Positions 1 to 64,000 of a DNA stretch of 64,000 nucleotides are shown one piece after another. Source of the stretch: Acidobacteriota bacterium (GTDB lineage: Bacteria > Acidobacteriota > Thermoanaerobaculia > Multivoradales > UBA5704); the NCBI GenBank assembly GCA_040005235.1, contig JBDTZG010000005.1:64001-128000 (forward strand), in the 5' to 3' direction. The notes below the pieces were generated by a model. That model was not told the origin of the DNA. It searched no databases and saw only the letters and a list, made by a program, of their open reading frames with translations. The position numbers and the translations under genes are program-made. Every line of letters begins with the position of its first letter. Position 1 is the stretch's first letter.

Positions 1-197
1 AGCCATTCGGTCGAGCCGGCGAGCCGTGCCGCTAGCCGACGGTTGTGGACCTTCCACTTGCCGAAGAGGAAATCGAAGTCGTGGCGGCCGTCTTTCGGGT
101 CGGCGACGGGTGCCATTCGAGTGGGGCCTACCGCATGGGGCGGCGCGCCGGGGATGGAAGAGGAGGCGGCGAAACCCGCGAGGGCGGTCGAGGTCAT
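1..197 (-). CDS. DUF1579-like protein, N-terminal part (runs off window)
   Basis: Manual translation from ATG 197: MTSTALAG...GRHDFDFLFGKWKVHNRRLAARLAGSTEW. GAAGGAG RBS upstream. Not in the ORF track because it is truncated. Confidence 0.7.
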   Translation of the reverse strand, partial: MTSTALAGFAASSSIPGAPPHAVGPTRMAPVADPKDGRHDFDFLFGKWKVHNRRLAARLAGSTEW

Positions 198-268
198 GGG
201 ATTCTCCTTCAGTCTAGACGCTGGCCCTGCCGGGGTGCCGGTCAGCGGGGAAAGACTACGAGCCAATG

Positions 269-285
269 AGGACAAGTTCGGCCCT
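269..285. promoter_or_regulatory. possible operator of the WYL regulator (imperfect inverted repeat AGGAC-N7-GCCCT)
   Basis: Lies between the divergent DUF1579-like and WYL genes; one mismatch between arms. Confidence 0.3.
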
Positions 286-308
286 GATTCCGGAGTAATC
301 TCCGGCCC

Positions 309-1262
309 ATGTATCACCCCACGACCCGCGTGCTCGCGCTGCTTGAGCTGCTCCAGACCCACCGCAGTCTGGGTGGGGCCGAGCTGGCCGAGCGGCTGGG
401 GGTCGATCGGCGTACGGTGCGGCGCTATATCGCGCGCCTTGAAGAGCTGGGAATCCCGATTACCACCGAACGCGGCCAGCACGGCGGCTACGGCCTGGTC
501 GCCGGATTCAAGCTGCCGCCGATGATGTTCACCGAGGACGAGGCGCTCGCGTTGTCCGTGGGCTTGCTCGCTGCGCGCGCGTTAGGGTTGGATGAGGCAT
601 CGCCCGGAGTGACGTCGGCCCAGGCGAAGTTGGAGCGGGTGGCGCCTGAAGAGCTGAAGCGCCGCATTCGCGCCGCGGACGAGACCATCGCGCTCGGCCT
701 GCCGCGAGGAGTGAAAGTAGGGGTGGCCGCCGCCCTTTCGACCTTGAGCGCGGCGGCCCAATCGCAGCGCCGGTTGTTTCTTCGTTATCGCACGGTCAAA
801 GGAGTGGAGAGCGAGCGCGACTTCGACCCTTACGGCCTCGCCTACCAGGGAGGTTGCTGGTACGCCGTGGGTTACTGCCACCTGCGCCAAGGGCAGCGCT
901 CGTTTCGAGTCGACCGGATCGTCTCGGCCCGCCAGCTGGAGGCCACGTTCGTCCGACCGGAAAAATTCGATGCGCTGGCACAGCTCGAAGAAGGGGTCGC
1001 AACACTTCCCCGCGCCCACGCGATCGAGGTGCTCATCCGCGGCGATCTGCCGAAAGTGCGCCGCGCGCTGTTCGCCGCCATTGGTATCCTCGAACCGGTC
1101 GAAGGCGGCGTGCTGCTCTCCGCCCAGGCCGACGATCTCGCCTGGTTCGCCCGCGAACTCTGCCGGTTGCCATTTCCGTTCGAGATCCGGTTCCCCGAGG
1201 CTCTGCGCGACGCGGTCCGGGAGAACGCGGAGCGGTTGATTGCGATGGTCGGGCGCTTGTAG
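309..1262 (+). CDS. YafY-family transcriptional regulator (HTH_11 + WYL + WCX)
   Basis: ELAERLGVDRRTVRRYI HTH, GQHGGYGL, PMMFTEDEALAL, and WYL domain (DPYGL...WYAVGYCHLRQGQRSFRVDRI). Confidence 0.93.
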   Translation: MYHPTTRVLALLELLQTHRSLGGAELAERLGVDRRTVRRYIARLEELGIPITTERGQHGGYGLVAGFKLPPMMFTEDEALALSVGLLAARALGLDEASPGVTSAQAKLERVAPEELKRRIRAADETIALGLPRGVKVGVAAALSTLSAAAQSQRRLFLRYRTVKGVESERDFDPYGLAYQGGCWYAVGYCHLRQGQRSFRVDRIVSARQLEATFVRPEKFDALAQLEEGVATLPRAHAIEVLIRGDLPKVRRALFAAIGILEPVEGGVLLSAQADDLAWFARELCRLPFPFEIRFPEALRDAVRENAERLIAMVGRL

Positions 1263-1276
1263 CCGTTCCCGCTTCT

Positions 1277-1430
1277 GGGCGAACGTTTCCCTCTACGGGG
1301 AAAGCGTTTCCCTGTACAGGGCGAACGATTCCCGCTACAGGGAAAGCGATTCCCTGTGCAGGGCGAACGATTCCCTCTACCGGGAATGCGATTCCCGGTA
1401 GAGGGCGAATGATTCCCGCGGCCGGGAAAG
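1277..1430. repeat. 21-bp tandem repeat, 7 full units plus a partial one, alternating A/B units
   Basis: Units start at 1277, 1298, 1319, 1340, 1361, 1382 and 1403; consensus GGG(CGAACG/AAAGCG)WTTCCC-N6. Confidence 0.9.
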
Positions 1431-1435
1431 ACCGT

Positions 1436-1609
1436 TCAGCTCCGCCGCCTGCGGTTCGGCAGCTCCAGGAAACGGTCCCCGGCGTCCGGCTCGCCGGAGG
1501 CGGTCAGCACCTCGGCGCGCGCGGCATCGCGCAGCGCGACCGCTGCGGCCAGGTCGTTGCCGGAGGGGGAGATCGCCGGCCGGATCGTGACGTAGATCGG
1601 TGTGCGGCG
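1436..1609 (-). pseudogene. diverged duplicate of the last 57 codons plus stop of the ACP-FAAL-acyltransferase gene
   Basis: Reads RRTPIYVTIRPAISPSGNDLAAAVALRDAARAEVLTASGEPDAGDRFLELPNRRRRS*, versus RRTPIHVTIRPAISPTGNDLAAAVALRDAARLEVLAASGEPDAGERFLELPNRKRRG* at 2138-2311. Confidence 0.9.
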
Positions 1610-1738
1610 CCAGTGAGCGTTGATAACAGAAGTTTATTCTTGAACCCGTGGCGACTACGTGAAACTGTGCAGTGTAGGGATTCACAACTAGCTGTCCACA
1701 GCAGTACGTACGTCACTCTGACGGAAAGGGAGTCGTCC

Positions 1739-2080
1739 ATGAAACGGATCGGATTTCTCGTTCTCCTCGTAGCGATGGTGGTTTTCGCGGTTCCTGCCGC
1801 ACAGGCAGCTTGCCCGACACCGGATGCTTTCTTTCAGAAGCTCGGTCAGGGAGCGCCAGCAACCTCGGAGCTGAACCATCAGGCAGTTGAGCCGCTTGAC
1901 CTCTCTGTGAAACCGGGGGAAAAGGGCGGTGGCTCGATGGCGACCCACGAGAGCACCAAAGTCGCTGGTTGCTATTATTACTACTGCTACTTCATAAACG
2001 TCGATGGCTATTGCTGTGAAGACTTCAATACATGCTTGGGTGTGTGTGGTGGAGCCTGTGGAGGAACTTGCGATTACTAG
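1739..2080 (+). CDS. secreted cysteine-rich small protein (113 aa; signal peptide, spacer, 8-Cys C-terminal core)
   Basis: GGAAAGGGAG RBS; MKRIGFLVLLVAMVVFAVPAAQA signal; ends GCYYYYCYFINVDGYCCEDFNTCLGVCGGACGGTCDY; lower GC than flanks. Confidence 0.8.
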   Translation: MKRIGFLVLLVAMVVFAVPAAQAACPTPDAFFQKLGQGAPATSELNHQAVEPLDLSVKPGEKGGGSMATHESTKVAGCYYYYCYFINVDGYCCEDFNTCLGVCGGACGGTCDY

Positions 2081-2137
2081 TTGAGCGAGAGGTTTAGTAG
2101 GGGTGTGGTCCTTATCGAGGTTCTCCGCGGTAAGGTC

Positions 2138-4999
2138 CTAGCCCCGACGTTTCCGATTCGGCAACTCCAGAAACCGCTCCCCGGCGTCGGGTTCGCCCGA
2201 GGCCGCCAGCACTTCCAGCCGGGCCGCATCGCGCAGTGCGACGGCTGCAGCCAGGTCGTTACCCGTCGGGGAGATCGCCGGCCGGATCGTGACGTGGATC
2301 GGCGTGCGGCGCGGCATCCAGCTTCCTCCGCGGAGGAGGGAGCGGGTGCCGCGAACCGCGACCGGTACGACCGGCGCACCGGTCTCCGCGGCGACGTTGA
2401 AGGCGCCGAGGCGGAAGGCGTGGACGCCCGGAGCGCGGTGAAACGTCCCCTCGGGAAAGATCGCGATCGAATGCCCGGCGCGGATGGCCTCGGCGATCTT
2501 TGCGGTTTCCCCCGCCCCTTGGGACGCGTCGAAACGCTCGACGAACACGGTACCGAGCCGGGCGAGCAGCAGGCGGGGAAACCACGACCCGGAAAGCTCC
2601 CGCTTGGCGGCGAAGGCCACGTCCGGCGGCAGGGCCGCGGTGAGCGCGATCGCGTCGAGATACGACTGGTGGTTTACGACGTAGAGGCGCGGACCGGTGG
2701 GCTTGGCGGTCTCGGCTTCGACCTTGATCGGTACCCCTGCGAGACCGAAACCGATACGAGCGGAGAGCCGGGCGATCTTTCTCCGATTTCTTAAACCCGG
2801 AGCGAGCACCACGGCGAGCCAGACCGGGATCGTGATCAGCGCTCCGACGGTCCAGAACCAGCCGGCCCAGAGGGTCTCGCCAAATCTGCTGAGCGCGCGG
2901 AGGGCGCGCCGCCAAACTCCCGAGGCGGCCAGTCGGGCCATCTGAAGGCCGACGCTCCGGGTTCCGGCGAAGTGCCCCGATTCGTAGATCTCCCGCGCGG
3001 AGGAACGGCGGATCTTGCCGCTCGACGTCTTCGGCACGGTCTGCGGCGGGGCGAGCGCCACGTCGTCGGCGGGGGTGCCGAGCAGCTCGATGGCGCGCTT
3101 TTGGATCTCTTCGCGCAGCCTCTCGCGCTCGGCCGGATCGCGCTCGCGAGTTTCGGCAAGGACGATCACCCGCTCGGTGCCGCTTTTCGGATCGGGGCTT
3201 CCGAACACCGCGACGCAGCCCCGGCGCAGGCCGGGGATTTCGCCCACCGCCTGCTCCAACTCGTGCGGATAAAGGTTGCGACCGGCGCGGAAGATGATGT
3301 CCTTGCTCCGGCCGGTCACGTACAGCTCGCCCGCCGCGAGGTAGCCGAGGTCGCCCGAGTCGAGCCATTCCTGGCCCTGCTGGTTCGCGATCAGGCGGGC
3401 GGTCGCCTCGGGGTTCTCGAAATAGCCGGCGGTGGCGGAAGGGCCGCGAAACTGGACCCGGCCCTGGCGCCGTTCGGGCAGCTCGCGCCCCGCTTCGTCG
3501 GCGATCCGCAGCTCGACGGTCGGCAGCGGCAGGCCGCAGCTGGGAAAACGGAGCGCGCCCGGATCGTCCGGCTTCGCGAGTTGCGCCTTGCCTTCGGAGG
3601 AAAACGTCGCCCGGTCGATCTCGTCGATCGCGGGCGGTCGGCCGAGCGGCGGGAAAGTCACCGCGAGCGAGTTCTCGGCCAAACCGTAGACGGGAAACAT
3701 CGTCTCGGGCCGGAAACCGAAGCGCGCGAACCGCTCGGTGAAACGGCGCATCGTTTCGGGGCTGACCGGCTCGGCGCCGTTCAAAGCTGCGCGCCAGGAG
3801 GAGAGATTGAAGCCCTCGATCTTTTCCAGATCCGCGTCGTCGATCTTGCCCAGGCAAAGCTCGTAGGCGAAGTTCGGAGCGGCGGAGAGCGTCGCGCGAT
3901 GGCGGTGGATCAGCTCCAGCCAACGCACGGGACGCGAGAGGAACGTGAGGGGCGACATCAGCGCCAGCGGCATGGCGAAATAGAGGCTGCCCATCCAGGT
4001 CCCTATCAGACCCATGTCATGGTAGAGCGGCAGCCAGCTCACCACCGCGTCGCCCGGGCCGATGGCGGCGGCCTTGCCGATAGCCCGCAGGTTGGCGAGA
4101 AGGTTCGCGTGAGTGAGCATCACGCCCTTGGGCTGCCCGGTGCTGCCGGAGGTGAACTGGAGGAACGCGAGATCTTCGGACCGGACGTCGATCACCGGGG
4201 CAGGCGCGCCGCGGTCCGCTTCGAGATCGGGAACGGAGACCACCTTCAGGCCGTCCACCTGAAGACCGAGCAGGCGCGCGAGAGGCATCACCTCGGAAAA
4301 CGTGATCAAGGCCTTGGCGCGGGCGGTGACGAGAATGCCCGCTTGGCGGCGAAGGTGGTCCTCGATCTGGCTCTTCCGCGCCGGGGGATAAAGAGGAACC
4401 GGCACGGCGCCCACCCGCAGGACGCCCAGGAATGCGGCGAAATAATCGGTGCCCGAAGGGAGCATCAAAGCGACGGCGGACCGCGGTGCCACTCCCAGCC
4501 GGGCCAAGCCCGCGGCAACTGCCCGCGCGCGCCGGTCGAGCCCGGCGTAGGTCAGCTCCTCGGGCTCGGAGTCTCCGGGATAAAACAGAATGTGCCGCCG
4601 CTCCGGGTGGCGCGCGACATGCCAATCGAGCACTTCGAGCAGCGTGCGGGTCGAATCGGGAGCGACCTCGCCCGCGTTAATTGGGATCTCCACCGACGCC
4701 GCGAAATGCGATTCCGCTCCAGGAGCGCCGCCTGCCGCCCGGCCGATCGCGCCGAGCAAATCGCGCGGCGTTTCGACCGAAGTCAGTACTTCTTCCCCGA
4801 GCCTGACGCCGAACGCTTTCTCGCACCGCCGCAGCAGCTCCACCCGGCCCAACGAATCGAGCCCGAGATCGCGCTCCAGGTTCGAATCGAGGGTGACCGC
4901 CGGCTTTCGTCCGCCGGACGACAGCTCGGCCGCGAGGCGGGCGACCTCATCGAGGAGGAGGGTGGGCGGGGTCAGATTCGGATTTAGCTCGGGGGACAC
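2138..4999 (-). CDS. ACP + fatty acyl-AMP ligase + PlsC-type acyltransferase fusion
   Basis: DLGLDSL (Ppant Ser), FLQFTSGSTGQPKG, SWLPLYHDMGLIG, YGLAE, PKTSSGK, NHQSYLD and FPEGT. Start placed at GTG 4999 because the track start overlaps hicB. Confidence 0.88.
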   Translation of the reverse strand: MSPELNPNLTPPTLLLDEVARLAAELSSGGRKPAVTLDSNLERDLGLDSLGRVELLRRCEKAFGVRLGEEVLTSVETPRDLLGAIGRAAGGAPGAESHFAASVEIPINAGEVAPDSTRTLLEVLDWHVARHPERRHILFYPGDSEPEELTYAGLDRRARAVAAGLARLGVAPRSAVALMLPSGTDYFAAFLGVLRVGAVPVPLYPPARKSQIEDHLRRQAGILVTARAKALITFSEVMPLARLLGLQVDGLKVVSVPDLEADRGAPAPVIDVRSEDLAFLQFTSGSTGQPKGVMLTHANLLANLRAIGKAAAIGPGDAVVSWLPLYHDMGLIGTWMGSLYFAMPLALMSPLTFLSRPVRWLELIHRHRATLSAAPNFAYELCLGKIDDADLEKIEGFNLSSWRAALNGAEPVSPETMRRFTERFARFGFRPETMFPVYGLAENSLAVTFPPLGRPPAIDEIDRATFSSEGKAQLAKPDDPGALRFPSCGLPLPTVELRIADEAGRELPERRQGRVQFRGPSATAGYFENPEATARLIANQQGQEWLDSGDLGYLAAGELYVTGRSKDIIFRAGRNLYPHELEQAVGEIPGLRRGCVAVFGSPDPKSGTERVIVLAETRERDPAERERLREEIQKRAIELLGTPADDVALAPPQTVPKTSSGKIRRSSAREIYESGHFAGTRSVGLQMARLAASGVWRRALRALSRFGETLWAGWFWTVGALITIPVWLAVVLAPGLRNRRKIARLSARIGFGLAGVPIKVEAETAKPTGPRLYVVNHQSYLDAIALTAALPPDVAFAAKRELSGSWFPRLLLARLGTVFVERFDASQGAGETAKIAEAIRAGHSIAIFPEGTFHRAPGVHAFRLGAFNVAAETGAPVVPVAVRGTRSLLRGGSWMPRRTPIHVTIRPAISPTGNDLAAAVALRDAARLEVLAASGEPDAGERFLELPNRKRRG

Positions 5000-5031
5000 G
5001 TGACCTTGCTCAGACCCGGGTCCGGACGCCA

Positions 5032-5244
5032 CTAGGCGGCGATCTCGACGTACTCGACCTGACTTGCCGGAGCCGGCACCGGCAGGCCGTCCTCGCGAAG
5101 GCCTTCGAGATGGAACACGATCGCGTCGCGGATCTCCGCTTCCACCTCGGTGAGGGTGGCGCCCGTGGCGATACAACCGGGTAGATCGGGCACGTAGGCC
5201 GAGTAGTTGCCCGGAGCCTTCTCGATCACGATCGCGTAGCGCAT
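5032..5244 (-). CDS. hicB: HicB antitoxin (short form)
   Basis: YAIVIEKAPGNYSAYVPDLPGCIATGAT...AIVFHLEGLREDGLPVP. Confidence 0.92.
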   Translation of the reverse strand: MRYAIVIEKAPGNYSAYVPDLPGCIATGATLTEVEAEIRDAIVFHLEGLREDGLPVPAPASQVEYVEIAA

Positions 5245-5254
5245 TGGAATCTCC

Positions 5255-5440
5255 TCACTTCAGACCCGCTTGCTTGAGGATACTGTTCAAGGTGCCCGGT
5301 GCCAAGTCGTCGCTTGGCTTGCCGGGAACCGTGACCCGGCCCGGTCTGCCCGCGTGTTTGAACTGGCGATGGCTTCCGCGGGTAGCGACGAGATACCAAC
5401 CGTCGGATTGTAGCCTACGGAGAATTTCGCCGACTTTCAC
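5255..5440 (-). CDS. hicA: HicA toxin
   Basis: DGWYLVATRGSHRQFKH...VTVPG...LAPGTLNSILKQAGL; immediately upstream of hicB. Confidence 0.92.
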   Translation of the reverse strand: MKVGEILRRLQSDGWYLVATRGSHRQFKHAGRPGRVTVPGKPSDDLAPGTLNSILKQAGLK

Positions 5441-6219
5441 CCTGAAATAATATCAGGCATCCTTGCAGCACCGGAGCGCGCGGAGAGCCGCATCCGCCGC
5501 AGCTCGGCCAAGCGCTTCCGCCGCTTCCACCCCACCACCAGCCTCGGCACGAAGATCATCGCGGCCAACGCGGCGAGGGCTAGCGCCATCCGGGTGAGGA
5601 CCGCTTGGCGCTCTCCTCCTACGGCGTGGGAGAGCTCGGAGGCGAACCAGGTGTAGAGCACAATCGGTGGGGCTATGCCGATCGCGGTGGAGAGGAGAAA
5701 GGTGGCGGGGCGGACGCCCACGAGCGCCGCGGCGTAGTTCAGCACGGTGAACGGGAAGGGCAGGAACCGGAGGCCGACGAGGCCCCAGAAGCCGCCGCGG
5801 GCGATGCGTTTTTCGAGCCTCTTGAGGCGGTGGCCTCCGAGTTGTTCGATGAAGCCGCGGCCGAGCGAATGGCCGAGCAGGAACGTGATCGAGCCGCCGA
5901 CGAACACGCCGATGAAATTCAGCAGCGATCCCCACCAGGCGCCGAACACGACGCCCCCTGCGAGCATCAGGGGGGAGGCCGGAACGCCGAAGGGCAGGAG
6001 GACGATGCAGGCGCCGACGAAGGCGAACGGTGCCCAAGGCTTGCCGCGCAGGTCGGCGAGCAGCGCCTCAAGCGCCGGGCCGGTCAGATGGTCGCGCAGC
6101 GGGGTGAAGCGGATCGCCGCGAAACCGGCGACCACGATCGCTCCGAGCGCCAGGAACTTGAGTAGGTGCTTCCGGCGGGATTCGCGCGGAGCTGCATCGA
6201 GAGCCGGATCGTTCGACAT
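5437..6219 (-). CDS. TVP38/TMEM64 (DedA/VTT) membrane protein
   Basis: PASPLMLAGGVVFG, LRFLPFPFTVLNYAAAL; several TM segments. Confidence 0.85.
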   Translation of the reverse strand: MSNDPALDAAPRESRRKHLLKFLALGAIVVAGFAAIRFTPLRDHLTGPALEALLADLRGKPWAPFAFVGACIVLLPFGVPASPLMLAGGVVFGAWWGSLLNFIGVFVGGSITFLLGHSLGRGFIEQLGGHRLKRLEKRIARGGFWGLVGLRFLPFPFTVLNYAAALVGVRPATFLLSTAIGIAPPIVLYTWFASELSHAVGGERQAVLTRMALALAALAAMIFVPRLVVGWKRRKRLAELRRMRLSARSGAARMPDIISG

Positions 6220-6247
6220 TCTGTGGGGGAGCCCCGCCCGTCGGGAA

Positions 6248-6538
6248 TCAGCCGACCCGGCCGCTTTCGGTCAGGCCGTCGAGCGCTTCGGGCGCGTCGT
6301 CGGCGCCCTCCCAAAGAAAGAAGCGGCGCATCTGCTTTTCGAGCGTCTCCTGCGACTTGGGGTCCATGAAGTTCAGGCGCAGCTCGTTGATCACCATGAC
6401 CTCCATGTTCTGCCAGGCGGTCCAGCAATCGGCGCAGACGCGCTGCTGGATTTCCTTGCCCATCGGGCCGGGCAGGGGGGCGCGAGGGAGGGCCGGGGCG
6501 TCGGGGAGGCCGCAGCGCGAGCAGGTAACGGTCGTCAT
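6248..6538 (-). CDS. yggX: Fe(II)-trafficking / oxidative damage protection protein
   Basis: PLPGPMGKEI..VCADCWTAW...MVINELRLN...MRRFF. Confidence 0.85.
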   Translation of the reverse strand: MTTVTCSRCGLPDAPALPRAPLPGPMGKEIQQRVCADCWTAWQNMEVMVINELRLNFMDPKSQETLEKQMRRFFLWEGADDAPEALDGLTESGRVG

Positions 6539-6551
6539 CTCGGGTTCCTCT

Positions 6552-7505
6552 TTAGCTCTTGGCGCTCTGTCGGTCGAGGGCCTGGCGGAAATAGGCGATC
6601 GTCCGTTCGAGGCCTGGATCGAGATCCACTTTGGGCTCCCAGCCGAGGAGAGTGCGGGCGAGCGTGATGTCCGGCTGGCGGGTCTTCGGATCGTCTTCCG
6701 GCAGCGGCTCGAAGACGATCGGGGAGTCCGAGCCGGTGAGCGCTTTGATCCGTTCGGCGAATTGCAAAATCGTCATCTCGTGCGGGTTGCCGATGTTGAC
6801 GGGGGTTTTCGCGTCCGACTGGAGCAGCCGGTAGATGCCGTCGATCAGGTCTTCGACGAAGCAGAACGACCGCGTCTGGCCGCCGTCGCCGTAGACCGTG
6901 AGCGGCTTGCCCAAGAGCGCCTGCGACATGAAGTTCGGCACCACCCGGCCGTCGCGCAACCGCATGCGCGGGCCGTAGGTGTTGAAGATCCGGACGATCC
7001 GGACCTCCAGCCCATGGACCCGGTGGTAGGCCATGGCCATCGCCTCGGCGAAGCGCTTGGCTTCGTCGTAGACGCCTCTAGGTCCGATCGGATTGACGTT
7101 GCCCCAATAGGTCTCGGGCTGGGGGTGGATCAGCGGATCGCCGTAGACTTCGGAGGTCGAGGCGAGCAGGAATCGCGCGCTTTTCGCCTTGGCTAGACCC
7201 AGCGCGTTGTGGGTTCCGAGAGAGCCCACCTTGAGCGTCTGGATCGGCAGCTCCAGGTAATCGATCGGGCTCGCGGGCGAGGCGAAATGGAGCACGTAAT
7301 CGACTTCGCCGTCGATCTCGAACGGTCGCGTCACGTCGTGCTCGACGAACGAGAACGCCGGATGGTCCACCAGATGCGCGAGGTTGTCGCGGCTGCCGGT
7401 GAGCAGGTTGTCGACCGCCGTGACGCGGTGCCCCTCGGCGAGCAGGCGCTCGCAAAGATGGGAGCCGAGGAAGCCGGCGCCTCCGGTGACGACCGCTCGC
7501 TTCAT
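6552..7505 (-). CDS. UDP-glucuronate decarboxylase (UDP-xylose synthase type, extended SDR)
   Basis: [55 protein letters not shown]. Confidence 0.9.
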
Positions 7506-8842
7506 GCTTTCTCTCCCGCCGGACGCAAGGTCGCCCGGCCGTCGGGCCGGCCGATCGAAATGTAGTCGAACCCGGCTTCGGCCATCTTGTCCGGCTCATA
7601 GAGGTTGCGTAGGTCGATGATCAACGGCGTCTTCACCAGGCCGCGCAGCCGCTCCAGCTCCAGCTTGCGGAACGGATTCCACTCGGTAAGGATGATCACC
7701 GCATCGGCGCCGGTCGCCGCCTCGTAGGCGTTGTCGCAGAACGTCGCCTCGGGGAGGATCGGCCGGCAGCCGTCCATCGCCGCGGGATCGAACGTCCGGA
7801 TGTGTGCCCCTTGATCGATCAATGCGCGGACGACGGGTAAGGCGGGCGACTCGCGAATGTCGTCGGTGTTCGGCTTGAACGCGAGGCCGAGCACCGCGAG
7901 GGTCTTGCCCGCAATCGTTCCCAGCTCGTGGGTGATCTTCTCGACCATTCTTCCTTGAGTCTCGACGTTCACCGCGAGGACGGCCTCGATGATCCGGAAC
8001 TCGCGGCCGTGATCGCGGGCGATCTGCGCCACGGCGCGGGTATCTTTGGGGAAGCAGGAGCCGCCGAAGCCGGGGCCGGCGTGGAGGAATTTCGGGCCGA
8101 TCCGGTTATCGAGGCCCATGCCCCGGGCGACCACCTCGACGTTGGCTCCGAGCGCCTCGCAGAGCACCGCGATCTCGTTGATGAACGAGATCTTGGTCGC
8201 CAAGAAACCGTTGCTCGCGTACTTGATCAGCTCGGCGCTCTCGACGTCGGTGATCACGAACGGCACGTCGGCCGCGTGGAGCGGCGAGTAGACGTCGAGC
8301 ATCATCTCGATCGCCCGCGGATCGCGGGTGCCGATCACCACGCGGTCGGGCTGCATGAAGTCTTCGATCGCCGAGCCTTCGCGCAGGAATTCGGGGTTGC
8401 TCACCACGGCGAACGGATGGCGCTCGCCGGAGCCGGTGCGGACGATCTCCTCGATCATCTTGCCGGTGCCGATCGGAACCGTGCTCTTGGTGACCACGAC
8501 CTTGTAGCCGTTCAAGTGTTGGCCGATCGAGGTGGCGACCTCGCGGATGAACGTCAGATCGGCCGACCCGTCGGGCAGCGGCGGCGTGCCGACCGCGATG
8601 AAGATCACCTGCGCGGCTTGGATCGCCGGGGCGAGATCGGTCGTAAAGCGGAGGCGCCCTTCCGCCATGTTCTTCTGCACGATGGTTTCAAGACCCGGTT
8701 CGTAGATCGGCACTCTGCCGCCGGTGAGCATCGTGACTTTTGCGGCGTCCTTGTCGACGCCCACTACGTTCATGCCGAAATCGGCCAGGCACGCTCCGGT
8801 GACCAGGCCGACATAGCCGCTACCCACGACACAGACGTTCAT
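7502..8842 (-). CDS. ugd: UDP-glucose 6-dehydrogenase
   Basis: [49 protein letters not shown]. Confidence 0.93.
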
Positions 8843-8885
8843 CGTTTAGAAGCTCGCTCGGAAGAGGTGAAAACTGGGATCGAGG

Positions 8886-9911
8886 TCATTTCCCCGCGCG
8901 TAGGGCCTCGTGCGCGCCTCGCGCTCTCTGCGATTGTCGCTCTCGATACCAGTATACGAAGCGGCGGAGACCTTCGCGGATCGGAACCTTGGGCGCGTAG
9001 CCCAAGATCTTGCCGGCTTTCGTGACGTCGGCGTAGGTGATCGGGACGTCGCCGGGTTGGTCGGGAAGATACTCGATGCGCGGTTCGACGACAAGCTCCT
9101 CGGCGAGCCACCGGACCAGGTCGGCGAGCGCCGTGGTCTCCGCGCCGCCGAGATTCAGGATCTCGAAACCCGGCGCGGCATCCAGCGTCGCTTCCAGGCC
9201 GTCGACGATGTCGTCGACGAAAGTGTAATCCCGCCGGGTCTGGCCGTCGCCGTAAAGCGGAATCGTGGCGCCCCGGGCGAGCAGATCGGTGAACTTGTGG
9301 ATCGCCATCTCCGGCCGCTGCGCCGGGCCGTAGACTGTGAAGAAACGCAGGCAAGTAGCGCGGAAACCGTAAAGGTGATGGTAGTTGTAGCAGAGCAGCT
9401 CGCCCGCGCGTTTGGTCGTGGCGTAGGGACTGATCGGCTGGTTCACCTCGTCGGATTCGGCAAACGGCACCTTCTTGTTGATGCCGTAGACCGACGAGGA
9501 CGAGCCGAACAGGAAGACGTTCGGGCCATGGCGGCGCGCCGCTTCGAGCAGCCGGAGCGTGCCGATGCAGTTGACGTCTTCGTAGAGGATCGGCTCGGAA
9601 AGACTCGGGCGCACTCCGGCGCGCGCCGCGAGATGGACCACGGCGTCGAATTTCCGCCGTTCGGCATCGAGCTCGCCCGAAAACAGGCGATCGACGCGCG
9701 CCTCGTCGCGAATGTCCCCTTCGATCAGGGCGAAACCCTCGGCTCCCGGGGAGGCGAGAATCTTCTCGACGTTCTCGCGCTTCCGCGCCGGGTCGTAGAA
9801 GTCGTTGAAGTCATCGTACGCGGTCACCCGGTCGCCGCGGCCGAGCAGGCGGCGGGTGAGATGCGATCCGATGAAGCCGGCGCCGCCGGTCACCAGGACG
9901 TGCTGGGACAT
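8886..9911 (-). CDS. NAD-dependent epimerase (UDP-glucuronate 4-epimerase-like)
   Basis: VTGGAGFIGSH, HLAARAGVRPS, SSSSVYG, YATTK, RFFTVYGP. Confidence 0.88.
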   Translation of the reverse strand: MSQHVLVTGGAGFIGSHLTRRLLGRGDRVTAYDDFNDFYDPARKRENVEKILASPGAEGFALIEGDIRDEARVDRLFSGELDAERRKFDAVVHLAARAGVRPSLSEPILYEDVNCIGTLRLLEAARRHGPNVFLFGSSSSVYGINKKVPFAESDEVNQPISPYATTKRAGELLCYNYHHLYGFRATCLRFFTVYGPAQRPEMAIHKFTDLLARGATIPLYGDGQTRRDYTFVDDIVDGLEATLDAAPGFEILNLGGAETTALADLVRWLAEELVVEPRIEYLPDQPGDVPITYADVTKAGKILGYAPKVPIREGLRRFVYWYRERQSQRARGAHEALRAGK

Positions 9912-9917
9912 GCTGGA

Positions 9918-11261
9918 TTACTCCTCTCGCGGGCCGCTCGGCGGCGGGGGCCCGGGATTGTCCTCTGGGGGCGCGGGGGGCACCGAAGGGGGCGGGGCGG
10001 GCGAAGTTAAGGTTTCCGGCTCCGAAGTGGCTGGAGGGGTCGGGGGGGCCACTGGAGTCTCCGGGTCTTTCGGGGCTTCCGGGGCTTTTTGGGCGTCGTC
10101 GTACCGCTTCTTGATGCCCGCCTTTTGGCGGTTGCGGATCAGCCAGCGGAGCAGTTTCGAATCCTCGACGCCGATCACGATGTCGTTGACCGCATCGTAG
10201 ATCTGCGGGTCGTTGATCAATTTCGCCGCCGTGCCCTCCCCGTGGGACAAGCGTTGGGAAACCTCGTTCAACTGTTCGACCAGAGACGACAGATCGGCCG
10301 TCACCTTGCGCCCGTACTCCTCGTCCTTGAGCAATTTGGGCACCAGCGCGTCGCTCTGGTCGAGTCCGCCGGTGAAGCGCTCGACGTTTTGGGAAGCGGC
10401 CCGGAGCGACGCCAGCGTTTCGTCGAATTTCTGTTTTGCCGCCGGATCGTTCAACAGGCCGGGCAGCAGGCCGGGTCCCCCTTCGGCGGTGGCGAGAATC
10501 CGCTCGAAGCGATCAAGCGAGGTGGCGAGCCGGTTGGCCATCTGCCTGTCGTTGAGCAACCGGGGAAGGGGACCCTCGCCGGAATCCAGCCGGTTGGCGA
10601 TCCGCTCGGTGGTCTCGAACGTGCCGACCATCGATTCGCGCAGCCGTTTGCCCGTCGGCGACTCCGACGTCAGCTCGCCGAGGAGTCCCTCGCCGCGCTC
10701 CATGCGCGCCAGGATGGTCGAGAGCGAATGGGAGATCTCCACCACGTTGCCCATCACGTCCTCACCGGATGCGACCAGGGCATCGACGCTGGTCAATTGG
10801 CCGGAGGGGATTTTTCCCTCGGCTTCGACCCTCGGGTAGGGGGCGGAGCCGGAAGTCAGCTCGATGTATTTGTCGCCCAACAGCCCGAGCGTCTTGATCC
10901 GCGCCTCCGAGTAGGGCAGATCGCCTTGCGGTCCAAGCAAGGGTTTGCCGTCGGCCGATGCGCGAATCCGGTCTTCGTAGCTGCGATCGACCTCGATCCA
11001 CACGCGGATGTCTTCGACCGCGGGATCGCGCGGCAGGACGATCTTATGGACCTGGCCCACCCCCACGCCGTTCAACTGCACGGGGTTGCCCGGCTTGAGC
11101 CCCGAGACCGTGCGGAGATCGATGTAGTAGCTGTTCTTGCGTTCGAACAGGCTGCGCCGGTCGCCGATCAGGAGAACCCCGACGCCCAGAATCGCGACGC
11201 TCGCGAGCAAGAGGGCTCCTACCCGGACTGCGGTGCTCTGGTTGTGGCTCTCATGCGGCAT
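9918..11261 (-). CDS. mlaD: MlaD/MCE family protein with a long helical extension
   Basis: N-terminal TM, GLKPGNPVQLNGVGVGQV, LGLLGDKYIEL, Pro-rich tail; follows mlaF. Confidence 0.85.
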   Translation of the reverse strand: MPHESHNQSTAVRVGALLLASVAILGVGVLLIGDRRSLFERKNSYYIDLRTVSGLKPGNPVQLNGVGVGQVHKIVLPRDPAVEDIRVWIEVDRSYEDRIRASADGKPLLGPQGDLPYSEARIKTLGLLGDKYIELTSGSAPYPRVEAEGKIPSGQLTSVDALVASGEDVMGNVVEISHSLSTILARMERGEGLLGELTSESPTGKRLRESMVGTFETTERIANRLDSGEGPLPRLLNDRQMANRLATSLDRFERILATAEGGPGLLPGLLNDPAAKQKFDETLASLRAASQNVERFTGGLDQSDALVPKLLKDEEYGRKVTADLSSLVEQLNEVSQRLSHGEGTAAKLINDPQIYDAVNDIVIGVEDSKLLRWLIRNRQKAGIKKRYDDAQKAPEAPKDPETPVAPPTPPATSEPETLTSPAPPPSVPPAPPEDNPGPPPPSGPREE

Positions 11262-12006
11262 GGGCGATCTCCTCGCGTCCGGTGAGAAAATCCGCGAGGG
11301 TGCGCGGACCGGAAGCGTCGGCTTCCTGCCAATCGCCGAGGAAAACGAATCGGCCCTCGTCCAGGAAGGCCAGACGGTCGCCGATTCGGCGCGCGAGCGC
11401 GACGTCGTGGGTCACCACCACCGAGGTCACGCCAAGTTCCTCTTGGATCGAGTGGATCAACCGTCCGATCGTCGCCGAAGTGATGGGATCGAGGCCGGTG
11501 GTCGGCTCGTCGAACAGCATCGCTTCCGGATCGAGCGCCAGCGAACGGGCGAGCGCGGCGCGTTTCTTCATTCCTCCGGAGAGCTCCGACGGCATTTTTT
11601 CTTCGATCCCCTCAAGACCGACCAGCGCGAGCTTGGCCTGCACCGTCGTCTCGATCTCCCCCTCGGAGAGCGAGGTGTGCTCGCGCAACGGGAAGGCGAC
11701 GTTGTCGAAAATGTCCATCGAGTCGAACAGCGCGCCGCCTTGAAACAGCATGCCGATCCGCCTCCGGATGGGAAACAGCTCGCGCTCGGAGAGTCCTGAG
11801 ACTTGGAGGCCGTCGAAACGGACCTCGCCGGCATCGGGCGGTTCGAGGCCGTTCAGCTGGCGCAGCGTCACGCTCTTGCCGCTGCCCGACCGGCCGAGGA
11901 TGACCAGGCATTCGCCGCGTCGGACGTCGAAGTCGATTCCGGCGAGGATTTTGCGGTCGCCATAGGACTTCTCGAGGCCGCGGATTTCGAACAGTGCGTC
12001 GGTCAC
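11251..12006 (-). CDS. mlaF: MlaF-type ABC ATPase
   Basis: GRSGSGKS, FQGGALFDSM, LSGGMKKR, FDEPTTGLDP, VTHD. Confidence 0.9.
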   Translation of the reverse strand: MTDALFEIRGLEKSYGDRKILAGIDFDVRRGECLVILGRSGSGKSVTLRQLNGLEPPDAGEVRFDGLQVSGLSERELFPIRRRIGMLFQGGALFDSMDIFDNVAFPLREHTSLSEGEIETTVQAKLALVGLEGIEEKMPSELSGGMKKRAALARSLALDPEAMLFDEPTTGLDPITSATIGRLIHSIQEELGVTSVVVTHDVALARRIGDRLAFLDEGRFVFLGDWQEADASGPRTLADFLTGREEIAHAA

Positions 12007-12017
12007 CGGAGCTCGCG

Positions 12018-12770
12018 TCAGGTCAGGAGATAGAAAAGCTTGGTCAGGATCGTGTCGGAAACCAGGACGAGGATCGAAGAAAGGACGACCGTGTTGGTGG
12101 TCGCGCGACCGACGCCGTCGGCCCCGCCCTTCGAGGTAAGCCCATTGTAACAGCCGATGATCGCGATGAAATAGGCGAAGAAGAACGTCTTGCCGACGCC
12201 CGAACAGACGTCGCCCAAGGTGAGCGAGTCGAACACGTCGTTCAGATAGAAACCCGGGGCCAGTCCCAGCTGGAGAACGGCGACCAGCAAGCCGCCGAGA
12301 ATGCCCAGCGCGTCGCCCAGAATAGTGAGCGCGGGAAGCATGATCAACGTCGCCACGAGCTTCGGCACGACCAGCTTTTTGACCGGATCGACCGCCATGC
12401 CGCGCAGGGCGTCGATCTGCTCGGTCACTTTCATGGTGCCCAGCTCGGCGGTCATCCCGGCGCCGATCCGGCCGCCGACGATCAACGCGGTCAGCACCGG
12501 CCCCAGCTCGCGAACCAGCGATTTTGAGACCACGGCGCCCATGTAGTATTTGACGCCGATCGCGGGCAGGCTGAATGCGGTTTGCAGAGCGAGCACCATC
12601 CCGGTGAAGACGGTGGTGACCCCTGCCACCCCGAGCGAGCGGACACCGATTTGATCCATCTGGCCCAGCCAGAGACCCTTCTCGTACGGCGGCGCGATCA
12701 TGCCGCGGAACGCCCGGGCGGCGAGGATGCCGAGGTTTCCCGCCTCTTCTAGGTTGTGACGAAGATTCAC
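12018..12770 (-). CDS. mlaE: MlaE-type ABC permease
   Basis: RELGPVLTAL, ELGTMKVTEQIDAL, GGADGVGRATT. Confidence 0.92.
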   Translation of the reverse strand: MNLRHNLEEAGNLGILAARAFRGMIAPPYEKGLWLGQMDQIGVRSLGVAGVTTVFTGMVLALQTAFSLPAIGVKYYMGAVVSKSLVRELGPVLTALIVGGRIGAGMTAELGTMKVTEQIDALRGMAVDPVKKLVVPKLVATLIMLPALTILGDALGILGGLLVAVLQLGLAPGFYLNDVFDSLTLGDVCSGVGKTFFFAYFIAIIGCYNGLTSKGGADGVGRATTNTVVLSSILVLVSDTILTKLFYLLT

Positions 12771-13174
12771 TTCCGGGTCATCCCCCAGGAGAGGGCGTGG
12801 ACCGCGCCGAACGCGAAGTCCGCGGCGGCGAGCGGCCAGAGCCCGGCGAGCCGCGGCTCGGACCAGGCCGCGGCGCCGAGCACCGCGGCGCCCAGCAGCC
12901 GGCCGGCGATCGCGACCAGGATGATCCCGGTATAGCGCCGCTGATCGAGGGCCGCGGTGAGATAGAGCGCGGCGAGCATGAGCAGGAGCACGGCGATCAG
13001 GTGGAGGTAGAAGTCCGCACCCGGCAAGGGGAGCTTGAGGATTCGCTGCGGCAGGTCGGGCGCCGCCACCATGACCAGGGCGAACACGGCATCGTAGAGC
13101 GCGCCGAGAATCAGGCTTGCGCCGAGCAGCCGGACGAACAGGAACCGGCGCGGATAGTCGATCGCTTCGAGCAT
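12767..13174 (-). CDS. small 4-TM membrane protein
   Basis: MLEAIDYPRRFLFVRLLG... hydrophobic; stop overlaps mlaE start (GTGA); TAGAAT 8 nt upstream of ATG. Confidence 0.7.
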   Translation of the reverse strand: MLEAIDYPRRFLFVRLLGASLILGALYDAVFALVMVAAPDLPQRILKLPLPGADFYLHLIAVLLLMLAALYLTAALDQRRYTGIILVAIAGRLLGAAVLGAAAWSEPRLAGLWPLAAADFAFGAVHALSWGMTRK

Positions 13175-13234
13175 CGGTCGAGATTCTAGCGTCAAGCGCC
13201 GTGACTCATCGGAAGTGTTGGAGAATAGGCGGAC

Positions 13235-14053
13235 ATGGCCGAAGAAAAGACGCCCTTGCCGACCGATCCGGTGCCCCGTTTCGGGTTCGCGGCGTGGTTG
13301 ATGACGGTGACCGGCAACGCCTGGCTGCTGTTCGGCAGCATTCTGCTCGGCGCGCTGTCGGTGCCTGCCTCCTGGGTGCCGCCGCGCGGCAGCTGGGGGT
13401 TCGTCCTGATGCGCTTTTGGGCGCGCGGCCTGCTCAAAGCGAGCGGCGTGGGCGTGATGGCCAAGCTTCCTGAGGGATTCGACCCGCAGGGCAACTACGT
13501 GCTGCTCGCCAATCACCAGAGCATGTTCGATATCCCGGCGCTCCTTTCGACCGTTCCCGGCCCGGTGCGGATGATGGCGAAACGGAGCCTGTTTCGCCTC
13601 CCGTTCTTCGGCTGGGGTCTCGCCGCTGCGGGTTTCGTGCCGGTCGATCGGGAGGATGGGAGCAAGGCGCGGCAGGCATTCGCCTCGGCTTCCGCTCACC
13701 TGTCGGCCGGCACCTCGATCCTGCTGTTCCCGGAGGGCACTCGCTCGCGCACCGGCGAGCTGCTCCAATTGCAGCGCGGCGGTTTCTTGCTCGCGATCCG
13801 CCACGGATTGCAGATCGTGCCGGTGGGCATCCGAGGGACCCGGCAGGTTCAGCCGCGCGGCCGATGGGACATCCGGCCGGGGCCGGTCGAGGTGCGCTTC
13901 GGCGAGCCGATCGACCCCGCGGCCTACGGCGTGCGGCGCATGAACCCGTTGATCGCCGAGGTCGAGCGGCAAATCGCCGCCCTCGCCGGGCTGCCGGTTG
14001 CAGCCCCTGCGGCCCCACTGGCTCCACTGGCTTCAAACCCCGCCGAGGACTGA
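13235..14053 (+). CDS. lysophospholipid acyltransferase (PlsC family)
   Basis: NHQSMFDI (HX4D) and FPEGTRS. Confidence 0.88.
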   Translation: MAEEKTPLPTDPVPRFGFAAWLMTVTGNAWLLFGSILLGALSVPASWVPPRGSWGFVLMRFWARGLLKASGVGVMAKLPEGFDPQGNYVLLANHQSMFDIPALLSTVPGPVRMMAKRSLFRLPFFGWGLAAAGFVPVDREDGSKARQAFASASAHLSAGTSILLFPEGTRSRTGELLQLQRGGFLLAIRHGLQIVPVGIRGTRQVQPRGRWDIRPGPVEVRFGEPIDPAAYGVRRMNPLIAEVERQIAALAGLPVAAPAAPLAPLASNPAED

Positions 14054-14054
14054 G

Positions 14055-14420
14055 CTACTTTTCGTTGCGCCGGAACAGCCGGTGAAGGCGCTCATGGGTC
14101 TTCTCGCGCAGCCTTTCGATCCGGTCCCACAGGTGCGGCCAGCGCAGGAAAGCTCGGCGCATCAGCCGGTAGATCAGCTCGTTGTCCAGCGAGAGCAACG
14201 CGGCGCCGGTGACGATCGTGAAAACCCCCTGGATGCCGGGCAGAACCAGGCCGGCGACGCCCACCAGGATCAAGATCCAACCGACCACGAACACTCCGAT
14301 TCGGACCCCCAGGCGGAGCCGCGGACGCGGAGCAGGGGGCTCGATCAACGGGTCCAAGATGCGCCTTTCCGGCGTCGGTTTGACAAATCGGACCAGCGCG
14401 GTCCAGAATCTCTTGCACAT
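14055..14420 (-). CDS. PGPGW-domain-like small membrane protein
   Basis: VVGWILILVGVAGLVLPGIQGVFTIVTGAALLS; start uncertain. Confidence 0.6.
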   Translation of the reverse strand: MCKRFWTALVRFVKPTPERRILDPLIEPPAPRPRLRLGVRIGVFVVGWILILVGVAGLVLPGIQGVFTIVTGAALLSLDNELIYRLMRRAFLRWPHLWDRIERLREKTHERLHRLFRRNEK

Positions 14421-14440
14421 ATTGAGACTTGGTCGCAATA
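14420..14440. promoter_or_regulatory. Fur-box-like inverted repeat TATTGAGAC-TTG-GTCGCAATA
   Basis: 9-3-9 palindrome with one mismatch; AT-rich; just upstream of the Fur-family gene and iron operon. Confidence 0.6.
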
Positions 14441-14473
14441 ATATCGAGGCGAGGCGCGAACGGGCACAAAGCG

Positions 14474-14980
14474 ATGGCCGAGATCCGTGAAAAAGAACAG
14501 TTCCTGGCCTATCTGCGCAGCTCCGGGCATCGTGTGACCGCCGAGCGGCTGGCGCTGTTCGACGAGATTTTCGCTCAACACGGTCATATCGACGCCGAAG
14601 AGCTTCACGCTGCGATGCGCTCCCAAGGGTTGAAGATTTCGCGGGCGACCGTTTACCGCAACCTCGATCTGCTGGTCGCGAGCGGTCTCGCGAGCAAACA
14701 GCGGCTCGGGGGCTTGAGCGACCGCCGTTTCCTCTATGAGCACGTTCATCGCGGCCAGCGTCACGACCACCTGATCTGCGCCGCCTGCGGCCGAGTGGTC
14801 GAGTTTGTGAGCCCCGGGATCGCGGCGCTCCAGACCGAGATCTGTCGCGCCCACGGCTTCGTGCCGACTCATCATACGTTGGAGATTCGCAGTCTGTGCA
14901 ACGCCTGTGCGGTCCCGGGGGAAACCGGGAGAGCCCAGCAGCCGTCGGCCGGCGTGCGAGGAGGTGGCGCCGGTGTTTGA
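14474..14980 (+). CDS. Fur-family transcriptional regulator
   Basis: HIDAEEL, ISRATVYRNLDLL, HDHLICAACG, CNAC. Confidence 0.9.
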   Translation: MAEIREKEQFLAYLRSSGHRVTAERLALFDEIFAQHGHIDAEELHAAMRSQGLKISRATVYRNLDLLVASGLASKQRLGGLSDRRFLYEHVHRGQRHDHLICAACGRVVEFVSPGIAALQTEICRAHGFVPTHHTLEIRSLCNACAVPGETGRAQQPSAGVRGGGAGV

Positions 14981-16307
14981 AGCCCTGGTCATCACGCTAC
15001 GCGAAGGAATCGAGGCGGCCCTCATGGTCGGCATCATCGTCGCCTTCCTCCGCCGGCAGGGGGGAGATCGGTATCTCAGAGCGGTATGGAGCGGCCTGGC
15101 GACGGCGGTCGGGGCGAGCCTCGCAGGGGCGTTTCTGCTCTACCGGATCGCGGTCAACGAAGAGGTGTTCGAGGGGCTGCTCTATGTTTTTTCCGCCCTG
15201 CTGGTCGCGTCTCTGCTGATCTGGATGTGGCGCCACTCGCACGAGCTGGCCGGCGAGATGAAGGGCAAGCTGTCGCGGATCCTCGACCGGGAAAGCTCCG
15301 GCTCGATCCGTTTCGGGCTGTTCCTGTTCACCTTCCTGATGGTCTTCCGCGAGGGGCTGGAGACGGTGCTCTTCCTCTCCGCCGTCTCGCTCACCACGAC
15401 CGGCCTTCAGTCGTTTCTCGGCGCCCTGATCGGCATAGTCTTGGCGGTCGCCTTCGGCGTCCTGTTCGTTCGCGGCAGCCTGCGGATCGACCTCAAGCGG
15501 TTCTTCGCGGTCACCGGGATCGCCCTCTTGATCTTCACGGTCCAGCTGCTGATCAACGGCTATCACGAGCTGTCGGAGGCGGGGTGGGTGCCGGCCAACG
15601 AGACGACCATGGCGACGGTCGGCCCGCTGGTCAAGAACGAGTTCTTCTTTCTCGCCGCGGTGCTCGCGCTGCCTCTTCTCATGCTGCTGATCCCGGGCAG
15701 CGCCGGCAAAGTGCCCGCCACGACTCCTGCCGATGCGGCTTCCGCCGCCGATCGGCGCCTCGAACGAGCGGCGGATCAGCGCCAGGTGCGTTCCCGCCGT
15801 TGGGCGGGGGTGCTCGGCCTCGCGATCCTCGTCGTCCTCGGGCTGGGCTGGGTCTACTCGGCGAAACCCAAGGCGCTCTCGGCGGCGACTCCTCTCGAAG
15901 TGGCGGATGGCCAGGTAAGGATTCCGCTCGCCTCTCTCGCCGATACGAAACTCCATCGTTACCAGGTGGAGATCGGCGGCCGGGCGGTCCGTTTCATCGC
16001 CATTCAAGTGGCCCCCGGCGAGGTCGCCGCGGCGTTCGACGCCTGCGTGATCTGCGGCCCTCACGGCTATTACCAGGAAGGCTCGAACATCGTCTGTCTG
16101 CATTGCGGTTCGGCGGTCTATCCGCCGACGATCGGCCAACCCGGGGGGTGCAACCCGATCCCACTCGCGTCTAAAAGCGTCGGCGGCAATCTGGTGATCG
16201 CCGCCTCGGATCTGGCCCAAAGCAGCGCGTTCCCGGCCGCCGGTGGCGGTATGCCGGGCATGCCGAATATGCCGAGCATGCCGAGCCAGGCGGGCCACGG
16301 CGGATAA
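14973..16307 (+). CDS. FTR1 iron permease fused to a DUF2318-like Cys-containing domain
   Basis: Two REGxE motifs (LREGIEA, FREGLET); C-terminal AFDACVICG.HGYYQ...VCLHCG...GGCNPIPL; GAGGAGG RBS before GTG 14973. Confidence 0.85.
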   Translation: MFEALVITLREGIEAALMVGIIVAFLRRQGGDRYLRAVWSGLATAVGASLAGAFLLYRIAVNEEVFEGLLYVFSALLVASLLIWMWRHSHELAGEMKGKLSRILDRESSGSIRFGLFLFTFLMVFREGLETVLFLSAVSLTTTGLQSFLGALIGIVLAVAFGVLFVRGSLRIDLKRFFAVTGIALLIFTVQLLINGYHELSEAGWVPANETTMATVGPLVKNEFFFLAAVLALPLLMLLIPGSAGKVPATTPADAASAADRRLERAADQRQVRSRRWAGVLGLAILVVLGLGWVYSAKPKALSAATPLEVADGQVRIPLASLADTKLHRYQVEIGGRAVRFIAIQVAPGEVAAAFDACVICGPHGYYQEGSNIVCLHCGSAVYPPTIGQPGGCNPIPLASKSVGGNLVIAASDLAQSSAFPAAGGGMPGMPNMPSMPSQAGHGG

Positions 16308-16314
16308 CGACGCG

Positions 16315-17553
16315 ATGTATCTACGCCTGCTCGGTGAATCGTTGCGTCGGGGCACCCGCCGCAAACTGCTCGCGGTGACCGCGATCGCCCTGGGTACGCT
16401 CGGCGCGAGCGCTCTGGCCGAGGTGCTACTCGCCTCGGGTGATCGATTGGCGGCGGAGCTGGGCACGTACGGCGCGAACCTCCAGATGGTCGCCATCCCC
16501 GGCGGCGGATTCGCCGCGGGCGATCTGGTCAAACTGCGGAAGATCTTCTGGCGCAACAATATCGTCGCCGTGGCGCCGCTCGCCGAGCTGCGGGTACGGA
16601 TGGCGGCGGTTTCCGGGGACGAGATCGTGGCGCCGCTGATCGGCACCTGGTTCGATCACCCGATGGACGCAGAGTTTCACACCGGTTTGCCGAAGGTGCG
16701 GACCACCCTGCGGATCGTCGGCCGTTGGCCGAAAGACGAGGGCGGCGCAGAGCCCGAAATCGCGCTCGGCCGGCGGCTGGCGGAACGGCTTGGGCTTGCC
16801 GAAGGCCAAGCGGCCCGCGTCGAGCTGGGCGGTCGGAGCGCGACCTTCCGGGTCGTCGGCCGGGTCGAGAGCGGCGGCGACGAAGAGGAGCAGGCGTTCG
16901 TGCCGCTCGCCGCGGCGAACGGCCTGGCCGCGGCGGACGCGCCGTCCGACCGGATCGCGCGCGCCGAGGTGTTCGCGATGACCACGCCGGAACAGCAGAA
17001 CCGGAAAGACCCGGCGCGGATGACCGGCGCGGAGTACGACGCCTGGTACTGCACGGCCTACCCCTCTTCGATCGCGCACCAGATCGGCCAAGCTCTGCCG
17101 AACGCCCGGGCGGCAATCGTCCGCGGCATCACCGACGCAACGGCCGAGATCCTCGGCCGGCTGCGGTCGGTCCTTCTGGCTTTGGCGTTCGTCGCCCTGT
17201 TGGGCGGCGCAGTCGGCGCTTCGGCCGCGATGACCGCCACCGTGCTCGAACGGCGGCTCGAAGCCGGGCTGCTCACCGCGCTCGGCGCGCCGCGGGGCCG
17301 GGTGGTGCTCTTCTTCCTTTCCGAGGCCGCCCTGCTCGGTTTGGGCGGCGGTCTGTTCGGCGGCGCGGTGGGTCTCGCGGCCGGTCGGTGGGTGGGGGCG
17401 GGCGCGCTCGGCGTCGCCGTCCCTTGGGCTCCCGTGCTGCTTCCTTGGGCGATGCTTCTCGGCCTCCTGCTCGCGGTCTTCGCGAGCGTCCTGCCGGTCT
17501 TCCGGGCGCTCGATCGCTACCCGGCCGCGATGCTCAAGAAAGCGACCGCCTGA
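16315..17553 (+). CDS. FtsX/MacB-type ABC permease
   Basis: ELGTYGANL, WYCTAYPSSIAHQI, VLERRLEAGLLTALGA. Confidence 0.85.
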   Translation: MYLRLLGESLRRGTRRKLLAVTAIALGTLGASALAEVLLASGDRLAAELGTYGANLQMVAIPGGGFAAGDLVKLRKIFWRNNIVAVAPLAELRVRMAAVSGDEIVAPLIGTWFDHPMDAEFHTGLPKVRTTLRIVGRWPKDEGGAEPEIALGRRLAERLGLAEGQAARVELGGRSATFRVVGRVESGGDEEEQAFVPLAAANGLAAADAPSDRIARAEVFAMTTPEQQNRKDPARMTGAEYDAWYCTAYPSSIAHQIGQALPNARAAIVRGITDATAEILGRLRSVLLALAFVALLGGAVGASAAMTATVLERRLEAGLLTALGAPRGRVVLFFLSEAALLGLGGGLFGGAVGLAAGRWVGAGALGVAVPWAPVLLPWAMLLGLLLAVFASVLPVFRALDRYPAAMLKKATA

Positions 17554-18386
17554 TGCTTCTGCGGTTGGTCGGCTCCAGCCTGCGCCGCCGGGTGCGGCAG
17601 CTGGCGCTGATCCTTGCCGCCGTGGCGGTTGCGGCGGCGACGGTCGCTGCGCTCGGCGCCTTTGCGAACCGGGTGGAAACTTCCCTGGGCCGCGATCTCG
17701 CAGCGTTCGGACCGAACCTGACGGTACGGCCCCAAATCGGCGGCCCCGGAGCGATTCCCGCCGCCGAGGCGGCCCGGGTGGCGGGGATCGCCGGGGTTCT
17801 CTGGGTGCATGGGCCGCAAGGAGCGGCGCTCGGGTCCGATCGAGATTGGCCGCGCCTCGACGTGCGCGTCGAACCCTCCCGGCTGGACGATGTCGCCCGA
17901 GTGATCGAATCGCAGGTTGCGGGTGTCGAAGCCCGGCCCTTGCTCAAGGTCAGCCGTTCGGACGAGAAGGTGACCCGCCGGGTGCTCCGCCTGCTCGCCG
18001 CGGTATCCGGCGTGTCGCTTCTGCTCGCGCTCCTGTCGGTCTCGGCAGCAACCGCCGCGCTGGTCGGCGAACGACGGACGGAGATCGGCCTGATGCTCGC
18101 TCTCGGCTGCACGGTCGGCCGGGTGGGGCGCCTGCTCGCCTCCGAGCTGTTGATCGCGGCGCTCGCCGCCGCGCTGGTCGGCGAGCTGATCGGAGAACTC
18201 GCGGCGCGCGATCTCGCCCATCGGCTGCTCGGTGCAGTGCCTGCCGCGCAATCGCCCGCCGCGGTCTCCGGCTCGGGTCTGCTCGGAGCCGCGATCGTGG
18301 CGGTCCTGGTGGTCGGCGTTTCGATGAGCATCGCGCTCTCGCGAATCAGCCGGCTCGACGCCGCCCGGGTCTTGAAAGGGGATTGA
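17553..18386 (+). CDS. FtsX-type ABC permease (shorter)
   Basis: DLAAFGPNL, ERRTEIGLMLALG; TGATG coupling with the previous gene. Confidence 0.8.
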   Translation: MLLRLVGSSLRRRVRQLALILAAVAVAAATVAALGAFANRVETSLGRDLAAFGPNLTVRPQIGGPGAIPAAEAARVAGIAGVLWVHGPQGAALGSDRDWPRLDVRVEPSRLDDVARVIESQVAGVEARPLLKVSRSDEKVTRRVLRLLAAVSGVSLLLALLSVSAATAALVGERRTEIGLMLALGCTVGRVGRLLASELLIAALAAALVGELIGELAARDLAHRLLGAVPAAQSPAAVSGSGLLGAAIVAVLVVGVSMSIALSRISRLDAARVLKGD

Positions 18387-18390
18387 GGCC

Positions 18391-19428
18391 ATGTCTTCCT
18401 CCGAGACTCTGGTCGAGATCTCCGGCCTGTCGCGGCGATTCGGCGGGCTTCCGGCGGTCGACGACCTGTCGCTCGGCGTCGGCCGGGGAGAGTGGATCGC
18501 GATTACCGGCCCCTCCGGGTCGGGCAAGACCACGCTGCTCAATATCCTCGCCGGACTCGACCGGCCGACGGGCGGCTCGGTGCGGGTCGCCGGAGTCGAT
18601 CTCGCCGCCCTTTCAAGCCGCGAGCTTTCGGCCTATCGGCAGCGGACGATCGGTCTGATCTTCCAGCAGTTCCATCTGATCCCGTACCTCTCGGCGCTTG
18701 AAAACGTCATGCTCGCCCAATACGTCCACAGCACCACCGACCGGGGCGAGGCGACCGAAGCGCTCGATCGCGTGGGGCTGGGGCAACGGCTCGGCCATTT
18801 GCCGAGCCAGCTTTCTGGAGGCGAGCAGCAGCGGGTCTGCATCGCCCGCGCCCTGATCAACCATCCGCCGTTGATCCTGGCGGACGAGCCGACCGGCAAC
18901 CTCGACGCGGTGAACGAAGCGGTCGTCATGCGCCTGCTCTCCGACCTTCACCAAGAGGGGCACACCCTAGTGATGGTCACCCACGCCGCAGCGATCGCCG
19001 CCCGCGCCGATCGCGAGATCCGGTTGGAGCATGGCCGGCTCGCCCGCCCGGCGGAGACCGCGGCCGATGCGGTGCCCACGCTCACCGAGATCTGGCGCCT
19101 GCTGGTCGAAGACCGCGCCGCCGTTTCGGTCGCCCGCCGCGGCGTGGCGGACCTGCTCTCCGAGGGATTCCTCTTCTTCTCCGAAGGGAAGATCGCATTT
19201 ACCGATCACGGTTACGCCCACGCGGCGGCCGCGGTGCGCCGGATGCGGCTCGCCGAGGTCTTGCTCTCCCGGACGCTTACCGCCGGCGGCAGCGAATGCG
19301 GCGGAGAAAAACCGATTGCCGACGGCTTCGAGGATCAGGTCTGCACCTTCCTTGACCACCCAACCGAATGTCCCCACGGCCGGCCGATCCCCCCAGGGGT
19401 CTGCTGCCTTCGCCCGTCAGAATCTTAG
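18391..19428 (+). CDS. ABC ATPase fused to a C-terminal DtxR/MntR-like metal-binding dimerisation domain
   Basis: [25 protein letters not shown]; C-terminal [10 protein letters not shown]...[22 protein letters not shown]. Confidence 0.85.
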
Positions 19429-19986
19429 GCGAGCCCCAGCTCTTCGAGAGACCGAGCGGTCAGCAGGCGTTCGGCGAGGGATCCGAGCTCATCGGTGGAA
19501 GAGATCGCCTGGACTCGTTCGACAGCTTGCCCGGGCAGTGCCGGGAAACGTTTGCGTAGCAGGCGCAGGAGAACTTCGTGCATGTCTTCGAGCCCTCGCG
19601 CCAAACCCCGCGCGAGACCCTGTTCCACCCCCCGCGCGAGACCTTGTTCCACCCCCCGCGCCTCGACCTTCTCTTCCCAGGTAATCGGTCGCATCTTTGC
19701 CTCCGGGCCGGTTTCGGCCGCTCGCAACGCCGCGTACTCCGCTGCGGCGCCGCCGTCCAATTCTAAATAGGTTGCCACGCTGTTCGCCCTCGTGACTTTC
19801 CACCCACGCAACCAGGTCGAGCCTGCGCTCTCTGCTGCGAGGGGCGTCCGAGGGCGCTTCGGCCGGCCGAAACTCGATCGCGTCGAGCTTCAGCCGGGGC
19901 GCCAGGTCCGGTCCGGCCAGCCGGACGAAGTCGGCCGGAAACGTCTGAATCAGATCCTTCCAAAGTTGATCGTGACCACCCGCCAT
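19425..19986 (-). pseudogene. Rpn/YhgA-like (DUF4351) nuclease with internal deletion and frameshift; C-terminal ORF 19425-19694 intact
   Basis: The HDQLWKDL N-terminus joins out of frame to the C-terminus. The segment matching 20426-20814 of the neighbouring copy is missing. Confidence 0.8.
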
Positions 19987-20106
19987 CCTGGGTCCTCCCG
20001 AAGTGGCCTCTTCCGGCGAGGCCTGGGTACGGACCTAAAAGACGTCAAAGGGTGGGTTGAGTCTCGATACTTTGGGTGACCGAACTACAAAACGACGGGC
20101 TGGCGC

Positions 20107-20876
20107 CTATGCCAGCCCCAGCTCTTCGAGAGACCGGGCGGTCAGCAGCCGCTCGGCGAGGGAACCGAGCTCTTCGGTTGAGGTCATGGCCCGGATTCGC
20201 TCGATCGCCTGTCCGGGCAGGGTCGCGAATCGCGTCCGTATTTGACGTAACAGAACCTCGTGCGTAGCCTCCAGCCCACGCGCCAAGCCCAGCTCCACGC
20301 CCCGTGCCTCCACCTTCCCTTCCCAGGTAATCGGTCGCATCTTTGCCTCCGGGCCGGTTTCGGCCGCTCGCAACGCCGCGTACTCCGTCGCGGCGCCGCC
20401 GTCCAATTCTAAATAGGTTGCCACGCCGTTGAACAGACGGAATCGCGCGCTGTCGTCGATTCCCTTGGCCGCCGCGATTTTCGACAGACACTTGCGTCTC
20501 AAAGCCCGCCTGTCGCCGTTCGGCGCCCGGGCGAGCGCCGCACAGACCCAAGCGAGCGGTTCGGGGCACGCGAGAAAGTTCTCGGCCCGGGCTTGCGAGA
20601 GGCCCAAGCTTCGATAGCGGAAGCGCGTTCCTTCAAAGCCCAACGACTCTTCCAGGTGCTCGACCACCTGGGCTCCCGCAGGGCCGCCGTGCAGGTACAA
20701 CGCGATGGTTTGCACGGGCAGGCCGAACCGCAAGGCGAGCAGGCGGTTGTAGGCCAAGAGGCGAATCGCCGTCGCGGTGCGGAACTGCAGCTCGATTTCG
20801 ACGTGGAGAAGCGCCTGCTCTCCCTCATGACTTTCCACCCACGCAATCAGGTCGAGCCTGCGCTCTCTGCTGCGAG
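20107..20876 (-). pseudogene. Rpn/YhgA-like (DUF4351) nuclease, 5'-truncated; C-terminal ORF 20107-20340 intact
   Basis: RLDLIAWV...LLHVEIE (PD-(D/E)XK-like)...[10 protein letters not shown]. Lacks the HDQLWK start; identity to copy 1 ends near 20876. Confidence 0.75.
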
Positions 20877-21072
20877 AGCCGAGAAGCCATGAACAGAGTA
20901 CGGGAGGCTCCGTGCCGCTCCCCGCTCCCCGCTCACCCCGCCAAGTAGCTGATTTACCTCCACCCGGCCGGGCGGCGTCAAGGCCGGGGGGCAGGGGAGG
21001 TCAGGACCCGAAAACCGGCCTGGTCAAAGTGATCATCGAAAGCGAGGGCGACTTCGACACCCGCTTGGCGCA

Positions 21073-21300
21073 CTACGACGAACGAGTGGCAATCTGGTCG
21101 AGATTGGCGGCGAAATCTTCCGGCCCCTCGATCCTGATCCTCTGGAGCTTGGCCAGCAAACCCGGCCTCTCAGGCGCAACGACTTTCTTTCGAGCCGGAA
21201 CGACCTCGCTTCGGTGGGCTGTGACTTTTGGGCCGATCTCGGGAATGACTCGCTTGGTGGAAGATCTCACTCCACACCTCTTGTGGTCGCTGGCCCCCAC
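21073..21300 (-). CDS. small hypothetical protein, possibly an orphan antitoxin-like remnant
   Basis: C-terminal LLAKLQRIRIEGPEDFAANLD resembles small antitoxin-type proteins; start uncertain; no toxin follows. Confidence 0.35.
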   Translation of the reverse strand: MGASDHKRCGVRSSTKRVIPEIGPKVTAHRSEVVPARKKVVAPERPGLLAKLQRIRIEGPEDFAANLDQIATRSS

Positions 21301-21414
21301 ATCAAGCAGGATAAGGGCTGATTCCTCTCAAGAGAGTATGGCACACGAGCGCCGACCCCGATTCGCCAACCATGCCGACTAGGCCTGCCACCCCCGCCCC
21401 ACCCCGCCGGCCCG

Positions 21415-21443
21415 TTGACACCCCTGGGGGCGCGGGACACAAT
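21415..21443 (+). promoter_or_regulatory. sigma70-type promoter of the nuo operon
   Basis: TTGACA-N17-CACAAT about 70 bp upstream of nuoA. Confidence 0.55.
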
Positions 21444-21512
21444 CCGGGCAGCTCAAGGCACGATGTCCGGAGAAGGTCGCTCCAGAGACGCCTGTAGGGT
21501 TCTAGGAGACGA

Positions 21513-21869
21513 ATGGCCAATTACCTCCCGATCCTCGTATTCGTGGTCATCGCCGGGTTGTTTCTGGCGTCCACGCTGCTCGTGGCTCGGTTGCTTCGGC
21601 ATCGGGGGTTCGGGAGGACGAACCTCGATCCGTACGAGTGCGGCAACGAGGCGGTCAGTTTCGCCCACGACCACCGGTTTTCGGTGCGCTATTACCTGAT
21701 CGCGGTGCTGTTCGTGGTGTTCGACGTCGAGACCGTCTTTTTGCTCCCTTGGGCCGTCTTGTTCGACAAGCTCGCGCTGTTCGGGTTCGTCGAGATGATG
21801 GTCTTCCTTGCGATTTTGATCGGCGGGTACGTCTACGTTTGGAACCGGGGGGCGCTGGAATGGGCTTGA
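21513..21869 (+). CDS. nuoA: NADH-quinone oxidoreductase subunit A
   Basis: [25 protein letters not shown]. Confidence 0.95.
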
Positions 21870-22408
21870 AGGTTCTGGACGAGACAGGCGACTCACCCTC
21901 GGGCGCTGTGGAGTCGAACGTTCTTACTACCACGTACGACAAGATCTTCAATTGGGCGCGCCGGTCGGCGATTTGGCCGATGCAGTTCGGCCTCGCCTGC
22001 TGCGCGATCGAGATGATGGCGGTCCTCGATCCGCGACACGACATGTCGCGCTTCGGCGCCGAGGTGTTTCGGGCGACGCCGCGGCAGAGCGACCTGATGA
22101 TTGTCGCCGGCACCGTGACCGAGAAAATGGCGCCGATCGTCCGCCGGTTGTGGGATCAGATGCCCGAGCCGAAATGGTCGATCGCGATGGGCGCCTGCGC
22201 CACCTGCGGCGGGCCGTACCGGACCTACGCGGTGACTCAAGGGGTCGATCGGGTCATCCCGGTAGACGTCTACGTGCCCGGCTGCCCGCCGCGACCCGAG
22301 GCGCTGCTCTGGGGCCTGCTCCACCTGCAGCGGAAGATCGACCGGATGAAGAGCGCCGGGGGAGTCCTGGAACGCCCCAAGCCGCGGCCCGGCGAGGCGC
22401 CGCGATGA
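21860..22408 (+). CDS. nuoB: NADH-quinone oxidoreductase subunit B
   Basis: [31 protein letters not shown]. Confidence 0.95.
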
Positions 22409-23112
22409 GCGAAGCCGGCGAGGCCGCTGCCGCGGCTCCGGCCGAAATGCCCGCCGAAAAACCGACTGAAAAGCCGACTGAAAAACCGGCTTGGGAGCGG
22501 GACCCGGTCGTCCCGGAGTGGCGCGAGGCGGACGACGATCCGCTCGCGGCGGCGCTGCGCGAGGCCCTGCCCGAGGCGATCCGGTCGGCGAAGACTTTCG
22601 CGGGCGATCTGACCCTCGACGTCGAGCGCGAGCGGTTGGCGGACGTGGCGCGGGAGCTGAAAACCACGCACGGCTTCTCGCTGATCGTCGATCTGTGCGG
22701 CGCCGACTACCCCAACCGCGAGCCGCGGTTCGATGTCGTCGTTCATCTCGCGAGCCTGCCTCCCGATCGGGCGTACCGGGTCGTGCGCTTGAAGACCCAG
22801 ACCGACGAGGCGACTCCGGTGCCTACGCTCACCGGCGTCTATCGCGGTGCCAACTGGCCGGAGCGCGAGGTTTTCGACATGTACGGTGTGCGCTTCGAAG
22901 GCCATCCCGACATGACCCGCATTCTCCTCTGGGAGGGGTTCAACGGCCACCCGCTGCGCAAGGAGTTTCCGGTCGAGGGGATCGACACGGGGGCCGCGAT
23001 CTATCCCGAGCATTACGGAGAAACCACGGGGCCAGTCGCTGGGACCGGTACGGGGTGGAAACCGCCGAAGCCGGCGCCGAGCACCGAAGAGGAAGAGGGC
23101 GAGGACGGATGA
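22405..23112 (+). CDS. nuoC: NADH-quinone oxidoreductase subunit C
   Basis: [30 protein letters not shown]. Confidence 0.93.
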
Positions 23113-24239
23113 GCGCCGAGCCCACCGATGCCCTTTTTCAGGGCGAGGAGATGGAGCTGTCGTTCGGGCCGCAGCATCCGGCGACCCACGGCGTGCTGCG
23201 ATTGAATTTAAAGATCGAAGGGGAGCGGATCGTCGGTTGTTACCCGATCATAGGCTATCTCCATCGCGGCACCGAGAAGCTGTTCGAGCTGCATCCGTTC
23301 TTTCAAAACGTGCCGCACACCGACCGGATGGATTACGTGGCTGCGGCGACCAACAACCTCGCATACGTAGGGGCGGTCGAGAAGCTGGTGGGGCTCACCG
23401 TGCCGCCACGGGCGCGCTACATCCGGACGATCCTCGCCGAGCTCCAGCGGATCTCCTCGCACCTGGTCTGGCTCGCGACCCACGCGATCGACATCGGGGC
23501 GATGACGCCGTTCTTCTACTGCTTCCGCGAACGGGAGCGGGTGCTCGACCTGTTCGAGCAATATTGCGGCGCGCGCCTGACCCTCAACTGCATGCGCCCC
23601 GGCGGCCTGCCGTTCGATCTGCCGGCCGGCTGGGCGGACGCCTGCCGCCGATTCTGCGACGACTATCCTGCGAAGATCGACGAGTACGAGGGGCTGCTCA
23701 CCGAGAACCGGATCTGGAAGCGGCGCACGGTCGGTGTGGGCGTCCTGTCGCCCGAGGCGGCGATCGATCTCGGCGTGACCGGCCCGATGCTGCGGGCGAG
23801 TGGCGTCGGCTTCGATTTGAGGAAAGCGCGCCCCTACGAGGCGTACGGCGAGGTCGAATTCGCGGTGCCGGTCGCCCAGAACGGCGACACCTACGACCGG
23901 TACCTCGTGCGGATGGCAGAGATGAGGGAGTCGACCAAGATCGTCCTCCAGTGCCTCGATTTGCTTCCGGGGACCGACGGCGGGCCGATCCTGGCGAAGC
24001 GGCCACGCGTGCTCAAAGGCCCGAAGGCCGAGGTCTACCACGGAATCGAGGGACCGAAGGGGGAGATCGGTTTCTACATCGTGGGCGACGGAAGCCCAAA
24101 CCCCTATCGCTGTCACGTCCGGCCGCCTTCGTTCATGAATCTTCAGGCGCTGCCCGATCTCGCGATCGGTCACATGGTGGCCGACCTGGTGGCGTTGATC
24201 GGATCGACCGACATCGTCCTCGGCGAGGTCGACCGGTGA
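23109..24239 (+). CDS. nuoD: NADH-quinone oxidoreductase subunit D
   Basis: FGPQHPATHGVLRL, GYLHRGTEK, DIVLGEVDR. Confidence 0.95.
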   Translation: MSAEPTDALFQGEEMELSFGPQHPATHGVLRLNLKIEGERIVGCYPIIGYLHRGTEKLFELHPFFQNVPHTDRMDYVAAATNNLAYVGAVEKLVGLTVPPRARYIRTILAELQRISSHLVWLATHAIDIGAMTPFFYCFRERERVLDLFEQYCGARLTLNCMRPGGLPFDLPAGWADACRRFCDDYPAKIDEYEGLLTENRIWKRRTVGVGVLSPEAAIDLGVTGPMLRASGVGFDLRKARPYEAYGEVEFAVPVAQNGDTYDRYLVRMAEMRESTKIVLQCLDLLPGTDGGPILAKRPRVLKGPKAEVYHGIEGPKGEIGFYIVGDGSPNPYRCHVRPPSFMNLQALPDLAIGHMVADLVALIGSTDIVLGEVDR

Positions 24240-25333
24240 TTCCAGTCGCTGTGGTCGCCACCCTGCCGTTCGGACTCGAATCACTGCGCGCGGCGGCGGG
24301 GGACACGCTGTTCTATTTTGCGATCTCGCCTGCGCTCAAGATCCTCGGCCTGGTATTCCTCGCGATCCTGCCGGTGATCACCTATCTGGTGCTCGCCGAG
24401 CGGAAGATCCTCGGCTTCCTCCAGGTTCGCGTCGGCCCGAACCGGGTAGGGCCGTGGGGACTGCTCCAGCCGATCGCGGACGTGATGAAACTGCTGGTGA
24501 AGGAAGACACGATCCCCAGCCGCGCGGTGCGTTGGGCGTTCGTGCTCGCGCCCTGCCTGGTGGTGGCTCCCGCTCTGGTGATCTTCTCCGTCGTGCCGGT
24601 CGGTCCGCCGTCTTCGACCCCCGGCGGGTTCTCGGGGTTCGTCACCGACATCGACACGGGGGTTCTGTTCGTCATCGCAGTCGCGACGATCGGGGTCTAC
24701 GGTTTGATCCTCGGCGGCTGGTCGTCGAACAACAAGTTTTCCTTGATGGGCGGCCTGCGCGCTGCAGCGCAGATGATCTCTTACGAGGTGCCGCAGGGGC
24801 TCGCCCTGGTCGGACCCTTGATGCTCGCGGGAACGATGTCGATGGTCGGGATTGTCGAGGCGCAGCGCGGCGCGCGGGTCTGGTACGTCTTTCCACAGCT
24901 GGTCTCGTTCTTCATCTATATGGTGGCCGGGGTGGCCGAGACGAACCGCAATCCGTTCGACCTGCCCGAAGCGGAATCCGAGCTGGTGGCGGGGTTCCAC
25001 ACCGAATACAGCGGAATGCGCTTCGCTCTGTTCTTCCTCGGCGAGTACGCGAACATGATCGCGGTGTCCGCCGTCGCGACCACGCTGTTCTTGGGCGGCT
25101 GGCTGCGGCCGTTCCCCAGCGTTGCCTGGCTTTCGCCGCTCGACGTGGTGCCGGGGGCGATCTGGTTCGCACTCAAAGTCTTTGTCTTCCTGTTCGTCTA
25201 CATCTGGTTTCGCGGCACCTTCCCGCGCTATCGCTTCGATCAGCTGATGGCGCTCGGTTGGAAATGGCTCTTGCCGCTCGCGCTCGCGAACATCTTCGGG
25301 ACCGCCCTGATCAAGCTCTGGCTCGCGAGGTGA
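24236..25333 (+). CDS. nuoH: NADH-quinone oxidoreductase subunit H
   Basis: RVGPNRVGPWGLLQPIAD, AETNRNPFDLPEAESELVAGFHTEYSG; directly follows nuoD. Confidence 0.95.
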   Translation: MIPVAVVATLPFGLESLRAAAGDTLFYFAISPALKILGLVFLAILPVITYLVLAERKILGFLQVRVGPNRVGPWGLLQPIADVMKLLVKEDTIPSRAVRWAFVLAPCLVVAPALVIFSVVPVGPPSSTPGGFSGFVTDIDTGVLFVIAVATIGVYGLILGGWSSNNKFSLMGGLRAAAQMISYEVPQGLALVGPLMLAGTMSMVGIVEAQRGARVWYVFPQLVSFFIYMVAGVAETNRNPFDLPEAESELVAGFHTEYSGMRFALFFLGEYANMIAVSAVATTLFLGGWLRPFPSVAWLSPLDVVPGAIWFALKVFVFLFVYIWFRGTFPRYRFDQLMALGWKWLLPLALANIFGTALIKLWLAR

Positions 25334-25338
25334 GACGG

Positions 25339-25821
25339 GTGACCGCCTGGAGGCGTTTCCTCGACCGGTTTCTGCTGCTCGACCTGTTCGCGGGTCTGGC
25401 GATCACCGGCCGCGCCCTCTTCCGGAAGAAGGAGACGGTGCAGTACCCGGAGGAGCGCCTGGCGCCCGCGCACCGGTTCCGCGGCATGTTCCGGCTCGAC
25501 GAGGAACGCTGCATCAAGTGCAACCTCTGCGCGATCGACTGCCCGATCGACATCATCTATATCGATTGGCACCAGGAGCTGAACGAGGCGACGGGCAAGA
25601 AGGAAAAGAAGCTCGATCGATTCGACATCGACCTCCAGCGCTGCATGTTCTGCGGCCTGTGCGAGACGGGCTGCCCGACCGAGCCGAAATCGATTTGGCT
25701 GACCACCAAGACGTATGAGCTGGCGACCTACGATCGTTGGCAACATCTCTACGCGGACAAGGGGCAGCTCGAAGAATGGCGCGGACGCCCCGCCTATACC
25801 GACGAGGAGATCGCGGAATGA
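25339..25821 (+). CDS. nuoI: NADH-quinone oxidoreductase subunit I
   Basis: CIKCNLCAIDCP and CMFCGLCETGCP (two 4Fe-4S motifs). Confidence 0.93.
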   Translation: MTAWRRFLDRFLLLDLFAGLAITGRALFRKKETVQYPEERLAPAHRFRGMFRLDEERCIKCNLCAIDCPIDIIYIDWHQELNEATGKKEKKLDRFDIDLQRCMFCGLCETGCPTEPKSIWLTTKTYELATYDRWQHLYADKGQLEEWRGRPAYTDEEIAE

Positions 25822-26366
25822 GCTTTCTCGCGGGGTTTCTTCAGGAAAACGGCGCGGCGATTCTGTTCTACCTGTTCGCGGGGCTCTCTCTGGCGGGTGC
25901 CGTCGGCGTGGTCACGTGGAAAAGCCCGATGAACGGCGCGCTGTCGCTTCTGGTGACGTTTCTCGCCGTGGCGGCGCTTTTTCTGCTGCGCCATGCGGGG
26001 TTCGTGGGCATCGTCCAGATTTTCGTCTATGGCGGCGGGATCATGGTGCTCTTCCTGTTCGTCATCATGCTGGTCAACCTGAACCGGATCGAAGCGTCGG
26101 AGCGGGTCTGGCGCCAGACGCCCTGGGCGTTGTTGCTTTCGCTTCTGTTCGTTGGGGTAGTGGGAGTGATTGCCCGCGCGAATTGGGCCGGGGTGTCGAC
26201 CGCCGGCTCGGCCGAACGGTTGCGGACTTTCGGCGGCGAGGTCGTCGGCAACCCGCAGGCGCTTGGCCAGGAGCTGTTCCGCCATTACCTTTTGCCTTTC
26301 GAGATCGCGTCACTTTTTCTGCTCGTCGCGATGATCGGCGCGGTGGTGCTCGGGAGGCGCGAATGA
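25818..26366 (+). CDS. nuoJ: NADH-quinone oxidoreductase subunit J
   Basis: VQIFVYGGGIMVLFLFVIML, YLLPFEIASLFLLVAMIGA. Confidence 0.93.
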   Translation: MSFLAGFLQENGAAILFYLFAGLSLAGAVGVVTWKSPMNGALSLLVTFLAVAALFLLRHAGFVGIVQIFVYGGGIMVLFLFVIMLVNLNRIEASERVWRQTPWALLLSLLFVGVVGVIARANWAGVSTAGSAERLRTFGGEVVGNPQALGQELFRHYLLPFEIASLFLLVAMIGAVVLGRRE

Positions 26367-26695
26367 AACCCTCCGATTTGGCGAGCGTGTGGAACGTGGG
26401 AACCGAGCACTACCTGGCGCTCAGCCTGATGCTGTTCGGGATCGGGCTGTTCGGCGTGATCAACCGGCGCAACCTGATCACGATCCTGATGTCGATCGAG
26501 TTGATGTTGAACGCCGTGAACTTGAATCTGGTGGCGTTCTCCTATCAGCGCGGCGATCTGCTCGGCCAGGTGTTCACGATGTTCACGATCACCGTTGCGG
26601 CGGGGGAGGCGGCGGTGGGTTTGGGCATCTTGCTCGCCATGTTCCGCCTGCGCCAGACGACGCGGGTCGATGCGGCCCAAGAGCTGGAAGGCTAG
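26363..26695 (+). CDS. nuoK: NADH-quinone oxidoreductase subunit K
   Basis: LMSIELMLNAVNL, VAAGEAAVGL. Confidence 0.93.
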   Translation: MKPSDLASVWNVGTEHYLALSLMLFGIGLFGVINRRNLITILMSIELMLNAVNLNLVAFSYQRGDLLGQVFTMFTITVAAGEAAVGLGILLAMFRLRQTTRVDAAQELEG

Positions 26696-26699
26696 ACCG

Positions 26700-28769
<2,070 letters not shown>

Positions 28770-28798
28770 GGGTCGGTTCGTTTTCGAGGGGGAGCGCC

Positions 28799-30358
28799 AT
28801 GTTCGACGGGGTACACGAAGTACCGATCCTTTCGCTGATCTGCTTCCTGCCTTTGGCGGGGGCGCTCGTGGTGATGTTCGCTCTGCGCGATCCGGCGACC
28901 ATCCGGCGATTCGCGTTCGGGGTGGCGCTGATCGATTTTCTCCTCTCGCTGCCGCTCTGGTTCATGTTCGACCCCCAAGGCCCGCTCTTTCAGTTCAAGG
29001 AAGGTCTCGATTGGATTCCCTCGATCGGCGTCCGCTACGAGATGGGGATCGACGGCATCGCCCTGCTGCTGGTGCTGCTCACCACCCTCTTGGGCACGCT
29101 CGCGTTTCTTTCGTCCTGGAGCGCGATCCGCGAGCGGGAAAAGGAGTACTACACATTCCTGCTGCTCCTACAAACCGGCATGTTGGGGGTGTTCTGCGCG
29201 CTCGACTTCTTCCTGTTCTACGTCTTTTGGGAGGTCATGCTGGTGCCGATGTATTTCTTGATAGGCATCTGGGGCGGGCCGCGGCGGCTCTATGCTTCGA
29301 TCAAGTTCTTCCTCTATACCCTCGTCGGTTCGGTGCTGATGCTGCTGGGGATTCTCGCGCTCTACTTCTGGAACGGGCGGGGATTGTTCGGTTGGACCGG
29401 CGCGGGCAACCCGCTCTCGTTCTCGATCGAACAGTTCCATCGCATCGGGCCGTCGATCCCGGCCGATCTGCAATTCTGGATCTTTCTGGCCTTCTTCGTC
29501 GGCTTTGCGATCAAAGTGCCGATGTTCCCGTTTCACACCTGGCTGCCTGATGCGCACGTCGAAGCTCCGACCGCAGGGTCGGTGATCCTCGCGGGCGTTC
29601 TGCTCAAGATGGGAACCTACGGCTTCGTCCGGTTTTCGCTGCCGATTCTCCCCGAGGCGACGCGCCGGCTGGTCCCTTGGATGGTCGGTCTTTCGGTCGT
29701 CGCCATTCTCTACGGTGCGCTTTGCGCGATGGCGCAGCGTGACATGAAGAAGCTGGTCGCCTACTCGTCGGTCTCGCACCTGGGATTCGTGACGCTCGGC
29801 ATCTTCGCCTTGAACGGCCCAGGCCTTTCGGGCGGCGTGCTCCAGATGATCAATCACGGTCTTTCGACCGGTGCGCTGTTCCTGCTGGTCGGCGTGCTCT
29901 ACGAGCGGCGGCATACGCGGCAGATCGCGGATTTCGGCGGCCTTTCGGCTGTCATGCCGCGGTACGCGACGATCTTCCTGATCGTCACCCTCGCATCGAT
30001 TGGCGTGCCGACCTTAAACGGCTTCGTCGGCGAATTCACGATCCTGATCGGCGCTTTCTCTCGGAGCTGGCTCTGGGCGATCGCCGCGACGCTCGGGATC
30101 GTGCTCGGTGCGGCGTACATGCTCTGGATGTTCCAGCGGGTCTTCTTCGGTCCGGTGAGCCACGAGGAGAACCGGAAACTCCCGGATCTTTCGGGCCGCG
30201 AGCTGGTCTACCTGCTGCCGATCGTGGCGCTTTGCTTCTGGATCGGCCTTTACCCCAAGCCGTTCTTCCGGATTCTGGAAAAGCCGGTCGCCTTTCTGGT
30301 GGAGAACGCCGAGCGGGCGGCAACGGTCGCGACCCCCGACGCGGCTCTGGGACGCTGA
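28799..30358 (+). CDS. nuoM: NADH-quinone oxidoreductase subunit M
   Basis: KVPMFPFHTWLPDAHVEAPTAGS, AYSSVSHLG. Confidence 0.95.
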   Translation: MFDGVHEVPILSLICFLPLAGALVVMFALRDPATIRRFAFGVALIDFLLSLPLWFMFDPQGPLFQFKEGLDWIPSIGVRYEMGIDGIALLLVLLTTLLGTLAFLSSWSAIREREKEYYTFLLLLQTGMLGVFCALDFFLFYVFWEVMLVPMYFLIGIWGGPRRLYASIKFFLYTLVGSVLMLLGILALYFWNGRGLFGWTGAGNPLSFSIEQFHRIGPSIPADLQFWIFLAFFVGFAIKVPMFPFHTWLPDAHVEAPTAGSVILAGVLLKMGTYGFVRFSLPILPEATRRLVPWMVGLSVVAILYGALCAMAQRDMKKLVAYSSVSHLGFVTLGIFALNGPGLSGGVLQMINHGLSTGALFLLVGVLYERRHTRQIADFGGLSAVMPRYATIFLIVTLASIGVPTLNGFVGEFTILIGAFSRSWLWAIAATLGIVLGAAYMLWMFQRVFFGPVSHEENRKLPDLSGRELVYLLPIVALCFWIGLYPKPFFRILEKPVAFLVENAERAATVATPDAALGR

Positions 30359-30359
30359 G

Positions 30360-31847
30360 ATGCCTTTTCCTTCGGCCATCTCGCTCAGAGATGTCGCTCT
30401 GATCGGACCGGAGCTGCTCCTGGGGGCGGCGGGCATGCTGCTGCTCGTGGCCGGGGCGATCGGCAAGGGTCTGTCGCAAAAGGACGCCGCCAGAGTCGCG
30501 GGATTCAGCCTGGCGCTGGGGGCGGCGGTTCTGTTCGAGGTGCGCTCGGTGGTGGGTAGGGTCCCCGCCCGGTTGTTCGGCGGCAGCCTCGCCCTCGACG
30601 GCTATTCGTTCTTCTGGCAGCTCCTGGCGCTCGCCTCCGTCGGGCTGGTGGTCCTGATGTCGTCGCGGGGCCTCGAGTCGATCGCCTCCCGCGCGTCGGA
30701 GTATTTCGCGCTGCTCCTGATCGCGACCTCCGCCTTGATGCTGATGGTCGCGGCACTCGATCTGCTGACGCTCTGGATCGCGCTCGAAACGATGGCGCTT
30801 TCGAGTTACATCCTGGCCGGGATCTTTACTCGCGAGCGGCGCTCGAACGAGGCGGCGATCAAATATTTCGTGCTCGGCGCGCTCTCGTCGGCCATTCTTC
30901 TCTACGGCATTTCGCTGCTCTATGGGGCGACCGGCACTCTCGACCTCGAAGCGCTGGCGCAGGCCATGCCCGCGGCGCTTGCTCAAGGCAGCCGGATCGC
31001 GCCGCTGGGCGGCCTGCTGGTCGCCGCCGGGTTGTTGTTCAAGATCGCCGCGGCGCCGTTTCATTTTTGGGTTCCGGACGTGTACGTCGGAGCGCCCACG
31101 CCGATCACTGCGTTTCTCGCCAGCGCCTCGAAGCTCGCGTCGTTTGCGGTGCTCGGCCGGGTGTTTCTTCTCGCCTTCGGGGGAGTGCGGGTCGAGTGGC
31201 AGCCGGTGATCGCCGGGATCGCCGTGCTGAGCATGTTCTGGGGCAACGTCGGGGCGCTCACCCAGTCGAACGTCAAGCGGCTGCTCGCCTACAGCTCAAT
31301 CGCCCACGCCGGCTACCTCTTGATCGGGGTGCTCGCCGCCTCCGAAACCGGCCTCTGGGCCGCGATGTTCTATGCCGCGGCGTATGCGTTCATGACGATC
31401 GGGGCCTTTTCGGTCGTCGCCCTCTGGAGCCGGGGCCAATATGCGGCGGAATCCTGCTCCGACTACGCCGGGCTCGGCCGCCGTTCGCCGTATCTGTCGG
31501 CCTCGATGCTGATTTTCCTGATCGGGCTTACCGGGATTCCGCCGACCGGCGGATTCTTCGGCAAGGTGTTCCTGTTCGCGGCGGCGGTCGAAGCCGGCTG
31601 GACCGGGGTCGCCGTGGTGGGTGTGCTGACGAGCGCCCTCTCGCTCTATTTCTACTTCCGGATCGTCGTCTTCCTCTATTTTACGCCCGCCGCCGAACCG
31701 GCCATGCATTGGGAGACGTCGCCCCCCCCGGCGATTTCGGCCGCCTCGATCGGCGTCGGCCTCTGCGCTGCCCTTACGCTTGCTCTCGGGATCTTTCCCG
31801 GCCCGCTGATCGACCTGGTCAAACAGAGCCTGCTCGCCATGCGATAA
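30360..31847 (+). CDS. nuoN: NADH-quinone oxidoreductase subunit N
   Basis: EAAIKYF, FKIAAAPFHFWVPDVYVGAP, KRLLAYSSIAHAGY. Confidence 0.95.
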   Translation: MPFPSAISLRDVALIGPELLLGAAGMLLLVAGAIGKGLSQKDAARVAGFSLALGAAVLFEVRSVVGRVPARLFGGSLALDGYSFFWQLLALASVGLVVLMSSRGLESIASRASEYFALLLIATSALMLMVAALDLLTLWIALETMALSSYILAGIFTRERRSNEAAIKYFVLGALSSAILLYGISLLYGATGTLDLEALAQAMPAALAQGSRIAPLGGLLVAAGLLFKIAAAPFHFWVPDVYVGAPTPITAFLASASKLASFAVLGRVFLLAFGGVRVEWQPVIAGIAVLSMFWGNVGALTQSNVKRLLAYSSIAHAGYLLIGVLAASETGLWAAMFYAAAYAFMTIGAFSVVALWSRGQYAAESCSDYAGLGRRSPYLSASMLIFLIGLTGIPPTGGFFGKVFLFAAAVEAGWTGVAVVGVLTSALSLYFYFRIVVFLYFTPAAEPAMHWETSPPPAISAASIGVGLCAALTLALGIFPGPLIDLVKQSLLAMR

Positions 31848-31921
31848 GCTCTCGGTTGAGGGCGCCCGGATCGGAGCGCCGGAATCGAGATCAGGTGCCG
31901 TAAATGGCGAGGGGAGCTCCC

Positions 31922-32548
31922 GTGGCAAAAGAGAGCGGTGACCACCAAAAGGGGTGGGACTTCGAGGCGGCGGCCATGCCCTTCGTCGATGCGCTCTACA
32001 ACACCGCCTACCGGATGGCGCGCAATTCGGAGGACGCGGAAGACTTGGTGCAGGAGACATACCTCAAAGCCTACCGCTACTACGACAAGTTCGAAGAAGG
32101 TACCAACTTCAAGGCGTGGCTCTTCAAGATCATGAAGAACACGTTCATTAACAACTATCGCAAGAAACAGCTGGCCCCGGCGTTTTCGGACTTCGCCGAT
32201 ATCGAGGAGAGCTTCGAGAGCCAGGTGAGCGAGGAAGTCGCGCGCCAGAATCCGAACCCGGAAGAGGAGCTGCTGGAAGACGTGCTCGACGAGGACGTCC
32301 AAAAGGCGCTCGAAAAACTACCGCCTGACTACCGAATGGTGGTGATCCTCGCCGATCTCGAAAACTTCTCCTACAAGGAGATCGCCGAGATCCTGGAGGT
32401 TCCGGTGGGCACGGTGATGAGCCGTCTTTACCGCGGCCGTCGGCTGCTCGAAGCGGCAATGCTCGAGTTCGCCAAGGGTCACGGCTACCTGCGCGGCGGC
32501 GAGCCGACCAAGATGAGAAGCCGGCCCAGTCCGGCGACGTCGAAATGA
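31922..32548 (+). CDS. ECF sigma factor (SigH/SigR-like)
   Basis: [14 protein letters not shown]...[23 protein letters not shown]; [23 protein letters not shown]. Alternative start at 31904. Confidence 0.9.
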
Positions 32549-32575
32549 GGTTTGCCGGAGGCCGCCCCGTGTTGC

Positions 32576-32601
32576 GGAATTTCCCGAACGCTCTTGGAGT
32601 T
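32576..32601 (+). promoter_or_regulatory. SigR/SigH-type promoter GGAAT-N18-GTT
   Basis: Exact match to the actinobacterial SigR/SigH consensus, between the sigma and anti-sigma genes. Confidence 0.5.
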
Positions 32602-32683
32602 TTCGCCGGTAGAATCGAGAGAGACCACCGAGCTGACCCTATGTCTTGCCAAATCGATCGAACGATTCCGGGGGACCGAATCG

Positions 32684-32929
32684 ATGGACTGTAAGCGGAT
32701 CAGCGAAGTGATCTATCTATTCTTCGACAACGAGTTGGAGGAAGACCTCCTGGCGCCGTTCCAGGCGCATGTCGATCGTTGTCCCGAGTGCGCCCATCAG
32801 GTCGGCAAGACTCGGAAGGTTCTGATTCTGGTGCGCGAGCGGTGCGAGCGCTGCTGCGCGCCCGAACACCTGCGGTTGAAGATTCTCACCAGCATGCCTC
32901 ACCGCCGCTCTGCGGCCCGCCCCCATTAG
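32684..32929 (+). CDS. zinc-binding anti-sigma factor (ZAS, RsrA/RshA-like)
   Basis: MDC...HVDRCPEC (HxxxCxxC), extra CERCC, no TM segment. Confidence 0.85.
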   Translation: MDCKRISEVIYLFFDNELEEDLLAPFQAHVDRCPECAHQVGKTRKVLILVRERCERCCAPEHLRLKILTSMPHRRSAARPH

Positions 32930-32942
32930 GAGGGCTCATCCC

Positions 32943-33413
32943 ATGCGTACTTCCTCGCGCTTGCAAGCGCTACTCGTCCTCGGTGTATTTTTAGTGCTCG
33001 TCGTTGGCGCCAACCCGCTTCAGGCCCAGGGTGGCTGGCGTCTTTCCGGAATGGGCGGCGAGAGCCTGTCGGAAGCCGATGTCGGTCAGGGCGCCACGGT
33101 GGTGGTCGTCTGGGCTTCCTGGTCGCCGAAGTCGCGCGACATCGTGGAGCGGGTCAACCAGATCGCCGGCCACTGGTCGGGCAAGGCCCGCGTGGTGACG
33201 GTCTCGTTCCAGGAGGAGAAGGCCGCGGTCTCTAGTTTTCTGGCGGGTAAGGGCTTGAGCGTGCCGGTTTTTCTCGACAGCAACGGCGGTTTTTCGCGAA
33301 AGTATGCGATCGCCACTCTGCCCGGTCTCCTGGTGCTCAAGGACGGCCAAGTGGCATACCGCGGAAAGCTGCCCGAGGATCCAGATGCGGTGATTGCCGA
33401 GCTGGTTCGGTAA
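32943..33413 (+). CDS. exported TlpA-like thioredoxin-fold protein lacking CxxC
   Basis: Signal peptide; VVVVWASWSPKSR; PVFLDSNG; YAIATLP (cis-Pro loop). Confidence 0.8.
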   Translation: MRTSSRLQALLVLGVFLVLVVGANPLQAQGGWRLSGMGGESLSEADVGQGATVVVVWASWSPKSRDIVERVNQIAGHWSGKARVVTVSFQEEKAAVSSFLAGKGLSVPVFLDSNGGFSRKYAIATLPGLLVLKDGQVAYRGKLPEDPDAVIAELVR

Positions 33414-33539
33414 ATTAGGTCTGGAAACGGGTTGCGGGCGGCGGAAGCCGCCTGCTACACTGCCCGTGGTCGCTGACGCCCTGGTCTCGGCCGCCCTTCA
33501 ATTCCGCCTTCAGAGACGGCGAGGAGGACCCCCGGCCGG

Positions 33540-34934
33540 ATGGCATTCCATAGGCGTCACGCCCTCTCCGTATTGCGATTGGCGGTGCCGGTCGGACTGG
33601 CGCTCGTCGGCTGGATGCTCAGCGTTTCCACCAACCGGTTGGAAGCCTATAATCGCTCGCCGTTCCCGGTAACCTCCATTCCCGCCTTCCGCGAGGAGTT
33701 CGCCCCGCGGCTCGCTTCTCCGACCGCCACGTCGCGATGGCTCGATCGCGCCCGGGTCCCGGTCGAATATTCGCTGAACCGCGGCGAGACCGTCCCTACG
33801 CTGTTCACACGCTTAGGCCTTGAAGGGGCGGACGCCGAGCAGGCGGTCGCCGCTTTTTCTCGCGATCTCGACCCCCGTCGGCTGCGCGCCGGCAACCGGT
33901 TTTCTGCATATTTTGGGCCACGGGCGACTTTGGCCGGCCTCGACCTTACGGTGTCGGGCGTGGGGCGGCTCGAAATGGCAAGGGGCACCAGCGGCTGGAA
34001 GTCCCGGTGGCGGGATTTCGCCCGCACCTCTCGGCTCCGCGTGGTCCGCGGCTCAATCGACGGCGCGTTCGACTCGTCGGTCCAGGCGGCCGGCGGCCCG
34101 CCGTCGCTAGCCTATCGGATCGCCGAAATTCTCCAATGGGACGTCGATTTCGCGCGCGATCTCCATCGTGGCGATCGGTTCGAAGCGCTGTACGAAGAGG
34201 TGCTCGTCGACGGCAAACCCTACGGAGTGCAGAAGGTGATCGCGGTCGCCTACGAGGGCGATGGTGGCCGGAAAGAGGCGATCCGTTTCGGTACGGACGG
34301 CACTTTTTACGACGGCGAAGGCCAGCCTCTGCGCAAAATGTTTCTGCGCTCGCCGCTGCGTTACTCCCACATCACCTCGCGCTTCAGCATGCGCCGGTTC
34401 CATCCGGTGCTCGGCGTCTTTCGGCCGCACTATGGGATCGACTATGGAGCCCCGATCGGCACGCCGGTCCAATCCACGGCGGGCGGCGTGGTCGTCTCCG
34501 CGGGTTTCGAGCGAGGGGGCGGCAACGTGGTGAAGGTCCGCCATGCGGACGATTACGTGACGGCCTACCTGCATCTTTCGCGGTTCGGCAGCGGCATTCG
34601 GCCGGGAGCGCGGGTCCATCAGGGCGACACCATCGCTTACACCGGAATGACCGGTCTCGCGACCGGACCGCACCTCGACTACCGGGTTCAGCATCAAGGG
34701 CGCTGGATCGACCCGCTCTCGCTCACCAGCGTCCGAGATCAGGATCTGCCGTCCCGCCAGCTCGCGTCGTTCCGCGGTTGGCGGAACGAGGTGCGTCGGG
34801 CATGGGTCTCCGGTCAGGTCGACCGGCTGGGGGGCGCCCTGGGCCTGCCGGCTCCGCTATCCGGGGCGCCGCAGATGGCGGGCCGACGCGTTCCGGCCGG
34901 TAGTACGGCGACCCCGGTCGTCGTCGCTCGCTAG
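33540..34934 (+). CDS. M23 family peptidoglycan DD-endopeptidase (MepM-like)
   Basis: HYGIDYGAP, YLHLS, GLATGPHLDY. Confidence 0.9.
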   Translation: MAFHRRHALSVLRLAVPVGLALVGWMLSVSTNRLEAYNRSPFPVTSIPAFREEFAPRLASPTATSRWLDRARVPVEYSLNRGETVPTLFTRLGLEGADAEQAVAAFSRDLDPRRLRAGNRFSAYFGPRATLAGLDLTVSGVGRLEMARGTSGWKSRWRDFARTSRLRVVRGSIDGAFDSSVQAAGGPPSLAYRIAEILQWDVDFARDLHRGDRFEALYEEVLVDGKPYGVQKVIAVAYEGDGGRKEAIRFGTDGTFYDGEGQPLRKMFLRSPLRYSHITSRFSMRRFHPVLGVFRPHYGIDYGAPIGTPVQSTAGGVVVSAGFERGGGNVVKVRHADDYVTAYLHLSRFGSGIRPGARVHQGDTIAYTGMTGLATGPHLDYRVQHQGRWIDPLSLTSVRDQDLPSRQLASFRGWRNEVRRAWVSGQVDRLGGALGLPAPLSGAPQMAGRRVPAGSTATPVVVAR

Positions 34935-34942
34935 GGCGTAAC

Positions 34943-35926
34943 ATGCGCTGTCTCGCCTGGTGCCGCGTAGATCTGGCGGGCGGAACGCTCGACATCTGGC
35001 CGCTCGGGTTGGCGTTTCCCGGCGCCCGGACGGTGAACGTCGCGATCGACGTCGCGGTGCGCCTAACGCTGGTTCCGAGTCCTGACGGGCACTATCAGGT
35101 CCGCCAGTCGGGGACCGAGATCGTCGCCCCTTCTCTTTCCGCTCTCTCCGCGCGGCAAGACTCGGCGTTGATTGGTGTCTTTGCCGAAGCTCTCGACCTG
35201 CCCCCTTTTTGCTTGGATCTCGCGAGCGACTCGCCGCGCGGCGGGGGATTGGGCGGCAGCTCGGCGATCGGTGTTGCGTTTCTTGCTCTCGCCGAGGAGG
35301 TTTTCGACCTGCCGCGCTCCTCGGCCGCCGAGCGAACCCACCTCGCGCGCGACCTCGAAGCCCGGTTGATGGGTCTGCCGACCGGCCTTCAAGATCACTA
35401 CCCCGCTTTGTTGGGCGGAGCGCTCGAGATTCTGCACCGGCCCGGTGGGGAACAGGTTCGCCGACTCGCGGTGGATCTCGATGCGCTGTCGGATCACCTG
35501 TTGTTGGTCGACACGGGTGCGAGCCATTTCTCGGCCGGCCAGAACTGGCAGGTCGTCCGCCGCTGCCTGGAAAAGGACCCCGAGGTCTGCTCCGCACTAG
35601 GTGAGATCGCCGAGGTGGCCGAAGCGATGGCCGAGGCGCTCGAACGAAACGATTTTCCCCAGGCCGGCCGCCTGCTGCGCCGCGAATGGCAGGCGCGCAG
35701 CCGTTTGGCGGAGGGGATCTCGACCCCGAAGATCGAAGAACTTCTCGATCGCTCGGCGGCGCTCGGTGGCTGGGGAGGCAAGGCGTGTGGAGCGGGGGCC
35801 GGCGGCTGCGTCGCGCTGCTCGTTCCGGCCGAAAGGAAAGAACAGATCGCAGCCGAGATGGAGAAGTCGGGCGGTCGCGTAGTTCCCGCCCGCGCGGTCG
35901 CGGGGCCGCTCGAGCTGTTCGATTAG
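34943..35926 (+). CDS. GHMP kinase (HddA heptose-7-phosphate kinase-like)
   Basis: RVDLAGGTLDIWP, PRGGGLGGSSA, TGLQDHY, KACGAGAGG. Confidence 0.82.
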   Translation: MRCLAWCRVDLAGGTLDIWPLGLAFPGARTVNVAIDVAVRLTLVPSPDGHYQVRQSGTEIVAPSLSALSARQDSALIGVFAEALDLPPFCLDLASDSPRGGGLGGSSAIGVAFLALAEEVFDLPRSSAAERTHLARDLEARLMGLPTGLQDHYPALLGGALEILHRPGGEQVRRLAVDLDALSDHLLLVDTGASHFSAGQNWQVVRRCLEKDPEVCSALGEIAEVAEAMAEALERNDFPQAGRLLRREWQARSRLAEGISTPKIEELLDRSAALGGWGGKACGAGAGGCVALLVPAERKEQIAAEMEKSGGRVVPARAVAGPLELFD

Positions 35927-35940
35927 GCCCCTCCAAGAGC

Positions 35941-35983
35941 CAAAAACACGAAAGCCGGCCGGACCTTTCGGTCGAGCCGGCTT
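35941..35983 (-). terminator. intrinsic terminator between convergent genes
   Basis: AAGCCGGC...GCCGGCTT stem with inner GACC/GGTC; T-run on the minus strand. Confidence 0.65.
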
Positions 35984-36007
35984 CGGATTCTCAAATTCCG
36001 GAAGGGG

Positions 36008-37399
36008 TCAGCGGTTCTTGGCGCGCTGCGCCAGGATCTGCTCCGCCTGTTCGCTGGTCATGTTCGGACCGAGGGTGATGCTCAGAACGTCCGTCCAGCC
36101 GTTCGCGGTGGATTCGCGGTAGAGAATCTTGTCGTCCTGCAACCAACTGACGATCAGGGAATCGCCGTGGGTCGAGGTGTAAATGCTAGGCACGGCGTCG
36201 CCGGTGTCCGGAACCGGAAGATCGACGGCGGTATGGAGCGCAAGCGCATGCCCCGGGTTTTCCACCGCCGGCTCGGCCGTCGGCGTCGCCATGACCTCGG
36301 CGATCCGGTAGGCCAAGTTTTGCTGGCGTCCGCCACGCCCGCCTAAGGCGTCCGCACCAATCTCGATGATCTGAGAACGGATAGCGTCGGCAAGGCGGCG
36401 AACTTGACCCGGAGCATAACGGCTTCCAATCTCGATGATCTGGGAGCGAATTTGTTCCGCAAGGAAACCTCTGATGCTCGGATGAAGGGTACTTCCAATC
36501 TCGATGATCTGCGAACGTATCGCATCGGCGAGTAGCGAAACCGGAGTCGGGATTCGGGGAAAAGTGAGGATCTTTGCGCGCACCCGAGCCGCGATGTCCG
36601 ATAGATCGACTGGCATTACATCGATCTCTACCGTATTCAGGCGCTCGGTCTGTGAGTTCACGAACGTCGCAACCGTGGAACCTTCGTCGCCAAGCTGAAT
36701 GGATGGCGCGTGGAGAAGCGACCCGGTCGGAATGTCGAGGACTCTATCGCCACCCCCTTCCGCCAGATCGTCCAACAAGAAGACGGGGTTCCAACCAAGG
36801 TAAACGCCGTCGATCAAGATGACCGGTGCGTAAACAGCGCGGTCCTCCGCCCCCGTCGTTTCCCACCAGACGGTCTCAACGATGGTTCGATAGTGACGCT
36901 CGGGAGCACCGGCGGCGCCTGTGAGCTCGAAGGTATCCCGGCTCACTGCAATCCGAGGGAAACTTTTGAAGCTATACCGGTCGCCGGAGATCTGAACTAC
37001 GTCACCAAACTCGCCATCCGTGAGGTTCGTCAGATAGAGAACGGAATGGAGAGGGTTGATGCGGCTCTCCCAGACCAGAAAAATACTCTTCGACGACTCC
37101 TCGAAGAACAAGGAGGGAGAACTCTCGATATCGTTGCCACCGGTTCCTGGAACGAGCATCCGCTGCGTGGTCGGTCCGTCGGTTCCAGGTCGCGTCAGGT
37201 CCAGGGCGAGCACCACGACATCGGTCTGAGCAAAGGCGGCGCTGGGAAACAGGTCTCGATACACCCCGGCCTGCACTCGATACAATTCGCCGTTCGAACC
37301 CAGTGCGACATCGTGCGCGTCGGCACGAACCGGCGCTAAAGCCGCGAGTCCGATGACAAGAAGGATCTGGATGGTTCGTTGCATCTTCATCGATCTCAC
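36008..37399 (-). CDS. secreted hypothetical protein with three 23-aa-period IRSQIIEIG repeats
   Basis: Signal peptide (..ILLVIGLAALAPVRADA); GTGA overlap with the TPR gene; CCAATCTCGATGATCTG at 36357, 36426 and 36495. Confidence 0.8.
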   Translation of the reverse strand: MRSMKMQRTIQILLVIGLAALAPVRADAHDVALGSNGELYRVQAGVYRDLFPSAAFAQTDVVVLALDLTRPGTDGPTTQRMLVPGTGGNDIESSPSLFFEESSKSIFLVWESRINPLHSVLYLTNLTDGEFGDVVQISGDRYSFKSFPRIAVSRDTFELTGAAGAPERHYRTIVETVWWETTGAEDRAVYAPVILIDGVYLGWNPVFLLDDLAEGGGDRVLDIPTGSLLHAPSIQLGDEGSTVATFVNSQTERLNTVEIDVMPVDLSDIAARVRAKILTFPRIPTPVSLLADAIRSQIIEIGSTLHPSIRGFLAEQIRSQIIEIGSRYAPGQVRRLADAIRSQIIEIGADALGGRGGRQQNLAYRIAEVMATPTAEPAVENPGHALALHTAVDLPVPDTGDAVPSIYTSTHGDSLIVSWLQDDKILYRESTANGWTDVLSITLGPNMTSEQAEQILAQRAKNR

Positions 37400-38316
37400 G
37401 CTTTCAGGTTGATCAGCTTGCGGACATCGATTGCGAGCAGGAAGTCCGGAAGATAACGGTCATTCGGGAAGAATCGTTCTTGAAGGTCGAGGAAATGCTC
37501 GTGCGCGACGCCGGAGTCGTGAGCGAGATTCGCGGCCTCTCCCAGCAGGTATAGGGCATTCTTGACGACGTCGTTATCGCCTACGCTCTCTGCAATCTGC
37601 AGCGCAATAAGGCCATGTCGGTAGGCCGCGCGATAGCGACCCACTTCAAGTAGTGCAAAGCAGAGGCTCATATGAGGCCCACGCTCAAATCCGCGAGCGC
37701 CCAGGGAACGCAGCGTCCGGAGCGACTGGTAGAGATCACGAAAGCCGTCGGCAAAGCGTCCTTCGACGGTTCGACAGTATCCGAGGTTCTCGAGTATGAG
37801 CGCACGCTCCAGTTTTCGTTCTGAAGGCATCAGTTTCAACGCCTGTTCGTACTCCGCCAGGGCCTGGTCGAAATAGCTCTCGGCGGCCAGGATGTTCCCG
37901 ATGCTGTTGTGCGAGACGGCCTTCCAATCATCGCGACCGAGAACTACGGCTCGATCCAACGAAATCCGGGCGTAGAAAAGGCCCTTCTTGAAGGCCTTTC
38001 GAAGCTCGTGGGCGTGTGCCAGGTTGTAGGCTGCGAGCCAGCAGTTTTCGAGGTCGGTATTGCGCATAAGGATCTCGCGCAACCGGATCAGATCGCCATC
38101 CGAGATCGCCCCGGTCTCGATTTCGACCGCGGCAAGGTTGCAGAAGGCGCGGTCGATCAGGCGTTCCTCGCCATCCTCGCGCGCCCGAACGAGCGCTTCG
38201 TCGAAGAGACGGTGGGCGACTTCCAGGTCGCCTTGATTCAGGGACTTGAGGCCCCGCTCGCGCAGGATTTCGTAGGTAGCGGTCGTTTCGATCAGATCCA
38301 TCGTAGAGATCCCCAC
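37396..38316 (-). CDS. tetratricopeptide-repeat protein, no signal peptide
   Basis: TPR-like helices: RAFCNLAAV, AAYNLAHAH, SHNSIGNIL..FDQALAEYEQAL, ILENLGYC, ALYLLGEA. Alternative start at 38301. Confidence 0.85.
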   Translation of the reverse strand: MGISTMDLIETTATYEILRERGLKSLNQGDLEVAHRLFDEALVRAREDGEERLIDRAFCNLAAVEIETGAISDGDLIRLREILMRNTDLENCWLAAYNLAHAHELRKAFKKGLFYARISLDRAVVLGRDDWKAVSHNSIGNILAAESYFDQALAEYEQALKLMPSERKLERALILENLGYCRTVEGRFADGFRDLYQSLRTLRSLGARGFERGPHMSLCFALLEVGRYRAAYRHGLIALQIAESVGDNDVVKNALYLLGEAANLAHDSGVAHEHFLDLQERFFPNDRYLPDFLLAIDVRKLINLKA

Positions 38317-38688
38317 TCACTCACCCGACTCGTCGGAGCGACGTTCGAGCTGCTCTCGTTTGAAGGCTACGAAATCCTCGACCTCGCGCTGTGCGGCCTC
38401 GTCCAGGCTGCTCAGGTCGCGGGCGACGCGGAGCGCACGGGTCGAAGCCTCGTTGGCTTGATTCACCTCGTCGAAGAACTCACCGATCGAGAGCTTGAAC
38501 TCGGCGACGATGCGGAACAGGGTGTCCAGGCTCACCCGGTACTCACCCTTCTCCATGCGGGAAAGGTCGGACTGCTGGATGCCGAGACGGGAAGAGAGCT
38601 CCACCTGCGTCAACTTATGGTCGCGACGGAGCTGCCGTATCTTCCGGCCGACGAGCTGGACCTGGCGAATCTTGGGCGAAGCGATCAT
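38317..38688 (-). CDS. XRE-family HTH transcriptional regulator
   Basis: GRKIRQLRRDHKLTQVELSSRLGIQQSDLSRMEKGEYRVSLDTL. Confidence 0.92.
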   Translation of the reverse strand: MIASPKIRQVQLVGRKIRQLRRDHKLTQVELSSRLGIQQSDLSRMEKGEYRVSLDTLFRIVAEFKLSIGEFFDEVNQANEASTRALRVARDLSSLDEAAQREVEDFVAFKREQLERRSDESGE

Positions 38689-38803
38689 GTCGACTCATCT
38701 CACTCGGAGCGGCTATGTCAAAATGGCATAGAGACGCCGGTTTGGATGGAAGAATACCGCCGGAATGGACAGACGTCAATCGATGCGTCGGTGAACGGGA
38801 AGA

Positions 38804-38828
38804 GCCGTGCCCGAAAGCCGGGCACGGC
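38804..38828 (-). terminator. hairpin downstream of the peptide gene
   Basis: GCCGTGCCCG-AAAGC-CGGGCACGGC, a perfect 10-bp stem 10 nt after the stop. Confidence 0.65.
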
Positions 38829-38838
38829 CAAAGGCGGA

Positions 38839-38985
38839 CTAGCCGATATCGACGATATGCGCGCCGATGTCGGAGGGCGGCGGCGCCGGGTTACCGAGAT
38901 CGATGATCTGGGCGTGAATTCCACCGGCCACGGCGTCCAGCCGGGCTGGAGCGAAACGGGTGCTGCGGGGGGTAGCTTTCTTCAT
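38839..38985 (-). CDS. 48-aa peptide precursor with a double-glycine-type leader and two related core motifs
   Basis: AAGGGAAGG RBS; MKKATPRSTRFAPARLDAVAGG|IHAQIIDLG-NPAPPPSD-IGAHIVDIG*. It is the 3' end of track ORF 38839..39507. Confidence 0.75.
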   Translation of the reverse strand: MKKATPRSTRFAPARLDAVAGGIHAQIIDLGNPAPPPSDIGAHIVDIG

Positions 38986-39330
38986 GAATGGCCTTCCCTT
39001 CGTGTTCGGCCAGGGGCGATTCCCCGAGCCGAGCTGCATAGCGCTCGCGCGCCTAATGGTACTGTACGGATCAGTCGGCTGAAGCGTTTTAGATCCAAAC
39101 AAGGGGTAGATCCCGGCGCACTTCTCAACCGCTCCGCATCTGTAGACTCCAATGCGGGGAACCGGCGGCGACACGGGTCTCAATGTCTGGGGAGTCTCAG
39201 TCTGCGAGGACCGGCGAATTGCGCTCGCTTGCCGGCGCGAGAGGTGACGGAAGTGCTCCGAGACCAACACGTGGTCACCCGGTCGGTCACAGCACCGTTC
39301 GAAGCCCAGAAGGGACTTCTGGCGGCCTGC

Positions 39331-39865
39331 GGAATTCTTCTTGGGCTGAGCGAAAAGCTCCGCTTCTAGAGCGGAGAACTCCGGGTCTTGGGCGGAAATC
39401 TCCTGGCGTTCGGCGGAATTCTCCCCGGACTCCCCGAAACGCTCCGTGGATTCCCCGGAACTCTCCTCGAGCTCGCAGGAAAACTCCTCCTGTTCGGAGG
39501 AATGCACCTTGTCCTACGCGGAATCATCCGGAGATCCCACGGTGTACTCCGCCAGGGTAACGGCCTTTTCCGGTGATTTAGAGGAGCATTCCGGAGAGCC
39601 GGAGGAGTTTTCCTGAGAGCCAGAGGAAGCATCCTGTGGATCAGAGGTGCCTTCCTGGAATCCAAAGTAGCCTTCCTCGGAAGTCCAGGGGTGGTCCTGG
39701 AGTCCGGCGGGATATACCGCGAAAACGACGGAGCTTTCCTGCCAACCCAGGGATCATTCCGCTGAAGGCGATTTGTTTTCCGCTGAGTTTAAGGAGCGTT
39801 CCGCGCACCCTACAGGCCGATCCGTTGCTTGACCGGAGCGTTCCGCGCATTCTCCGCAGTCTTCC
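39331..39865. repeat. 26-unit, 21-bp-phased array of GGA-N4-TCC-like cores with variable 11-bp linkers
   Basis: Cores checked at 39331+21n (n=0-25), e.g. GGAGAACTCC, GGAATTCTCC, GGAGTTTTCC, GGAGCGTTCC; no phase slips. Confidence 0.85.
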
Positions 39866-39931
39866 CGATTTCTGGGTGCTATTCTTCTCGGCCAAGAACA
39901 CAGATCGTTTCTTCCGAGAAAGGAGTTCCCG

Positions 39932-40300
39932 ATGGGCATCAAGTCCTACGCAGCCCGGTTGGACCGGTGGCAGAGCATGGTTCAGAACATCCAAGAAGTG
40001 CTCGGGGACCTTCCCGGAGTTGATGCGACCTTCGCGCTCGCCCGGCAGAAAGTCGCCGATTTGCGCGAGACGCAATCCGACTTGCAGCGCCTGGAGGGCC
40101 AGAGAAAAGAGGGCGTGGTCCGTCGCCGCCAGCTCGACCGGGAGGCCGAACAGGCGATCCGCCGGCTCTCAGCCCTCGCCCGCGCCCACATGGGGTTCTC
40201 CAACCCGGCGCTCGAAGCGTTCGGCGTCCGGTCCGAGGACCGCGGTCGCCGCGCTCGGAGCATCAAGGAGCCGGCGAAGGCCGAAGCGGCGCTGTCCTGA
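39932..40300 (+). CDS. small alpha-helical hypothetical protein (122 aa)
   Basis: AAAGGAG RBS; coiled-coil-like body; conserved-looking GFSNPALEAFGVR followed by a basic tail. Confidence 0.8.
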   Translation: MGIKSYAARLDRWQSMVQNIQEVLGDLPGVDATFALARQKVADLRETQSDLQRLEGQRKEGVVRRRQLDREAEQAIRRLSALARAHMGFSNPALEAFGVRSEDRGRRARSIKEPAKAEAALS

Positions 40301-40442
40301 CCCGACGGCGGGGTTGGCGCGCCCGGAAATGGCCGGCACCTGTAAACTCCGCCGCCGTGACCAGAATTTCCCCACGGTTCGACACGCTTCGGGCGTCTGA
40401 GGTTAGACGCTCCGGGTCCCTCGTGAATTCGGCCGCCGCCCG

Positions 40443-41216
40443 ATGAACAGCCGTCTCTTCCTGCTCAAAGAACTGGTCCGGCGCGACGTCAAGGGGCGCT
40501 ATGCCGGTTCCCTATTCGGCCTGGTCTGGTCGTTCGCGCAGCCGCTATGGATGTTGGCGCTGTTCGGGTTCGTGTTTTCCTCGATCATGAAGGTGCCGGC
40601 GGTCGGGGTGAAGAACGGCAACTTCGCGATCTTCCTGTTCAGCGGTCTGCTCCCGTGGATGGCGGTTCAGGAGGGGATCCTGCGCGCCACCACCTCGGTG
40701 ACCGACAATTCGAGTCTGGTCAAGAAATTGCGCTTTCCGGCCGAGATCCTCGGCCTCGCGGTCGTGCTCGCGGCGCTGGTCCACGAGGGGATCGCGATGC
40801 TCGCGTTCTTCGCCGTAGTCGCCTGGACCGGAGAGATCTCCTGGCGTGGCCTGCCGCTGCTGCTGCTGGCGATCCCGGTTCAGGTGGCGCTCACCCTGGG
40901 AGTGGGATGGCTGTTGGCCGCCATCCACGTCTTTTTTCGCGATGTCGCGCAAATCTTGGGGATGGGGCTGACGGCTTGGTTTTACCTGACGCCGATCGTC
41001 TATCCGGCGTCGTACGTGCCAGAACGGCTTCGTTTTTGGGTCGGGCTCAACCCGTTAACCGGCCTCGTCGGGCTCTACCGAGCGGCGCTTCTCGCCGATT
41101 CGCCGCTTCCTTCGCGCGCCTCCCTGGTGTCGCTCGGCCTTTTCGCATGCGGGTTTTTCGCTCTCGGCGGGTGGCTTTTCAGGCGCCTCAAGGCCAGCTT
41201 CGTCGACGAGATCTAG
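40443..41216 (+). CDS. wzm: ABC-2 polysaccharide export permease
   Basis: RDVKGRYAGSLFGLVWSF, LVKKLRFP, FYLTPIVYP, LNPL, FVDEI. Confidence 0.9.
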   Translation: MNSRLFLLKELVRRDVKGRYAGSLFGLVWSFAQPLWMLALFGFVFSSIMKVPAVGVKNGNFAIFLFSGLLPWMAVQEGILRATTSVTDNSSLVKKLRFPAEILGLAVVLAALVHEGIAMLAFFAVVAWTGEISWRGLPLLLLAIPVQVALTLGVGWLLAAIHVFFRDVAQILGMGLTAWFYLTPIVYPASYVPERLRFWVGLNPLTGLVGLYRAALLADSPLPSRASLVSLGLFACGFFALGGWLFRRLKASFVDEI

Positions 41217-41304
41217 AATACGGCCTTCCGCGGCCCGGATCTTGCTCTTCGACGGCCGCGACCCAAAGTACGCTCTGGTCCCACCGATGACCTGGAGGCA
41301 AGAA

Positions 41305-43059
41305 ATGCCCACGTCCCACCTTCGTCCCATTCTCGCCGCGCTCTCGGCGTTCCTTCTTTGCAGCCTGGCCGGTCAGGCCCAGGCGACCGCGGCTCCGGCG
41401 GGTACGAAGGCGAAACCGGAGGTCGCGACCGAGAAGGATGCCAACATCGCGGAGACCGCGAACCCCGCGCATCCTGCGGACACCCCTTCCGATTTGGAGC
41501 CCACGAGCACCGATCCTGCCAATACGGGACCCCAGCCGCCGGATGGAGTCTGGTTGAAGGACCCGGAAGGGCGCCAATACTTCCTCGACAAGCTGGCCAA
41601 GTCGGCCGGGCCATACCAAAAGAACGACGATGGAACCGTCCGGACCGTCTGGGGCATCGTCCTCAAGATCGAGAAGGAAGACGACGAAAACTTCTATTAC
41701 CGGGTCTACAGGCAGACGGCGGCCGAAACCCCGATGTCCGCCCGCCCGGAGCCGCCGAGCCCGGAGATGCTGGATGCCGCAGCGAAGAGCTACGTCCAGG
41801 TTCCCCAGACGGCGAGCGTGAAGGCGACCGCGTTCTCCAAGGGGCTGCCGGCGACCGGCCAATGGCGTCATGGGTTCGTCCTGGCGGACATGAACGAGGA
41901 TGGTTTTCTCGACGTCGTGCACGGCGCGGCGCGCAAGACCCTGTCCGTGCCGCAGATCTTCCTCGGTGACGGCAAGGGCAACTGGCGTTATTGGTCGGAG
42001 GCGAAATACGCCCAGCGGCCTTACGACTACGGCGACGTCGCAGTGGCCGACTTGAACGGCGACAAGCACCTCGACTTGGTGCTCGCAGTCCACCTCCATG
42101 GCGTGATCGCCCTGTTGGGCGACGGCAAGGGCAAATTCACCGACTGGAGCAAGGGGCTCGATTTCGTCGTGTCGAAAGGGGGCGTGGCGCCGGGATTTTC
42201 GAGCCGGGCGGTCACGATCACCGATTGGAACGGCGACAAGCGGCCCGACATCATCGCGCTCGGCGAAGGGCCGCGCCTTTCGGTCGATCGATCCAACACG
42301 AACAACGAAGACTCAAACGGCATCGTGATCTATCTCAATCAGGGCAACGGCACCTGGGTACGGAAAGATCAAGGGACGGGAACCGACCAGCTGTTCGGCG
42401 ACGCCATCGTTCTCGGCGACCTGAATCATGACGGCCGAAAGGACATCCTGGTTCCATCCAATACCTTCAGCCGTAAAGACATCGTGAACTACGCCAAGAA
42501 GGACGGATCCTGGCAGAGCATCAACATTTCTACGCTGCGCCCCTCGGGCTACATCCGGGGGGTGGCGATCGCCGATTTCAACGGCGACGGAAGAAATGAC
42601 TTCGCCGCCGGGTTCGTCAATCGCGAACTCGGCCTCTGGCGCACCGGGGTCGACGTTCAGCTGGCGCAGGCCGACGGCAGCTGGAAGCGGGTTTCGCTCT
42701 GGGTGGTCGATGGGCGCACTTCGGTCACCGCCCTGGCCGCGGGGGATCTGAACGGCGACAAGAAGGCGGACCTGGTTGCCTTGACCGGCGACGGCGAGAC
42801 CTGGATCTTCCTCGGCGACGGCAAGGGTAGATTCGTCAAGGATGACGCCGGGATTCCCAAGCTGGAAGACTGCAAGGGCTATCACGCTGTGTTGATCGAC
42901 GTGGACAAGGATGGAAAAGCCGAGCTTCTGAGCACCTTCGCCGGGGAGGCCTCGCCCCTCCTCGCCCCTGGCCGCTGCCCCTCGGGCGGAGCGATCCAGG
43001 CCTGGCATTTCTCGGCGAACGAAGCCCCCGCGACCGAAAAGGCATCATCAACCCCTTGA
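41305..43059 (+). CDS. secreted FG-GAP/VCBS repeat beta-propeller protein
   Basis: GGAGG RBS; signal peptide; seven DxNxDG-type repeats (DMNEDG, DLNGDK, DWNGDK, DLNHDG, DFNGDG, DLNGDK, DVDKDG). Confidence 0.88.
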   Translation: MPTSHLRPILAALSAFLLCSLAGQAQATAAPAGTKAKPEVATEKDANIAETANPAHPADTPSDLEPTSTDPANTGPQPPDGVWLKDPEGRQYFLDKLAKSAGPYQKNDDGTVRTVWGIVLKIEKEDDENFYYRVYRQTAAETPMSARPEPPSPEMLDAAAKSYVQVPQTASVKATAFSKGLPATGQWRHGFVLADMNEDGFLDVVHGAARKTLSVPQIFLGDGKGNWRYWSEAKYAQRPYDYGDVAVADLNGDKHLDLVLAVHLHGVIALLGDGKGKFTDWSKGLDFVVSKGGVAPGFSSRAVTITDWNGDKRPDIIALGEGPRLSVDRSNTNNEDSNGIVIYLNQGNGTWVRKDQGTGTDQLFGDAIVLGDLNHDGRKDILVPSNTFSRKDIVNYAKKDGSWQSINISTLRPSGYIRGVAIADFNGDGRNDFAAGFVNRELGLWRTGVDVQLAQADGSWKRVSLWVVDGRTSVTALAAGDLNGDKKADLVALTGDGETWIFLGDGKGRFVKDDAGIPKLEDCKGYHAVLIDVDKDGKAELLSTFAGEASPLLAPGRCPSGGAIQAWHFSANEAPATEKASSTP

Positions 43060-43085
43060 CACCCGAACGAACCGAACTCTATAGT
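43056..43085 (+). promoter_or_regulatory. strong sigma70-type promoter
   Basis: TTGACA-N18-TATAGT about 250 bp upstream of the 43338 gene. Confidence 0.65.
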
Positions 43086-43337
43086 GCGGCAGCATAAACG
43101 CCTGAGGCGACCCGACTCGTCCGCAAAACATCGCGAACGTACCAGCACGGTGACCCTCTTCGACTCGAAAACGCCCAGCCCCCGGTCACTAGGACCGTGT
43201 GCGTTCGAAACGACTTTACGGATTGCCAAACTTTGAACGGGAGGTGATGTTCCCGAGCTGGTCTTAAGCCAGCAAGCTCTACCCATCGGATGGAACATCG
43301 CAGGTTTTCTCAACCACGTGCTAGGAGATTGTCAACA

Positions 43338-44615
43338 ATGAAGAAAACGGTTAGCTGTCTCGCTCTCTTGGGCCTTTTGGCCCTGGGCGGCCAGGCCGTT
43401 GCGACGATCTGCACCATCGATGACGTGCCGGCGGCGACCCTGCTGCTGCCGTACTTCGAGGTCGATCTGAACAACCCGAACGGGATCAACACCCTGTTCT
43501 CCATCAACAATGCCTCCGCGACCGCCGTTCTCGCCCACGTCGTCCTGTGGTCGGATCTCTCGGTCCCGACGTTCGACTTCAACGTCTACCTCACCGGTTA
43601 TGACGTCCAGTCCATCAGCATCCGCGACATCTTCAACGGCACGGTGCCGCGCACCGCGTCGGCGGGCCAGGACCCGGGTGACACCATCAGCCACAAGGGT
43701 ACCTTCTCGCAGGACATCAACTTCGCCAGCTGCAACGGCCAGTTGCCGCCGCCGGCGGTTCCGGCCTCGTTCGTCACCCACCTGCGCGCCGCGCACACGG
43801 GTACGTTCTCGGCCATCCTGAACGGCTGCGCTGGTCGGGCCTTTGGCGACAACATCGCCCGTGGCTACGTCACGGTCGACACCGTCAACAACTGCACCCT
43901 GCGCTTCCCGGGTGATGCCGGCTACTTCGCTTCCGGCGGCACGGGCGACGCGACCAACCAGAACGTGCTCTGGGGCGACTACTTCTACGTCAACTCGGGC
44001 GAGAACTTCGCCCAGGGTGAGACGCTCGTCCACATCCAGGCTTCGGCCACGAACCCGGAGACCTCGGTCGCCGGTCAGTACACCTTCTATGGTCGTTACG
44101 TGAACTGGACGGCCGCGGACAACCGCGAGCCGCTCTCGACGAACTTCGCCGCCCGCTACATCAACGGCGGAGCGTTCACCGGTGGTACGGACTACATCGT
44201 GTGGCGCGACTCGAAGGTCGACCAGAACGCGTTCAAGTGCGGCACGACCCCGGCGTGGTACCCGCTCGGCGAAGAGCAGATCGTGATCTTCGACGAGGCC
44301 GAGACCCCCGAGCTGCAGCAGGTTCCGCCGTTCTCGCCGCCGCCTCCGGGCGACTTCCTGATTCCGTTCCCGGCCGAGTCGCAGCGTACGGCCGTTGACG
44401 GACAGGACTTCCCGGTGTCGTTCGACTTCGGCTGGATCTTCCTGAACCTGAACACCACGGTGGCTGCGGCGGGTTCCAACCCGCCGGAAGATCCGGCGGC
44501 GGCTCAGGCTTGGGTGACGGTGATCATGGACGCTTCGGGCAGGTTCAGCGTTGGTTATGACGCGATCCAGCTCGACAGCGCCTGCGCGGCCAGCCACTTC
44601 CTGATCGGCGGCTAA
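43338..44615 (+). CDS. secreted hypothetical protein, candidate major surface/S-layer protein
   Basis: AGGAG RBS; signal peptide; CTIDDVPAATLLLPYFEVD; strong AAC/TTC/ATC codon bias; own promoter and terminator. The function is inference. Confidence 0.8.
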   Translation: MKKTVSCLALLGLLALGGQAVATICTIDDVPAATLLLPYFEVDLNNPNGINTLFSINNASATAVLAHVVLWSDLSVPTFDFNVYLTGYDVQSISIRDIFNGTVPRTASAGQDPGDTISHKGTFSQDINFASCNGQLPPPAVPASFVTHLRAAHTGTFSAILNGCAGRAFGDNIARGYVTVDTVNNCTLRFPGDAGYFASGGTGDATNQNVLWGDYFYVNSGENFAQGETLVHIQASATNPETSVAGQYTFYGRYVNWTAADNREPLSTNFAARYINGGAFTGGTDYIVWRDSKVDQNAFKCGTTPAWYPLGEEQIVIFDEAETPELQQVPPFSPPPPGDFLIPFPAESQRTAVDGQDFPVSFDFGWIFLNLNTTVAAAGSNPPEDPAAAQAWVTVIMDASGRFSVGYDAIQLDSACAASHFLIGG

Positions 44616-44627
44616 ATCAAGAAGCCC

Positions 44628-44662
44628 CTGGGGTGGGTTCGAACGAACCCACCCCTAGTTTT
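44628..44662 (+). terminator. intrinsic terminator
   Basis: GGGGTGGGTTCG-AA-CGAACCCACCCC followed by TAGTTTT. Confidence 0.8.
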
Positions 44663-44903
44663 CCGCTCTTCCCTTTTGGATTCTTTGGCTTCCGCGATCT
44701 GGCCCTCGCCGCCCTGGCGTGAGGCAGATCGGAGGAGCCGCCAGCCTTGGCATTTTCCAGAGCGCGCATGATCGGACCCGAACGCGACCGCGTACGCTAC
44801 CGATCGGCTCGTCCCCCCGTCGCGGGAAGCCGGTTCCGCGCAATCGCGGTGCCCCGCTTCTCAGGTTCTGATCGTCTTGCCCCATGGGGAGCCCGAGAGA
44901 CTT

Positions 44904-47900
44904 ATGAATCAAATCCATAGCTCAGCCCGTTTCAGCCTTCTGTTCGCCGTCTTGGTTGCGAGCGGACTCTCGAATTACCGAGCCCTTGCGCAGAATTGCG
45001 AAGGGGACGGAGGCTGCGGGTTCATGGCCTGCAAGACTCCCGCGCACCCGGTCCCTCAGCAACTGTGGGGAGAGCTCGAGCCGGTTGACGTGGGAGTGAT
45101 CGCGCCGGCCCGGGATAACACTGATTTCAACGAGTTCACCAGCTCGTACGGGGTCGCAAATCCGCTCTGGATGTCTTTGGACATCGATTCCGGATACCTC
45201 TACGCGGTGATTTCTCACGGTTTTCAAGTTTGGGACATCCGATCGACCCCGGCCAACCCGGTGTCGGTCAAGACGATCGCGGCGCCGTCGACGTTTCTCT
45301 TCTGGCCCCAAGGCGAACTAAAGGTGCCGCTGCGCGACATCGACGTCGAAGGAACCCTGGGGGCGATCGCCGGCCAATCCGACATCGGTGTAACCCTCTG
45401 GGATTTCACCGATCGGACGACCCCCCGTCTGCTCTACCAGAATTCCGGCTACGTCGGCAATCAGGTCTATACGACGACGATCGGCAACCAGGAATATGCG
45501 TTTTTCGCCGCGGATGCGGGCGGCGCGCACCCTGTCAGCCGGCCGGGCGGCCTGCTCGCCTACAACATGACTCGGGCTCGCGCGATCGCCCCTTCGGTTC
45601 CCTGCCTCGACGACTTCGCCGGTAGTTGCTCGGGGGTATACGTCGGCCATATCGCGGCTCGCACCCAGGTTCGCTACGTCGACGGCGTCGACAACTTCGT
45701 CGCCCTGGGAACCGGGCCGCTCGCCAGCGTCGAGATCTGGGATGTCGCAAATCCCGGTGCGCCGGTGCAGAAGCTTTCAGGGCTGTCCAGCGTCTATGGC
45801 GTCGCGATGTGGAAGAGCGGCGGCCGCTACTACCTCGGTGTGCGGACGGACTTTGCCGGCAGCATCTACGACGTATCCTGCATTACCGGATCCTCCTGCA
45901 GCATCGGCAGCCCGATTTGGTCAAAGGCGATGCCCGGCGGAACCGAGGAACTGTACGTCACCTATTCCAGCAGCGCGGGGCGCCCGTTCCTCTACTTCGG
46001 TTCGGACAACGCCTGCGGCGCTTTCCCCCCCGACCCGCAGCGCGAGTTCCTGGTTGACGTCTCGGTTCCCTCGCAGGCGCACGACATCACGCCGCCGCAG
46101 AAGGTCACCCTCGGCGGCCAGCAAACCGGATATTGGGATTATTACTACCGGCGCAACCCTACGGGCTTCAACCGGGTCATGCCCAGAATGGGCAAGTTCG
46201 AGAACCAGTATTTCTATCGTGCGGCCCAATCGCTCCTCGACATCCACCGACGGACGGGCGGCGTTGCCCCGGTCGTCGATTTCGATTGGAGCCCGGCGAA
46301 CATCTATCCGGGCACCGCGGTGAGCTTCAACGATCTCTCCTCCGGAGCGCCCACCTCGTGGGCCTGGAACTTCCAGCCTGACGGCAATCCGACCGCCTCC
46401 TCGGCGCCCAACCCGATCGGGGTGACGTTCGACAGCGTCGGAGCGAAGACGATCTCGTTGACTGCGACCAACCCGGCAGGGAGCGGATCGCGGAACAAGA
46501 CGCTCACCGTGCTCGATCCTGCACCGGTGATCGCGAGCGTCTCGCTCTCGCCGCAGAATCCGATCGTCTGCCAGCCGGTGACCTTCTCGGCGACGGGAGT
46601 GACCGGCCAGCCGACGCTCGGCTATAGCTGGCAGGTAACGACCCGTCCGGGCGGCTCGCCGGTCACCTCCAGCACCAGCCCGAGCTTCACGTGGAGCACG
46701 GTCGGAACGCTCTCGGGCGACTACACGGCGACTCTCCAGGTCCAAAACACGATCTCAACGGCGACCCGGTCGGTCGACTTCACACTCGGCGCCCTTTCGC
46801 CCTTGCCTAATCTGTTCGCACCGACCGCCGATCCTTTCGTGGCCGGCACGGTTCAGTTCCATGTCGTGGCTGCGGGTGCCACCGAATGGAGCTGGGATTT
46901 CGGCGACGGCACGGGTTTCAAGCCATACACCAATGATCCGGTGGCCGGACCGAACCCAACGTTCACCTATACGAGCATCGGATCGAAGGTCGTCCGCGTG
47001 AAGGTCCGGAACTGTGTCGAGGCCGAGAAGACCAGCGACCCGCTCTCGATTACGATCCTGCAGACCTCGCCATTGATTGCCATGTTCCAGGCTTCCGGGC
47101 TGTTCTGCGGCTTCGGATGCATCGCTGACCTCAATGTGCCGATCACCTTCGTCGACAGCTCTCAGGGTGCCCAGTTCTACGACTACGACTGGGACGGCAA
47201 CGGATCGTACGAAGAGTCGGGACGCACCACACCCCAGACCAGCCATACCTATACGGTCGCGGGTACGTACGGGCCGAAGCTTCGGGTGCGGCGAGGAGCC
47301 TCGGAAGAGAACGTGTTCACTCACTCGAACATCATCTTGAGCGGCGTCGTCACTCCGGTGAGCGTTACGGTGGGCGGAGCCAGCTCGGGGAACATCAACG
47401 TACCGGCGACCCTTACGGCGAGCGCTTCGGGCTGCAATCCGGCCTCTGCGGGATGGGTCTGGGGAGCGGGCGGCGGCACGATCAACGGCGGCTCGACCGC
47501 TTCGACGGTCTCGATCACCTGGACGACCGTCGGCAGCAAGACGGTCACGGCGAGCAACACCGCTTGCGTGGGATCCACCGGCACCCGGCAGGTGACGATC
47601 ACTGATCCCGGAACGGGCGGCGGCGGCGGAACGCTGGCCTCATTGTTCACGTTCACGCCGAGCAGCCCGACCGCGGGCCAGGCCATCACCTTCAACGGCA
47701 CCAGCTCGACCGGCTCGCCTACGGGCTATGCCTGGGAGTTCGGCGATGGCCAGTCGGCCTCCGGTGTGACGGCTTCTCATGCCTTTGGGACTACGGGGAC
47801 CTACAGCGTTCGACTCACGGTCACCAAGTCGGGCACAGGACCGGGGTGCCTGTTCGGCACCTGCGTCTCGGAGAAGGTGACGGCTGTCGTCGTCGGCGGT

Positions 47901-49604
47901 CCGCCGCCGCCGACCTTCGAGATCGATTTCTCGACCTCGGCACCCTGCACCAGCCAGTTCGGGATCGAGCTCTGCACGGGCGACACAGGCGCCGTGATCA
48001 ACTTCACCTCGACCAGCGTCGGGGCGAGCAATCTCACCTGGAGCTTTGGCGATTCCACCCCGGGTGCGAGCGGCAGCACGGCGGTTCACACCTACGCCGC
48101 GGCCGGGAGCTACACGGTCTCCCTCACCGGAACCAACGGCTCCCAGACCAAGACGAAGACTCGGGTCTTCCAGATCACGGGCGTTACGACCACCGGCGGC
48201 AAGTCGGTCATCCTCCCCTGGATCGCCCAGACGCGCGGCGTGGTCACCCAGTCGAGCGATCTGTACGTCTTCAACCCGGGCGACCAACCGATCACGGTCG
48301 ACCTCAAGTTCTTGAAGCGGGGAACGGTGGAGGCGAATCCGCCGCTCCAGACCCGGACCATTCCCGCCGGTGGAACGCTGTTCGTCGGAGACGTCTTGGG
48401 TCAGTTGTTCTCTCGCGAGAACACGGTCGGCTTCATCACCGCTGAGGTGACCGACGGTTCGGCCAATCCGGTCGTCCTGTCGTTCAACAACACGTTGCAG
48501 ACGGACGGCTCGAAGTTCGGTCAAACGGTGCCCGGCATCTCGATGTCCGACACCGCCGGTACCGCCGACGCCCAGGCTCGGATGTACCTAATCGGGCTCA
48601 ACGACAACTCGGATCGCGTGGCCTACTTCGGCTTAAGCAATCCGCACTCGGAACCCGCCGTCTACCAGATCCGCCTCTTCGATGCGCTGGGCCACCAAAT
48701 AGGCCAGTCGGACGACCTGACGCTTGGCCGCTTCGGCCAGAAGCAGTTCCAGCCTCAGGAAATCCGCGATCTCGGCGTGGCCAACGCCACGGATTACCGG
48801 GTTGAGATCGAACCGAAGTCGGGCGGACGGATCTATCCTTACGGCACCAACCTCCGGGTGGCGACGCAAGATCCGGCGTTCGCCAGCGCCGAAACGCCGG
48901 CCGGCAAGAAGCTCTTCCTGATCGGCTCACTCAGCCAGCCGGGGCTCAACCACACGCTGTACCAGACCGACGCAGTCCTGTCGAACCCGCTCGCCCAGGC
49001 GATCGCGATCGACATGACGTTCACCGCGGTCGGCGTATCGAGCCTGCCGCAGACGCCGGTTCGAGTCACGCTCCAGCCGGGCGAGAGCCAGCGTCTGGCC
49101 AACGTGATCGCCGACAAGTGGCACATCACGGATCAGGTCGGGTACCTGTCCTTCCAGAGCACGACGGCGGACGGACCATTGCCGCGCTTGACCGGTGAGA
49201 GCTACGACAACGCGAATCCGGCGCGCCGGTTCGGTCAGTCGATGATCCCGCAGTCCGACCAAGAGGCGGCCGGCGTGGGTAAGGGTCAGGCTCTGGTGGG
49301 GATGCGTCAGGGTTCATCCTGGCGCACGACGATCTGGCTGATGAATCCTTCGACCGATCAGGGTCTCTACGACGTGATCTATCGCAAGCTGGATGGCACG
49401 ATCCTCGGCCGGTTTACCAGCCTGCCGCTCGGCCCGGGCAAGATGAAGCAGATCCGTCCGAGCGAGCACCCCCTGGGAGGCTTGGCGATCGAGGACGGCT
49501 TCACGGTTCAGGTGTTGGTCAAGGCGGGTAAGGTTCTGGCCGCCGGTCAGGTGATCAACAACCGGACCAACGATCCCGCGTACATCCGCGGTGAGACCCG
49601 GTAG
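44904..49604 (+). CDS. large secreted PKD-repeat protein with a Cys-containing propeller-like N-terminal domain
   Basis: Signal peptide; PKD motifs PTSWAWNF, WSWDFGDG, YDWDGNG, YAWEFGDG, WSFGDS; C-terminal beta-sandwich domains. Confidence 0.88.
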   Translation: MNQIHSSARFSLLFAVLVASGLSNYRALAQNCEGDGGCGFMACKTPAHPVPQQLWGELEPVDVGVIAPARDNTDFNEFTSSYGVANPLWMSLDIDSGYLYAVISHGFQVWDIRSTPANPVSVKTIAAPSTFLFWPQGELKVPLRDIDVEGTLGAIAGQSDIGVTLWDFTDRTTPRLLYQNSGYVGNQVYTTTIGNQEYAFFAADAGGAHPVSRPGGLLAYNMTRARAIAPSVPCLDDFAGSCSGVYVGHIAARTQVRYVDGVDNFVALGTGPLASVEIWDVANPGAPVQKLSGLSSVYGVAMWKSGGRYYLGVRTDFAGSIYDVSCITGSSCSIGSPIWSKAMPGGTEELYVTYSSSAGRPFLYFGSDNACGAFPPDPQREFLVDVSVPSQAHDITPPQKVTLGGQQTGYWDYYYRRNPTGFNRVMPRMGKFENQYFYRAAQSLLDIHRRTGGVAPVVDFDWSPANIYPGTAVSFNDLSSGAPTSWAWNFQPDGNPTASSAPNPIGVTFDSVGAKTISLTATNPAGSGSRNKTLTVLDPAPVIASVSLSPQNPIVCQPVTFSATGVTGQPTLGYSWQVTTRPGGSPVTSSTSPSFTWSTVGTLSGDYTATLQVQNTISTATRSVDFTLGALSPLPNLFAPTADPFVAGTVQFHVVAAGATEWSWDFGDGTGFKPYTNDPVAGPNPTFTYTSIGSKVVRVKVRNCVEAEKTSDPLSITILQTSPLIAMFQASGLFCGFGCIADLNVPITFVDSSQGAQFYDYDWDGNGSYEESGRTTPQTSHTYTVAGTYGPKLRVRRGASEENVFTHSNIILSGVVTPVSVTVGGASSGNINVPATLTASASGCNPASAGWVWGAGGGTINGGSTASTVSITWTTVGSKTVTASNTACVGSTGTRQVTITDPGTGGGGGTLASLFTFTPSSPTAGQAITFNGTSSTGSPTGYAWEFGDGQSASGVTASHAFGTTGTYSVRLTVTKSGTGPGCLFGTCVSEKVTAVVVGGPPPPTFEIDFSTSAPCTSQFGIELCTGDTGAVINFTSTSVGASNLTWSFGDSTPGASGSTAVHTYAAAGSYTVSLTGTNGSQTKTKTRVFQITGVTTTGGKSVILPWIAQTRGVVTQSSDLYVFNPGDQPITVDLKFLKRGTVEANPPLQTRTIPAGGTLFVGDVLGQLFSRENTVGFITAEVTDGSANPVVLSFNNTLQTDGSKFGQTVPGISMSDTAGTADAQARMYLIGLNDNSDRVAYFGLSNPHSEPAVYQIRLFDALGHQIGQSDDLTLGRFGQKQFQPQEIRDLGVANATDYRVEIEPKSGGRIYPYGTNLRVATQDPAFASAETPAGKKLFLIGSLSQPGLNHTLYQTDAVLSNPLAQAIAIDMTFTAVGVSSLPQTPVRVTLQPGESQRLANVIADKWHITDQVGYLSFQSTTADGPLPRLTGESYDNANPARRFGQSMIPQSDQEAAGVGKGQALVGMRQGSSWRTTIWLMNPSTDQGLYDVIYRKLDGTILGRFTSLPLGPGKMKQIRPSEHPLGGLAIEDGFTVQVLVKAGKVLAAGQVINNRTNDPAYIRGETR

Positions 49605-49650
49605 CGGTAACGGGACCAGCGAACCGGTGTACGACGAGAGGCCGTCGGAG

Positions 49651-51132
49651 GTGACTCCGGCGGCCTCTTTTACTTCCCGCTTGCTGCAATCCCCGCGATC
49701 CCTTCGGTCGGCAGCCTTGCCGGCTCTTCCCTCTTTGATTCTTCTGCTCGTCGGTCTGGCTTCGAGCTGCGGCTTGAAAGGGCCGGATTCCGCGCCTTCG
49801 GAGGCCAAAGTAGGCCCTTCGGCCGCGCCCACTACCGCTCGGCCGGAGTCCAATCAGTCCGGCGGCCCCGAGGACGCCGATCTCTCGGGTAAATGGCGCC
49901 GGGCGCGCCCCGGCGGCGCTGCATCGGCCGAGGGCGAGCAATCGCTGCCGAATCTGCGGGCCTTGCCCTATCTCCAAGGGTATCGGCCGGCCGAAGATCA
50001 CCCGGTCGTCGGCCATCTGATTCCCGGAGCGGAACAAAAGGGGCTGAACCTCTACCTTTCGGGGCATGCCGCCGAAGCGGTGCTGATGGACATGGACGGT
50101 CGCCCCCTTCACGCCTGGCGCTATCCCCTCCGCCGGCTTTGGCCCGATCTCGCGAAAGATCCGGCGATGGCCAAATTGGAGTATTGGCGCCGGGCCTTTC
50201 TGTTTCCCAATGGCGACCTGCTGGGCATCTACGAGGGGCAGGGGCTGGTGAAGCTGGACGCCCGATCGCGCGTCATCTGGTCGCACCGGGGCGGGATTCA
50301 TCACGATCTCGAGGTGACGGCCGACGGTGACATCTGGGTGCTCGACCGCGACGGAAAGCTTATTCCCCGTCTGAACCCGAAGGAAGGAATCCTCGAAGAC
50401 ATGATCACGGTACTCAAGTCCGACGGTACGGTCCGGCGCCGGATCTCGATCCTTCATGCTTTCGAGCATTCCCGCTATCGCGGCCTGCTTTCGCGGCGGC
50501 CCCCCGCGGGCGACATCTTCCACACCAACACGCTGGAGATTCTGGATGGCCGGTTCGCGGCCCGAAATCCCGAATTGCGCAAAGGCAACGTCCTGATCTC
50601 GGTGCTCAAGCTCGACACGATCGCAATCCTCGATCCGGATCGCGAGGAAATCGTCTGGGCCGAGACCGGAAGCTTCCGGCGGCAGCACCAACCGACGCTT
50701 CTTCATGACGGTCATTTGTTGATGTTCGATAACACCGGGTTGGGGGGAGATAGATCGCGGGTGTTGGAGATCGATCCTTTCGGTCCCTTCCCCAATCGCG
50801 TCCTCTGGCAATTCGGAGGGCGTGCCGGCCAAGAGTTGTTCTCGAAGACCCTCGGTTCCTGCCAGAGGCTCGCGGGGGGAAACACGTTGATCACGGAGTC
50901 CGAAAACGGCCGTGCGCTGGAGGTCGATCCCCAGGGCCGAGTCGTCTGGGAATTTCGCAATCCGCACCGGGCCGGTGCAAGAGGCGAGCTGGTCGCGGTT
51001 TTGTTCGAGATGTTACGTCTGCCGCTCGATTTCCCGTTCCCCCCGGGACGCGGTACCATCGACGACAAGAGCCCTAGAGGAATCGGCAGAGCGGCGGTTG
51101 CGCCGCGCGCCGTCTTAGCGCACCGGAGGTGA
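49651..51132 (+). CDS. arylsulfotransferase (ASST)-like beta-propeller, probable lipoprotein
   Basis: GIHHDL, DIFHTNTL, RRQHQP, MFDN, GNTLITES; LASSC lipobox; start uncertain. Confidence 0.75.
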   Translation: MTPAASFTSRLLQSPRSLRSAALPALPSLILLLVGLASSCGLKGPDSAPSEAKVGPSAAPTTARPESNQSGGPEDADLSGKWRRARPGGAASAEGEQSLPNLRALPYLQGYRPAEDHPVVGHLIPGAEQKGLNLYLSGHAAEAVLMDMDGRPLHAWRYPLRRLWPDLAKDPAMAKLEYWRRAFLFPNGDLLGIYEGQGLVKLDARSRVIWSHRGGIHHDLEVTADGDIWVLDRDGKLIPRLNPKEGILEDMITVLKSDGTVRRRISILHAFEHSRYRGLLSRRPPAGDIFHTNTLEILDGRFAARNPELRKGNVLISVLKLDTIAILDPDREEIVWAETGSFRRQHQPTLLHDGHLLMFDNTGLGGDRSRVLEIDPFGPFPNRVLWQFGGRAGQELFSKTLGSCQRLAGGNTLITESENGRALEVDPQGRVVWEFRNPHRAGARGELVAVLFEMLRLPLDFPFPPGRGTIDDKSPRGIGRAAVAPRAVLAHRR

Positions 51133-53294
51133 GCAAGGTGACATCGACAAATCTTTTCCGGGTTTTCGTTTGCGGATCGGGTCTCTCTTTGTTGGGCCTC
51201 GCCGGTCCCTCGGTCGCGCAAAACTGCGCTTCCGACGCCAGTTGCGGCTTCTTGCAATGCAAAACCCCGGCGTCTCCCGTGCCGAGTTCGCTCTGGGGCA
51301 CGCTCAAACCGGTCGATACGACGCCGATGTCGTTCCTACGCGACAACACCGACTTCAACGAGTTCGCCCTGCCGGGCAATCCGGCGGACCGCTATGGCAG
51401 CGCCGAACCGGTCTGGCTGTCGCTCGACATCGACAACGGCTATCTCTATACCGCGATCTCTCATGGCATGCAGATCTGGGATCTGCACACGACTCCCGAG
51501 GCGCCGGCGTTCATCAAGACCGTGGACGGCCCTGCGACTTGGCGCCAGTGGCCCTCCGGTGAGCGCAAGCAGGTGCTCTCGGACATCGCGGTGCAGGGCG
51601 ATCTCGCGGCTCTGGTCGGCCAGCCGAGCGTCGGGATCGCGATCTTCGACAACGCCGACAAGTTCCATCCCCGTTTGGCGTATCAAGACGGCGACAAGAA
51701 CGCCACGCAGGTCTACGCCGCGACGATCGGCGGCCGGGCCTATGCGTTCATCGACGGACACTCGACGGTGACGGGAGAGCTGACCGGGTTGCTCGCCTAC
51801 GACATGACCCGGGCTCGGGATTACAGCGGCTGCCTGGACAACGGCGGCGCGTGCCCAGGGGTGATGGTCCGACAGATCAGCACGGACAGTTCCTTCACCT
51901 ACGTCGATGGAGCGGACAATTTCGTTGTAGCGAGCCGGGGAACGGCGAGAGGAGTCTCGATCTGGAACGTTGCCGACGTCGTCAACCCCGTCTTGAAGCT
52001 CTCGGCGCTCACCGGCGAGTCGGTCTACGGGATTGCGCTCTGGCACGACCTTTCTTCGGGGAAGTACTATCTCGCGACCCGTCACGACGCCGAGGCGCGG
52101 ATCTACGACGTCAGCTGCATCTCGACGACCTCCGGCTGCGCGGGGCTGGGCGCTCCCGTGTGGAGCAAGACGATGTTTGCCGGGACCCCCCAGTTCTACG
52201 TCACGTTTTCCCGCACTCCCACGGCCTCGTATCTGATGTTCGGTTCCGACCAGATCTGCGGCGGCGGCACGGTTCGCGAGGCGGTCTACGATGTCACGAC
52301 GCCTACGGCGCCGGTCGACATGACGCCGTCCCAGATCGTCACGATCGCCGGGATTCCGACCTCGTATTGGACCTGGTATTACCGCGACAGTCCGAGCGGC
52401 TTCAACCGGACCGGTGGGCGGATGGGCAAATTCGTCGGCGACCTCTACTACCGCGCGGCGTACTCGATCTTCGATATTCACAAGCGGACTACGCTCACCG
52501 TACCGAATGCCGATTTCATCGTCCCGTCGCCGATCTACGCGGGGGTGCCCGCGACGTTCAACGACTCGTCCGCGGGAAGCGTTGCGTCTCGAACCTGGAA
52601 TTTCCAAGACGGCGCGGTGGTCGGCGGGACGATCGCCTCCGCCGCTCCCGCCGGTTCGACCGCAAGGAAGGACGTTTCGGCGGGCGCTGCAACCGGGGTT
52701 TCCGCCAATCGCGATTCTCCGGGCCGGCGCGTCTTGCTCGGCGCTTTCGGCAAGGAGCCGGTGACCTTCGTCAACCCGGGTACTCAGCCGCTCTCCCTGG
52801 TCGTTCGCTTCCTGTCCGCCGGGCCGGATGCCGCACTCGCCCGCGGCTCGGAGCGGATCCAGCTCGGACCGAATGAGCGTAGGTCTGTGCCCGGCGATCG
52901 CTGGGGGAGCGGCCCGGGCGCTCTGGTGATCGAAAGCGGCGAGGCCGGCGGCCGGTTGCCGAAGATCGAATCGGCGATCTCGGTCCTCTCCGAGCGGGAG
53001 GCGGCCAAAGGGGGAGAAGTCTGGAACTTGACCGGGCTCCGCGCGACGCGCGACCTCAAGACGACGATTCTCCTGTTCAACCCCACCGACCAATCCGCCT
53101 CGGTCGATCTCGTCTACCGCGCGGCCGACGGATCGGTGCTTGGCGCCCTCCGCGACCTCGACGTGGCGCCAGGCCTGCGCGCGGTTCGCGCCGCATCCCA
53201 TCCGATCGGAACGGCCGACGCCTTCTCGGTCGAGGTCGAGGTGCGGTCGGGAACCGTCCTGGCGAATGCCCGGGTCGCCGGGCCTCGGCCGTGA
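51129..53294 (+). CDS. shorter paralog of the PKD protein (N-terminal domain, partial PKD, C-terminal domain)
   Basis: QNCASDASCGFLQCKTPA..RDNTDFNEF..WLSLDIDNGYLY..GFNRTGGRMGKF matches the 44904 protein. Confidence 0.85.
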   Translation: MSKVTSTNLFRVFVCGSGLSLLGLAGPSVAQNCASDASCGFLQCKTPASPVPSSLWGTLKPVDTTPMSFLRDNTDFNEFALPGNPADRYGSAEPVWLSLDIDNGYLYTAISHGMQIWDLHTTPEAPAFIKTVDGPATWRQWPSGERKQVLSDIAVQGDLAALVGQPSVGIAIFDNADKFHPRLAYQDGDKNATQVYAATIGGRAYAFIDGHSTVTGELTGLLAYDMTRARDYSGCLDNGGACPGVMVRQISTDSSFTYVDGADNFVVASRGTARGVSIWNVADVVNPVLKLSALTGESVYGIALWHDLSSGKYYLATRHDAEARIYDVSCISTTSGCAGLGAPVWSKTMFAGTPQFYVTFSRTPTASYLMFGSDQICGGGTVREAVYDVTTPTAPVDMTPSQIVTIAGIPTSYWTWYYRDSPSGFNRTGGRMGKFVGDLYYRAAYSIFDIHKRTTLTVPNADFIVPSPIYAGVPATFNDSSAGSVASRTWNFQDGAVVGGTIASAAPAGSTARKDVSAGAATGVSANRDSPGRRVLLGAFGKEPVTFVNPGTQPLSLVVRFLSAGPDAALARGSERIQLGPNERRSVPGDRWGSGPGALVIESGEAGGRLPKIESAISVLSEREAAKGGEVWNLTGLRATRDLKTTILLFNPTDQSASVDLVYRAADGSVLGALRDLDVAPGLRAVRAASHPIGTADAFSVEVEVRSGTVLANARVAGPRP

Positions 53295-53319
53295 CGAGAC
53301 CGTGACTCGGCGATAAACC

Positions 53320-54264
53320 GTGCTGCCGGCCGATCTTGCCCCGCAAGCCGCCGCGGCTGGTCTCGCTTCGACCTCCGACCAGGCCGCGAAACTCGCGGCC
53401 TGGTTAATTTCCGAAGCGCGGCGCGATCCCGCGGCGCGCCGTTATCTCTATTTCCTCAAATCGTCGTACGAGACGTTTCACGCAATCGAGGAGTGCTTTC
53501 CCCGTTCACCGGATGTAGCCGGTGGCGGTATCGGCACCTCGCCCGAAGAGCTGCTCCATATCGCGAACCACCTGTACCTCCTGGTTTCCGCCGGAGTGCC
53601 GGGCGTCCTACTCGAATGCGGGTGCTTCAAGGGGTTTTCTTCCAGCTGCCTGAGCCACGCCTGTGCCTTTTTAGGTCGCGATCTGGTCGTGGCCGATTCG
53701 TTCCAGGGCCTGCCCGGTGAGGCCGGGGCAGGGGAGGAAGGGTACCGCCCCGGCGATTTTCGCGGCGCCCGAGCAGAGGTCGAAGCCAACGTCCGCCTGT
53801 TCGGCCGCCTCGAGCGGGTACGCTTCGTCGAAGGCTGGTTCCGCGACACGTTGCCGCATCTCCCCGATCCGGTCGCCCTGCTCTGGATGGACGTCGACCT
53901 CTACGCTTCCGCGACGGACGTGCTCGAATCCACCTTGCAGAAACTCGACCCTCGGGCCGCGATCTTCAGCCATGAGTTTTTGCCCGAGCAGATCAATGCG
54001 GACGGGCGCATCGTCCACCCACACGAGCCGCCCGGAGCGATCCGCGACGCCTTCGTTGCCCGTGGCGTCGAGGAACGGGCAGTCCACCTGGCAGGTTGGC
54101 TTGCCCGGATCGACCGGCCTGAGACGGTGGGGATTGGATCGGAGTCTCTGGTGCGTGCGCTGCTCCCCCACCTGAGAGACCTGGATCACCGTGCCCGGAC
54201 CGCAAAGCAGGCGATCGGCCTGAAGCCTGCGCTCCGCGACTGGCTTCGGCGGAGGCTTGGGTAG
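53320..54264 (+). CDS. TylF/MycF-family O-methyltransferase
   Basis: PGVLLECGCFKG, ADSFQGLP, EGWFRDTLP, LWMDVDLYAS. Confidence 0.85.
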   Translation: MLPADLAPQAAAAGLASTSDQAAKLAAWLISEARRDPAARRYLYFLKSSYETFHAIEECFPRSPDVAGGGIGTSPEELLHIANHLYLLVSAGVPGVLLECGCFKGFSSSCLSHACAFLGRDLVVADSFQGLPGEAGAGEEGYRPGDFRGARAEVEANVRLFGRLERVRFVEGWFRDTLPHLPDPVALLWMDVDLYASATDVLESTLQKLDPRAAIFSHEFLPEQINADGRIVHPHEPPGAIRDAFVARGVEERAVHLAGWLARIDRPETVGIGSESLVRALLPHLRDLDHRARTAKQAIGLKPALRDWLRRRLG

Positions 54265-54356
54265 GCTCTTCAGCCTGCCGCAACGAAGTCTGGCCGAAGT
54301 TGCAAGAGTGAAGGGGGTCATTTACGTCCTTTAAGCGGCAGGAGGTACGTGCCGCT

Positions 54357-55310
54357 ATGACCAGCCACGACCAGTTGTGGAAGGACCTGTTTCGGACCTT
54401 TTTCCCCGATCTGCTGTTTTTGCTCGACTCCGACCTCGCGACTCGCCTTGTCGGGAGCCTCGGTCCGGGAGGATTCACCTTCCTGGATAAAGAGGTGTTC
54501 CACGATCTGCCGGAGGGCGATCGACATGAGGTCGACCTTCTCGCAGAGGCTCTCGATTCCGCCTCCGGACGGAAACTGCGCGTCCATATAGAGATCGAGC
54601 GCCGCTTCGGCGGCAAGATCGGCCGCCGCGTCGCGCGCTACTCTTACCATCTCTATCTGCGCGACCCCGGACCGGTGGTTTCGATCGTCGTCTTCATGCG
54701 CGGCGGCCCGGCCGGCGCCCGCTGGACGGAGCACGTCGAGCGAGCGTTCGATCGAGAGATCCTTTGCTTCAACTACCTGTCGCTCGGCTTGTCGAAGCTT
54801 CCGGCGAGGAAGATGCTCGATCGGCCGGAGCCGCTCGCCTGGGCGTTCGCCGCCCTCGCTTGGCCGGGCAGGATGGGCCGAGCCCGGTTGAAGTTGGAGC
54901 TTCTGCGGAAGATTGCCACCGCCCGGCTGAACGAGGTCGAGCGATTTCTGTTGGCCAACTGCGCGCAAACTTACCTACAATTGGCAGGAAGCGATGCGGA
55001 GGAGTACGCCGCGATGCGCCTCGCCCAAGAGAATCCGGAGGTCGAAGCGATGGAAATGACATGGGCCGAGCAGATGGTAGCGGAGTACCGGCAGAAGTTT
55101 CTTGCTGAGGGCCTTGAGCAGGGCCTCGAGCAGGGAGTCGAGCAAGGCGTCCGAAGCACTCTGCTCCGGCAAATCCTGCGGCGGTTCGGGGAGGTCCCGC
55201 CTGCGGTTCGGGCGAGGGTTGAGGCGATCGATTCGCTTGACGAGTTGGGCGGCCTCACCGAGCGGATTTTGGAGGTGAAGTCGATCGAGGAGCTGGGGCT
55301 GGGGCACTAG
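54357..55310 (+). CDS. Rpn/YhgA-like PD-(D/E)XK nuclease with DUF4351 C-terminus (intact)
   Basis: HDQLWKDL, EVDLLAE..VHIEIE, GLEQGLEQGVEQG repeats, SIEELGL. Confidence 0.85.
   Translation: MTSHDQLWKDLFRTFFPDLLFLLDSDLATRLVGSLGPGGFTFLDKEVFHDLPEGDRHEVDLLAEALDSASGRKLRVHIEIERRFGGKIGRRVARYSYHLYLRDPGPVVSIVVFMRGGPAGARWTEHVERAFDREILCFNYLSLGLSKLPARKMLDRPEPLAWAFAALAWPGRMGRARLKLELLRKIATARLNEVERFLLANCAQTYLQLAGSDAEEYAAMRLAQENPEVEAMEMTWAEQMVAEYRQKFLAEGLEQGLEQGVEQGVRSTLLRQILRRFGEVPPAVRARVEAIDSLDELGGLTERILEVKSIEELGLGH
55050..55310 (+). CDS. putative intragenic in-frame small protein (RpnS-type antitoxin)
   Basis: GGAGG (55037-55041) 8 nt upstream of an in-frame ATG; MEMTWAEQM... Confidence 0.55.
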   Translation: MEMTWAEQMVAEYRQKFLAEGLEQGLEQGVEQGVRSTLLRQILRRFGEVPPAVRARVEAIDSLDELGGLTERILEVKSIEELGLGH

Positions 55311-55381
55311 CCGCGCCCCTGGTGGGCCGGTCGAGGCCTTCCCGGCCTCGGCCCGTGCCGAACGGGTAGAATCCCCGTTCG

Positions 55382-56695
55382 ATGGCTGATCCGGCGGTCC
55401 AGGTCCAGAATCTCGAAAAGGTGTATCGGGTCTATGCCCAGCCATGGCATCGGCTGCTGGTGCCTTTTGGCGGCAGGCCGAGACATCGGGAGTTTCGGGC
55501 TTTGGATGGGGTGAGCTTCGATCTGCCGCAGGGCCAGGGGCTCGCGATCGTCGGGGAGAACGGCGCGGGGAAGTCGACCCTGCTCAAGATTCTCGCCGGG
55601 ATCACCAGCCCCAGCGCGGGACGGTCGGAGGTTCGCGGGAAGATCGCCTCGATCTTGGAGCTGGGATCGGGGTTTCACCCGGAGTTCACCGGGCGCCAGA
55701 ACATCGTGCTGAACGCCGCGATGCTCGGGCTTTCGGAGGGGGAGGTCCGGGAAAAGACGCCCGCGATCCTCGATTTCGCGGAGCTGGGCGACTTCATCGA
55801 TCAGCCGGTGAAGGTCTATTCGACCGGCATGGCGATGAGGCTCGGTTTCGCGATCGCCACCCAGGTTGAGCCCGACGTGTTGATCATCGACGAGGCGCTC
55901 TCGGTGGGCGACGGCTATTTCCAGAAGAAGTGCATGGATCGGCTGGAACGATTCGTCGGCGCCGGGGGCACCCTGCTGTTCTGCTCGCATGCGATGTACT
56001 ACGTCTCGGCCTTCTGCCAGCAGGCGCTTTGGCTCAAGAACGGCCGGCCGCAGGCGCTCGGCCCGGTGCTCGACGTAATCCACGAGTACGAGAACTTCCT
56101 GGTGAAGAAGAGCGGCTCCGCCGCTTCTCGGGGGGACGAACCGGTTCCGGTTGCCGCTTCGGATCAAGAGTCGGCGGCGATTCCAGAACCGACGGTCGCC
56201 GGTCTCGCGCGGCTGATCGGGGTTCGCCAGTTGGCCGTCCCGGGCACGGAGCGTGGAGGAAAAGGCGGTACCGAGGCGGACCCCTCCCGGTACGCGTCCG
56301 GCTCGCCGTTCCGGCTGGAAGTCTCCTGGGCGACCGACGATCCGACACTGGGATTCCACCTCGGGGTCGGGATCAACCGGACCGACGGAGTCGAAGTCTG
56401 CTCGTTTTCGACCCACCTGGATGGTCTGCCGGCAGTCTCCGGAGAGCGAAGATACGAGGTCGTGCTCGACGTTCCGGCCCTTCCGATCGTCAAGGGCGAG
56501 TTCTCTCTCTACGTCTTCCTCCTCGACCACCGGTCGCTCCACGTCTACGACCAACGGCTGCTCCGGGCGGCTTTTGCGGTCGAGAGCGCGGACTACCGAA
56601 TTGGCCTGATCAACGTCGAGCACGCTTGGGACGTACAATGGAGCGGCCGAAGGCTTCTTCCAACTTCTCAAGCGAACGATGAGCTTCCCGCATGA
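55382..56695 (+). CDS. wzt: polysaccharide ABC exporter ATPase with Wzt C-terminal domain
   Basis: GENGAGKST, LELGSGFHPEFTGRQNI, YSTGMAMRLGF, DEALSVGD. Confidence 0.92.
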   Translation: MADPAVQVQNLEKVYRVYAQPWHRLLVPFGGRPRHREFRALDGVSFDLPQGQGLAIVGENGAGKSTLLKILAGITSPSAGRSEVRGKIASILELGSGFHPEFTGRQNIVLNAAMLGLSEGEVREKTPAILDFAELGDFIDQPVKVYSTGMAMRLGFAIATQVEPDVLIIDEALSVGDGYFQKKCMDRLERFVGAGGTLLFCSHAMYYVSAFCQQALWLKNGRPQALGPVLDVIHEYENFLVKKSGSAASRGDEPVPVAASDQESAAIPEPTVAGLARLIGVRQLAVPGTERGGKGGTEADPSRYASGSPFRLEVSWATDDPTLGFHLGVGINRTDGVEVCSFSTHLDGLPAVSGERRYEVVLDVPALPIVKGEFSLYVFLLDHRSLHVYDQRLLRAAFAVESADYRIGLINVEHAWDVQWSGRRLLPTSQANDELPA

Positions 56696-57813
56696 ATGAT
56701 GAATTCCGGACCGCGCTTGCGGTTCTGCCCGAAGAGCCGGCAACCCGGCTCGCGCTCCACCCGTTCGCCCATGTCGATGCGGCGCGGATCTACCATCCCC
56801 TCACGGGCGTCGAGCTGACCCCCGGTACGCCGGGGTACGCCGAGATCTCGCGCCTGGCCTCCGGCTTTTCGGCAGTCGAGGATCTGGCGCCGGAAGTGCG
56901 CGAACGGCTCATTGCGGGGCGCTGGCTGCTTCCGGCAGGGGAAGATCCGTCGAAGGAGTTCCGGCTCCGGATCGTCTCGCTCGAAGCGCATACGGTGTGC
57001 AACCAGGCCTGCTACTTCTGCCCGGTCTCGATCGCGCCGCGCGAGGACTACTTCATGCCGACCGCGCTGTACGAGCGGATCGTTGGGGAGCTGGCCGCCT
57101 TCCGCGAGACGATCGAAGCGGTGTTCATGATCAATTACAACGAACCGACGCTCGACAAGCGGTTCGTCGAGCAGGTCCGGACGATCCGCGCCGCCGGGCT
57201 TCCGCCCGCCGTGCTGACGAACGGCTCCGGCCTCACTCCCGACCGGATCGACGCGCTGGTCGAGATGGGCGGCCTGCGGTTCCTCTCGATCAACCTCTCG
57301 ACGCTCGATCGCGAGCGCTACAAGACCGAACGCGGGGGAGACCAACTGCCGCTGGTGCTCAAGAACTTGGAGTACGCCAAGGACAAAGCGGTCGCCGAAA
57401 AGATGGATGTGATCGTGCTCGGCACCGGCGACGAAAACCACCAACGCGATTTCGCCGAGATCGGCGAACGGTTCGCAGGCAGCCGCTTCGAGGTCAAGTC
57501 GTTCGAGGTGATGGATCGCGCCGGGTATCTTCAGATCGGCCTTGGGGTTCAGCGCGACGGCAAGAAGCTGCGCGGCTGCGACAACTTGGGCTCGCGACCG
57601 ATCGAGCACCTGCACATCACACCTCGCGCCCAGGTGGTGCTCTGCTGCGAGGACTACGACGAGTTCCACATTGTGGGCGATCTGGCGGAGACCTCGGTGC
57701 TCGACGTGCTGCGTGGCCCCGAGCTGGCAAAGATGCGGCGGATGATCTACGGCCTCGACGAGGCACCAGCGAATTTCATCTGCAACAAATGCACGTTCGC
57801 GCGCCGGGCGTGA
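56692..57813 (+). CDS. radical SAM protein with SPASM/Twitch domain
   Basis: CNQACYFC; C-terminal GCD...LCCED...ICNKC. Confidence 0.88.
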   Translation: MNDEFRTALAVLPEEPATRLALHPFAHVDAARIYHPLTGVELTPGTPGYAEISRLASGFSAVEDLAPEVRERLIAGRWLLPAGEDPSKEFRLRIVSLEAHTVCNQACYFCPVSIAPREDYFMPTALYERIVGELAAFRETIEAVFMINYNEPTLDKRFVEQVRTIRAAGLPPAVLTNGSGLTPDRIDALVEMGGLRFLSINLSTLDRERYKTERGGDQLPLVLKNLEYAKDKAVAEKMDVIVLGTGDENHQRDFAEIGERFAGSRFEVKSFEVMDRAGYLQIGLGVQRDGKKLRGCDNLGSRPIEHLHITPRAQVVLCCEDYDEFHIVGDLAETSVLDVLRGPELAKMRRMIYGLDEAPANFICNKCTFARRA

Positions 57814-58985
57814 TTCCGCCCGCGGCGGATCTTTCCTCCGACTCCGCGGCCGACGGTCGCCTGCCCGTGCGCCTCGCGATCGTCATCGTCCACTACCGGA
57901 CGCCGGATCTCGCCGCGGAATGCGTCGCCGCGCTACGTGCCGACTCCCCTGGATCCGAGGCGCGCATCGTCCTGGTCGACAACGGCAGCGACGCCGAAGG
58001 ACGGGAGCGGCTCCACCAACTTTCGATCGAGATCATCGAGCCGGGTGAGAATCTCGGATTTGGCGGTGGGGTGAACCGGGGGGTTGCCTACTGTCTGGAG
58101 GCCGGATCCAAAGATCCCGTCGACGCGATCGTAATCCTCAATCCCGACGTGCTGGTCCGGCCGGGGTGCCTCGCGGCGTTGCTCGCAGAGCTGGATCGGG
58201 GGGCGGCGGTGGCGGGTCCCAAGTTCTATTGGGACCGGGGCGAGCGACTTCTCCTTCCGCCCACCGAGCGGCGCACCCGGCGCGATGAACTGCGCGCCGC
58301 GGCGGCGCACCGGGGCGGCGCCCGCGCCGACCGGGCCCGCGCCCATTGGCGGGACCACGCGAGGGAGCATTGGCTGGCGGCGGAGCCACTCAGAACCCCC
58401 TGGCTCTCCGGAGGGTTGCTCGCGATCCGCCGCGACGCCTGGGAGGCGGTCGGCCCGTTCGACGAGGGGTACCGGCTCTATTTCGAGGAGACCGATTGGC
58501 TGATGCGCCTTGCGGCCCGCGGGCTCGACCCGCGGTGGGTGCCCGCCGCCCGTGCGGTTCACCTGTACGCCCAGAGCGCGTTGCGCGAACCGGCGTCCCA
58601 GGCCTGGTTCGAGGAGTCGGCGGAGCGCTTCCGCCACCGGTGGTACGGCGTAGGATTCTCCCGCCTGCTCGCCTCGGTCGCCCCCGCGGAGGCGGTAACG
58701 GTCGATCCGTTGCCCTCTTTACTTTCCGAAGGTCTCGACCAGGACGCGCTCGTGGCGAGGCTGCCGGGTGGATCAGGCACGATCTGGATCGAAGTCTCGC
58801 CGAGCCTCTGGGGGTTTCCGGCCGCCGCGGAGCGGATCGAGATCCCGAGCGGATTCTGGCGCCTGCCCGAAGAGATCGCCGAGCGGCTGCCCGCTGGAGA
58901 GTGGACGGTGCTCGCGAGCGACGAGGCCGGGCGCGAGCTGGGCCGCTGGGCGGTGTCTTCCGGCGCTACGGGAGTCCAACGGTGA
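57810..58985 (+). CDS. glycosyltransferase family 2
   Basis: VLVDNGSD, NLGFGGGVNRG, LNPD, FDEGYRLYFEETDW. Confidence 0.88.
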   Translation: MIPPAADLSSDSAADGRLPVRLAIVIVHYRTPDLAAECVAALRADSPGSEARIVLVDNGSDAEGRERLHQLSIEIIEPGENLGFGGGVNRGVAYCLEAGSKDPVDAIVILNPDVLVRPGCLAALLAELDRGAAVAGPKFYWDRGERLLLPPTERRTRRDELRAAAAHRGGARADRARAHWRDHAREHWLAAEPLRTPWLSGGLLAIRRDAWEAVGPFDEGYRLYFEETDWLMRLAARGLDPRWVPAARAVHLYAQSALREPASQAWFEESAERFRHRWYGVGFSRLLASVAPAEAVTVDPLPSLLSEGLDQDALVARLPGGSGTIWIEVSPSLWGFPAAAERIEIPSGFWRLPEEIAERLPAGEWTVLASDEAGRELGRWAVSSGATGVQR

Positions 58986-60061
58986 AGCTTCTCTATCTCC
59001 TCCCGAATCCGGAGCTGAACGGCGGCAACAAAGTCGTGTTCCAGCACGCCGAGCTGCTCCGCCGACTCGGTCACCAGGTGACGATCGCGGCGGAGGGGGC
59101 GCGGCCGACCTGGGTTCCCTTCGGCGGCACCTATCTCGACCGGACGCAGACGGCTCAGACGACCGATCGGTTCGATCTGGTAATAGCGACGTATTGGACG
59201 ACGGTCCGCCAGGCGCTCGATCTGGACCTCGGGCCGGTCGCCCATTTTTGTCAGGGGTACGAAGGATCGCTCGAACATCTTCAGCCTTGCCTTCCCGAGA
59301 TCGAGGCGGTCTATCGCGAGCCGCTGCCGACGCTGGTCGTTTCGCCGCACCTCGCGCCGTTCCTTCGCGAGCGCTTCGGTCGCGAGTCGGCGATTGCGCC
59401 GCCGTCGCTCGATCCGCGCTTTACGCCAGAGGACCGGCCGGGGCCGGGCGGGATTCCCTGGATCGCCCTACCGGGCATCTTCGCCGCTCCGGTCAAGGGA
59501 GTGCCCACGGCGCTAGCGGCGATTGCCCGCCTTCGCGAACGAGGTCTTCCCGCTCGGGTCCTGCGCTTTTCGATCTTGCCACTCGACGCCGAAGAGAGAA
59601 AGCAGCTCGAACCCGATCGCTACCTCTGTGGCGTTTCGCCCGAAGTGATCGCCCACGAGGTCGCCTCCGCGGACCTCCTCCTGCTCCCCTCGCGAGAAGG
59701 GGAAGGCTTCGGCCTGCCGTTGCTCGAAGCGATGGCCGCTGGAACCCCCGCCGTGGCCTCGGCGATCCCCTCGATCCGCGGCTTCGCGACCGGCGCGGCG
59801 TCGCTGGTTCCGCCCGGCGATTCCGCAGCGATGGCGGACGCGGCAGAGCGCCTGCTGCTCGACCGCCGAAAGTGGCTCCGGGCGCGCCGGGCGGGGCTTG
59901 CCGCCGCTTCGCGTTTCCGCCCCGAAGAGGTGGCAGCGATCGTCGAAGGCGCTGTCGCCTGGGCGGCTCGGAAGGCGGGGAGCCGCGGCCTTGGGGCTCG
60001 AACGACCGAGGCGGGATCGGGGCGAAGGGTAGCTCCCCAAACCGCTGGCCCCTTGGAGTAA
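58982..60061 (+). CDS. glycosyltransferase family 4
   Basis: GGNKVV, ATYWTT, PSREGEGFGLPLLEAMAAG. Confidence 0.88.
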   Translation: MKLLYLLPNPELNGGNKVVFQHAELLRRLGHQVTIAAEGARPTWVPFGGTYLDRTQTAQTTDRFDLVIATYWTTVRQALDLDLGPVAHFCQGYEGSLEHLQPCLPEIEAVYREPLPTLVVSPHLAPFLRERFGRESAIAPPSLDPRFTPEDRPGPGGIPWIALPGIFAAPVKGVPTALAAIARLRERGLPARVLRFSILPLDAEERKQLEPDRYLCGVSPEVIAHEVASADLLLLPSREGEGFGLPLLEAMAAGTPAVASAIPSIRGFATGAASLVPPGDSAAMADAAERLLLDRRKWLRARRAGLAAASRFRPEEVAAIVEGAVAWAARKAGSRGLGARTTEAGSGRRVAPQTAGPLE

Positions 60062-60114
60062 CGTATTACGCCATACCGGGAGTGAACTTCATACAGCTCC
60101 AAGAGGTGATGGCG

Positions 60115-62769
60115 ATGAGCCTCGGCGTCACGCTACGGATCGATCCTCGCCCGCCCGAGGGTCAAAGGAACGGCGCCGGTGCCTTCCGCCGCCTGCGGGA
60201 GCTGTTCGACGAGCTGTCCGACGTCGATCCCCAAGCGCGCGGCGAGCGCCTGGCCGCGCTCGCCGTCTTCGAACCGGATCTGGCCGCGGAGCTCGCCGCC
60301 CTTTTCGAGCACGCCGACCGTTCGCGCTCTCCTCTGGACTCTCCGGCGGCGGTCGCGGTTCCCGACGTTCCGGTCGAGGTGCGGGGATATCGAGTCGGCC
60401 GTCTGGTGGGTCGGGGCGGTTCTTCGTGGGTCTACCTCGCCGACCAGGATCTCGATGGGATCAAGCGGCGGGTGGCTTTGAAGATCATCGGCGGTGTCGA
60501 GGCGGATCGATTCCTGCAGCGGTTCGAGGCCGAAAAGCGCATCCTCGCCGGGCTCGAACACCCCGGGATCGCCCGCCTGTACGACGCCGGCCGAACCGGC
60601 GGCGGCTTTGCTTTCCTCGCCATGGAGTACGTTGAGGGGAGCGATCTCCTGACCTATTGCCAAACGCGCCGGGTATCGATCGCCGATCGCCTGCGCCTCT
60701 TCCTGCAAGTCCTCGCCGCGGTCAGCTATGCCCACCAGAACCTGATCGTCCATCGCGATTTGAAGCCGGCGAACATCATGGTCTCGCTCGCCGGCAACCC
60801 CAAGCTCCTCGACTTCGGCATCGCCGCCCTTCTCGACCCGACGCTCGGAGGCGCGGACCTGGAGAACGCGACCCTCCTGCGCGCGTTGACCCCCGCCTAC
60901 GCCAGCCCCGAACAGATCCGGGGCGAGAGGGTCACGACCTCGACGGACGTTTTCTCGCTCGGCGTCGTGCTTTACGAGCTGCTGGTCGGAAAGCGCCCGC
61001 ACGAGCCCTCCACGGTGGGCGGTGAGCTAGAGCGGGGCTATCGAGAAGTTCTGCTGCCGCCGCCGAGCGGTGCGCTCTCCAAGCGACGGCAAGCGGGGGA
61101 GGAGGCGGACGAACCGCGCGCCGTCGCGGGGGATCTCGACGCGATCGTGATGAAGGCGCTTCGTTCGAATGTGGCGGATCGCTACCGGTCGGTGGCCGCG
61201 CTGGCCGAGGACCTGCGACTCTACCTCGAAGGGCGGCCGGTCGGGGCGCGTCCCGCCTCGTGGCCCTATCGGGCCGCGAAGGTCCTCAAGCGCCACCGCG
61301 CCGCATCGCTCGCGACCTTGATGGTCACGCTGGCGGCGGCCACCGGCTTGGCGGTTCACGTCCGGCAGCTGGGCCGGGAGCGCGATCGGGCGAACGCCGC
61401 CGCTTTGCAGGCGCGCCGGGAGGCCGAGACCTCGACGCGCGTCGCCGACCTGGTCGCCTCGATCTTCGACGCCGCGAATCCGAACGACCAGACCGACCAT
61501 CCGCTCACCGGCAAGGAGATTCTCGAACGTGGCGCCCAGAGTGTCGAGACCGCTCTTTCGGCCGAGCCGGAGATGCGCGCCCGTATGCACGTGCTGCTCG
61601 GCGGCATTTGGGTCCAGATGGGCGACCTGGAGAGGGCGGAGAAGCTGATCGAGCCTTCGATCCCCGATCTCGAAATGCGCCTGGGCCCGAACCACGCGAC
61701 GACGGCGGGAGCCAAAGGGGTCCTCGCGATCCTCCGGCACGTCCAGGGGCGTGACACGGAGGCCAAGGCGCTCTTCCAACAGGCGCTCGCCGGACGGCGG
61801 ATCGCGCTGGGGTCCCGCCACGCCAAGGTCGGCGTCCTGCTAAGCCAATACGGCAACACCTTGAAATCGCTCGGGGAGTTCGCGCTCGCCAAGAAGACGT
61901 TCGAGGAGAGTCTGTCGATCCTTGCCGAGACTTTCGGTCCTGAAAGCGGCGAGAGCGGCAAAGCCTGGGGCAACTACGGCCTTCTACTCTTCCGCATGGA
62001 CGACTGGAAAGGGGCGGCCGCAGCGACCGAACGGTGCCTGGCGATCTTCGCCAAGGTCTACGGCCGCGAGAGCCCGCGCTACGCGGCCACGCTGGTAAAT
62101 CTTGCCGAAGTTCGCGGGAAGCAGCGCCGCTACCCAGAGGCCCTGAGGGCGATCCAGGAGTCGATCCAGCTTTCAGAGAGAATCTTCGGCAAGGGCTACG
62201 TCGCGGAGACGATCCACCGCAACGTCTTGGGCTGGACCTACATGGATCTCCACCGTCCGCTGGACGCCAAAATCGAGTTCGAGCACGCCATCGAGGCCGC
62301 TCTCAAGCGCTACGGACGGCATCCCACCACGGCCTGGCCGATGCGCGGTCTGGCGGAGGTCGAGCTGGCTCTCCACCGCCCGCAAGCGGCGCGCGACCAG
62401 TATGAGCGGGCGCTCCGGATCCGTCTGGAGACGCGCGGCGAAAACCATTGGGAGGTGGCCCAAAGCCTGAACGACATGGCCGAAGTCGAGGGCCGCCTGC
62501 ACCACCCCGACGCAAGAGAGTCCTACCTCCGCCGAGCCCTCGCCGTCCGCCGGGCGGTGCACGAACCGACCCACCCCGACCTCGCCCGCGCGGTCGCCCG
62601 CCTCGGCGAATTTCTCTGTACCGAGAAGGCAACTCCGATCTCCGCCACCGAAGGCCGCGGCCTGCTCGACCAGGCGCTTACCTTGGTCGCGAATGCCGGA
62701 GAATCCTCCCGGCCCGACGGCGAACAGATCGCGGAGTGGCGAGCGACGCGCGTGAAATGCGATAGATAA
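60115..62769 (+). CDS. Hanks-type Ser/Thr kinase with TM segment and C-terminal TPR repeats
   Basis: GRGGSSWVY, VALK, HRDLKPAN, DFG, TPAYASPEQ, DVFSLG; TPR_12-like repeats; start 60109 or 60115. Confidence 0.9.
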   Translation: MSLGVTLRIDPRPPEGQRNGAGAFRRLRELFDELSDVDPQARGERLAALAVFEPDLAAELAALFEHADRSRSPLDSPAAVAVPDVPVEVRGYRVGRLVGRGGSSWVYLADQDLDGIKRRVALKIIGGVEADRFLQRFEAEKRILAGLEHPGIARLYDAGRTGGGFAFLAMEYVEGSDLLTYCQTRRVSIADRLRLFLQVLAAVSYAHQNLIVHRDLKPANIMVSLAGNPKLLDFGIAALLDPTLGGADLENATLLRALTPAYASPEQIRGERVTTSTDVFSLGVVLYELLVGKRPHEPSTVGGELERGYREVLLPPPSGALSKRRQAGEEADEPRAVAGDLDAIVMKALRSNVADRYRSVAALAEDLRLYLEGRPVGARPASWPYRAAKVLKRHRAASLATLMVTLAAATGLAVHVRQLGRERDRANAAALQARREAETSTRVADLVASIFDAANPNDQTDHPLTGKEILERGAQSVETALSAEPEMRARMHVLLGGIWVQMGDLERAEKLIEPSIPDLEMRLGPNHATTAGAKGVLAILRHVQGRDTEAKALFQQALAGRRIALGSRHAKVGVLLSQYGNTLKSLGEFALAKKTFEESLSILAETFGPESGESGKAWGNYGLLLFRMDDWKGAAAATERCLAIFAKVYGRESPRYAATLVNLAEVRGKQRRYPEALRAIQESIQLSERIFGKGYVAETIHRNVLGWTYMDLHRPLDAKIEFEHAIEAALKRYGRHPTTAWPMRGLAEVELALHRPQAARDQYERALRIRLETRGENHWEVAQSLNDMAEVEGRLHHPDARESYLRRALAVRRAVHEPTHPDLARAVARLGEFLCTEKATPISATEGRGLLDQALTLVANAGESSRPDGEQIAEWRATRVKCDR

Positions 62770-62777
62770 TCCCCGCC

Positions 62778-63776
62778 ATGATCGTAAACCCCTCCGTCCC
62801 CCCCGTCGTCGTCCTCGGTGCCGGGGTCTCGGGCCTCAGCTCAGGCGTAGAGCTGCTCCTGCGCGGCTACCAGGTGGAGATCTGGGCGCGCGACCCTCCC
62901 GCCGCCACCACCTCGGCGGTGGCCGGTGCGGTCTGGTTCCCGTTCCATGCGGCGCCCGCCGAGCGGGTCGGCGCCTGGGCGAAAGAGACCTATGACCGCC
63001 TCGCCGAGCTTTCGATCGACCCCGAGAGCGGAGTGACGATGCGCGAAGGAGTGCTCTGCGACCCCGATCTGTCGGACGGCTCGACCTGGCGGCCGGCGGT
63101 GCGAGCGCTGCGCGAGGCGGGCCAGGGGGATCTCCCTCATGGCCGACAGGGCGAGATCTTCGCCGCCCCGATCGCCGAGATGCCGATCTACCTCGAATAC
63201 CTCCATCGCCGATTCGTCGCGTTCGGGGGAGTGCTCCACCTGCGCGCTTTGACCTCGGTGAGCGAAGCGTTCGCCGAGACCGATCGGGTGGTCAATTGCA
63301 CGGGGCTCGGCGCCCGCGAGTTGTTCAACGACCCGGAGGTCTACCCGGTGCGCGGCCAGTTGGTCCGGATCTCGGGCGTCGAGCTCAAGCGCTGGTACCT
63401 CGATGAAAAGGGGCGCGATGGCATTTCGTACATCATCCCGCGTTCCGAAGACATCGTGCTCGGCGGCACCGTCGAGCCGAACAACGAAGATCTGACGCCG
63501 GTTCCGTCCGACACCGAACGGATCATCGCCCGATGTTCTCGGTTCGCCCCGAATCTTGTCGAGGGCCACGTCGTTGCCCAGAGCGTCGGCCTCCGCCCCG
63601 GGCGACCGGCGATTCGGTTAGAGGTCGAAGAGGTGGACGAGCGGCATGGCGTGATTCACAACTATGGCCACGGCGGCTCGGGGCTCACGCTCTCCTGGGG
63701 TTGCGCGCGGGAGGTCGCCGACCTGGCCGATCGACGTTGGGGTGTGGCGAATCAGCCGCCGGATTCCGGCGCGTAG
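62778..63776 (+). CDS. D-amino acid oxidase family FAD-dependent oxidoreductase
   Basis: VLGAGVSG, VNCTGLGA, PVRGQ, GLRPGR, HNYGHGGSG. Confidence 0.9.
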   Translation: MIVNPSVPPVVVLGAGVSGLSSGVELLLRGYQVEIWARDPPAATTSAVAGAVWFPFHAAPAERVGAWAKETYDRLAELSIDPESGVTMREGVLCDPDLSDGSTWRPAVRALREAGQGDLPHGRQGEIFAAPIAEMPIYLEYLHRRFVAFGGVLHLRALTSVSEAFAETDRVVNCTGLGARELFNDPEVYPVRGQLVRISGVELKRWYLDEKGRDGISYIIPRSEDIVLGGTVEPNNEDLTPVPSDTERIIARCSRFAPNLVEGHVVAQSVGLRPGRPAIRLEVEEVDERHGVIHNYGHGGSGLTLSWGCAREVADLADRRWGVANQPPDSGA

Positions 63777-64000
63777 CGGAAGACCACCAACGTCCGATCG
63801 TCATCGGCGGGGTGCCCCGCGGTGTGAGCCTCGATCTCGGTGAGCAGCCGGTCCCGCACCTGCTCCGCCGAATCGGCGGGGCCCGAAAGGGCTCGCACGA
63901 CGCAGTCGTAGCCGAACGGCTCGTCCTGGGCGTTCGAGGCTTCGATCAAACCATCCGAAAGCCAGACCACGACATCCCCGGGCAGGAGATGGATCGTCTC
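63752..64000 (-). CDS. PP2C/SpoIIE-type phosphatase, C-terminal part
   Basis: PGDVVVWLSDGLIEA...FG...ADDDRTLVV; gene begins outside the window. Confidence 0.8.
   Translation of the reverse strand, partial: ETIHLLPGDVVVWLSDGLIEASNAQDEPFGYDCVVRALSGPADSAEQVRDRLLTEIEAHTAGHPADDDRTLVVFRYAPESGG

Follow-up and report, generated by a model that had tools for sequence, protein, structure and literature searches.

The peptide-responsive regulators of the RRNPP(A) group, represented by PlcR-PapR, NprR-NprX, Rgg-SHP and AimR-AimP, consist of an HTH or a phosphatase fused to a TPR module, together with a propeptide that leaves the cell via Sec or PptAB, is processed, re-imported and bound by the TPR. Double-glycine leaders are about 15-30 aa long, end in GG, GA or GS and carry hydrophobic residues at positions -4 and -7. 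Precursors with multiple peptide cores contain identical copies inside one protein and diverge between species. In the account of RRNPP(A) pheromones given in PMC11343458, the active motif is located at the peptide C-terminus and the pheromone is occasionally duplicated in tandem. In the pLS20 system, as described in PMC7430634, Rap binds Rco directly and Phr* releases Rco.

The locus described here lies in a window of 64,000 nucleotides, by which we mean the whole stretch of DNA that was analyzed. The host is an uncultured, diderm soil acidobacterium of the class Thermoanaerobaculia. Positions 36008-38985 contain four ORFs, all on the minus strand: a 48-aa ORF followed by the genes that we call HTH, TPR and SEC. 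The features are given below in the direction of transcription, with the basis of each assignment where one applies.

39017..39024, minus strand: conserved box GGGAATCG, ~35 nt 5' of the ATG of the small gene (alignment of 5 upstream regions)
38992..39001, minus strand: purine-rich RBS of the small gene, GAAGGGAAGG (read from the sequence)
38839..38985, minus strand: small gene of 48 aa, product MKKATPRSTRFAPARLDAVAGGIHAQIIDLGNPAPPPSDIGAHIVDIG (ORF and conservation in congeners)
38803..38829, minus strand: terminator-like hairpin directly 3' of the small gene (folding energy)
38751..38779, minus strand: sigma-70-like promoter of the HTH-TPR-SEC operon, TTGACG, 17 nt, TATTCT (promoter scan)
38713..38731, no strand assigned: operator-like 19-bp palindrome, 3' of the -10 box and 5' of the HTH start codon (exact palindrome arms)
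38317..38688, minus strand: HTH, XRE-family protein, 123 aa (Pfam HTH_3)
37396..38316, minus strand: TPR, cytoplasmic protein with ~7-8 repeats, 306 aa from GTG, probably 301 aa from ATG at 38301 (Pfam TPR_12)
36008..37399, minus strand: SEC, Sec-exported beta-propeller protein, 460 aa from the probable start ATG at 37390 (signal peptide and AF2 model)
36341..36610, minus strand: four-helix insert of SEC, residues 261-350, ~23-residue repeats (AF2 model)
36494..36520, minus strand: motif copy 1, IRSQIIEIG, residues 291-299
36425..36451, minus strand: motif copy 2, IRSQIIEIG, residues 314-322
36356..36382, minus strand: motif copy 3, IRSQIIEIG, residues 337-345
35955..35980, minus strand: hairpin 3' of the SEC stop codon (-21.9 kcal/mol over a 56-nt stretch, z -2.15)

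The initial annotation had described four co-oriented minus-strand genes, namely a 48-aa ORF with its own RBS and hairpin, an XRE-HTH gene, a TPR gene and a gene for a secreted protein containing IRSQIIEIG three times. All ORFs were found at the coordinates it had claimed, Pfam HTH_3 and TPR_12 agree with the two regulatory assignments, and the RBS, the hairpin, the signal peptide and the three motif copies can all be observed. Its description of TPR as abutting HTH, and of SEC as overlapping TPR, needs a minor revision: judging from the N-termini of homologues, the likely start of SEC is the ATG at 37390 (MKMQ...) rather than the overlapping GTG at 37399, and that of TPR is probably the invariant Met at 38301. 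With these later starts the genes would be closely spaced and the overlap gone. The promoter of the three-gene operon is conserved across 7 congeners, TTGACA-type boxes are present upstream of the operon in most other genera, and the hairpin downstream of SEC is likely to mark the operon end.

HTH belongs to the XRE family according to Pfam HTH_3 (44.6 bits, gathering cut-off 23, E 1.5e-11), has a conserved helical tail of ~50 aa and weakly matches phage RstR-type repressors. It is a probable autorepressor. The strict palindrome pattern occurs only once in the 6.22-Mb genome, and ATG-N9-CAT was found in 33/39 HTH upstream regions versus 0.64 expected from shuffles; the operator is not present in the region upstream of the 48-aa gene. 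Judging from this conservation and from its position, the palindrome just 3' of the sigma-70-like promoter of HTH would be bound by the XRE-type repressor itself.

TPR scored 50.3 bits with TPR_12 (cut-off 30.1, E 2.8e-13) and 29.6 with TPR_2 (cut-off 27), and its AF2 model (pLDDT 95.4) is all-helical with 15 helices, as in the TPR family. The best fold matches were the LGN/Pins TPR (TM 0.56-0.69) and RapI (TM 0.63), and the sequence matches Rap proteins with E ~1e-4. None of 48 TPR homologues has a hydrophobic N-terminus, and no export signal was found. The gene lies directly upstream of SEC in 46/46 SEC copies, and HTH homologues adjoin 38/46 of the cassette copies fetched. The cytoplasmic TPR protein would be an obligate partner of HTH, probably a co-regulator or anti-repressor comparable to the Rap/Rco pair of pLS20. 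Operator binding by HTH and its contact with TPR are both predicted on the grounds of conservation and gene adjacency.

In the window, as at every locus fetched, HTH and TPR are encoded by separate ORFs. An HTH-TPR fusion at locus L021 proved to be only apparent, since a stop codon separates the two parts. No HTH Pfam domain was found among the best 120 of 472 TPR relatives, which are 283-336 aa long and have TPR Pfam domains only; no relatives were found among proteins of 537-2000 aa, which is weak evidence against fusions. A viral contig collection contained no relative of TPR or of the peptide. The close relatives of TPR are titled as Thermoanaerobaculia bacterium MAGs.

In its gene content the locus resembles pLS20 Rco/Rap/Phr as outlined in PMC7430634, with an HTH repressor and an all-TPR partner as two distinct proteins and a nearby gene of ~44-50 aa for an exported product; likewise, the repressor of that system acts at its own promoter region, which is predicted here as well. 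The differences are considerable. The host is a diderm acidobacterium, the leader is of the double-glycine type whereas the pLS20 peptide has a pre-pro form of the Sec type, most cassettes lack the peptide, and the output is a secreted propeller bearing the motif of the peptide. Moreover, the modelled TPR protein consists entirely of TPR helices and, as far as the model shows, lacks the N-terminal domain of the Rap type; and the binding described for pLS20 would here be hypothetical. With the RRNPP(A) systems the locus shares HTH and TPR modules and, in this and a few other genomes, an adjacent small ORF. The receptor of those systems is a single polypeptide, whereas the two modules are separate here; the phylum also lies outside their range of Bacillota and mobile elements, the export route differs and the peptide is not obligatory.

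The 48-aa ORF is, on sequence evidence, a genuine gene with predicted separate transcription. It was found in 5/7 congeners (the host and 4 others) and is missing in 2. Among the congeners the start, stop, RBS and terminator are conserved, every indel preserves the frame, and dN/dS is 0.12-0.75, below 1 in 9/9 computable pairs (dN 0.22-0.43). Similar purine-rich boxes precede the ATG in 5/5 congeners carrying the gene, and GGA-AT-G is conserved in 5/5 aligned upstream regions; the box at 39017..39024 may be a promoter element, and no sigma-70-like promoter was found upstream of the gene by a simple scan. The hairpin has an 11-bp GC stem (-24.2 kcal/mol, z -4.07; 0/200 shuffles as good) and is kept in 5 congeners, of which L015 has one compensatory change from C-G to U-A. 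A protein database yielded 13 clusters of 48-52 aa with the same architecture, which answers in the affirmative the initial question of whether the ORF is conserved.

The product consists of a 22-aa leader ending in LDAVAGG and a 26-aa core with two motif copies, so that the earlier description of this leader and of the cores IHAQIIDLG and IGAHIVDIG holds. The stop codon is located immediately 3' of the second copy, and the motif is at the extreme C-terminus in 13/13 g1-type and 2/2 g5-type peptides. The core of the host peptide is acidic (pI 4.4, net charge -3); overall, the cores are 23-29 aa long with pI 4.0-4.4, a net charge of -3 to -5 and a proline-rich middle. A looser motif pattern gave 268 matches in a six-frame translation of the 6.22-Mb genome, with only 7 stop-to-stop frames containing at least two; two of these frames, separated by 1.4 kb, belong to SEC and the small ORF. 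By this genome-wide count, the sharing of the motif by the peptide and SEC, already pointed out in the initial annotation, goes beyond chance.

SEC would be the output of the operon. A signal-peptide-like N-terminus can be observed in 45/47 of its homologues, and the AF2 model of the protein is confident (pLDDT 90.7, pTM 0.88). The four helices of the insert (residues 261-274, 285-301, 304-322 and 330-350) form a block with pLDDT 90-97, and the motif occupies the C-terminal halves of predicted helices; repeat 0 of the insert is degenerate in the host genus. The repeat core comprises eight residues, R-x-x-I-I-D/E-hydrophobic-G. The three IRSQIIEIG copies differ in their Arg and Ser codons, and all copies are identical in 26/31 SEC proteins. 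Within proteins, 61/70 motif pairs are identical, 52 of them with synonymous differences, versus only 0.4% of 3170 pairs between proteins. This concerted evolution, in which selection and not merely gene conversion holds the repeats identical inside one SEC while the motif drifts from one species to the next, is what one would expect of a specificity determinant. A helical wheel drawn from the sequence would place the second variable residue of the motif on the hydrophobic face.

The leader shows the double-glycine pattern in 13 aligned peptides: every sequence has Leu at -7 and Gly at -2, and the shares with Val at -4 and with Gly at -1 are each at least 90%. The sequence E-L-x-x-V-x-G-G is found in peptides P0012-P0014 and in those of G011 and G472. 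There is no hydrophobic core of the Sec type, and none of 8 peptides matched NCBIfam. The initial annotation had reported no C39 exporter in the window, and a search of the genome found one such exporter (PCAT) on another contig, C66, where a 795-aa frame contains Peptidase_C39 (89.9 bits), ABC_membrane and ABC_tran, the catalytic Cys and His motifs are present and an HlyD-like gene adjoins. From the leader pattern and this single candidate, the C39-peptidase ABC exporter would cut and export the peptide. A PCAT is present in 8/8 congeners, with or without the peptide, and it is unlinked, so that it gives no specific support for peptide export. In comparison with peptides of double-glycine-leader/PCAT systems (class II microcins, bacteriocins, cyanobacterial peptides), the locus shares the leader of ~22 residues with GG or GS at its end and hydrophobic residues at -4 and -7, and the genome shares a PCAT with Cys and His and its HlyD-like partner. 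In contrast to them, the core is very short and acidic with a proline-rich middle and copies the motif of a neighbouring secreted protein, and no exporter or immunity gene is found nearby.

The distribution of the genes separates the operon from the peptide. SEC homologues were found in 37/41 relatives. In other orders of the class, HTH and TPR were found at 9/9 loci and SEC by tblastn at 7/9, while the motif was found at 0/9 and the insert is absent from 9/9 homologues outside the order. The triad is older than the motif, and the four-helix insert was acquired by the propeller within this order. Two genomes of one family, 99-100% complete, yielded neither TPR nor SEC. The peptide gene accompanies the cassette in two genera, at differing positions: 5' of HTH in genus g1 (5/7), and 3' of the SEC terminator in genus g5, where it was found downstream of SEC in 2/41 genomes (G011 and G472). 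Motif-bearing small ORFs occur in 7/300 genomes of the order, the peptide was not found in 289/300 at E<=0.001, and of 41 cassette loci scanned for GG leaders only 6 had such an ORF. Within a genome, no co-variation links the peptide cores to the SEC repeats.

These observations bear on how the locus might work. The initial annotation inferred a split HTH/TPR receptor with a two-core peptide, akin to RRNPP systems. Spelled out as a mechanism of the Rco-Rap-Phr kind, the peptide would be exported and taken up again, whole or as its C-terminal motif, to bind TPR, which would release or capture the XRE repressor, so that SEC tracks cell density. Part of this stood, since the leader peptide is real and HTH and TPR are separate, as in the pLS20 precedent of a separate repressor, TPR protein and small secreted peptide (PMC7430634). 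The TPR fold resembles peptide-binding TPRs in its LGN/Pins and RapI matches and in its similarity to Rap, and the peptide stays beside the cassette in two genera. Its motif lies strictly at the C-terminus, and a C-terminal motif and tandem cores also occur in the pheromone precursors covered in PMC11343458. The remainder was not supported: most homologous HTH/TPR/SEC loci lack the peptide that they had been expected to carry, the triad occurs class-wide without peptide or motif and predates the latter, and the expected co-variation with the SEC repeats is missing, the cores being unmatched to anything varying alongside in the same genome. In addition, the peptide gene has its own terminator and no operator, export would use a GG leader and a PCAT rather than Sec or PptAB, and in a diderm host a returning peptide has two membranes to cross. 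The account of PMC11343458 describes RRNPPA systems for Bacillota, and our literature search found no paper covering both RRNPP and Acidobacteria. We consider this mechanism unlikely overall, and likewise unlikely that the peptide is an obligatory pheromone of the HTH/TPR pair.

A peptide independent of the operon, copied from two SEC repeats and exported by the PCAT as a microcin-like antagonist or competitor, its motif reflecting origin and not interaction, is quite improbable in our view. Class II microcins of Gram-negatives are exported through GG/GA leaders, a PCAT, an MFP and an outer-membrane channel (PMC9746304), the PCAT and HlyD-like genes are at hand, the family also has small ORFs with a GG leader but no motif (L082, L105), and patchy distribution and fast evolution (see the dN values) would fit; but the acidic cores of 23-29 aa contrast with verified precursors of 75-120 aa as given in that source, the peptide gene has no immunity-like or exporter neighbour, its C-terminal motif is strictly conserved, and it stays beside the SEC cassette in two genera despite relocation. 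The SEC helix repeats might instead be cargo, SEC being a multi-copy precursor from which extracellular proteases free motif peptides and the small ORF a second, minimal precursor. Identity of the copies by selection and their divergence between species agree with this; however, the repeats are modelled as packed helices of a folded insert, we noticed no conserved cleavage motif next to them in the alignment, and a variable residue on the hydrophobic face allows a purely structural cause of co-variation. We regard the proposal as highly improbable. We give just as little credence to a functionless, decaying remnant of an SEC duplication: tandem cassette duplications are common (L020, L034, L035, L037) and the ORF is missing in 2/7 congeners, but the low dN/dS in all computable pairs, the intact signals with exclusively in-frame indels and the 13 clusters of one architecture all speak for a maintained gene.

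The explanation that we tentatively prefer, at somewhat less than an even chance, is a putative autoregulated operon in which an XRE/TPR pair controls a secreted propeller, accompanied by an accessory, exported peptide that mimics a helix. At its core, the locus would comprise a three-gene operon conserved across Thermoanaerobaculia, with a Sec-exported beta-propeller protein as its output. The peptide is sporadic, lacks the operator of the operon and is unlike the SEC core of its own genome, and is therefore most likely accessory. The peptide and SEC are both predicted to be extracytoplasmic, while TPR lacks an export signal; the peptide probably acts outside the cytoplasm, on or beside the SEC helical module, as a helix mimic or a competitor for the same partner. 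This placement on or alongside SEC, rather than as an obligatory pheromone of HTH/TPR, is the weakest step of the explanation.

To our knowledge, the Thermoanaerobaculia are abundant, uncultured bacteria of soil and sediment in which almost no gene function has been tested. The operon is class-wide, apparently dedicated and unannotated, and the peptides form a small undescribed family with double-glycine leaders that copies the SEC motif. A broader and very doubtful reading is peptide-based recognition or signalling in diderm Acidobacteriota, with one species-specific helix motif displayed in several identical copies on SEC and, in some lineages, also released as a free PCAT-exported peptide, to be read by a split XRE/TPR pair of the Rco/Rap kind or through like-with-like recognition between secreted proteins. 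If true, it would extend RRNPP-like or kin-recognition-like peptide circuits beyond Bacillota for the first time, with the pheromone motif embedded in its own output protein; we know of no such recognition in Acidobacteriota. Should the repeats and the peptide have a binding partner in common, the locus would offer a tractable entry to cell-cell or protein-protein recognition in the phylum; otherwise it still illustrates cleanly how a small gene arises from the repeat of its neighbour.

In its predicted overall fold SEC resembles beta-propeller lectins, sialidases and BNR-type propellers. It matches generic propellers with Z 11-14.6 over 209-267 aligned residues, sialidases being among many such matches, and Foldseek gave a probability of ~1 yet TM of only 0.2-0.3. 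Unlike BNR/sialidase propellers, SEC matched no Pfam or NCBIfam family and contains no Asp-box by regex, and its four-helix insert has no counterpart among the matches listed. Its neighbours in the ESM Atlas bear BNR_4, with scores of 0.86-0.87, and are taken as leads only.

The cassette examined here is the HTH-TPR-SEC operon on the minus strand, in which SEC is a secreted protein with a repeated motif, together with a small co-oriented gene on the same strand. The genome that contains the window consists of 140 contigs, of which the window is C56, and has an assembly completeness of 100%. The following features were delimited.

38839-38985, minus strand: small ORF of 48 aa, translation MKKATPRSTRFAPARLDAVAGGIHAQIIDLGNPAPPPSDIGAHIVDIG
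38779-38751, minus strand: sigma-70-like promoter (TTGACG, 17 nt, TATTCT), from a consensus scan
38713-38731: 19-bp palindrome after the promoter, operator-like
38317-38688, minus strand: XRE-type HTH gene (HTH_3, 44.6 bits against a cut-off of 23)
37396-38316, minus strand: TPR gene (TPR_12, 50.3 bits against 30.1)
36008-37399, minus strand: SEC, ORF of 463 aa with an N-terminal signal peptide and three copies of IRSQIIEIG

The initial annotation had described four genes and a motif common to the peptide and SEC, and this observation stands, the ORFs, domains and motif count all being confirmed. Its four ORFs lie at the proposed positions, but the N-termini of homologues move the start of SEC to the ATG at 37390 and that of the TPR protein to an invariant Met at 38301. 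SEC matched no family in Pfam or NCBIfam. A looser form of the motif has 268 matches when the whole 6.22-Mb genome is translated in six frames; only seven frames genome-wide contain at least two of them, and SEC and the small ORF are two of these seven. The sequencing runs listed for this stretch are two DNA runs from one study, which may be its source sample, and no RNA run is among them. The neighbours at 33540-35926 and 40443-41216 are ordinary genes: one encodes an M23 peptidase that has a Csd3-like domain, another a GHMP-family kinase and converges on SEC, and the third an ABC-2 permease and diverges from the cassette. About 1.3 kb separate the small gene from the permease gene (39000-40400), with degenerate 21-nt tandem repeats at 39371-39632 and long ORFs on both strands that have no Pfam match. 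This segment looks like an insertion, since L015 is the only one of the seven genomes of the genus (congeners) with which it is shared; five others (L014, L016, L017, L018 and L019) have a common upstream flank, alignable among them.

The promoter and the palindrome are kept in 7/7 congeners. Across the order, ATG-N9-CAT was observed in 33 of 39 regions upstream of HTH genes (0.64 expected), and a tighter half-site form in 19 of the 39 (0.0 expected). The strict operator pattern occurs once in the genome. From these patterns, we infer that the HTH protein would be a dedicated autorepressor of the HTH-TPR-SEC operon. The sole other loose match to the operator half-sites (ATGnCA-N3-TGnCAT) in the genome is at position 2742 of contig C130.

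SEC homologues were found in 37/41 related genomes, representing 24 of 26 genera. In the 40 loci fetched, the TPR gene lies directly upstream of SEC in all 46 cassette copies, a detectable HTH gene precedes it in 38 of them, and several genomes carry two tandem cassettes. In a phylum-wide sample, SEC matches were obtained in 24/201 genomes; full-length matches were confined to the same order, and 10 genomes from other orders of the class gave partial, N-terminal matches within model positions 1-261. Nine out-of-order loci were fetched (G063, among the ten partial-match genomes, was left out), and HTH and TPR genes were present upstream in 9/9, SEC itself being found by tblastn in 7/9. A TPR orthologue was not found in two genomes of 99-100% completeness that are also without SEC. 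The triad is old, and its genes travel together as a unit. Two cassettes each, tandem or nearby, were seen in L020, L031, L034, L035, L036 and L037; the SEC motifs differ between the two (RSNIIEIG and RHHLIDIG in L034), whereas within each SEC copy of these double-cassette genomes the motif is homogeneous.

The AF2 model of SEC, built on 47 homologues, is confident (pLDDT 90.7, pTM 0.88) and predicts a beta-propeller. Structurally this has generic neighbours, including CylK, PLL lectin, Elp2, integrin alpha and sialidases (Z 11-14.6 over 209-267 aligned residues), and the Foldseek TM-scores are 0.2-0.3; neighbours in the ESM Atlas carry BNR_4 (scores 0.86-0.87) and serve as leads only. Residues 261-350 are modelled as an insert of four helices with a pLDDT of 90-97, and in helices 2 to 4 the C-terminal half is in each case formed by a motif copy (291-299, 314-322 and 337-345). 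Helix 1 has a degenerate copy in this genus and an intact one in many other genera. The SEC homologues from other orders of the class lack the insert and are shorter by about 100 residues, and the motif was found in 0/9 of them. Where repeat 0 would lie, these out-of-order homologues (L088-L096) carry one R-x-x-[IV]-P-[ILV]-G element, in a part of the alignment that is uncertain; the reading frame of L094 ends with a second copy of this element.

The evolution of the repeats is the most unusual result of the analysis. At least two copies of the 8-residue core are present in 31 of the 47 SEC proteins, and in 26 of these 31 all copies are identical. Within proteins, 61 of 70 core pairs are identical, as compared with 0.4% of the 3170 pairs between proteins, among 34 distinct cores. 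At least one synonymous codon difference separates 52 of the 61 identical pairs (mean, 2.16 of 8 codons). Because identical copies differ at synonymous codons, selection, and not recent gene conversion alone, keeps the core identical within a protein, while between species the core drifts. On a helical wheel, the second variable core residue would fall on the hydrophobic face, so that contact within one layer of a pseudo-symmetric bundle could account for the pattern; a shared external partner could also account for it.

The TPR protein is cytoplasmic, since a hydrophobic N-terminus was found in 0/48 homologues. Its model (pLDDT 95.4) has 15 helices and comes closest in structure to the peptide-binding LGN/Pins TPR (TM 0.56-0.69), RapI also matching (TM 0.63); by sequence, Pins/LGN matched with E values of 1e-12 to 4e-16 and Rap proteins with about 1e-4. 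Matches of this kind are generic for TPR superhelices. The best 120 of 472 TPR relatives are all 283-336 aa long and have no HTH domain, and the named relatives belong to Thermoanaerobaculia or Acidobacteriota. A complex prediction for the TPR protein (47-row alignment) with the 48-aa peptide (5 rows) scored 0.01 against a mark of 0.32, which speaks neither for nor against binding. No fused HTH-TPR form was found, an apparent fusion in L021 being interrupted by a stop codon. Phage and defence origins were also rejected: viral contigs contained no relative of the TPR protein or the peptide, and PADLOC returned generic HTH and TPR matches only.

The 48-aa ORF is a genuine gene. A purine-rich RBS precedes it, and behind it comes an 11-bp GC hairpin (-24.2 kcal/mol, z -4.07), in whose stem one compensatory change was observed among the congeners. 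It occupies the same place in five of seven congeners, whereas L017 cleanly lacks it and L014 has unrelated sequence in its place; all indels are in-frame, the stop codon always lies right behind the second motif, and dN/dS is 0.12-0.75 (9 computable of 10 pairs). Moreover, a collection of 5.8 billion proteins contains 13 clusters, 48-52 aa long, that share this architecture. Upstream of the gene, the consensus scan gave no promoter, and the operator is absent. No curated family matched the window peptide at E<=1, nor did any in NCBIfam match eight peptides at E<=10. The cores are acidic (pI 4.0-4.4). In the leader, Leu -7 and Gly -2 are invariant and Val -4 and Gly -1 nearly so, and clusters P0012-P0014 read E-L-x-x-V-x-G-G, which we take to agree with the double-glycine leader consensus. 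The pattern also agrees with the GG/GA cleavage site described in PMC9746304.

In two genomes of another genus, g5, a homologous ORF with a GG leader and a single C-terminal copy of the motif follows SEC at a distance of about 145 nt, past a strong terminator.

L027 (genome G011), 1206-1352: g5 peptide ORF
L102 (genome G472), 1501-1638: g5 peptide ORF

The peptide has thus remained with the cassette although its place has changed. A profile of the 13 peptides gave matches in 11/300 genomes of the order (E<=0.001): five small ORFs in the genus of the window, two in g5, one GG peptide in genus g6, whose motif lacks the acidic residue, and three within SEC-size frames. Scans of 41 cassette loci gave no further candidate, and a metagenome scan gave one locus, L097, with the same sequence as L016. 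The peptide is linked to the cassette, yet only sporadically; of the 13 clusters, genomic context covers five, those other than P0007-P0014.

As to export, the initial annotation had found no exporter in the window; genome-wide there is one C39-peptidase ABC transporter, on contig C66, with the catalytic Cys and His, an adjoining HlyD-like gene and no linkage to the peptide gene. Since such a transporter is present in 8/8 congeners, its presence is uninformative on the peptide. At this locus (L087, C66:86000-101000), the transporter, the only one in the genome, lies beside a GAF/HlyD-like ORF and a 1535-aa DUF11/Calx-beta protein, and no small ORF with a GG leader was seen beside it.

Taken together, the facts speak for an operon that encodes a secreted propeller under autoregulated XRE/TPR control, with the small gene encoding an accessory peptide that is exported and mimics the repeat helix of the propeller. 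The peptide-signalling system proposed initially, an RRNPP-like one with a split receptor, is less likely. Its closest precedent is the split Rco/Rap/Phr switch carried by pLS20 (PMC7430634), and tandem pheromone duplication is already described (PMC11343458). The triad, however, occurs class-wide without peptide or motif, the peptide is rare, and neither the export route nor the cell envelope is the same. Nor does anything co-vary with the peptide: contrary to the co-variation suggested as a check, peptide cores differ from the SEC core of the genome that encodes them (HAQIIDLG and GAHIVDIG against RSQIIEIG in the window). By the refuting condition set in the initial annotation itself, the general claim fails, since homologous HTH/TPR loci are without the peptide; the peptide may still be a lineage-specific add-on. 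Within the literature searched, no paper was found on RRNPP together with Acidobacteria or on Thermoanaerobaculia together with double-glycine. Small ORFs with textbook double-glycine leaders and different cores were also observed in L105 (G335:C172), on a contig of just 2.4 kb, too short to judge, and in L082 (G310:C363), whose 3.1 kb contain no cassette gene; GG-leader peptides seem to be common in this family of Thermoanaerobaculia.
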